Assembly: GCA_046563655.1 (NCBI GenBank)
Contig: CM102286.1
Span: 4,836,001-4,900,000, forward strand
DNA from: Yuukianura sp. NJ FZ-2021
Taxonomy: Eukaryota
Direction: 5' to 3'
Length of the DNA: 64,000 bases
Shown: in pieces, positions 1 through 64,000 of the stretch
Layout of the letters: each line of letters opens with the position of its first letter
Position numbering within the stretch: the first letter of the stretch is position 1
Translations under genes and position numbers: made by a program
The notes under the pieces: generated by a model
Told to the model about the DNA's origin: nothing
Databases searched by the model: none
Seen by the model: the letters and a program-made list of their open reading frames with translations, nothing else

Positions 1-9
1 CTGCATTAC

Positions 10-3329
<3,320 letters not shown>

Positions 3330-5374
3330 TTTCAGCTGAGTTTTGTCTCGATCGAGGATGAGGATTGGAGGAGATGGATTCCCAGTACCGATTTCATGCA
3401 AGAATCGACCTTCCCCGTCTCCATTCCCTGAGAAGCGTGCCCTTCAAATCGATCGATTTGTAGCCTCGAGTCTGAAACAAAAATTGTGAATATGAGTATT
3501 GCGTGCGAAAATGATGGATCAGAGCACAACACAAACTAAACTGAAATGCTAATACAACATGCTACTTAATGACAGTACAACACAAACATTGCAATAAGAA
3601 GGCATATTCAGCTGGATAACATTGTTACCGTCTACGGCTATTAACTCCACCCGGCGGAGATCTAATCTTCTCAGCAATTGATTGAACACATTGTTGCGTT
3701 TGGGAAAGAATGCAAGTAGTATCCAAGTAAAATCCAAATTTAAAATTGATGAGGAATGGTAACTCGAACTCACTGTTGTAAAAATCTGCTAAACCATCTG
3801 CCTACTTGCACAACACATATAAATATCGATCATTTAACACAACGTTCTATTTCGGAATACAAAATGGATAAGTAATGATGGTGAGTTTACTTGATCTTTG
3901 ATAATACAGAATCCTCCTCCGTCTGCGAAATTGAAGATGATTATAAGAACTAAACAATAGTTTTCTAACGTCTCCTACTGAAAGCAGTTTTGATAAGTCA
4001 CTTTTAGAACCCTGCTCCCTCCTTATTTCCTGGATATTCGTCGGATTTGCATTTGGTTATATCCTCAAGATGTGCGAGTGCGAATAGAATGAAAGAACAA
4101 AACAAGAGAATAAAAGAAAAGAAATGAATTTGAACATTGCATTGATTAAAAGTCACTTCGCTGAAGTTGCACGACAGATCCAAATGCTTCAACACACAAG
4201 AGGAGGTCTAACCCATATCCAAACATACTTTACTACACCTAAGATCAAATTATGGGGGAAAATTCGTTGCAATATGATGTAGCAGTATTCAGCGCTATCC
4301 TCTACAATCAATGGGATCTGTTAAAAAAGTTATCCGTTAGAATTCATGCAAAACCAAATACTGCAAAATATGAGTTTCAGAATACCTTCAGTGGCATTAA
4401 GTAACAAGCGAAAAAAAAAGTTGTGCAAAAAATGACGTAAAAGGAATTTTACGCCAAGAGCACCGTGGCAAGTAAAAGAATAATAGCGGGTTCTGTGTTA
4501 CCTCACTAAAGTGTATCTCAAATGTTCAGTTTAAATAAAAGTTATAAAAAAAAAAGAGAAAGAAAGAATTATAATAACCTTATTCTGTCCAAAAATTATT
4601 AATACTTGTCTGGCAATTCAAAAATTTACATAAAAAAGAAGTCAACGCTTAAGTGCAAACCTGTATTAGGCATTTCCTTTGTTAAGATTTTTCATTTCAT
4701 CAATCGGTGCATGCATATCCCAGCACTACCGGGTGTTCGTCAATGGTATCAACGGTGCGGTGAACAGAAAAGTAATCCAATAATTAACTTATAATAGTAA
4801 GTATCATTAGTTACAAAAATAATAATTTTCTTTTGCGTTATTTTATTTTTGAATCTTTGTGTAAAATCTTAGACCAGCTGTTGACATAAAGCAAGTTTAA
4901 AAAATTCGACGCGACTCAGCGTCGTTTTTTTGATTTTATGCTAGTAAAGACGGCGCGGTAATGGAAATCCCCGCATACATTAACATACTAGACGGAACTC
5001 CTTTGAGCTCAAGCGAATTGTGATTGGCGCAGGGCATGGGCAGGAGAAGATTAGACAAAGACAGTTAATTTAGTTGTCGAGATCGGATTATACTACACAA
5101 AAATTCATCAACTGCGTTAATCAGACATTAGATATTCAACGTAATTTGAATTACTTTTGTATTGAATTTATTTTTTACAACCATTTATTTCCAACCGCAC
5201 ATGCCCCGTCCCATTCGCAACGATTTTCGTAGGAGAAACTGTAACCTAGGAATGTCCATGCCTGAGTGGGGAAGTACAGTCGCACGAGTAGCCTATTCCC
5301 TTTCCAGTTAAAATTCAAATTCAAAACAACAACAAAATTTAAAAAAAAAACTTTACTTTGTACTTTATGAACCG

Positions 5375-5459
5375 AACTGAAGGTGTACTACGGTACTTTA
5401 CAGTTAAATCGATTTAAATAACCGCTAAACATTGTATACATGGATTCAGGAGTTCAGTT
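5375..5459. promoter_or_regulatory. Candidate bidirectional core promoter for MLK and pecanex
   Basis: Initiator-like TCAGTT on the minus strand (5380-5375) and plus strand (5454-5459) flank a perfect 14-bp palindrome TTAAATCGATTTAA (5404-5417) with a DRE-like ATCGAT core. It lies between two divergent genes. A plus-strand donor at 5579 and acceptor ending 5888 fit a pecanex 5' UTR intron. Confidence 0.4.
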
Positions 5460-6084
5460 AGTATAAAATATTGTAGTTAACTAACGATTGATGGATTAGC
5501 TACTGTTGTTACTCGTCACAAGTAACTTGAGAACGAAAAGTGATATCATTTGAGATTTGAGATCTGCGAATGCGATAGGTAAGGTACTCACTAATTAATG
5601 TAATGCTTAAGTTTGTAAACAATATTGAAGAAACGCTGTCCATTTTTTATTTACTGATTTCTGCATCCATGCCCGCTTCAGCAGTGAATCGACATTCGGG
5701 AATTTAATCGAGAAACACGCAGCAGACTAGTCGCCCAAGTCCCAACAAACAATGCACATTTATTTTGTACAAATAATTTATATTACTTTGTAACGTTCAT
5801 TTTGTTATTTTGATTAACTTTGGCTGGTTACGATTTTTATTGTATTGCTGTACATTAATTGTTTGTTTCCTCTTTTTTCTTGTATAGATTGGTCAGTTCA
5901 ACTAAGCGTACTACGTCGTACGACGAAAGTCTGAAGACAACGAAATTGGATTCGGGTTTTCAGTTGGTTTTAACTACATAGGAAAATTCTTCTCAAAACG
6001 CTATGTTGTTTTAATGCTGAAGTGATCACAAAGATAGTTTCTTTGCTCGTCGGCTCCTCAAGTCGTCAGCCAACGCAGTTTTAA

Positions 6085-16001
<9,917 letters not shown>

Positions 16002-16039
16002 ACGAACGTTACGCAAAATCTAGAATTCAGCGCAGTATG

Positions 16040-16068
16040 AATAAATATTAACTTTCTTTATGAATAAA
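16040..16068 (+). terminator. Polyadenylation signals of pecanex
   Basis: Two AATAAA hexamers (16040-16045, 16063-16068) about 40-65 nt after the stop codon, followed by a T-rich tract. Confidence 0.6.
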
Positions 16069-17501
16069 GTAAATTAAAACTTTCTTTTTTTTTAACTGTT
16101 CTTGCATGGATAAGTTAGTGTGGGGAGAAAAGTTCCAGCATTTACGTTCCCCTTGTTCAGGAACGAGATTAAGTGGATCTATTTTTCAGTATTTGAAGCT
16201 ATTTATGAAATCTAGAAAACGGGAAATCAAATGTGGAGTTCATCTGAACAAGGCTGTGCGTCGCACGATAGGCAGAAGAAGACGAGTGTGACGAATGACG
16301 GAGGCAGATGCTGCTGCTGCTGTGGTACTTTGGAGTGAAAGTTTCTTCTTGCTTTCACCTGGATGAAAGTCTTAGAGTGAAAGTTAGGCGCGAGGAGGAC
16401 AAGACAAGGCTGTTTCCTTAGATAAAACCTATTTTGAGAAACTCTGACTTGATAGAACACTTTCCCTTCTCCCACATCCGCATCCATCTTTCAAACCATT
16501 CCTGAAAAGTTTTGTTTAAACTTATTACAAGGAGTTCTGGTAGCCTAACCTTATCCAGTTTGCCCTGAGGTTACTTTCTCTATGTCGTCGTCTCGGATTT
16601 TCGGACTTATCCGCATACTTTCAGTCCAGACAGAAGTTTCTAGTAGAAAATTGCTCGGGAGAATCCTCTGTGACACAAGACAAATTATATGATTATTACA
16701 AGGGAAATAAGTTTCATCTACAAATTAGTTCTTATTGTGCTCGTTTTACTTACTGTGAGTTGAGAGTTTTTGAGAAAAGCTTTTTTTCTCTTCTTCGTTT
16801 CAACTTCAAGAGAAAACCTGCTTTCTCCTCCATCCAAGTTTCACTCGTAGAAAGGAGAAAGAGAGAAGCTAAACTCATTTCCTCAACTCTCACTCCATTT
16901 CCAAAATGCCATTTCTCCGTAGCATTTCCACCAACTTTCTCTGGGAGAGAGAAAGTTGGAAGGAATCCCAACATTTTAGACTAATAAAACCTCATTCCAG
17001 TTTTCTTCTTGCGCTCAAGGATTAAAAGGAAGTTTCTCAAGAGTACTCCCTCTTTATTCTACCACTTAATTGTAGAGATGAAAGAGGCAGATTTCCCGTA
17101 TAAACGGAGAGAGCAGACGACGACTCTCTCGACTCAATTAGAAAACAAATTCATTTGATTTTCTAACTTTTTAAACACAAAACAGTAGTAAGAAAAGGAG
17201 TGGAATGAAATTCATATGTTAAGTTGTAGAAAAGCGTAGGCTAAAAGGACGACATGCATCATCCACCAGGGCAAAGAAACAAAGCCCTGTCAAGTAATTA
17301 TTCAACAAAAAGTTAGTGAAACAAATCTAAGAGCTAAAAATACATTGAGAATTCCAAATTCGGAATAGCTTCGGTTCATTCAGGCATCACAGTTGAAAAT
17401 GACGTTTGTTGGCTTTGAGGAAGGAAACATTTCTTCTTCAGTCTTGAACTTTGCAAAGTACGGCAGGTTCAATTTCATTTTTCTTCTAAACCAGGTCTAC
17501 G

Positions 17502-19084
17502 TTATACTCTTCCAGGAAAATCCGGTTGAAAAGTATTGAAGTGTAGCTCTTTCAACAATATTCCAATATCTTGAATCTCGATATGCTTAGTTTTGATTTT
17601 CGTAGATGCTTCTTCACTAGGAATTGGTTTTCCAGGGAAAAAAGCTGGACCGCCGGCGCGAAAGACTCGAGGATTGATGCTGCGACTGAGTTTGTAAACG
17701 TTTGAGTAGTGAAATCCGAGAATATTCCAGTAATATTCTTCTGTTGTACTGTACCCATTCTGCAGCAAAGTTTCGTGTTGTGTAGCTTTGGCGTACTCAT
17801 TATCGGCATCCCATATGTCGCCAAGCTCCTTAAAACCAAAAACAAATTAGGCGTGTCATTTAAATTTAAAAAGCAAGGTTGTATTTTACTTACTCTGAAA
17901 GCCACAGTAAAGATTGTGTGTACAAAGGTTAGAGTCTCCGGCTCATTCCGATGAACCACTCTATAAGCAGCCAGAAAATCAGCAAGCGTCAACTTCACAC
18001 GAAACAACAAATCGTTGTCTAAGAACTGAGCCATTGGACTACCCCATGCAACCCGCTTCTCTACGATTGTCTTCAGAATTGAGCAAATAGTGTAGAATGA
18101 ATACAAATTCGGGCAGTCACCGCTCAGGATCAACTCGGTAAAGAGACGAGGGATGAAACGGGTATCGGCGTTTCCAGTTCCCTGAAGGAAAAAATAGGCA
18201 AGCATCTCACTTGCTCGCAGTATTTTTCTTAAATCAGTTTCCAGTCGTAGGAGAGTTGACCTCAAGTAGTACATTTTCCCAATTCCAGGTTTCTTCGCTG
18301 CTCCAGCTTCCACCTCTTCTGGACTAGGGAATTTTGTCTATAAATAAAAATTAACAGATGAGACAACGAACAAAGATTGTTTCAATGAATTTTTATGAAT
18401 GTACTTACACGTAATACTCTACGAAGCAATTTGAAAACAACACAAATAGCTGTGTCGCGGTCAAAGCGTGATTCAAAAACGATATGGTTGAGGATGTTCA
18501 GTGCCGCATCACGGTCCGATTCAGTTCCATTCAAGCCTGTGAAAACCAATTGATGCAATATATAATTGTGGACTTCAAAATTAGCAACCTCCTTGTAGGT
18601 TATCAGTTGGACTAAGTCACGGGATAGCTCAGTGATTTTGGTCTGATCGAGTAACGAGTTCCGTTGCAGAAGAAGTGCTTTGTTGATTACATCCCCCACT
18701 GCGCTTCTCACAAACTGAAAGAAAAAACAAAACAAAGATTACACAAAGCCTTTATTATTCCGCGACTCTAAACTTTAACCATACGCTCCCTTCTATTCTA
18801 ATAAATTCAACGAGGCAGAGCTTTCGAGCTATCCGTAAATTCTCTTGTCACACACAAGAGCCTCTGCGTATAATTGAAACTGATTAAAATGCATTGCGGG
18901 AGCATACTGTACTGTACATATCTAGTACTTAAGTAACATAACAACAGTGTTCAAAGCAACAACATCGCAGAGGTCACTAACTCACCAGACACACATTCTT
19001 CCTTACACCTCCTTCTGACCATGAGTTTGCCATTTCTTCCGAGGTCACCTTGTCAGGAACCAAGTTTTCAGTGTCGAGCTCCAT
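17502..19084 (-). CDS. Uncharacterised protein of about 400 aa, probably mostly alpha-helical
   Basis: In-frame GT-AG exons 18714-18409 (FVRSAVGDVINKALL...LLRRVLR), 18337-17894 (TKFPSPEE...IFTVAFR) and 17828-17502 (ELGDIWDAD...PDFPGRV*). Probable first exon starts at ATG 19084 (MELDTENLVPDKV...), with donors after 19007 or 18986. A small exon near 18840-18785 is possible. No family recognised; both ends uncertain. Confidence 0.7.
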
Positions 19085-20511
19085 TGATTTCGATGATTCT
19101 TGATTTAAGTACTATTCACCGGGAGACGTTTACGTTGGCGAATGATGACGATGGTCGTCGTTTGGTTACGGATGTTTGTGGTCCGCTCCACCGTCGTGGT
19201 CTGGTATTCAAATGGACAAAGGTCAAGGTCAATTACGACTTCACAAGTTGATGTCAATCCCAATTTCAAAACGCTGTTGTCCTAAGCAGGTGAAGTAACT
19301 AGAAGAAGAAGATAGGCGTAGCGACGTAGATGATGAAAAGCTGACAGAAATGTCAAAATGAAGTGTTCATAATTTCATTCATTCAAATTGAAATTGTGTC
19401 AGTATTTCGTATTTGTCAACAGAAAAGAAAAGGCAAAAGGAGGCGGAAAATTTTCAATTCTACAAAAAATTACCGCGTTTTTTTTAGGAAAATCAAAGCG
19501 AACAAATAAAAACGAGACAGTTACTATTTTGTATTTTCAATAAAGTATGCATTCTCCCGGGGAATTTTACAATTCCAACTAACAAAAAGAGCAGCAATTC
19601 CTTCATACTTATAAAATCAATTAATGTTTCAAATCGAAATGTCAAATTAATTGCACTTCGATTTAGTTATCCAACTATTTCGTTAGACGTTGGCCAGCCA
19701 CAATTTCTTTTTCTCTGCAGAAAATATCTATGGGTTCGCTTTTTCCATTTCATTTTTCAGCAACTTATTTTTTTATATATTAATATAGAGAAACATATTC
19801 GAATGCAAAAAGAATAACATAGAATGCTACTTTTTATGATTTGGCAAAATTGCAACGCGGTACACGTCAAATACAGCAGACGTATTGTGTCGAACAAACC
19901 GAAAACCGGAGGAAGTGAAAACCCGCTGTGAATTGAATTGCAATTTCAATGTAAAATGTGTTGGCGATAGAATTGGTGAAATGCCTACTTTCTTTAGTAG
20001 GTGAAATTGAACTTGTTAGCTAACAGAACAGATTTTTAAGGGGTAAAGTAGAAGCATGAAAGAACAAGAGGAAACCCGTAGTACAGGAAGAATCATGTCC
20101 AGACAATACAAGATTTTATTTTTATCCAAGGGCTCCTTCGTCTTTTCCTGGGGCAAAAGTTTGACCTTTGCTAACCATGAACTACGAAGATGGCATTGTT
20201 CCTTTTAAAAGAAAATAGAATACCGTAAAACTCCTAATACAGGTCTCGTTCCACTAGACGCAGTGTATCTTTCAAACGCCACGGGTAAAACTTCGGATTT
20301 TGAATTAGCTCGTGGTGTTTATAAGAAGTTTTACGAAGGTAAAGTGAAGGTTGTTTAAAAATTCCATTTGAACAGGGGCCCTTCAAGGCCCCTCCTCTTC
20401 TACCCTTTCTTAGCCACCGTTCAAGTCAATTTTTGAAAGTGTTTAGTACTTAACTTGTAAGGATCGAGACTAGGCTAACAACAATTGTCTCACTTCTGAA
20501 AAACTTTGAAA

Positions 20512-21108
20512 ATGGAGACTTTCACAGAATCAAAGGTAAGGAGAAATAAATTCGTTAAAATAAGGAGAAACTTTCTCTTTAATTGAATTTCTTTGTTTGG
20601 CCTTACTAAACTAAATGGCTGTTCCAATTGATATTCTTTTTCCAAAAACTAGTGAAGCTTAACAAAAGACTTTGGTTAGGCTTCGTTTCCTGTGAGGTGT
20701 TGAAAGCGGGTTACCAGCGTGTCGTGAATAATTTTGTTTTCCAGGATCCCAGCGTGGTTACGGATGCCGCTGGCAGAGAAAGCCGCAGTATGGAGCCCTA
20801 CTCTATCGTTTTTTATTGGATTGGATGGATTGCCGTGGCCTATTTAGTCATCTATGTCTTGGCCGTTTTTGTTGGACCAGCCATATTTGGAACAAGAGGT
20901 GACTACCCGTTCTACTATGGACGCAGTCTACGGACACGCCGCCATCTTGAAGTAATTAAAACCTTCGACAACACCTAAATTGACCTTGTCCTAAAACTTT
21001 CACTGTGCCAAAACACTATGGCTCTAAACGCCCTTTTCTTTTTATTACTAGGAAAGTAACTTGAGACTTGTTGCTAAAGTCATTCCAGCTCTGGAAAAAC
21101 AGCATTGA
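20512..21108 (+). CDS. 95-aa single-pass membrane microprotein
   Basis: Three phase-0 exons with canonical sites (20512-20535, 20745-20951, 21052-21108) give METFTESK-DPSVVTDAAGRESRSMEPYSIVFYWIGWIAVAYLVIYVLAVFVGPAIFGTRGDYPFYYGRSLRTRRHLE-ESNLRLVAKVIPALEKQH*, with one clear hydrophobic segment. Confidence 0.75.
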
Positions 21109-22029
21109 ATTAACGTCTGGAGTAATCAAGATACTGGGCTTTGTTCTACTTAATTCTGAAGAACTGCACAACGTATTCCAGCCAAAGGAAACTTTCTTAC
21201 TGCAATAATAGTTGTTGGAATTTAAATTTTATTGTTTATGTAAAATATTTTAAAGAACAAGTAAAAAACACTCAGGCTTTGCCTCATACCAGCAATTTTT
21301 TCTAAAATATCAAAAACGCTTTTGAGAAGTTGTAAAGAAACGTTTCGGTTTAGCATAAGGAAAAAGTTCCAATTTTTCTTCTTTAGCTTGGTGATGGTTT
21401 TTGACTCTTTTGACATGAAGACAAAGGCAGACCCTTCTATTAAAAAAAAAAGTTAGCTTTTGTCCAAAGTTATTGTTTTCAGTGCTAAAATGCGGAAAGC
21501 GACAAAAATATTTGAAACAGGTAGCACACCAACCCGAAAAGTTGAAAAAAAATCATTTTCACCCTGACTGAAAATTAAATTTTGGAATATCGAGATTTTT
21601 CTTTTCATTTTGTCTTTTATGCTGTCAACTCAAAGTTCTCTCTTTCTCAATTTTTTTTTCGACCTCTGGCCTTTTTGTTGTTCAAGATTGAACTTCAGAA
21701 CTTCTTTGAACCTTAGCATAAGTTGGTGCGGCGATTCAAAAATCATAAATATTCAACAATTTCTTTTTAGTTTTGCCTTCAAAGTCAAAAAAACATCAAA
21801 TCGGCTGTATCTAACCACACATGCCAGTACGTGCTATCCGATTTTAAAAACGGAGATTTCTTTTTAAAAAGCAAAAAGGAAATGAATGATTGCAATTTCT
21901 ATACATGTGTATGAAATGTGTATGTAATGTTTTACTTTTCATAACCATATTTCATCTCCATTGATTCAAATTTGTAGTTCAAGGAATCGACGAAATTTTT
22001 GGCACGACCCAAAGAAATGTCGTTGTAAC

Positions 22030-23280
22030 CTAAAAATAACTTCTACTGAAAACATAGGTTTGATTTCCTTTCTGTGATCTTCCCTGTAGCCACCGCCTTA
22101 AGTTTCCATTTCCAAAGGCAACCTTGGTGGCATCATTTCCTCCAACGTGGCGTCCATTTACAAACACATTCGGCCACGTTCGCATTCCCGTCTTCCTCCA
22201 AAGGGCTCCTCTCAACAGCTCCACTTTATCTGTCTCAAACAAAGGGTTCTCAATTTAAAAAAGCGCTTTTAAAATTTGAAGCTATTAGACACACACACGG
22301 GGTACTTTAAGGTAGTATTGCATGATTCCCTGACGCTTATAGACGCTCACTTCTGTACCAGTATTCTTTAGTTACGTTTCGTTATGAACACACGGAATCT
22401 ATTCTAAAATGATTCAAAACACAACGTCCATGACAATACACAGGTGAAAGTCCAGAAGTGAAAGTCCGGAAGTTAGCGTCCATGAACGTCCAGTTACGTT
22501 GTTGGATGTGCACTTACAGGGTTCCAGCTGGTCCACTTCCACTGCCGTGTACTTCTCACCCAGGTGATCAAAGATCCGTTTGGTCTAAAAACCACAAAGG
22601 AAAAGAGCATTGAAGAAGCTGAAAATGAAGCCTAGGAGCTTCAGGAGGGCCCTTGGAAGTCTAAATGAATTAAGTGGAAACCTCTTGGCAGTAGCTGCAT
22701 GTACTTCTCCCAAAGATCAGAACCCTTTCCCTCCTGATCAGCCCCTCAACAAATCCATCAGCATCTGAGGCAAAAGAAACTTCCTTTAACAATCTCTCCA
22801 TGACTTGGATAATTCAAAATCTGTTCAAACAGGAACATGAAAATCTTCTTCCATGTGCCTCCGTTCTCACCAAGGTGACACCTCAACGTCGTTCCTGGAC
22901 CACGCCATCTTCCTCCGCGTCCACACCGTAACACGAGCTCAAGGGGCCCATTACTCTTGTAAAGCATTTGACACCTCATTCTTGCCAAAGTTCGATCCGG
23001 AACCATTTCGGGACAGTTCGAATACTGCCCGCTCGATGAAGACAGGCACTGGACCTCAACTCCCTTCAAAAGTACCAACAAAAATACAAAAACACCATAA
23101 CCTAAAAAATTCCCTTTCAGTTTGAACACATTGTGACTTTAAGCATTATGAACGAGCCCTTAAGGGCTTGACGTTTACCTGTGTTGGACTCAGCTTCGGG
23201 CAAAACATGGTCCCTTGAACAGTACAAATGGATAATCCCAGCAGCAGTAAAGACCAATTGACCCTCGTAGCACTTGACAT
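22030..23280 (-). CDS. Signal peptide + Sushi/Wonton-like six-Cys module + dithiol glutaredoxin (CSYC), about 214 aa
   Basis: Exons 23280-23179, 23063-22871, 22764-22682, 22584-22518 and 22229-22030, all GT-AG, total 645 nt in one frame. Signal peptide MSSATRVNWSLLLLGLSICTVQG; module CPKLSPTQGVEVQCLSSSSGQYSNCPEMVPDRTLARMRCQMLYKSNGPLELVLRCGRGGRWRGPGTTLRC; glutaredoxin FVEGLIRRERVLIFGRSTCSYCQETKRIFDHLGEKYTAVEVDQ...ALWRKTGMRTWPNVFVNGRHVGGNDAT...GNLRRWL. The glutaredoxin call is firm; the extreme C-terminus is less certain. Confidence 0.85.
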
Positions 23281-26200
23281 GGCCCTTAAAATAACTAATC
23301 GTTGGATTTTGAAAAAAATTGAACAATTTTAAAAAATCGAACTACTGCTTCTTCTTGTAGCGTCTTTGGAACTAAAAGTATAACTAGGAAGTGTTTGTGC
23401 AAATGTAGCTAATTTTTGTTTTTAAAATTTGTTTCTTCCTTGATTCTAATCAAAATCAGAAGCCGTCTGGGTCATTTTAGGTCAAAGTTGATAAAAGCAA
23501 CTAAAAACATAATTCATGCAACCTTGTAAGAAAGAAAATGCTACACGATGGGCAAGGCCTTAGAAGTTTTTGAGAGTGGGAAAATTGATTTCTGTTCCAG
23601 TTATGGCGGAGAGAAAGAACATGAATTTTCGTATAACACGCTACGCTACGACGAAAAACCTTCTCTTATAGTAGTCTAAAATATTTATCCTCTAAAAACG
23701 TGAAATTGATGAGTTCAGAAGCTCGCGGAAAATGGGAATTTGATTCTGCTCACAAAAATTTCTATTGATTGATTACACTTTCCAAATTGGCACAACCATT
23801 TTTGTATCATCATATGCATTTGAAATAGTAGTTTTACAAAGTACTGTTTCACCATAATGGATTTTTGTCTTCCAATTCTTTTATCTTGCACAAACCTATA
23901 CCTACACTTAACAAATAGGATTCAGTGGGGAAGTGAGCCATTTTGAAGTGCTTACCCACAGATTTCCTAATGGGACTCCAGTACCACATCAAAGCAGGTG
24001 AAATTTTTTACGAGCAGGGTTTTACTATACAAATTTCGAAAGAAAACTTCATTTTGTTTACAAAAAAATGAAAACCGACAGAGGGGCGGAAAAGTGACGA
24101 CAGTGACCTACGTCAACTTAAAAAACCAAAAACAGAAATTGCTATACTTTTACAACCGAACTTAAATTTAGCATTTTTAAATGTGCTGCGGGAACGTAAA
24201 CTTCCGTAACCTATGTAAGTAATTGTTTCGCAATTGATAGTTAACTGATTAACGGTTAATTTAGGATTAATTATAGTGTATTGTTGCCTAATTCGACTAA
24301 ACCTATTGTTAAAAGTACTTGTTGACATACCGCTGTAAAGAGTAGCTTTTAAAGCAACAAAAGTCGCCAAGAAAAGAAGGATGAAATTGTCGTCATTGAA
24401 TGGTTGGGTAGGTTGCTACATCGTTATTAATTCCTTTCCGATGCGGAAACCTCCAAGTTGTAAACGGCGCGAAAGAAACCGTGTTTCAAGCTTCGTTCAG
24501 ATTTTTTTTGGGAAGTAAGAAACCGTGGCGGTGGTGAAAAAGGGGAGACTGCTATGCTGCTAGTGCCTGTTTAGGTTAAAGTCTAAAGTCGTTTTCAAGA
24601 AAAAGTATGGTTTCCTCTACTTCTTCGAAAAAAGGATCTGGATCCCCATTATTTATGTACTCGGTATCGGTTTGGACAAGGAGTGCCAATGGGAATGTGT
24701 GTGTAGAGTAAGAATACTTCCCCAGCAGTACTTCTGCAGCCAGAAAGCTTGCAATGTTCCAGGAACAGAGGCGGCAGATATAAAAAATCCTGATAGGAAA
24801 GCCAACATGAGAGGAAAGGCAGCAAAAGGAAGTAAAGTATTCCAACGGTGGCTTTAGGTCTGGAGTCTACTTTCTCCAAAGGAACAAAGTGAAAGCATGA
24901 AGAACAGGATATAAAAAAATAATCAATAGGTAAGAAGAGCCTTTTCCCCAACTAACTTACGGCACGGCTAAACTTGAATATCCGCACATACAGAACAACA
25001 CAAAAACTTTTGTTCCATTTTGTCATTTTTTCCTAACAAAAAAGAAAAGAGCCATAAACTGATTTCCCATTTTTTTCACCAATCAGACCAAAATTACAGC
25101 TTGAACTTGTTAACCTTAGAGTTATGAGGGTCTTTTTTGGAAATTTAAAAACAAAATCAAGCCTAATTACTTTAATCTGATTCTGAAAATATTTTGCCAA
25201 TTAAGCTAAAAAAAACCTAAGACTTTGAAAATTGGCGAAATTTCTCTAGATTCTTGTTTAAAAAACTTAAATTAGTCTAGAAACCGAATTTTATGAGAGG
25301 TCAAAGCCATCAAAAAAAAATTTTTTTTTGTAGTGTTAAGGGTAGAATTTTTTTTTGTAGTTTCTGCATGATAAATAATTGTTTCAGACAAATTTCCTAA
25401 AACCATGTTTTGGAGAAAAATAAACTTACAAAAATTTCACAAAAAGTACCACGGCCGAAGAAAATCAAATGAAAATAGAAACTTTTCCTTCAAAATCAAA
25501 AACGTTCTACAAACAATTAGTGCAATTGCGATTTTCTAAAAAGATCTAATAAGAATAGGTATTTATAGTAACTCAGTTGATTTTTTTTTAGATTTTTATT
25601 GATTCTTAATTTCTGTCTGTATAAATAGAATAACCTTAACATGTACTTCTAGTACTTGGGACTATTGAAGAAAGAAACTTTCTCCCACGCGACTAACATA
25701 GTTTTTCAGTTGTTGCTTTACTGCGTGGGAGTAAGGCTAAGACCTACGTACTTTCTCCATAAAGTTCCATCTCCCTATCTACCCAATCTATCTGATGGAA
25801 CGGAAGAAAGAGAGTCTCACAAAATGCGTGGGCTTTCTCCTACTCACGGCTTCAAATTTAACCGCCAAAGAGGAGAAAGTGTTTAAGACGCGTAGCCTTT
25901 TTGTTTCCGATGAATCACTCTACAAAAACGGACGAGTGACTAAACTTTTGTGTGTAAGTGGTACGAATAACTAGAAGACATAAACAGGAAAAATTTTACA
26001 ATAATACAACTTACTCAATATTACTTAAGTACACTCATCAGAAATCCTTAAATCAAACTAAATGCTCCACTTAAACATTTCACAAGACTTTTATATATAA
26101 TAGACTTTCTAATTTAAACATTTTTACTCTGTGTAGTAGAAAACAAAAAAGAGACTGTTGAAAATGCACAATTTTAAGCAATTTTTTGTTAAAGGCAGAT

Positions 26201-26875
26201 CCTAGAGTACCAGGGAATTTAAGTCTATGTGCTCACAAAAGTCTAAAAACTTCGTTTTTTGCGCTGCTTTACTTTTTCAAAAGTTTTTCAAAGAGGACAT
26301 TGTTCTGATTCACTTTTTTTCTAAAGAAGTCTTTCTTTGGTATCGGTATTGTCGTAAGCAATTTCCAAATTTTTAGAAAACGTTATCTGTTCTAGGGATT
26401 AGTCTTAATGCTTTTGAAAACAGAAGCAGCTATGATCGTCAGATTAACATTTATGCTACCAGGAAAAATGTAGGTTTGTGCTTAGTCGAAAGAGATTTAA
26501 GGCAAGAGGGTTGAAAAAATTGACTAAAAATGAATTTTATATACCTCCGTTTTTTGTAATTCCAAGTTCATTTCTACATTAGACAGGAAGGAATCGTGCG
26601 CACAGGGAACGTGAGGGACTTAAGTGAATTTCCAAAAAGGACTACACGAGTACACGTAGTCCCTTAATACATTTTTCTTTTTAATAATAAAGTTAAACAG
26701 GACACCTTGAGTGACAGTCCAGTTACTCAATCTGGATGAAGAGCAGAACGGGTAGTAGCACTTCCGGACACAGCAGCAGCCGTCCAGCACAAGCTGAACG
26801 CTGGGTCTATGTTCAACCGAATCTTCGTTGGCTTGTTAGCTGACGACAAACCGGAGGGGGGACTTAGGGGAGTTG

Positions 26876-29235
26876 CTATGTTTCAAGGGATGCGATGAGG
26901 CTGTGGAAGACAACGGACTGCAGTTCACCAAAAATGGATGAGTGGCCACAGGATGAGAACTGCTGTTTTTCGGCGGCAGGGGAGGTGTTGGTTTCAGGGG
27001 TCCCCAAAGGGCCACTGGTCCCGACTGAATTTGGACACTTATGTTGGTGAACTGGGAGATCAGCTAAGGGGACGCTGACGTTGAGTCCAGGAGGGCAACA
27101 GGATGACGAAGACGACATAGGGGAGGACTCGCACTTGTTTTCCTTGCTCTCCTCGCAGATTTTTGGTGACGACGGGTCACATGACTTGTCTTCCAGAACG
27201 TCCAATCCAGTTGTACTGGTTGGACTGGTCAAGTGAAAGTCCAATCTGAATTCGTCCATGACCTCGTCACCAGTTTCGTTAGAGTTAAGATTCGTTTGCG
27301 TTGTACTTGTAGCATTGTCCCAACTACTTTTGCTACCTCCGACGACATCAACGTCAATTTCAAAATCTTCAACCCCTAGGTCTGGAACTGCCGCTGGAGA
27401 AGCCTGGAGATGACTGGAGACTGTGACCTCGTGACCTTGACCTCCTTCAATTGTCATGCGCGCCTTTTTGATTTCTCCATCATGGGATGATGATGAGGGG
27501 GAGGCAGAAAGACATTCGAGGGAGATGGGGGTTGGAGGCCTCGAGCCCCCCTCTTCGATGGCTGAGATAATGCAAGGAGGGGTGGGTGGGATGTAGATTT
27601 GACTGAGAACTTCCTCAACGTCAGACTCAGGATCCTCCGTCAGAGGGCGTTTTCGTGAATTGTGCTGATTGGAGAATGAGGATGGTGGACCATAGAGTGA
27701 CGAACTGTCATCAATGAGGTCATCGGCATGAACCAACTCTTGAAGGCGTGAAGAGGCAAAGCTTTTCCGGAACGAGTGCATGGAGCTTAGCTTGGACATG
27801 TACCCACCGTTCCGTACCATTTTTTCTTCACGAACTTCGCGCTGAAGCCGTTTTACTGTGTTGTTGATTAGCACTGATCGTCTTAGAAAACTTTCTGGAT
27901 CTTCTATACGTCGAACTTTGTTCAATGAGACCTTGAGAACCTGCAAGGAATAAACGGAAATTAGATCACATGGTAGCATAGGTTCAAGTGACCTCGTAAG
28001 CATGAAAGTGAATTGGGGTAGGCCTACTTTTCTAAAAAGTCCAATTCAAACCCCTTGAACTCTTTTTCAAATTGATTTTCAATTTGACCACCCCGATTTA
28101 TTATTTACGTGCACCCGAATTTGTGGCATTTTTTTAAACTTGTTTTTACTGAACTCGGAGTTTTCATGGAAAAAAAAGTTTCAAAAAAATTTTATTGTGC
28201 AATGACTGGTTGAAATTTCCTTGAAATTTCTAACCCTATGTTAACTTAAATTTAAAGTTGAAGGTAAGGGCGTGTGATTTCAGCACCTTTTAAGTAAGTT
28301 AGGCTTCACCAGTAAGTGATTGGAGCTCTTTTGGAATAATATCTCATTAGTATTTCTGTTCATACGAGAGCATAAGAACTTTGGAAGTTATTAGTTTCAT
28401 GTTGTTTTTGCGTTTAGAAATAATTGTTTGCCTAAGCAGTTAGTTTAGGTTTTTGAGGAGCAGTTGCTGTGCAGGCTTATCATGTCAACCAAGTGACGTG
28501 GTTATGAGACCGCAGCCATGGTGGTAGCCAACATTGCACAGAGATAATGGGAACATTTGTAATATTTTGAGGTTATTCTGTCCTTTTCCTCTCCAATTAA
28601 TGAGCCATCAATGAAAGACAGGGATTGAGGTTTACTGTATATATTTTTACTAAGATATGCACAGTGTTGCACAGTTTTAACATAACGTTAGGTTCAAAAA
28701 GCTAAGGTTTTACAGTTTTGAGGGGAGTAACTATGAGGTGTGAGACAATGCCAAAAAATAACAATGGAATCAAAACCCTTCTCCCCTCATGATGCTAATC
28801 CAATGCACCAAAGATTTTTTCCAACTTTGTCTTTTCATTCCTTCACTTCTCTACCCTTAAACTTTGAGCTCAAAAATGTACAGAGCGAGTCTTGAACTTT
28901 TTCAAAATCGGTTTTTCAAAAACGAGAACTTACCTTTTTCCGTTCCTCTCGAAGTCTGTACTTGGCTGTGAACATGGAGGGCCTTCGAGTTGTGCCCGAA
29001 CAGAGACCACCACTGAAAATAGATGTAGAAGATGACAGCCCAATCCCCGAACAAGATGACATTGCTTCCAGATAAATATTTGAATCCTCCCAGTAGTTGA
29101 AGTTTGAAGCTTCTAAAGCTTGAAGCTTTGAAGCTTGTTTTGCCCTGGGTGTGGTTGGTAGCACTCGTGTGGTTAATTTCTTGTCACTTGCTTCCAAACC
29201 TCCACTAATTTGTTCCAGATTAGACTTTAGCAAAT
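26876..29235 (-). CDS. tara: Taranis / SERTA-domain transcriptional co-regulator (two main coding exons)
   Basis: Exons 29235-28934 and 27940-26876 join in phase 0 to give the SERTA domain (REERKK|VLKVSLNKVRRIEDPESFLRRSVLINNTVKRLQRE). Also present are an N-terminal W..SNIYLEA motif, VLSQIYIPPTP, and the C-terminal SCGHSSIFGELQSVVFHSLIASLET* typical of the family. Start is either ATG 29062 or in an upstream exon (candidate ATG 34979). Confidence 0.88.
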
Positions 29236-32200
29236 CTGAAATTAAATAAAAAGTAAAGAGGCTTTTAGAATTGCATAAAAATTTTCCATTTTTTGTTCGC
29301 TGAATGTTTCAAAGTGGTGCACAGATATGTTTTTAAGTATGGTTTCCCACTGCGCTGTATGTTTTTACAATTCTAATTTGGTTCTGGATTTTGCCAAGGC
29401 AATGACACTACTTACACTAGGGTATGCGGGAAAGTGTCAAAGGCATAAAAACTCTGAATTTGCACGCAAATATGCGTTTAGGACTAAAAACCTAACCTTA
29501 TACACCACCTCAGCCATCCTCTTTTCCTGCCCCTATGTACTAAAAAGTACTTGAGACAGAAGGATTGTCATCCACTGTCACTTAGATGTATAAAAGTTAA
29601 GGACGTGTACTTTCTCAAGACACCCACTTGAATGCTTCAATTTCAGAGCAACAACAAGAGGAGGTAGGGCGGTGATACAGGAGAGCGAAATACACTTTGC
29701 AAAATGAAATAAAAGTTCTCACTTGATTGTCGTGCCTTCCTTGACGCTTCCCTGCTGCTAAGACTTGCTCAAAATTGTCTCTTTGAATTAGGTCAACACT
29801 GAAACTACTGTACACACAGAAGTGTCAACCAGCGGCGGTACAAAGCACTTTGACCTCTGCGGTACCGACACTAGCAAAAGGTCACCAGAGGTCAATTGAC
29901 CTTGCAAAACATGTTCCGGATGCTGGATTTTGAACTTTTGAGATTTGAGGTTAAGGAGCAAGAATGCCGGAGAAAGTGATTGCGTGATAAACTGGAGCGG
30001 AGAAAATTGAAAGTGAAGCGTCTTTGAGATGATCCCAGCTTTTTCTTTTTTCTTTTCTTTCAGAAAAACTCCGAATGTCGGATTCGGCGTAGCAGGAGAA
30101 ACTCCGTTTTACTTTAATCGTTACTCCGGAAAATTTGTCTTGACTAAAAGACTGTCACAGACCCCTTAGTCCCTTTGACCTCAATCTTACTGACTCGAGA
30201 ACGAAAAAAGAAGCGACTAGGACTGAAGTTGGAAGCTACGAAGCTTGATGACGACTGGCTCTGGGAGTTTATGAGCACGAGGACTAAACTACAGTGTTAG
30301 GTTCAGAATGGAAACGATGAAGAAGGAATAACAACTGGTTCTTGTGAGGCAGGCAGCAATGTGCCTCTGACAGAAGGAATACTTTGCACATTTAAAGCTC
30401 TCTCCCCTATCCATCCAAATCCAAAAAGTAAGTATCGAAGTACTATGCTTTTGGCTGCATAACCAGAACTTCCCGAACGACTAATACTTTGGGGGAGAGT
30501 TATCCTGGCGATCCAAACACTTTACTACTACGGTTAACTTGTTGAGGGCTTTTGACAGTACAGAAAAGAAGACGAGCTTTGGCCTACGTGAGCCTTAATG
30601 GTTGAAGGGGAGAAATTAGAAAGAATGGAAATGGATGAAACCGTACAGAAATATATGGGAAATGTCCCAGGAAATTTTGGGCAGGCAGTCAAACACAAGC
30701 AGCAGCAGCATCTGAAGATCCGAATTTTTTTTTCAAAGTGAAACAACTTCAAAGATTCATTCCAGAAAATAAGGAGAGAAAGGAAGTGTAAAGTTAGGAA
30801 CAGAACCGAAAAAAAACTATTATTACAACAAAGTTTCACAGCTCTAAAAGTTGGTTTTAAAAGTTCCTTTTTGGACTCAAGCCTGAGGTAGACAGCTTCC
30901 CCTTCTTCACCGAAAAACGAATCAATAGTCTAACAAAAACGGAAGAATGAGGGAGATTTTGAAGGAAGTCAGGACCAATTTGAAACTGAAATTTCACCTG
31001 TCAGCGTCTTTCTCAATCTCAATTTAACTTAGTACTTGAGTATACCTTTAAGTTCCAAAATCGCTGCAACTATGTGGCTCTAGGCTCTAAACGTAGGCTG
31101 AACCTAATTAAACGTTAACTAATTCTTGATTAGAATCTTAACTGAGTTTTCGACGACTCGTTAGCCCGTGATAGGACTCACACGACTACAAACTTAGTGT
31201 AGCATTGGGAAGAACTCCTTTTCGATTCGCATGGCTTCCATTTTGTGCCCTCTTTTCCCTTTGAAAACTTTCATAACATCGAAAACACAGAGGAACCTTA
31301 CAACTAAATTCATGTCACTGATCTCTACTTTTCGTAGACCATAATAGACTTAAAACTATGATAATCTCATATGTAGTGAGAGAGAGTAACACTTTTCAAA
31401 TCAATCTTACACTTAATTTTAACATGATTTTCTTTCTACTTCTACTGATCTAGTACAACACAATATTTAAGAAAAAAAAAGCCATGAAACAGAGGATTTC
31501 ACAGAAAAAGCAGTGTGGTGCTTCATGCGGCATTCGGAGAAAAGCCTTCTTTTTCCTTTTTCTCTTGAAATTTTGTTGCTGTTTTTTTTTCTTTGACATT
31601 TTCGATTGAATTTTCTTGTATTTTTTTCTGCTTCGATCGGTTGTTGCACTCTGGGAATTTCGAAATTACCTTTTGTGTTACTTCAACTGCTTAAATTTAA
31701 ATTATTGTCCTGTTTCTACCAAAGTTTTTTCAGTAGAATATAATTTTGGCGTGTACAGGTAAGCACCGTTAAGTGAATTTGCAAGTTGGCAGTGCGTGTC
31801 GATTGTTTTGTTGAGCAAGGGGGCTAGAACCGGAAGATGGGGCCGCTGAAATTACTATACAAGAGGCTGTGGTGGTTTTTATTTTGAATGTTGGCGGAGA
31901 TGGAAGAGAGAGAGAAGACATTTTGGTTATCTGATATGCTTCCTTTGTCTCCTTGAAATGAAATCATTAGGCTCTCCAACTTTGAATTTTCCACCAAGAC
32001 TCTAACCTTTACATCTCTTCACAATATTCACATCTTCCCCTCCGCAGCATCCAAAAGATGATTGAAACCAAATCTTTTTCCTTTTTTTTTTCAGAAAACG
32101 GAAAAACTTGGGACACTTTATGGCAAACAAAAGCTGGCTATCTGCTGCTCATGAGATGGAAAATTTAAAAACTGAGTTTTACATTGGAATGGAATAGGGC

Positions 32201-35200
32201 ATGGGGCCTAACCTAAGGTTCAAGGTGCCTACACTTGCTCCAACTTTGCTCCAAAAAGTTAGACATGATAGTAAAAAGTATTTTTCCTTGCGTCTTAACT
32301 TCCAGAAGATCCAGACCAAAGATTCTAGCAGGCTATTATCTTATTTACATCATTACATCTACATCTCCCCACTTCCAAAAAAAACCTCAACCTAAACTCC
32401 GAAGGAAGGCGGAAATTGAACAAACCATCATCATCTCATCTTCGTCTTTCCTCCTAAACGCTTTAACCTGCCACTTCCAACATTGTAATCACGAGCCACT
32501 GAACCTCCACACTTCCTCTTGAAGGCTGCTCTTGGTTTTTCAAAAACCACACTTTGAAAGCCTACGCTTCCATTGTTGGTTGATGATGCGAATTGGAAAA
32601 GTGAATAATGTGAATTAATGTACACAATTATTTGTTGGAATGATGCAAAAGGTCTCAAGCCAAAATCCCAAAACCAGTTTTCCCTTTGTCTCTTTGAGTT
32701 ACTTTACTTAGAAAATGGTCTTATGGAAGCCTCCCCTCATCTTCCTAACCTAACCGTGGTCTTTAATCTACAGAAAAGGCTACTAGCCAACATAAGGTAA
32801 GTACATAGGAAACACTTTTTGAGTCGCTGCTAAAGTTCTCAAAGTTGTTGAATCTATGAAAATGATTGTTGCTGAACGATGTTTCGAAGGCAAAGGAGAG
32901 CCTTGACAATAGATCTGTGTAGAGCCATTGTTGAATTGTTGGAAACGAGGGGTGAATTTTCTACCCCTTCAAAACAACTACCCCCAACAAGGAGATATTA
33001 TAATGAACCCCAATCATCCATCCATCTCTTCCGATGACCATCATCCCCCTAACTTTATTCTACAACACACACCGTAAACGCTGCTTCTTTTTGGAAAAAG
33101 TATAATAACACAATGTTAGTCTAAATTACACTCAATTAACTTGATTTAAACGAATTTAAATCAAAACTAATTCAGTTTAAAACTAATTCAAACCAAATTA
33201 AGTTACGAACCACAACTTTCTGGTTCTGAGCACTTTGTAGCAAAAATTTTTAGAACCAAATTAAGTTTCAATTGAAAAGTTTTCAAATACAGGGAAACGA
33301 TTTAAAAATAGTACAAAATCAAAAGTTCTGAAAACAATTACATAAATTCGAGCTGCATTGAATAAAGCTTTACTTGCGAAATGTTCCGAATCCATATAAA
33401 AATCGATCAAACTCAAACAGTTAAATTGCATTTGTAAATGCTCAGTTTTGTTTTACAAGAAGAAAACCTTCCAGTAGCACCTTCTAATTAAGTTTCTCAC
33501 ACCCCGTTTTCCTTGCTTTTCCAGAAAATAATTCTATAGTTAGTTGGTAGCGTACGTCAATACAATTTGGTTTCAACCCTCTCATTGTTTTTTGTAAGTG
33601 TAAATACAAATTAATTCCTGTTATTAATCAGTTTCTATGCATTAACCCTATTGACACAAAAGTTTTACAGAGCATTACAGATAATTTGAACCCCACTGGA
33701 AAACAGTTCCCTATTCTTTGGTTTTAAATCAATCATCCCCTCAATTACTTTTCTTCCAACCATGGTTTTAGTTTTCCCTTTTTCATAAAATTATGCATCG
33801 GATTTTGTATAAAGTTGGTTCATGGTGGTGGGTAAAAGGAAATAAGTTCCAAATTGTCCTTTATGTCTCCCCTGAATGGAAAATAAAATAAGTTTTTGGG
33901 AGGGAGGGGAAGAACTTTTTGTTAGAAAGCATATCCACTTCATGCATACAAATGGCCTCAGATTCACATGACACACAATATGACTCCAACTTCTTCCAAA
34001 ATCTAAAACGCATTGTGTCGTAGTAGTCGAACGAAAAATCCATTCCTTGGGGACCACGCTCGAGACATAGGCTGTATTCTGGAACCGATTTTTCATGATT
34101 TCTTAGAACGGAATTGGATTTTGAAAAACTGGTTTTAGCTAACCAAAAATGCAGAGTTTATCGAAACCGAAAATGTAAATTCTCCAATTTCATAAACCAA
34201 AAATGATTTTCAGTAACTAAATTTTTAGAAAAGTGGGGTTGACTTTTAGAAGGAGGGTAAATTGACTCATTTGGCATTGCATAAACGGAAATCAGAATTC
34301 ATTTGATACTTGACTTTAGCCGTCAAGGCTCTCAAGTGCAAAAAAACTTTTATAAGTGGTGGCAGCTAACCTTGACAGTATTTTCCTTTTGTCGGATACA
34401 TACATACACTTTGTAACATTAGGAACATAGGGGATCCAAAAATCTACTGAACCTCGCTTGCTAGCACAAAACCTACGTGAGGACACCCATGGAATACGAA
34501 CTGATCGATCCCAAACCACGGCGCACAACTTCAAATCTCGAACGCCACATCTTTTCCCTCTTCCTTTTAACATTGCTGTCATTCAATTGAAATGTAGTTA
34601 CTCAATTTTTACTTGTAACCTCTTGAAGGTCTTCTGCGACACTCTATTACCTCCACCCTAAATTCTTGTTTCTCTGTTTGTCCCTTAAAACTATGAACGG
34701 CCTTTTAAAATGTTAGAGAATCGTGAAAAATGCGAGGTTGAAGCCAAAAAGTCAACCAAGGGAGGGCTTGGGATGCTGAAGATTTGGTCCAGTGAAGATG
34801 TTATAAATGTTGATCTGACACAACTTGTTGTGTATAAGCATTTGAAAACTTAATGCTAACCCTACCATCCACCGTTCCTCATTTTCCCTTGTGTCTCTAT
34901 GTATATGGCCTAAGCCAGTTTTCTGGTACAGTGCTGTGCTCATTTCATCTCTGACCTAATTTGGTCACTTACGTCGCATTTGACTGCCTTTTGTCAAATC
35001 TCTCTCCTGAACTTTTCCCCATTCTGAACAAGGTAAAATAAAACTGTTGTTTTGAGTCAAAAACGGTACAAATGACGCATAGTACTAAAAACGCTGACTT
35101 TGAAAAAAGTCTCTAAAGAATGAAAAATTGCACCCAAATTTTTTCATGTCAAGAGCCTTGAGAAAATCCTACTTTTTCAAATTATTAAAACAGGAACAAA

Positions 35201-36227
35201 ACGAAACAGCTTTGTAAACCCCTATATTAAAAAAAAACTGAAAATTTGACCAAAATAACACGGTTGAATGCACTTTTTGTTATCACCGGATTTATCAATC
35301 CTGAAATCTGAGGAGAAAGTGTGTATCGACTGATTTTAAAAAACGCAATTTATGAATATGTCATGGAGTTGTCCATGCACTTGTCCATTTCAGATTTACG
35401 TGATAAAAGTTGTTTTCTGGAAGAGAACTTATAATTTTTTTTTACAATGATGAAAAAAGTTTAAAGTGTGGAGATGGTTATGTCAAATGGCCATTTGATA
35501 TCGTTGAAGGACTGTTAGATTAAAGTCCGCTCACGAAAGACTACACAATGTAGATAGTTACAGTTGCAATTTTAAGAGTTAGGGACGACGATGAGGAGAT
35601 GATGGTATGTTTCTGTCAAAACCTGATGCATCTTACGCCATGTCACCCACCCACTCAAATTTATAGTAGTTGTGGCTTTTAGTAACTTACAAGTCCCACA
35701 TTATATTCTCAAAAAATCTCATTGCACAAGTCTCTTTCCCATCATCATCAATAAACATTTTTAAATCTTTCAAATAAAAAAAGTTAAAACTCTCATTTGA
35801 TTAGGTACCAGGGAAAACGAGTAAGCTGTACGGTGGCAACAGGCAAAAATGCATTGTGTTTTCTCTTGCGCAATCCCTGTTTTAGGAGAACTCAAAAAGT
35901 AAATACGTCCGTGAATAAATAGTTACGCCATTTCATTCCAAATCTCCATTCTCTGCCTTTATGACGTTTGAAAACCTCAGTTTCCCCTTGATACAAAAAC
36001 AACAAAAGCCAAACATTGAGGCGACAAACTGCGGGAAATTTTGAATTTTGTGACTCAAAAGCCCGAGGAGGTAAGAACAAAAGTGTCATGACTTTGTGAC
36101 GACGTTCCTTTCGTCACAATCACAAAATCGTTGCGTCAAGGTAACCCGTATGCTAACCTTGGGAGCTTTGTAGGAATTAAGGAGTTAATGGGTTCATGAA
36201 TTTGTTTTGAAAGGATTTGGAACTTAC

Positions 36228-37238
36228 GTTTTTTTTCTTCTTTGTTGAAAAAAATGGAACGCCAAACAAGACTTTGGTTGGTTGTTCTGGAAAATGCAAG
36301 TCGGAAGCTTCTACTTTCTGCTCAAGTGTTGAAGGTTGTTGGAAAGTACTGAGGTTGTTCCGTTACTTTAGGCTTGATGGGAAAATCGATGAGAGCCCTT
36401 TGAATAACTCTTGTGGCAAAGTGTATACTGGAAGTAGTTGTGTCCTTAATTCAGTTTTCACTCTGTTGGATGAACAGCACACTGGAACTTGGTGTTAGAT
36501 TTTGAAAAACCTAGGTTAAGGTTTTGGAAAACTTAGGTTCAGTTTTGGAAAGCAGAAGCACTTGGAAGGCTCAGTTCCTTTGGACTAATAGTTTTTTGCA
36601 AAGTCGTGCAAATAGGATGAACTTGTAAGCTTCTAGGCTTCTAAAACTTTCTGTTTCTGTGCTACGTGTGTGTGGGAAGTTGAGTCAATATTCGAAATAA
36701 GTTTTAGTTTGAAGTAGTAGTAGTGGTTGAATGTTAGTAGGGAGATGAGCTCCTCCTTCGATACAGTGGGTGGTGTGGACGAAGGTTGAGTGATAATGAG
36801 GTCAAAAGACCTTGGTGGCTCAAAGTGGGGCTCTAATCCACTTTCACTCCGGCGGAGACGCTCAAGGGCTCCTGGTGCTGGAGAAAGCACGGACCTTAAT
36901 GGCAACTTTTTTTTTGGCTTTGAGAAAGCGAGTTGTTGCTTTCCTCGTCTCTATCCTTCAAAAAAATTTTTTTGAGGTTTTCGAAAAAAAAAGGATTTTA
37001 GCCTTCCTTTTCTTATTTTTTCTTTCTTTGGAAAAAAGTGTCTCCAAAAAAGTGTGCCCTTTTGATTTTTCCGAAGGCTATGGATTCTATGGGATATAAA
37101 ATTTTAAATGTGTGAAAGTGCTTTTGTAGCTGTGAGGCTTTATGGATTTTGGGTTTTAATTTTGAAGCTTTGTAAGTGGGTTGTGAAGAGCTACTGTGTG
37201 ACAGCGTCCGTTCCGTTCGCCTGCCAACTCCCTACTGA
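36228..37238 (-). other. Candidate first (5' UTR) exon of the taranis gene
   Basis: Initiator-like TCAGT at 37238-37234 on the minus strand and a strong donor GTAAGT starting at 36227. No ATG-initiated frame leads into the downstream coding exon. Confidence 0.4.
36500..36552. repeat. Short imperfect tandem repeat (about 21 bp, about 2.5 copies)
   Basis: ttttgaaaaacctaggttaagg / ttttggaaaacttaggttcag / ttttggaaag. Confidence 0.5.
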
Positions 37239-40200
37239 CTGCCTTGGCCAACTCTGCCAGAGTCTTTGTATCCATCCTAAGGTCGGGGAATGCTTGCGAT
37301 GAGAATGATGGGGAAATCTTGCCTTAGTATGTGCTAGCTGCCTGGGCTAGCACTAGCTATCATCGGTTCATAGGGGGCTAACCTTACTTAGGAACGAGGA
37401 ATATTTGGCAGTCGTAGTGGGAAGAAGAGAGAGTTGATGTTTTTTGGGCTTCTACTACTTCGAAGCTTCTATGTCTCACAAAATGTTAGGTTTGGACGCG
37501 TGCGTCTCTCTCAATCTGTCTTAGCACGAAATACTTCCCCTTTTGTTCTTTTTGCCAGAAGATACTGTTATTATTATGATGGCCTATTGTCATACCCTGG
37601 TCTAATGGAATAAGTCAATCCTCCTCACTCACTTGCCCTAAATGGAAGGCAGAAGCTCAAGAGGGGACCACTTGTAACGTAATAGTCACCTTGGACATTG
37701 TAGCCCTTGCAGGCACAACAATTACCATCAATCTGTCACTCAGTCGAGGTCATCCGGGGTCATGGAGTCCAGGAACTCAATCAGTTGTCATTGACCTCTC
37801 CGATGCCAAAACCTCCAAAATTAGCTAACTTGACTTTTCCTCGTTTTCCCCCACTTGAATGTATCCAGGTCAACCGCAGGTTGGACCTAGCTAGGTCAAA
37901 CGTCTCTGGACCTACTTTGGTCCAGACGAGCTTTGCTTGGGTTAAAGCCCTGAAAAATAGGTAGAACGCCGTTTGAAAATAATTTCATGATGATAAACTT
38001 CCTTTGTGATGAAAAAATGCAGGATTTCCTTGAAAGCTGAGCTAGGGCTTGGAGCTTTGGCATGGCTGACTGGTCTGGGAAGGCAAAAAAGAGGCAGAGG
38101 CACTCACAAAATAAACGTAAATGGATACATTTATGAGGAAGTAGAGGAGACCAACGGAATCGGCATAGGGAACTGTGGCACATAGAACATTTCAAACGCA
38201 ACAACACAAAAAAATCAACAGGAAAAAAAATTCTTTTTCGTGGCTCGACGAAAAGTTCAATGGACAGGAATTGAGAGCTTGGAGAGGGTTAAAATCTGTG
38301 TACTAAAAAGAAAAGGAATCTTTGAACGTCTCTTGCTATATATGGCATCTTCATCCTTTCGATATCTCCAAGGAACGAAAGTATCTGGAACTGTGTCAAC
38401 TTATTACTCTGTCAGTCGCCTGATAAATGCACTTATGACTTATGCCTTTTGGAGTAGGAAAAATAAAGTTTTTCCGGAGGATGGATCAGCCGCCTACGCT
38501 GGGTTTTCGGAGAAAGCAGGAGAAAGTGTGCTGGAGGCATTGGAACCATGAGGTCATTTCGCGGTATTTTCCGGCTCCTGTTGACTAAGAAATAGTGCTA
38601 AAGTTACTTTCTCCAGAAAACCTACAGAAGCAAACACTGCCAACAAAAAGTTATGACTTTTTCATATTTTGATATTTCCGCCAGTTTCTTTTTTTGTTGA
38701 AGCTCAAAATTCTAGTTTTTGAAAAGTGATTTCAACGATATTGAATTTGCGTCACCCTGCTCATCGCTTAGTGGAATTCACAGTTTGTGTAAAAAAATTA
38801 TCCAATAAAAACGCTCAATTACCATAGAAAACCATAATCCCCACGATTTTATGCAAAATTTCCCAAAATTTTACGATTTACGGTATTTTTGTTTTCAATC
38901 TGAAAATCTTCTGATTTATTAAATCGCCTTTTCCCCTCTTTCTTTTGTTTTCTTCTCTATTTTTGTCTTTAAAAGTGTTTTGTAAATGTGCTTCTTTCAA
39001 GTCATGTTTTCACCTCATTGTTTCCACGACTTTGGCGCCTTTGACCCAAACGCTAGTAAGGAATGTAATGAATTTGGAATGAGATCTGTAGCGCTGCTGT
39101 TGTTCGGATGGGTCTACAATCATGATTTGTTTTTGTACTACGTGTCCCACCCAATTGAAAGGAGAGATACCGGGTAACCTTATAGACGAACCGCATTGGC
39201 GTGTTTGCTGGATCTTGGGAAATGGAACTGCAGAGCGTTGTAGAAGGCCGTAGAATGGAAAATAGAGGGGGAGGGGAGCGTTGACTGGAAGAGCAGATTG
39301 GGAGACAAACTTCCTTGGAACGTCTGTTTGATTCTGGCCAAAGTAAGAGAAAGTTTAGCTTTCTCCAGTCCCCCTGCCCCCTCCAAGTCCCCCTGAGCCC
39401 ACCAAAGGAAAAGACCCTCAAAAGAGCACATCCAAAAGAGATCAATAAGTGGAGAAAGCACTTTCGCTTTCTTTTGGTCCGAATTCCTCCGACTCACTCT
39501 CGCTTCCTGGACGATCAAATCACCCGCACTCAAGACTTAACTTCCTCAACAGCAGCACAAACACAGAGATCAAATCTCGACGCAACCACTACCACCCTTA
39601 GACTTATGAAATCATTTATGGATCATCTCATAATCCACACTTCCACTACAACATCATCATCACTTTCAATCCCATCCGGAGCCAAGCCACATCTATTCTT
39701 AATAATCAACTCTTACCACCACAAATCAACGTGTCAATTAAACAAAAGGCAACACGACACACTTTGATGTAAAAAATTTACTTTGATTTGGAAGTTAAGT
39801 GCTTACAGGTGACAGGAAGTGGTTAAACTTTAATTAGTTGAAATTAAAACACAACTATCAACTTTTACTTAATTTGTCTAACTTATGGTTGCTATTGTAC
39901 AATATCTGCCAGATCTACCATGTATAGTGCGGTACACGGCATTGGAGCATGAATTTATGAATATTTTTTCTCATGAATTGGAAATTAAGAACAAATTATT
40001 TTCTAAATTTTGAAAATTGCTTTTTAAAACTAAAAATTAATATTGGATCTAAAACTTGTACTTTTTGAGTATTAAACATCAGTAAAATTAGAAATTCTTC
40101 ACGCATAGGATGTGTCACCTTGTTCAAACATGTTGGTAGGTGGTAATCTACTTGTACAACTTTAATTCATTGACGTCAAAGTACTTGTAAGAACAGGTGA

Positions 40201-42489
40201 AGTTGATGTGGTTATAAAACGATGCGCACTTTTCGAAGAATTAACTGAAATTTCCATTGGTACTGGACGTACTAAACTGACCTTCGCTTTTTTGAATGCC
40301 AAATTGTATTACTTTGTATTGTTGTAACAAAAAAACGAAATTACTGTATTAAATTAAAGCAATTGTTTTGTTGTTAAACAATTAACAAAAAACATAACTT
40401 TGCAATTTCATTGTTAAGTTTTGTGCATTTGAAGAGGCGGAACGTTCTGGACCTTTCCAACACGAATCACATCGTGACAGATTGCATTTTATAAGTGAGA
40501 ATTTCCACTTTTGATAAGTCTGAGCACTTCTAAAGCGCTGTTTGATGATTTCATGTCATATATTGGCGTTCCCTTCAACTGTACAATTTGGCTTAGAGAC
40601 TATTATCTTATCTTTTAGTATAACTAAAATTACTCGCAACGTTTTGTTCAAGATTTTGTCCACGAATGCTTCTATCAAGTTCAGATGGCATGACAAAAAC
40701 TCTGAGTTTCCAAAATTCTTTAAATTTTTTGAAAAATTCGTCTTATAACACGTGCTGCAGCAAATTTTTAAATTGAAATTCTGAATTGTTTCGGTTTTAT
40801 TTCCATTTTTTAAATTGCAACTTTTATACAGAAAACAACGAGAACGTGATAACGAAACTTAGGTTAGGTTCTACCTAAAACTGTGGAAATTTTCAAAATT
40901 GCGGTTCTCTTAACTATCAAATTGTAAACTTTAGCTGCAATTTAACGATGTAATAAATTCAGAACTCACATTTCATTTGATCGATAATATGGTACTAGCT
41001 TTAGTTACTTTAGCACATTGGGTAGCTAAATTTCCCATTTTTTCTATATTCAATTTTTTACACAAATTTCTGCAAAATTTCTCATTGTGAATTGAAGTAT
41101 CGGCCTAGTTTCCCTTGTGATTTACTTTTATGAAGTTTTACATTAACTCCTACATACAAGTTCACAACACCCGCCTGGTTTGATCTTGACAAAGACTTTG
41201 ACTTGACCTAAATTACCCTTCCTAACTCAAACTCAAACCCCCAGAGCCAAAAACGGATTTTCAGCTTCAAATTTCCCATCGTAAAAATAACATTCCCAAG
41301 TCCATGTCCATTGTTTGCGGAAAGCTTGGCTAGAAGTGTATCAGTTCTAGTCGGTGAACAAACAGAGTCAACATATTTACTTGTGCAGTAGAGAACGTTG
41401 ATCCGATGACGCATGACAATTAAACGTCGTAAATTTTTACATTGTTTTCATTTTCATTGCGTTTTCACACAGATTTGTAGTGCCTTTTATTTAGTTTTCG
41501 GTATAATACTTGATAGAGTTGAACTACCTTCAGTAAACTAGGGCGTACCGTTATCAATTTAACCTTTCATTAGCAATTGCAATTAATGTTGTTCAAGAGA
41601 AGCTTTTTTATGGTTCATTTGATGCTAAAGTCCTTCATACCCCATAATCACGGTGCCGCTTTGCTTACAAAGAACTTTTTTGGTTCTGAAATTTTAAATT
41701 TTGGTTAACATTGCGTTATCCTACTGAAGGCTGAAGTTCGCGAGAAAAAAGTCAACCGAGTGATTGTCAGTTCCTGGAATGATGATGGTGTTCGTCATTG
41801 AATTCATTTCATCTTTCATAACATTATGCTAAGCTGCTTGCTTACGACGCCTAAGTTATTGTCTTTGAACTTTCAGTTTGGGTTTAACACAAATATCAGT
41901 TAAGTTTTGCAAAAACAATGTCAATGTGCTGCAAAATATTTTCCTACATCTCTAAAAAAGTTTATTAATATGTTTTATTTAGTCCTGTTTTCACATTCCC
42001 GAAGAATTCATAAGATTTTGAAAAGTACCTACCTATAGTAATTCTTATGGCGAATGCCAATAGAATTCTTACTATTGTTCTTGAATTCTTTCGTGTTCCA
42101 AATTAAGCTTTCTTCACACCATGAGCGTCGTGTCAATTTTAAAACTTGACTTGCACAGTCCTCTACTGGCAGAAAACGACGATGACCAAATCTCTAAGCG
42201 TCCAATTCTGCTTTCTCCAAATTATTACAAGAGTGAGCTAAGGGTTAATGTGAAAGTAACTAACAAGAAGGAAAGTTATTGTTTTGTCGTATTATTTCAA
42301 ATTAATGCAAATTATATAAAATTATTTACGTCTAGTGGAGGCGTTCAGTTTATTACAAAAATTATTTTTTCGTCCTTTGAATTGATCGAAATGTGTCTCA
42401 ATGTTTGACAAAAGTCAGTGATTACGTAAATAAATGTGAAAAGCAGTCTTTGATTAAGTAATTTTGTCTTTACAAGTTAATTACTTGTT

Positions 42490-45400
42490 TTAAAAAACAT
42501 AACGTTCTGTTCCGGCTTCCATCAAGCGTTCCATCCGTTCCAGTTCCATTGTCAACGCATTTCGGATTTTACTGAAGACGATGGCAGCTCCATCTGTCAT
42601 GTACTGGTCATCTACTTCTGTCAATGCTTTGATGTCTTCCGGAGTTGGAACCTCCGCTTTGCAAACATTCGCAGCATCTCCACTGCCAATTTCAGTTCCT
42701 TCGGTAGCAACATTGGGACCAAGTTCCGACGTGCATTTTTCTATTAACTCCGACACAACTATGAGCGCAATAAAAAAAAACTCGAAGCAATCATAAAAAT
42801 TGACCCAAAATTTTGGAGTAAACTTTAAAAATGCTTTAAACGTACGAATCTCAGCTTCAGCAGGCTTCACTGTATTGTCACCGCTGGAATCTCCTACAGT
42901 ATCCAATTTGGCGTTAGCTTCAACTGGTTTGGCAGCATCATGATTCTGTATAATTTGAAGTAGACGAGAAGGTTTGTCTTTGCATGCAACAGACTTGGAA
43001 CGAGGGGCCAGTGGAGGACGTTTCCTTGGTGCGTTGCCTTTTGCCCAATCAAAAATTTCTTGAGCGTCGATATTGCCCGCCTTAAAATTTCAGTCAAAAT
43101 TTTAATTTGTTATTAGATTGCTTTAAAACCAATTTTTTGTTGAACACCTAACCTGCTTTTTCTTAATGAGTAATTGCTCCGCTTCAATTTGCTTTCTCAT
43201 TTTTTCTTGGTACTCCTCAATACTTTTCTCCAGTTTCTCTTCGTCCTTTGCTTCTTTAAGTCGCTCCGCCTCCGTTTGCCGCTGCTTTTCACTAATTTGT
43301 TTCTTTAGAGCCGCTTGGTAGGCTGCTTTTTTGAACTCCTCATCCGCAAGTTGGTCAGATTCCTACATAAATCGTAAGCATGATAATATGTAATACAGCA
43401 TGCGCGTTGTGTTACGTCGTAGCTGAGTTACTTTAACCAAAATGTTGACCAAGGGCTCCGAATGTACCTGCCAGATATGCTGGCGCATTGCTGCATCATT
43501 TGCTTCGTCTTGTAAATATTCGACGGAGGGGTGCGCGTCATGTCGTTTTGTCGAAAGTGAGTGTTCGGACTTGTGTCGCGACTGAAAGCGTTCTTTTTGA
43601 AACTGCAGGTCAAGCGATGAGTTTGACCGTGGAAGTGCTGGAGAAGACGCTACAAAAACAGAGAAAGTAAGCGTAAGCCGACGTTGTTGTTCATGTTTTT
43701 TTATTACATTCAAGTTACACTTTATTTTTGAGTAGCTTACAATGATAATAATTTGATGCAGGATTATGAGCAACTGGAGGAAATGGCGGGTTTGGTGGGT
43801 ACATGGGTTGCGGCTGGTACTGCATTGGTTGAAATTGTTGTGGTGGCATTTGAGGTGGCGGGTACATTTGAAATGGCATTTGTGGAGGTGGCGGTTGCGC
43901 AGGATACGAATAGCCATAAGGAAATCCTGGTTGCGGTGGTACGTAGTACGAACCTGGCGGTAAACAATTTTGCTGTTGCGGAGCCCGTGGAGGTCGAGCA
44001 GCAAGGTACGACGAGATCTGAATATTCTCCGCTGATGGCTGCGGACGCACCGGAAGCTGACTTGAGTGGCTTGGTCTCTGGGCATGCGTCATTTGCGATT
44101 CATGTACGCTTGCGTCTGGTTTAGTATCCAACCATGGTGACGACATTGAGGCTGTTCCAATATTGGGTTTACGAAACTCTGCTGCTGGTTTGTAGGAAGA
44201 ACTTGAAAGTCTCGGTTCAATTTTCTGATCATTGGAATTCGAATCTTCTTTCCGCGTGGTATAAGTTGAATTGTATGGTTCTAGAATAAAAATGAAATAT
44301 TTCCGTTTCTCTAGCAATACTGAAAAAAATCCGATTAGATTCATGAACGTACTGGGTCCTTTGGCGCTGGATCTTGGTTCGTCCATGGACAACGTGTAGA
44401 TTGAATGGGAATTGTATCCAGATCCCAAAGGATGTTCTTGCCCTTCACGTTCGTTTTTCAATTCATCCTCCCGCTTTTTGCGGCTTTGTTCCATTTGCGT
44501 CTCCAACTCTTTTCGATAACGCTCTTGCTTAGCTTTTCTCACCGACATGGTGTCAGAACCTACGTTACGAACACAACATGTTATCTAACGTGTTATTTAC
44601 CTCACCAGAATGTAAAAACCCAATCGACTAAACACCTTAGTCAATATATTCTAAACCAAAACTTTCGAAATGTAGCATAACTTTTACTTTTTAATGTCAG
44701 CCTACACTGTTAAAATTCAATTCAACTACTTTTCACATTTTTTTCTTACCAGCTCCAGGCGTACTGGGGTTGACCCACTTGTCTCCACTCGGATGTCGAT
44801 AAATTCCAGCGATTTTATTGCTGTTTCCATACAGAATGTCTTGAGCCGCTCCAACTTCTTGGCGTGTTTTCCCAATGGCAGCTTGAGCTCTAGCGACCGG
44901 AGATGGAAGTCTCTGCTGTGGTTCATTTTCGTAAGCTCCGCCGCGGTAAGTCGTGGAAGACTGTGAATTTCTAAGACCGTGGAAACCACCACCTGTGAAT
45001 CTAATTTAAACGTGTGAATTAAGTTTCCTTGAATGAATTTTCCTTAGAAAGTGACTACAAATGGAAACTGTTTGTGTTAGTATAAGATGTTTGTGGTGAA
45101 TTACTCTCTGGATTTGTATCCTGGCAGGATCCCAATGTTCGTATCTGATGCCAAGGAACTGACCAACTTCTCCTTCATTTCCTCTCGAGTTGGTGTCAAT
45201 TTGGTTTTGACAGCTTGAGCAATTGAACTACTCAGCCGCCCAAGAGGTTCCCCGGTATCGAACATATACGAAGTGCTACGTGACTTGAGCGATCCGGATC
45301 CAGAATTCCCAACTCCATTTGGACCCGTCGATTCCGGATTTCGCCACTGGAATAAAATATTTTACATTTGTAAACAGAGTTCAGAGGATTCTATTTCCCT

Positions 45401-46778
45401 TAAAACATTCTAGTTAAAATTGTTTTTCAAAATTTCAGTTTAAGTTATGCATTTCAATAAGCTGGAAACTTTTGTGTCAAGCCATAAGCCTTGCCTGACA
45501 GCCACATCAAAACTAATTAAGGCTGTTGACGCAAGTGCGGGAGAAAGTTAAGTTAAGTGGATAGGAGCATATTCACAAGGAAGTTGTTTTCACCCGTTGT
45601 TGACTACTGTAGCACATTGTATTTATTTGTCAATAGATCTTTCTCTTTGTTGTTCCTGGAGAAAGTTTGAATTCAGAGGAAAAGTTTGAATTGAAACTGA
45701 TACGAGAAGCTGAGAAGTCGTGCTGAGACGTCTCCCGCCCAAACTTTTTGTTTCTTCTAAACTTTTGTCATCATCATAAAATGGGGAAAGTAAATAAAGA
45801 AAAGTTCCAGCCTAAATATCCTAGCGAAGAAGAAACATTGAATTTTCCTCCTTAGAGTTCTGTAATCAATGAGATCCCATCTGGATACACTAAGGGATAA
45901 GACTTTGGTGATGTTCTGGAAGTGAATTGAATAGGGATTGACTTTCTGAGCTCTGTACTACTTATGGTAGTAAAGTGAAAGCAAAGAAACTGCGTTGAAG
46001 TGAAAATGAGTGCTTCAAAGAGCAGCGGGAGGTTTTGAAAAGCGGATATTTTGGAGTAAGTTCTACTAAATTGCCTCATTAGTCCTTTAATGTCGATCTG
46101 TGAAACGGTCGATTAGTATCATCCCATCTCTCATTAGTTTCCTTCCATAATTCTACAAAAAGGCTAGAATTTCGAAAAAGAAAGTATTTTTTCCAACTTT
46201 CTCTCACATTTCAGCCTTTTCCTCAATATTTCTTCTCTAAGATCTTTCAGATTCAGAAAATGGGATTAGGCTTTTCTAAATCAGTCATCTAAAACGCTAT
46301 TTCTACTGGTTTTGAAACATATCCATCCATATGACTTCAGCACACAATCTAACCTAGTACAGAGCATTTTATAAAAAATTCAAAAACTACAGTGTTTTAC
46401 CAAAAATTGCGGATTTTCTCTGTTTTAGATGCGTTTGTGCAAGTATTCTGTGTGTTTGTGCTACTTTCTTCCTGTTTGTAGATTACCTCTCTTTGTAATG
46501 GAGAATGGGAGGTTGCATTATTGGCCAAGTTTGAAGAGAGAGTTCCTGGATGATTTAGAGATTTTCCTATTATGCCCGCCGAGGAGTTGGTGGGTCCATT
46601 AGAGAATTTGGAAGAATTCCACGACTGCGGGGCAGGCGAAGAAGATCCATAGTCCTTGAGAAAATTGAATAGTATAACAATGGAGAAAATAACATTAGAG
46701 GAAAAAGAAAATCTTGTGACTAAGGACCTGGTTTGATGATGAATACCGAGAAAGTTCTTCCATTGACATCTTACTCAT
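42490..46778 (-). CDS. CSPP1/CCDC66-like low-complexity and coiled-coil protein, about 778 aa
   Basis: Ten frame-consistent GT-AG exons: 46778-46728, 46654-46487, 45346-45105, 45000-44750, 44559-44353, 44280-43741, 43649-43468, 43362-43153, 43080-42846, 42740-42490 (2337 nt). Two charged helices, KQERYRKELETQMEQSRKKREDE and KAAYQAALKKQISEKQRQTEAERLKEAKDEEKLEKSIEEYQEKM, resemble the Y..L..QI.EK repeat of CSPP1/CCDC66; the middle is Pro/Gln/Tyr-rich. Family assignment is by motif recall only. A minus-strand AATAAA lies at 42354-42349. Confidence 0.7.
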
Positions 46779-49700
46779 TTTCAAAAGTTCTAGTTTTTTT
46801 CCCCTAACTTTGTGTATTAGATTATCAAATTACAAAAATATTTGGACTTACAGTACAGTGAACTCCCACCTAAACCAAGTAAACTTATACTACGCAAATC
46901 CTTGTCACTAGAATTAGCAAATCACATTTTCCTTTCTGACTCAAACTAAAATTCATAAAATAGTTTGTATTTTAGCTCATGATTTGTCTCCAAGGCAATG
47001 CTCATGTAAATTGTTCTTGAAAATGATGCCTGAATTAAATTTTTGTCTAAGAAGCATCAGATTTTTTTTTTGCAAATCCATTAGGGAAGATCTTTTGGTT
47101 CTTGTGTCATCGGGAATATTTTGCAGAGATTTGAATTTTCATATGTGAGTTGGATCACGATTCGATTGTGCGATTGACCAGCTTTCCTGAGAACCCAGTG
47201 AGAAACAAATGGTTAATTAAATACAGGATTTTAATTTTTAAATACTTAATTACCTCTTTACCAATTAAAATTCTGTCGCTTCGTGTTTCATATACAAATT
47301 AATATACTGAAATTATTTAAGTAAGACGTCGGAGTGAAACTTGAAGATGCATAAAATACAATTTCCTAAGGAATCTGTTCAAAATTAAAATACAGAAAAC
47401 ATTTGTTTAGGCCGCTTGGAAAATAAAATAAAATTTTTCCAAATTTTTATAAATCTATAGGTTATTATATTTATTTATATTTCCGTTTTAGTGTTCTAAA
47501 TTATTCTCCCTCATCACTAATTAAGCCTTAATTAACTTTATTTAGCTTTCTTAGCCTAATTAATTTTTACGAATCGCATAATCACTTAATTCCAATTACT
47601 CTTAATTAAAAACTGGAATCGGTGTAAAAATGCGTCGTTATACTCGTGCCTCGCTCAGCGACATAGTTTCTTAGTAATTTTTGTCCAGAAGTAGTTTACC
47701 AACTTTTGACCAAAATCCTTGAGAATTCTTAAATCTTTTGGGAATAATTAATTATGAAGTACAGCATACTCGTTAATTAGCCTGCAGTTGTCATTTTCGC
47801 CTTAATGGTTAGTCAAGCCGTTAGAATCTATTTAATGGTTACCTGCTGTTTGCAATTGATGAAGCACAATTAAGAAATTGTTGGCTGGACAGGTTTGCCA
47901 ATGCATACCATTTCATGCAGGATTTGCGACAAAGAAAACCTGTTCTCACTTTGATGGCGTCACGACGAAAGAACGTAGGAGGAATTCGTCACCCAGAGAT
48001 ACACAAACTCTTAGAACGAGCATGGATCCTGTTTAGAAAGTTAAAGTTGATGAATCCCGTCCAGAAAATCTTGTGACATTGACAACGTCCTTGGCTCTCG
48101 TTCCAGGAAGATCCAAGGAGACAGGAGCGGCGTAACCATGGTCTCCAGTCTCTAGTCTCCTATAAAAGCGCATCAGAGCTAGCAATGAAAGTGCTAACTC
48201 CATTTTCTGAAATAGGGAAGCCAAAGCGTCTTATTTCCCTCTGTTTATTCAGGAAATTACGTCCGGGAGCTATTCCTTCCATTTCCAAGACAAGTGAGCG
48301 AAGGAAAAGCCTATCTTACTCTGATTTGGAATACATTCCCATACTCACTCAAAAATTCATAAAGCATATATGAAGACAAGGCTTCCTGTTACTTACTTTT
48401 CCCAAAATTTCAATTTCATCCTTCCAGCTACTAGAGAATAGACAAAGGAAATTGGAGAAAAGTGAATCGAAACTTTGGTTTTTATCAAAAAATCTTGATT
48501 TTGGCAGAAATTATACTTTATTGACAAAAGAATTCTTTGAAAGAGGAATTTTATTTAAAGGAGCAACTTTTCTGTCTTTCTGTTTTCGGTTTTGGTACGG
48601 TTCCAAATTTTTTGGAAACGCATTCTAGTACAACTTTTTGTAAACATTTGTGCGATGATTTTTTGGGAAGTTTTATTTCGTTACGCATGTTTTGGTAAAA
48701 AATGCCTTCCGAATGACATTGATCCTGTCATGTTATTTGGTTCAAGACAAAATGGAGACAATGGGTGCAACATTGGACCCAGAGCCAAAATTAAGATCTG
48801 AATGAAAGGGAATCTCCGAAATATTTGGCTCCTTTCTTTATAAAGTGAGTAAGATCGTCTTCAATTCAAATTCCAGGGAGGGATCTTCGTCCTCACTCTG
48901 CTGGCATGTGGCATCAAGTTCATAGACCGATGAAACCGGGGGAACGTGCTCACATCTCCCGGGTTTCCTGTTTACGGACAGCAGAGATGCACGCATTGCT
49001 GCAAAAAATTGAAGGAATTCCATTACAGGATAATAAAAGCCATTTCTGGAGTTTAGGAGCTTCTTTTTTGGTTCGGTTGCTAGGCAGGCGCAAAGCCTCT
49101 CACACCCGGAAAACAAAAACCGAAATTCTTGACAGCTTAGAGTCCATTACCAAGTGCTTCCGGAGACTATCTTTCAAAAACTTTTGTTTTTTCAAAATTT
49201 TCTACACAAGATTGTTTTTGTTTATAAAAACTTCCGCAATATGATCTATTGTTTGTCGGTGTGATCAAAATTAATTTAAAAAAAATCAGAACTAAAGTAG
49301 CGAATATTGACGACCCTCTTGTGTCAATACGAGTAATTGACCTTTGACTTCCAATGACCCCGTATATTTAAGTTAACATTTGCCAGAGACTAAAAATAGC
49401 GGGAATAATAAACTTAGCTTTCAAATTTTGAAATTTTTGGAAAAATCTATTGAGTATTCCCAGTTTTGGGATAAAATGTTAGCAAATTCTAGGAAATGCA
49501 GTGTGTTAGATGGAATTGTTAGCTTAGGGTTTTGGTTTATGCAATTGAAATGTTTTGATTCAGAAGAGCAAAAAATATTTCCTTTTCCGTTTCTGTTTAG
49601 TGTTACAAGTTTTTTGCGAAAACTTGAAGCGGGTTACAGTAGCAGTGTTACAATCTCCGAAGAAAGTTTCTTCAGAATGGAACCTATAACGTCTATGCCT

Positions 49701-50470
49701 GTGGAGCTGGAACGGCAGCTTCTGCTCCGGCCTGAAAAGTTTTTGGTTCTGGTGAGTTTTTGTGGACTTGAAACCTCGTGTTTCGACAGAAGCTGTTTAG
49801 TACCTCTCCATCAGGCAAGCACGGCAGAGGTCTTGCAACCTCTGAAGGAATTGACAGGCGTCTTAAGCTTTTTTCTTACAATGGAACTCCAAGAAACTAA
49901 GGTTTCTCAAGTTCATTCTAAACTCCCGAAGCGTCTCATTGCCAACTGCCAAAGACTCTGCTGACTTCTCCTCTCCAGCCAGTGAACAACTCTAAAAGTG
50001 AGTCCTCAGGAGCAGCGGATCTTCAGACCAAAATAGAAAATTAATCATCTTAGGAGCATCTTTGTGTGAGCAAGAAGAGATTTGCAATGGTGCATTTTAG
50101 TGACTAAACGCTGAAATTACTTTGAAGTGTGCTTCGGATCCAAGTACCTTGCAAAATCTTGCCTTTTTTTAGAAACTCTGTTTAGGAAACTTCCGATTAA
50201 TCCACTTTATCTTAAATTCAAAAGCCATAAAAATATCAAAAGTGAAAAGTGAAAGTGCGAGTAGTTCAGATAATCTTTATTGAAAGTGCAGCTATAGAAC
50301 GGCTGTCAGACTGCTACAAAATATTAAGTAGGTAATGTTAAGTTCCGTAGTTCCAAACTTTTCCTAAGTGCCGCCACACTTTCAAGTTTCCGACGACTTA
50401 AGGGACGCCAACAGGAAAGTTTAAGCTCCTTAAGTGACACTTTCTCTTCTAACCGAACCTAACTTGAAAA

Positions 50471-50739
50471 ATGGAGGAAGGAAAAGTTGACATGGGGTCC
50501 AATCAAGATAGGATAATCGAAATGAAAGGTGACCTGGTAGTGGCACTGCCTGAAGATGCCATTGAAGAATTGGGAAGCGTCTTTGAGGAAAGTTTAGAAG
50601 AAAGTCTGGGGAACAATACTACTGTTGCGGAGAGGTCAAATCCAAGTCAACCTTTTCCAGATTTTGTAAACATTTCAATTTGGTGCCTCCCGCAGACTCA
50701 TCCAGTCCGATACGCCTGTCTCCGGATGATCACCAATCC
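50471..50739 (+). CDS. Ca-alpha1T: T-type voltage-gated calcium channel alpha-1 subunit, coding exon 1
   Basis: MEEGKVD...PFPDFVNISIWCLPQTHPVRYACLRMITNP matches the Cav3 pre-IS1 region. The exon ends in phase 2 (CC) just before a U12-type donor ATATCCTG. Confidence 0.88.
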
Positions 50740-53700
50740 ATATCCTGTTCATACACACACAATTTGTCAAAGTTTGACAAATTTGGTAAAAGTCAAAACA
50801 AAATTGCGTTGTTGACGTGCACTGAATTTTAAATTTCAATCGAAAATCTAGCGAAAAAGTTCCTTAAAAACTTAATTAAGGTTCAGTTTTTTAATTTAGC
50901 TTAAAAACGATTTCTATTTTTTTACTTTTTTACCTTTAAATTTCTCTCAGGCTTCACAATTGAATGGAACTTTTTAATTTTTTGCGCGCGTGACGCTAGA
51001 CAAAAGTTTTGGGGAACTCTTCTTCAATTAGACCCAATTTATTACAATGAATTAGACCAAACCAAAGGCCATCTGAAGATTAGTTTCCGCCACTAACGCT
51101 GTTGACACAGATTCGCAACAAAGATTAATCTCTCTTAAGTTATGATGCGTGTTTTGCAGGAGCATAAATTTAACTGCTGTTAAAGTTAATCCTAACTAAA
51201 TCTTAATTCCCGCGCAAAGCGACGCGGCGTAAACTGAACTGACGCAATGCTACGATGATGAAACATGGTCTGACTGTTGACAAAACTTTCATTTGCTCTT
51301 ACCATCCTTCTGAAACCAAAAGCCAATGACAACTTTTGCTTCTCTAGAAAACATCCTTTTAAAAACTTTGGCGTAAAATTGCATTTTGCTTCTTAGAAAA
51401 CTTTCGAGACAGACCTTCACCCCCAGAAATGAGCATTCTTTGCCAACTGAAGAAGAGTTGAAAAGGTGCAGTAGATGTCATTTTCTTCTGCGGATTTTTG
51501 TAAATGACGACTGGAGAGGTGACAGGTCAAGGAGGCACATGAAAGTCCAAATCCCCTTGGCTTTTCTCGTGCCTCCACAGTTTAATTCCGCTTCTTCAAC
51601 TTTAGCTTTCTTCTTTATAGGGTTAGGTTGAACCATCATAATTTTCCGTCTGCAGCCTAATCAAAAGAAACACGCAAAACTCAACAAAAAGCAGCGAAGG
51701 CTGAATTTCTTCTTTGGAAAACCGCCGTTTTTTTTAACAAACCGCAACTTAACATTTCTTTGCTGCTTTTTGTAAGCAATGATGATGATAGCTGTTAGAG
51801 CGACAATTCGACCGTCATTATGCTGAGGTGTTAAGACTCAAATTGAAAAGAAAATGGTTGAATGAATGTTGTAAATGTGGCGGAAAGTGAAAGTCAACAA
51901 ACATATACTACACCAGGAAGCATCATAACAAAACCTTTGTCCCATTTACTAGAACTGTCGTGTCAAAGGAAGGAAGAGGGGGTGAAAGCCTGGAGCAAAC
52001 TGGGTTATGTTAGGTAACCCTAGCACTTTCTCCCGCGATAGTGTTAACATTTGAGATAAAAGATACATATTATATTTCTGTGGTGGCGGGCCGTCAGGGA
52101 ATCGATTGTCTACCTTTGTGATATCCAGGACAGGAACAAGAAGTCTTTAAGAAAACGCAAGTTTTCGATAACTTTGACAAGTCACATGAACTTCTACTTT
52201 TTTGGTGCCATTTTATAAAAACTGCTTCTGGACCTGCTGCCGCAAATTTTTCTTCTTAAGTGTTAGCAAGCCATTTGATGGCAGACACCAGGAAGACTTT
52301 TATAGTTGAAAATTTCATTTTCTATGGGCTATGATCACCTTAATAAACTGGCTTTTGTAAAATATTAACCTATGGGGATAGCATAAGGGAAACCAGTTTG
52401 TGAAGTGCTAAAGCTAAGCAAAAAGAAAAGTAGTAGTTGACAACTTTTATGAAGGTTTAGGATATGGGATGATTTTTTTTATTAAAGAAATGAAATCGTT
52501 ATTAAGTTTGATCTTTTGATCTTGGCCGGATTTAGGAGAAGTCATGCTCTCTTGACCACTTAATCTCTAATGGGGCTTTCCTTCTGATGAGAGCATGACC
52601 TCTTGACCTCTACTGTCCAGCCTCTTGTGCAATAAGTTCTCATATGGTAAAAGAAATATGACGGTATCAACGCTATAGGTAGAGTGTGTTATGTACTAAG
52701 TTCGGCAGAAGATTTCGCTTAGAAGCCGCTAAACCAACATGCCCTTTGGTCCAGAGCGGTCTTGGACGGAAGTTTTGCGGACAGTTATGTTCATGGACAA
52801 AAACTGTCGTAAGGCTGAAACACTACGATCAAACGGGGTTTCTTGTAAAATTTGACCTTTGAAACAGGATGGCCGTCCATTGCTAGTCTTATTCTGGTAT
52901 AGAGTTTCCGTCCAGAAAAGTCGAGCAATGGTAGAGCAGTTAGAAAGAAATCTACAGGGGAAAGTGTGGATAAAAGAAAAGTAAAGTTGAGAAATTTCTT
53001 TTATCTTGGCCTCTGCTACATCCCAGTCGGTTAGAAGTTTAGACGTAAAAGCATAGGGCCAAAGTGTGAATGAAAACTTTCTTGTGGCGGAAATGAAAAA
53101 TAGTGACGCTCTAGAGGCATTTTGTGGCAAAACGAAGGCTTAACTCAATCTATTTTCTTAATTTCATCTGCAGCAACAGGTTTCTGTAGACAGAAGGCGC
53201 CTGCGCTTACCATCTACTTTCTCTTTTTCATTTTGCACGATTCCGTGTTCCTCTTTTCTGAATTATTAAAAGACTTCAATTAAAGTTGCTGGTTAGAAGG
53301 AAAAAACAATAGAAAAATGAACTTTTTGTACAAATTAAACTCCAAAGTTTTGAAATTCTGGAGAGCCCTTCTAGTTTTTTATTCCAAGTTAGAAAGTTGA
53401 AGGAAGAGAAAGCGGAGAAAAGGAGCTAATAAGACAAAACTTGAAACATTTGGTGGGAAATAGACTGTGGAGGAGATAAAGTCTTGGAATTAGCATTGTA
53501 TCTATTGGGTTTCCAAGAACAAAGTCAAAGGAAGAACCCCCAGTAGCAGCCGCCAGAACTTTTGATTAAATCTAACAAGCTCAGGAGAAAATGGTTTTCA
53601 ACTTAAGTGGCGGCAAGAAAAACTTTTCAGGTTTAAGGTTTCTGCTGGTTGAGTCCAAATCCTAAACCTAATTTCTATTCATCGACTAGACAAAGGAAAG

Positions 53701-56700
53701 CGGGAGATTTTGAAATATGCTTCTCTGTTTCCATATTGTCATTTGAAATCGACCTTGGGAATATAGGCAGCCACTCTAAAGGTTCTAAGTGGTCTGGAGA
53801 TCTGCTACTTTTCGGAAGAATGAAGAATTGATGATAGCATGGTTAGGTTAAGCTATAATATAGAAGAGGCTTTCACGGATGGCGACGGCGGTGCTAGAAT
53901 TCTAATCTTGATTGGCACTCAGTCAATATTCGGAAGAACCAGAAATGTGATCTCATGGTTAAAGCCTAAAGCTTTTCAAAGGTTCCGTTCAGAATATGAT
54001 GATATATGAGCCGTTTGTCGTCTCCGTGTTTTAGATCTGGTCAGCAAGTTTCAGCATAAATTAGACAGAAATATTGGCACACAGGAGGATCAGGGCGGGC
54101 TATGCCTTGGACTCAAAACAAAAAAAAACGTTATTCTTTGCTCAATTTTCACTTTTCTGTTATTACACAACTGGAGTTCGATTCTGTAAGTCTTGGTATA
54201 AAAAATTTCGCCTTTGGCAGTATGACTGAATGACGTTATTTCAAGAAACTGGTTTTATTGAACCTGTTTTGAAAATTAAACAAAAAAAAACATTTTCAAG
54301 TTTGCAAAATGTAAATACAGTGACGTAAGAATTTACATATTTGTAGTTGACAAAAATTCTGGTAATTAGAAAGCTAATTTAAGCTTCACATGCTCTTGCG
54401 TTACTCGGATTTTCCACAGTCTTAATTAGGATTGCTGCTTTTTGTTTCAAAGTATAATTTAAAACTTACCGCTTTTTTGCTAGGCTGAAAAGTCATTAAG
54501 TTTGTTTAGTGAATGTTGCGAATTGTTTTTCTTTTTTAGATTTTATTAAGTTGACAACAGCGCCAAAATCGTGGGCGGCGGCTTCAGCACTTTTTGTTAA
54601 ATTGAAATTTAGGTAACAGCGGAAACAGCCAGCAGCAAAAGCACTATCTATTGTGTGAAAAGTTTTGACATAATACAAAGCGTCCGTTGGCCCTAGGGCG
54701 GTCAACGACCGAGACATGACAGGAAATGTGTGAACAAGATCAATCGACTCCAGTTCCAGATTTGAAAACTTTTCTTTCCATTTTGGTCAGCGAAAATTTT
54801 TCTTTTTAAATATTTTTGAGTACTCTCCATGTCAGACACATCATTTCCTGGTCGTGGCGGGAAAAAGTTTTTTTGGTGCCAAGCTAACTACTGAAAGGAT
54901 AAGGTTTGAGACTTTGGATTTGGACATGGACTTTTGGGAGAAAGTTTGGACATTTCTCTTTTCGAGGGAATAAATGTACCACAGTAAAGCTTTTGGGAAG
55001 TTCAACATTATGATGATGTCCATGAAAGTAGTGTAGTAGGAGAGGATTGAGGCGCCAGTCGTTTTCTACACAGTGACTACATGAGGTTTACAGGGTGAGC
55101 GAAAAAGCTTTCATCTAGCGTAAAACACTTTGGCCAATTTTTCAAGTTAGAAAATTTGTAATGACCTAGTGAGCTCGGAATTTTGAGAAACTTTGAGCCA
55201 TGCTGTACATTTCTAGTTTGCTAATATATCCGCTATCTTACTTTTTTGGTAAAAAATCCCCATACTTTGGAAAAAGCTTTTCACTTATGGGAAAGACTCA
55301 CGAAAAGAAAAGTTTTGCTCCCTAACATCAAGAAATTAGCAGTTACTTTCTCCTTCCCGAACTTTCTTTCCGTCTTTCAATCTCTATGCCCGACACAAAA
55401 ATTTCGGGTGCAATGATTCACCTGCAAATTGAGATTGAGTTCAAATTTTCAAACTTTTGCGCGCAAACCCTACCTAATTACTACACCAAAACGTCGAGGT
55501 CGGAAGCCTCGCCCAAGGCGAGAAAAGCTGCCCGGAAAGGGCGGGAAAAAACTTGAGAATGAAAATGTTTACGTTTTTCTCTACTAAAACTCCAAAATTA
55601 GAAATTCTCTCTGCGTAGAAAGACGTAGGCTCCAAGTGGCGGTTTAATTCAAACTCAGCAGAAACGAGTTTCTCACATGCAGCAGCAAAGCTTTAAAAAA
55701 ACACAGAAAATGAAACTGAAATTGAAATTTTTAGAAGAGACTTTGTGCCGTTTTATGAGAATGACTCATTTTCATTACTCCCAAGCCTATCGTCCTGCAC
55801 TAAGGCAACTCTCGGTCTCGTCTGAACTTATGGGAGAAGGTAGATAGAGTAAGTCTCCTTTTTCTAGTAGTTTCAGCATATTTTCAAAAATTCAAAATAT
55901 ATTTTGTAAACTTTGTATTCTGGCGGTGAAAGCTTTCAAATAGCATTCCGTAAAATACGAAATTTCTCCCTGGCATTCCTCATTCATTCATCTCCTTTAC
56001 TGTACCATGATCAAAGAGAAATTTGTAGCCAGTCTGTACGAGACAGGAAATTTGACCCCATTGACCTCATATACCAAACGAAAATTTGAAATTCAATTAC
56101 AACTCCTGGGCAATATGTTCGTGTTGTAACCTCTTGAGTCCAAGGTTATTTCCAAGTCAATTTTTAGTTTTCCGAAATCTGGTGTTGATTTTTTTTTTGA
56201 AATTTATTATTTTTCGAAATTAATTCGAAGCCCGTAGAGAGAAAATTTCTCAGAAACTCAAAACTTATTGCGTTTCTGTTACTCAATTATAAATAAAAGA
56301 TTGAATTTCATGAAAAGTCGGTGCTACTTACAGTGATTTTTCCGCAATACTTTGCTCAGCAGTAGCACAGTAAAAAATATATTAGGTTTAGCAGAAGCGA
56401 CATGTTTCCAGTTTATTATCGAGCTGTTGCAGACTTTTTAAAAACTTTTTCACGACGGCTGTCGCCGCGCTTTCTCCAACTGTTTGGCTCAAATGATCCG
56501 GAGAAATAAATAGAAATGGGAATTTCATTCACACAAATCCCACGCAACTGTGGCTCTTATTCACATTCAGTCTTTCAATGATCCATGGACTTCATTCAGT
56601 CCCAGACTTGCGGAAAATCAAATCATTTGCTAAATTTGATTCACCTTCAAATCCAATAAAGAAGCTTGTGGTTATCCAGCTCTCTTTTCAAAAAAAGAGA

Positions 56701-59700
56701 CAAGATACACTGCTTACTGGACCACAAATTTTAACAACTGCGTTACCAAAACCAGCATTTAAAAAAAATCTACAGAATAGTAAGTTTATTTCAAAATCAC
56801 TTCTTTCTTGGTTTCTTGAAAGAAATGGGAAAGTTGAAATTTGTCGGATTCTGAATTTTTAAATTTTGCAATGTTTTTGTTGTTCCTCGGAAAAAGATTG
56901 CAGCTCTTAAGTTAATTTTCACTTGAGTTTATTCCCAAATGAGCCAAGGTCTTTTCTGAACTCTAACTTGATTAATAATTAAGTTGCTTTCACTTTATGT
57001 TCAATTTGAGTGATGAAAGGTAGAGACAGGAAATCATCAGCTTGTTCCATTCTGTTTACTTTTTTCCTTGATCTTGTTTGTACAGAAATCCCAGTAGTGA
57101 CGGAAGGAAGGATTTGATTCGTTTGTTCGTAATAACTTTGTTCACCTTACGCCATATTTTCTCCACCAAAATCCCATCTCAGTCTGCTCTGCTAGACTGA
57201 AATTTTTTCAAACAAGAAGACAGGCCTGAAAGCCCGAGATGTTAGGTTACCTAATCAAGGTAAAGCCTCCTATATGTGTCTGTCGCTTATTAACAGAGTC
57301 TATTCCCTCCAGATTCACATCAACTCCGCTTTCACTTTGAGCGAAAGTAAATTGAGTTTTCCGCCAAACCCATCCCTAACATATCCTAACCACTGCAGTC
57401 ACTGCCACCTTCCCGTCACTTCAAATTTAAGGTCAATTCATGTAACATGACTCCCTCGACATCAGCTACTGCCTTTTCAAAAGACCCGGGGACAATGGAC
57501 TTGCGGCTAGCAGAGTGATCCTGAGTGTATTATTGTTTACCTCGCACGAGCCAAAGTACATTTCAGGAGATTTGAGTCCTCGAGTTCCATTAATTTGTTA
57601 TCTTCAACTACCCTTCATTCCATTATTCCCGGGCATTCCTCCTAAATCCACTCATCTTCTGGCTCAGTGGTAGCTAGCCAGTTGCCAAGCCACTTGAACA
57701 CAATTCAAAAGACTTTCTCCATTCCATTGTTAACTTTCTCTAACCAGAACCTGTACCATTTATCAACCACAACTGCCAAGTCCATTTACAAAGCAGTATC
57801 TGGGAAACAAAGCAAAAAAAATTTTGAGCCTTTTACTTACTTTACTAAAGTTTCGAAACCAAGATTTGATTTGGCTATGTTATGGCGATGAGTCACTGCA
57901 ACATGTGGCATTGCCGAAGCTTTTACAGCCAATTATAACCTAACTATCTAGCAAAAAAAAAATTCACGAATTTGCAAAATCATAGAATCACATTGATATA
58001 AAAAGTTTCACAAAAATGAAACTGAAATGTTTTCATTTTTTGTGATTATTTTATTATTTTTTCGTTCTTTTTTCAATTTAGATCAAGTTTTCTTTTCTGG
58101 ATTTTGTATGTCTGAACCTTCAAAATTGATGTTTATTAGTTTGTCCATTCTTTGCTATGCATCGAACTACGACAAAGCGTTAAAGTTTGGTTGCTTTGTG
58201 ATGTAATTTATGAGCGGACCTTATTGCAATTCTGACTGAGGAAAAGAACGATAAAAGTGAATTGAGTTCAATATTAACAGTTGCAAAAAGAAAAAGGAGC
58301 AGCAAAAAAGAGTTTTGAGACATGGCTGACTCAGTTACCCGGATCTGTTCCTTTGTGATCTAATCTGTAAAAGTTTTATTCCTTTGAAATTGCATCAGTG
58401 TAATGGATAGAATAAAGAATTGGGGGGTCACGTTTAGAGTTTAAGTGAATCAAGACTCTGAGCCATGGGTCACGATACGAGACTAATGCATTTGCCATTT
58501 GAGGTTATTTAATGCTCCGGAGTTAACCCCAAAGCCCCCTCCCTCGTGACATGAATTTCCCTGTGAGTCCAGAAAGAAGTAAAGTGGCGTATGCTGCCCT
58601 TAAAATAAACTGGCCACTGCAGGAGGAAACAAAGTCACATATCTGTCTTTGTTCCGGGGGTTTAGTGGCAGAACAAGGCCGTAAATCCTGGAATCCGCGA
58701 ACTTCCTTCTCAAAAAATCCACCATTACCGACTCCAACTGACCCATAAGCAAAGAGCATAACTTAACCTAACCAATGAGTAAGCATAAGCTTCAAGCCCC
58801 TCCAGGAACTGCCGGTCGGGTCGAGATTTGACAAGGGGGAAAGTGCCTTGTGACCTCCTAAGCTCCCTGTCTTCTATGACTTGTGCAAAATCCACCATTA
58901 TTTATGCAAATAGGGCCTCCAGGACCCATACAACAGAATCTATTTCCAACGCAGAGTAATGGCGGGAACGGGCTCCAATCAGACACAGGGTCTCAAAATA
59001 GTTACTCCCTCCAAATCCTGCTTGCATTAAAAACTAAAGTTTTCGTTTCATGAAATAGCCTCACATTCTCCTTCACTCGGATTCCTCCAGACGCTTTGAA
59101 AACTTTATGCTTTCACCAGAGAACTTTCACTTATGCAATACCTATACACAAGTTTTTATAAAATTCCAGTAATGTACTTCTATTTGATTAAAATCAGTTT
59201 ATCAAAAAGTGACAGAATCATTGAAGTAAAAAAGCAACAACTAAGCAATTTTATTAAAATTGGAGTTCGATTAAAAGCAATTTTAGATAAAGAAAAAGAG
59301 TGAAAGCACTCGATTTGCACATAAAACTTTGCGTGCTTGGAGTTGATAGTAGCTTGTCACGTCCAGTAAAATTCTCAGTGACAGGTCTGCAGGTGTATAA
59401 GGTGACCTCTGAATAAGTTGGACCTGCCCTCCAGAATAGTTCCTTTGACCTACATTTCTCTCTGGTTTAAATTAAGCATTAAGGAGAGGGAAGACGTGCT
59501 TTGTTCCTGTTTCTGAAGGATTCAATCCAATCCTCCAAGGTGCCTCTTGCAAAGGCCTCTCTAAGTCCTCCCACTTAAATTCCTTTCTACGTCTTCTGCC
59601 CCACCTTGTTCTTACGGCGTAAATCCCACCATTATTTGAAAATAGGGAAACGACGTATCGATTGAATGGAATGTCGAATGATACAATTCAAGCCCTGTTG

Positions 59701-62700
59701 GAACAACCTTGAATGAACGAGCGTACTGAGGGAATGTGCTCGAATGAAGCTCACCTGGTTGGCAAGGACAACCAAAAAAGAAAGAGCTAGCCCTATCGCA
59801 CTCATATATGGGCACAGAGTTTCTTTTTTGACTGGCAGAGTGAAAGGCTTTAGAAAGTGACGGTGGTGGTGGCTATTGATTTTCTTACAGGTTGAAATCT
59901 TCAAACCATCCCAAAGAAAGAACGGAAAACGAGTGAAATGAATAATTGATTTTTGTGTTTTTTTTTGCCCATACATGCTTTTTTCTTTAGAAATTTCGAT
60001 CCGACACGGGGAAGTACTGGATCTGCGAGGGAGTAAGTATAGTCAATTTAAAAAGGTTTTCTTAGTAGTTACTGGTGGTTTATACGTTGTTCCTATGTTC
60101 TGTAAACTTATAAACCCAATTTTAGTTTGTAAAAGATATAGTTACTCCCTCTGTTCCCTTTGAGTTTGCTGTTGAAGGAGAGCGTCGCTCTTTTGGTTGG
60201 TGGAGATTGATAGTTTTTCCTGGAGGGAATTCTGACGGGCTATGTGTCTTGTGTGTGCTTACTTAACCCCATTACATGGATTAATTTGGAGCTTCTTAGC
60301 CAAGCCCAAACGGCGGAATCATTGAAAATTTAGGAGGTTTAGAATTCTGTTCATGTTTATGGCTCATCGGAGGATCTTAGTAGGTCACAAGACTATAAGA
60401 CGCAGGAGAGAAAGTGTTGAATGATTCTGGAGATGAAAGAAAGTTCTGTTGGGCTTTTGTAGCTGCTAGAAAACTTTGCTTTCACTGCTCATCTTAGACA
60501 TTCTTAATTAGAAGACATGCTCAGAGGTTTTGGGTTAAAGTGGAGTCTTTTGAGATAGGTTTAGTCTTTTGAGTGTACCAAATGAATGTGGCCACTTGAA
60601 CATGTTTATAGTGAGTCTAGAGTATTTGATTTACGATTGGATCTATGGAAATACAAAGTATAAACTTGGCAAAAGGAGCATCAGGCTCCGTTTTCATTAA
60701 GTTGGTGTGAAGATGAAGTTTAGGTTAGGGTGAAAGTGAAAGTTGTCTTTATAAATCCCAAAGTGATTCATGGTTTGTGTTCAGCAGGTCGGGAACTATG
60801 GAAGGCATTCTCAAAATAAATCATTCCTACGGAATATTTGCTACATTCTTCATAGTTGGAATTTCGCAGTTGCATGCACCGAATTACTTTACATTAGGTT
60901 TGGTTGTTGCCAACACATTAAGATTTGTAAAGATTCGGGGAGTATGATAAGGAGAGCTAGTGGCAGAACAGTCCTTTGTCGTCGTCATGTTCAAATTTAC
61001 TTTGGCAGGGCGTGTGAAAATTTAATTTGGATTAAAACGTGTTAATCTCGTCACTTTCACTTACGCCTCAACATAAACCATTTCCTGTCTCTTGATGTTA
61101 TTGAATTGTAAAAGCTGGGTTGAATTTTCTACCTTGTTTGCCTTCTCTTTTTCACTTTTTGTGGAACGTGTTTTGCTGTAGAGTATAAAAAATCCATTAG
61201 TTAGATTTATATGCAAGTGAAATTGAAAAGAGAATACGGTTGAGGAAAAGCATTTACTTTTTCCAACTACCCTATGCCAGTTGAGATTCATTTGAAAAGT
61301 TAGGATGTTGTAGGTGTATTTTTTGCATGAGTTAGGTTAGGTTTTGCCTAACTTCCATGGGAAATAGTTCAATCAATAACACACCTGTAGCCACAAAGAC
61401 TTTCTCCCACCCGCGGTGGTGCAATTCTCGTAAGTTTCAGCAGGCAGCCACCGCCGCGGTGGCAGAGAAAGCACGGTGACTTTGTCTCCCGCCAAGTATT
61501 TGGATTCTCTTTGTTGAATCAACGCAATCTTCATAAGAAAACACGTCGAAAGGCAGAAAAAAATTTTAACATGTTTGATAAAATCTCATTTTTAGGAAAT
61601 CGGTTGTTCAAAAGAAAGTCAAATGAGTTGGCGTTTCCCAATTTTCAATTCCAATTACAATTTAAATTAGGCGTTAGTTCCTTATTTGCTCCGACAAAGC
61701 AGTTTAATTGAACTTTTCTATGAAGGAATTTGTAATGTACATGGGAATTGGAGCTGCTTGGACTAACAAAACCACAACCCACATCCTAATCACTAAAAAT
61801 TGCTGAACTGTTTCAGAACAAAAAAAAATTGCAAAAGGAGCCGAATTGTTTTTTGAGTTACCCTTAACCTAACAAGTTTTTAAAGCATAGCAAATCATTT
61901 TAAGTTACAAAATTTCACGGACCCTACATGTTGGGAAATTTTTGATCTTAGGCGGTGTTTTGCATGGAAAGCTCCACTCCTCACAGTTTGATATAAAAAA
62001 AAATAAAAGAAACGCCTCATGTGTAAGCTATCTTGGCTGAATTGAGTAATTTTGTTTTTATGTTTTTGAAGTACTTTGTGAACATAATTCAATTAAAATC
62101 ATAACACGATGCCGCTTTTAACTTCATAAGCGTTTCCGCTCATTCAATACCGCACTATATAGTTTAGTCGCTTTGTTTTTTTTTTCTATTTGCTTTTCGG
62201 CATATGGCTAGCAGAATCTGAAACTGAAGATTTTTCCAAGGTTGTGGTTGTTGGGAATATTGCTAATGGATGGGATATTGGCAAGTGCAAGTTTAGTTTA
62301 GAGATTCGCTCTAAGATAAATATTTAGAATAGTTCGTCTACTCCCCTATGACATGCAACTTTAAAAAAATTCGAACTTTCTCTGCTTCGGCGTTCCAAAG
62401 ATATAACACTAAAAGCATTCCAAACTTTTCAGATGATGCAAAAGTTGTCGAAGGTTTGAAAAGTTTTCGCTATTCAAACAGAGGCGACCTGAGTTTCATG
62501 TTTGCGAAAGATTTTAAAAATTTGATTACGAAACGTGTATTGCGCAATGTTTTTAAGCGACTATTTTTAAGTTCAACTACTGTTTACGGCTTTTCTGAGA
62601 AAAACAGCTATTCAAGAAACCAATTTCCACGTGGCGAGGTAGAATTTTGAAAATTGAAAACAAGGCGCGGATGTAGACCAAAATATTTTGAATCTAGGCA

Positions 62701-62937
62701 AAAGTGGGCAGAAGTATGTGCGAAAACATAAATTTTGCTAAGGAAATTGATTTTGAGCAGGATGAAAGGGGAAACTCACTTTGGGGAATTGAATTATACG
62801 GTAAAATTAGACTTCGGATTAGTGAAAATGGAGTTTGGATTTCCTATTAAACGCTATTAATCTAGTTTTAGTTAATTTAATTTCATACAAATCAACTTAT
62901 TTTCCTTAACTGCACTCTTACTCTCCATCTTGTATAC
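50740..62937 (+). other. U12-type (minor spliceosome) AT-AC intron, 12,198 nt
   Basis: 5' end ATATCCTGT at 50740; branch sequence TTTCCTTAAC at 62901-62910; 3' end TAC at 62935-62937. Removal joins CC|G TGG to restore ITNP-WFERIS. Confidence 0.92.
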
Positions 62938-63052
62938 GTGGTTTGAGCGGATCAGCATTCTAGTCATCCTACTCAATTGCGTCACTCTCGGAATGTACCG
63001 CCCTTGTGACGACGACGCTCTCTGCACTTCAGCCAGATGCCAAATTTTACAG
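62938..63052 (+). CDS. Ca-alpha1T: T-type calcium channel alpha-1 subunit, coding exon 2 (segment IS1); gene continues beyond the right edge
   Basis: Encodes [38 protein letters not shown] followed by donor GTGAGT. This matches the Cav3 (CACNA1G/H/I) IS1 helix and Cys-rich S1-S2 loop. It is absent from the ORF track because it is under 60 aa. Confidence 0.93.
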
Positions 63053-64000
63053 GTGAGTAAAACACTCTACTTTTTTTGAAAAAACGAAGGAAGTTGCTTT
63101 TGCTTCATCTACGTCTGCGCTGCTTCACTTTTAATGAGCCGAAAACCTCTAAGCTATGAAATTGGTCCCATAAGTGCAAATGATGAAGTCGTAATTTGCA
63201 GTGCAAGGATTTTAATTAGTTTGAATTACGACTGGCCTCGGTTTCGTTTCCCGAGTTCGACCTTTCCCAGCTTAAAGGAAGAGATGACGGCTAGATTGCT
63301 GTCGTCGCGACAAAACCTTAGTCTTTTGACCGACTTAAACTTTTTACAATGGGAAATGGCATTTTTTTTAATACAGACATAAACTGAAACTTTTCGGATG
63401 ATTTTTGTAGCCGAGCAGGAAATCAGGAGTGTTCTGTTTTTTATGGCCACTTTCATAAGATGTAATTTTGAACAACCTTCCACTTTCCGGGTCCTTGTAG
63501 AAGATTTTTTGAAAACATTTCCTACTCGTCCTTTGATTATGTGTCGCCTCTCTAGCTGTTTTTCAAATGACACAAAATGCTTAACGAACACCGAAATTTG
63601 GTATCTTACTGAATATGGTGTAGAGTGGGAAAAGATTTTGACTACTTTGAATGTTTGTCGTCCCTAAAAAATCCCGCAAAACTCTGTCAAAGGATTTAAG
63701 CATGACATAAATGAAGTCCACGTTATGAGTCCAACGACATCGGATGGATATGCTCCAACCACATCAAACAGAAGCCTCTGCCCCATGTAACTATTTTTTC
63801 TACTTTGAGCATCCACTCGACATTTGCGATTCAAATATTTGGCAAACATTTCAAGAATTTGCAATTTGAATTTACAAGTTTCATAATTAAAAATCTCATA
63901 ATTTCCATTGAAAATCCTTGAAAATATACACGTTCAGAAATGCACCCAACAAGTTTACCGCAGCGTCGTATGAAATACAGAGCATCATACAACACTGGAT

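Follow-up and report, generated by a model that had tools for sequence, protein, structure and literature searches.

A predicted exported protein joining a Sushi-like module to a dithiol glutaredoxin in an arthropod-like animal

The analysed stretch of 64,000 nucleotides (hereafter, the window) carries, on its minus strand between positions 23280 and 22030, a predicted gene of five GT–AG exons. The model was rebuilt from the window, and both its splice sites and its open frame agree with the five-exon, 214-residue frame proposed in an earlier note on this DNA (Table 1). The coding sequence of 645 nt comprises 214 amino acids and a TAG stop. In exon order, the donors read GTAAAC, GTGAGA, GTTTCC (weak), and GTAAGT, each acceptor is an AG preceded by a pyrimidine tract, and the introns lie in phases 0, 1, 0, and 1, the second being the phase-1 intron previously placed between a Cys-rich module and a glutaredoxin (Grx). 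The ATG of exon 1 is the first of its open frame. Additional upstream coding exons were ruled out by an in-frame stop, located 48 nt before this ATG in the window and 6 nt before it in the related contig described below (L001), and no coding-looking frames were seen upstream of the gene at 23300–26800. A tblastn search of the window and L001 returned no second gene copy (next best E of at least 0.25), and an Rfam scan of the whole window gave no match.

Table 1 Predicted features of the five-exon gene and its neighbour in the window, with counterparts on metagenome contig L001
Feature	Position	Strand	Description
Exon 1	23179..23280	-	Start codon 23280-23278; residues 1-23 (23280-23212) signal-peptide-like, then first strand of the Sushi module, F-C27-P-K-L-S-P-T-Q; phase-0 GT donor at end
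Exon 2	22871..23063	-	Remainder of the six-Cys Sushi/CCP-like module: Cys40, 51, 65, 81, 96; Trp86; ends in C-H-L with a phase-1 donor
Sushi-like module	22878..23202	-	Cys27 to Cys96, intron 1 included
Exon 3	22682..22764	-	Grx helix 1, strand 1, and active site; R118; C121-S-Y-C124 at 22699-22688
Exon 4	22518..22584	-	Grx helix 2 and strand 2
Exon 5	22030..22229	-	C-terminal Grx half: R165, T-W-P at 22179-22171, G-G-N-D at 22143-22132; 16-residue unconserved tail (residues 199-214); stop TAG 22032-22030
Convergent downstream neighbour	20610..20978	+	Open frame with ...YPFYYGRSLRTRR...; synteny marker only
L001 exon 1	6001-6096		Same layout as window exon 1
L001 exon 2	6187-6391
L001 exon 3	6515-6597		83 nt; length and phase identical to window
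L001 exon 4	6694-6760		67 nt, as in window
L001 counterpart of downstream neighbour	7772-8038	opposite	Just downstream of the ortholog

When exon 2 was searched against 1.84 billion representative proteins, three matches were obtained at E ≤ 0.001, one of which (P0002) turned out to be a read-through of exon 1, the intron, and exon 2 from a related genome. Its source, the 23.7-kb metagenome contig L001, contains the same five-exon gene, which we regard as an ortholog-level relative; since it was the only one found, the family may be narrow. Intron phases are equal in the two genes, the residues across the second junction (C-H-L/D-A-D-G-F-V-E) are preserved, and collinear synteny extends over about 12 kb, with the predicted L001 protein, of 200 residues, ending directly after W-L-Q-G and the 16-residue tail of the window protein not present. 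Across 194 aligned codons the two proteins are 61% identical (48% in the Sushi part and 74% in the Grx part), and the residues kept include all six Cys of the module, its Trp, CSYC, R118, Y123, R165, TWP, and GGN[D/E]. Overall dN/dS was 0.19, and it was lower in the Grx part (0.115) than in the Sushi part (about 0.25), with dS at 1.3–1.7, so that a test suggested by the earlier note revealed purifying selection on each domain. Chance would hardly produce this structure twice, and the related species has kept it although dS exceeds 1. Retention of structure, junction, and motifs, together with low dN/dS, indicates that the fusion is a constrained real gene and not a mis-join, arguing strongly against two separate genes and upholding the claim that the Cys module and the Grx belong to one. 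The sequence evidence thus points to a genuine protein-coding gene of an arthropod-like animal, single-copy within the window and L001 and with predicted splicing.

Variation among haplotypes gave a mixed impression of constraint. Reads from the sequencing runs listed, five in number and none recorded as RNA, gave DNA contigs only and no splice joints, a result with no bearing on expression. The four indels all fall outside exons, which favours a coding gene. The listing of variants left out 13 further places; among the 11 exonic places it gave, 9 change amino acids and 7 lie within codons 39–53, with one allele bearing three amino-acid changes across seven codons and a single amino-acid change (R160K) affecting the Grx core. 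This pattern looks relaxed or diversifying, counting against constraint.

The only strongly hydrophobic stretch of the protein spans residues 9–19 (LLLLGLSIC) and is followed by V-Q-G. In both species, the core comprises 10–11 apolar residues, the n-region holds one basic residue (Arg/Lys), and a V-x-G motif occupies positions −3/−1 before the module, in agreement, as far as a heuristic test can tell, with the signal-peptide-like start claimed earlier. We infer a cleavable signal peptide, with a predicted cut after V-Q-G23 releasing a basic mature protein of about 21.8 kDa that would be secreted. Beyond the N-terminal core, no 19-residue window over the protein was hydrophobic enough for a membrane span, and neither C-terminus (...SRSYF in the window, ...WLQG in L001) has a KDEL-like ER-retention tail; both absences had been noted before. 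Three other kinds of targeting element were considered and rejected: a mitochondrial presequence, given the one basic residue and the uninterrupted apolar core of 10–11 residues; a signal anchor, for which a core of this length is too short; and a GPI anchor, the C-terminal tail being polar and missing in the ortholog.

The protein contains Cys residues at positions 19, 27, 40, 51, 65, 81, 96, 121, and 124, and the spacing within the six-Cys module (x12, x10, x13, x15, then x14) is exactly as had been read from the sequence. Sushi domains (PF00084) are defined by four consensus Cys paired 1–3 and 2–4, a C-P start, Tyr or Phe after Cys2, and G-x-W before Cys4; the corresponding C27-P, C65, Y68, C81, G-R-W86, and C96 are present and all kept in L001. 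Exon 2 alone matched the Pfam Sushi profile at E 0.036 and 14.9 bits, under the gathering cut-off of 20.7 bits and over profile positions 17–52 only, the first 16 positions corresponding to exon 1; L001 exon 2 and P0002 had no Pfam Sushi match at E ≤ 0.1. The Atlas feature score for exon 2 was 0.95, with 21 of 30 matches falling in the Sushi set, and phmmer aligned the exon to a protein with 11 Sushi repeats (P0001) at E 9.4e−10. An HMM built from these 11 repeats scored the spliced modules at 12.7 bits (window) and 8.7 bits (L001). Shuffled sequences reached the window score in 0/2000 cases, whether shuffled freely or with Cys fixed, and the L001 score in 3/2000 (free) and 1/2000 (Cys fixed). 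When the alignment of the two modules was compared with the P0001 repeats by hhalign, the support was modest (probability 45%, P 2e−4, 32 columns).

AlphaFold models from the exon 2 alignment (pLDDT 51.8) and for P0002 (pLDDT 44.8), both of low confidence, predicted the module part as strands only. Foldseek of the low-confidence module model against the PDB gave nothing at E ≤ 0.001 (12 matches, all with E of at least 6.4). A sequence search of the PDB with exon 2 likewise produced nothing significant, its single match being a helminth TGF-beta mimic made of atypical CCP domains (E 0.87). We interpret the module as a divergent CCP/Sushi domain with a third, extra disulfide: by the CCP consensus, C27–C81 and C65–C96 would form the canonical pairs and C40–C51 would close an additional loop. 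An origin by classic exon shuffling, as the earlier note envisaged, is not specifically indicated: the module is no symmetric 1-1 cassette, being split by a phase-0 intron and having its first strand encoded in the signal-peptide exon.

The C-terminal half reads as the complete Grx claimed earlier, its motifs falling in the rebuilt frame at residues 121–124 (CSYC), 166–168 (TWP), and 178–181 (GGND). The active-site stretch R118-S-T-C121-S-Y-C124 is identical in L001 and has the features of class I enzymes, namely a CxxC active site where helix 1 begins, a basic residue before it, and a short loop. T166-W-P168 and G178-G-N-D align to the cis-Pro and GG motifs of yeast Grx1, with GGNE in L001. 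The replacement of Val by Trp in the T-V-P motif is unusual and is seen in both species.

Against the Pfam Glutaredoxin profile (PF00462), exon 4 alone covered positions 15–34 of 60 (E 0.11, 13.2 bits) and exon 5 alone positions 37–60 (E 0.0012, 19.4 bits; 22.0 bits for L001 exon 5); these single-exon scores, all below the gathering cut-off of 22.9 bits, cover successive parts of the profile. Among solved structures, exon 3 had a weak collinear match to residues 39–61 of a Grx2 (3uiw, E 0.19), and exons 4 and 5 matched residues 51–68 and 75–113 of 5gtx, respectively. The best PDB match was yeast Grx1 (2jac, E 1.8e−6 with exon 5 alone), with 6mws, 7ncv, and 3c1r also among the top matches of exon 5 (E about 2e−6). 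The same exon matched human and fish Grx2 structures at E about 3e−3 (human 2ht9 and 2fls), and Grx6 weakly (3l4n, E 0.12; 5j3r, E 0.27). Exon by exon, the Grx region thus follows the Pfam profile and solved Grx structures in order, and we assign the domain to the glutaredoxins; given the order of these E values, CSYC, which the earlier note called Grx2-type, does not place it with animal Grx2. Word-index searches among longer proteins with exon 2 and exon 5 yielded nothing at E ≤ 0.01 (16 and 32 candidates, respectively), which is weak evidence. Two features of the window protein bear on class I activity: its active-site loop is short, and Arg stands where Lys105 would be. Excerpts of one study report that active-site loop length determines Grx activity and that K105R had intermediate effects in an intracellular roGFP2 assay, with a faster reductive half-reaction in vitro (PMC7138851).

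Taken together, these observations make it probable, though well short of certain, that the gene encodes a real exported redox enzyme in which a signal peptide and a divergent CCP/Sushi module are followed, after a linker of about four residues, by a class I dithiol Grx with a CSYC active site. The protein would enter the ER, where the Sushi module would be oxidised to three disulfides, and, having neither a membrane span nor a retention tail, could travel onward through or out of the secretory pathway. The Grx domain may act in that compartment as a glutathione-dependent thiol-disulfide oxidoreductase or (de)glutathionylase, with Cys121 as the putative attacking and Cys124 as the putative resolving residue, and R118, Y123, R165, the cis-Pro motif T-W-P, and G-G-N-D as the predicted glutathione site. 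The Sushi module, which would be held rigidly beside it, might recruit the enzyme to one specific protein or surface. Because extracellular glutathione is scarce, a classical Grx cycle outside the cell is uncertain.

We also weighed readings in which the domain would not turn over substrate. It could serve mainly as an iron-sulfur-binding or redox-sensing module, two molecules bridging a glutathione-ligated [2Fe-2S] cluster, which we consider unlikely. CSYC is kept in both species and its Ser in place of Pro would permit cluster bridging; moreover, human Grx2, in which this motif is linked to [2Fe-2S] binding, is among the PDB matches. Yeast Grx6 is described, in the portion of the paper drawn on here, as dimerising across a [2Fe-2S] cluster that glutathione coordinates (PMC5053157). 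However, the second Cys is kept, the domain lies nearer to the active dithiol Grx1 type (E 1.8e−6) than to Grx2 (3e−3) or Grx6 (0.12), and cluster assembly and stability would be doubtful for a secreted protein in an oxidising secretory pathway. A secreted pseudo-enzyme using the Grx fold for binding or structure, or a stoichiometric reductant or oxidant used once in extracellular matrix, for example in cuticle, appears improbable as well. Such a role would fit the shared T-W-P and an extracellular space lacking a glutathione supply, and has a precedent in the thioredoxin-fold domain of SRPX/SRPX2, for which catalysis is only predicted in the sections of the paper considered (PMC3091736). Yet the residues kept at dS > 1 are precisely those of catalysis and of the glutathione site (both Cys, R118, Y123, R165, cis-Pro, and GGN[D/E]), and dN/dS in the Grx part is about 0.12. 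Least probable of the three is an annotation artefact, with exons 1–2 and 3–5 in separate transcripts (for instance, a Grx-only product from an in-frame ATG in "intron 2" of the window) or the locus unexpressed: the exon 3 donor is weak and, in the window, an open stretch with a Met precedes exon 3 in the Grx frame (22670–22813), but in L001 this frame opens just 8 codons before exon 3 without any in-frame Met, which disfavours a Grx-only gene, exons 2 and 3 lie merely 106–123 nt apart in the two species, splice sites, phase, and junction-flanking residues are conserved, unlike the intron read-through peptides, and purifying selection acts on each half.

Returning to the exported enzyme, a more far-reaching version, which we hold to be improbable, is that the gene founds an arthropod family of extracellular "targeted glutaredoxins". 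The Cys40–Cys51 loop would then be a variable recognition surface, as favoured by the clustering of listed exonic polymorphisms in codons 39–53 and by the three-change allele. The fused Grx would reduce, isomerise, or deglutathionylate a disulfide switch in the bound partner, candidates for which include a haemolymph immune-cascade protein, a cuticle protein, or a microbial surface. If true, recognition of the pattern type would be coupled straight to extracellular redox catalysis.

To our knowledge, dithiol glutaredoxins of animals are treated as cytosolic, nuclear, or mitochondrial. Secretory-pathway forms have been described for yeast and plants, according to the parts of these sources considered (PMC4279222, PMC5053157, bioRxiv 10.1101/2023.09.01.555924), and our literature search for an animal secretory-pathway Grx found no example. 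If confirmed, the protein would offer a handle on enzyme-catalysed thiol switching in the invertebrate secretory pathway or extracellular fluid, and an independent parallel to the vertebrate Sushi and thioredoxin-fold proteins SRPX/SRPX2. Known so far from two species by sequence alone, it is readily testable, being small, with two active-site Cys and an ortholog pair at hand.

In line with the earlier note, full-text literature searches found no described protein with a Sushi and Grx architecture, and comparison was made with systems that share parts of it. With class I dithiol glutaredoxins (yeast Grx1/Grx2, plant and parasite CPYC Grx, the Grx domain of TXNRD3, and human Grx2), the window protein shares the CxxC motif with a basic residue three positions upstream, the short loop, the Tyr that follows the first Cys, the cis-Pro and GG motifs, and the C-terminal helix. 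Whereas these are single-domain proteins of the cytosol, mitochondria, or nucleus, the window protein begins with a predicted signal peptide followed by a Sushi-like module, and it carries Trp at the cis-Pro motif with CSYC where they carry Val with CPYC.

The active site of Grx6 likewise has Ser where Pro would be expected. Grx6 and Grx7 are, however, monothiol, membrane-anchored, and devoid of a Sushi module; the dithiol window protein has CSYC instead of C-[SP]-Y-S and a hydrophobic core too short for a membrane anchor. A class I-type Grx domain behind an N-terminal targeting sequence is common to the window protein, where that sequence is predicted, and, as far as the cited excerpts go, to yeast Grx6/Grx7 and plant class I GRX, which are located in the ER/Golgi lumen (PMC4279222, PMC5053157, bioRxiv 10.1101/2023.09.01.555924).

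Among animal proteins, those of the GRXCR1 type also carry a Grx-like domain alongside a Cys-rich region. They are intracellular, with a C-terminal, zinc-binding Cys-rich part, and are not known to have a signal peptide or Sushi pattern. One is listed among moult-regulated isopod genes in the excerpted text of a preprint (bioRxiv 10.64898/2026.08.02.742273). The Wonton module of the insect modular serine proteases ModSP/HP14, compared by Cys count and printed definition, is similarly Sushi-like with six Cys, and the host genome of the window is arthropod-like. In those proteases the module follows LDLa repeats and is flanked by a Sushi domain and a protease domain (PMC1761132, PMC7215089), a setting that differs from that of the window module, which adjoins a Grx. 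SRPX/SRPX2 are extracellular proteins in which Sushi repeats accompany a thioredoxin-fold P-DUDES domain, and a coupling of redox activity to protein contacts has been proposed, according to the sections considered (PMC3091736). By that description, their redox domain is peroxiredoxin-like, not a Grx, and they have three Sushi repeats and a HYR domain; the likeness to the window protein, drawn from the same description, lies in the presence of a CCP/Sushi module and a thioredoxin-superfamily domain in one extracellular protein.

Coordinate joining of the five minus-strand exons exactly reproduced the gene model proposed in the earlier note, giving a CDS of 645 nt that encodes 214 aa and ends in TAG. 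All introns are GT...AG (donors GTAAAC, GTGAGA, GTTTCC, and GTAAGT), with phases 0, 1, 0, and 1. Cysteines counted in the spliced protein fall at positions 19, 27, 40, 51, 65, 81, 96, 121, and 124, which bears out the spacings described there. The sole hydrophobic core (residues 9–19) is followed by V-Q-G, with no second hydrophobic span in the 214-aa protein; N-x-S/T sites (n = 2) lie at residues 8 and 204, and the predicted mature protein has a mass of ~21.8 kDa and a pI of ~9.7.

Positions of the Sushi-glutaredoxin gene, its ortholog, and neighbouring loci (window positions unless marked L001)
Feature	Coordinates	Strand	Protein	Basis
Sushi-Grx exons 1–5	23280-23179, 23063-22871, 22764-22682, 22584-22518, 22229-22030	-	214 aa	coordinate joining
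CSYC active site	22699-22688	-	residues 121-124	spliced protein
T-W-P	22179-22171	-	residues 166-168	spliced protein
G-G-N-D		-	residues 178-181	spliced protein
L001 ortholog exons 1–5	L001 6001-6096, 6187-6391, 6515-6597, 6694-6760, 6834-6985		200 aa	coordinate joining
SERTA-motif gene	26876-28045; L001 2463-3533	-		Pfam SERTA, 1.4e-14
Four short non-coding blocks	24641-24685, 24887-24953, 25582-25646, 26327-26372; L001 3921-4974			80-93% identity to L001
Open frame with many hydrophobic segments	10221-11894	+	557 codons	
Large SH3 + kinase exon	2037-3443	-		Pfam

A HMMER search of 1.84 billion representative proteins with exon 2 as the query (E ≤ 0.001) returned three matches: a protein of 11 Sushi repeats (P0001; 8 stretches with a summed E of 9.4e-10; Pfam Sushi 2.4e-109), a long repeat protein aligned over 23 residues only, and a 148-aa predicted protein (P0002) with 48% identity across the entire exon. 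The last is a singleton from a single 23.7-kb JGI metagenome contig of a second species (L001). It starts with a signal-peptide-like stretch, F-C-P-I-L-T-P-P-Q, and 30 unrelated residues, and continues with the exon-2 homolog up to C-H-L and an unrelated tail, which is what a prokaryote-style gene caller would produce by reading through introns 1 and 2. The ortholog joined from L001 has identical intron phases, exons 3 and 4 of equal length in both species (83 and 67 nt), the same active site (R-S-T-C-S-Y-C), T-W-P, and G-G-N-E. The stop codon is shifted (window tail region 22030–22080, L001 stop 6983–6985), and the polar, 16-residue tail of the window protein, with its N-Q-T sequon, is unconserved, since the L001 protein stops directly after W-L-Q-G.

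The Sushi and Grx exons very probably form one predicted fusion gene. A mis-join, in which two genes would have been taken as one, draws on the window, where some codons upstream of exon 3 are open in the Grx frame, a Met among them, so that a Grx-only product is conceivable. In L001, however, this frame opens only eight codons before exon 3, with no Met; the residues flanking the exon 2/3 junction, its split codon, and its splice sites are all conserved, whereas the two species have unrelated peptides where introns 1 and 2 are read through; and exons 2 and 3 lie only 106–123 nt apart. An in-frame stop close upstream of the ATG (6 nt in L001, 48 nt in the window) places the true N-terminus at the signal-like sequence.

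Collinearity extends from L001 1489–12138 to window 29075–16333, taking in the upstream SERTA-domain gene and the downstream convergent neighbour. The SERTA gene is well conserved, its tblastx blocks between the two species reaching up to 94%, and between it and the Sushi-Grx gene sit four conserved blocks with no long open frame over them, which could be SERTA 3'-UTR elements or regulatory elements of either gene. Elsewhere in the window, a 557-codon frame, with no Pfam match at E ≤ 0.1, appears to be a large exon coding for a multi-pass membrane protein. A mixed-lineage-kinase type exon has arthropod MAP3K9/10/11-like proteins as best matches, at 53–62% identity over ~45–57% of the query. 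Among the 32 best matches, 23 carry organism names and 9 do not; we take all 23 to be arthropods (insects, ticks, spiders, scorpions, and crustaceans), with the first vertebrate at row 33. Because the best matches reach only this level of identity, public proteomes seem to cover the host lineage poorly, and the animal is probably an arthropod from a little-sampled group.

Pfam and PDB scans were run on each exon alone, unspliced, and their scores refer to single exons and not to the whole protein. Pfam Glutaredoxin aligned below its cut-off of 22.9 bits to exon 4 (E 0.11, 13.2 bits, profile 15–34 of 60) and exon 5 (E 0.0012, 19.4 bits, profile 37–60 of 60); exons 1 and 3, scanned singly, matched no Pfam family. 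Exon 5 matched 42 distinct PDB chains (E ≤ 10), nearly all named glutaredoxin or Grx domain, led by yeast Grx1 (2jac, 1.8e-6), a CPYC-type Grx (7ncv), and the Grx domain of thioredoxin reductase 3, with human and fish Grx2 at E ~3e-3 and yeast Grx6 at E 0.12–0.27. Weak matches of exon 3 (3uiw 39–61) and exon 4 (5gtx 51–68) fall in collinear Grx places, with exon 5 on 5gtx 75–113, and exons 3–5 together thus encode one uninterrupted class I Grx. An Atlas feature search is in line with this, 21/30 exon 5 matches belonging to a Glutaredoxin set at 0.91, although the top match (0.94) has no family.

The six-Cys module is more divergent. Exon 2 matched Pfam Sushi below the cut-off of 20.7 bits (E 0.036, 14.9 bits, profile 17–52 of 56), and its Atlas search scored 0.95, with a Sushi set accounting for 21 of the 30 matches. 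The CCP hallmarks visible by eye are a C-P start with Gly eight residues further along, alternating hydrophobic residues ahead of Cys65, and then Tyr68, Gly, Cys81, G-x-W86, and Cys96, with Cys40 and Cys51 as an extra pair in the CCP hypervariable loop region. An HMM built from the 11 repeats of P0001 gave the spliced window module 12.7 bits and the spliced L001 module 8.7 bits; the former was reached by 0/2000 sequences under full shuffling and 0/2000 with Cys fixed, the latter by 3/2000 and 1/2000, respectively. Comparison with the repeats in hhalign gave P 2e-4 and a probability of 45%. Pfam Sushi found no match at E ≤ 0.1 in L001 exon 2 or P0002, AlphaFold models were poor (pLDDT 51.8 and 44.8, the module part being strands only), and Foldseek with the low-confidence module model found no match at E ≤ 0.001. 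Given the HMM and hhalign support, but sub-cut-off Pfam scores, poor models, and empty Foldseek search, we call the module divergent CCP-like on sequence grounds, with a CCP fold as a candidate.

Across 194 aligned codons, identity was 42% in the signal part, 48% in the Sushi part, 74% in the Grx part, and 61% overall, with Nei–Gojobori dN/dS of 0.41, 0.25, 0.115, and 0.19, ratios that are only approximate because dS (1.3–1.7) is saturated. The six Cys and the Trp of the module are invariant. Genomic contigs of three runs from one sample showed 40 listed variant places and 13 others in 21900–23400 as well as 4 indels, with every indel non-coding; these contigs cover the introns and contain no exon–exon joins. 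Among the 40 places listed, 11 are exonic (645 nt) and 29 non-exonic (856 nt). Of the exonic places, nine change an amino acid and 8 lie in exon 2, 7 of these in codons 39–53 (23007–23049), around the Cys40–Cys51 loop, leaving the Cys untouched. One contig allele combines S42L, S45R, and Y48N (three changes in seven codons) with one silent change, at depths against the other form of 167 vs 112 in run X1 and 71 vs 200 in run X2. The Grx core has one conservative listed change, R160K. Diversifying or relaxed selection may act on the loop, in small numbers and in contigs that cannot separate alleles from strains.

In class I Grx, according to the available part of PMC7138851, which also discusses a class II 'WP' motif, enzymatic activity is determined by a short active-site loop; the basic residue three before Cys (Lys105 of ScGrx7) touches the glycine carboxylate of bound glutathione, and K105R has intermediate effects in an intracellular roGFP2 assay and, in vitro, speeds up the reductive half-reaction. 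The Tyr after the active-site Cys orients glutathione (PMC7138851 and established class I Grx knowledge). The window Grx has a short loop with Arg118 at the Lys105 position, and it has a conserved Tyr123, Arg165, cis-Pro, and GG motif. In class II Grx, the 'WP' motif is found two residues upstream of the cis-Pro triplet; the Trp of T-W-P, unlike it, sits inside the triplet at the Val of T-V-P, and Trp-for-Val therefore reads as a family-specific feature. The linker between the domains is conserved and only ~4 residues long, which suggests that they may be held in a fixed arrangement. The Sushi module would fold oxidatively, a need that the signal peptide fits.

On our best reading, the protein would be a glutathione-dependent oxidoreductase or deglutathionylase that acts in the secretory pathway or extracellular space, with the CCP module aiming the enzyme. 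The CSYC motif is linked to Grx2 Fe-S bridging, and a rival reading would have the Grx domain form an Fe-S-bridged dimer. A cluster structure of yeast Grx6, in the portion of PMC5053157 available, speaks for such a dimer. Alternatively, the domain might be non-catalytic or single-turnover.

The Sushi+Grx gene itself is real, and the earlier note's statement that it knew of no described protein of this architecture holds for the literature searched, from which, rather than from domain-architecture databases, novelty was judged; an annotated Sushi+Grx protein may possibly exist elsewhere. The literature search found no paper on a glutaredoxin termed secreted or extracellular and none on one with a signal peptide, and a broader one only GRXCR-type proteins, in the accessible text of an isopod moult study (bioRxiv 10.64898/2026.08.02.742273). 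The note's use of Wonton is correct as a definition, Wonton being 'a disulfide knotted domain' after the Sushi domain in LDLa-Sushi-Wonton-protease enzymes (PMC1761132; see also PMC7215089); it is the nearest kind for the six-Cys Sushi variant, which by this definition is a candidate member. For the enzyme part the nearest kind is class I Grx, and for the compartment the yeast and plant secretory Grx. SRPX, SRPX2, and P-DUDES form the closest literature on Sushi with a redox fold, as far as the available part of PMC3091736 goes, and SRPX and SRPX2 are the nearest kind for the logic of joining Sushi to a thioredoxin fold.
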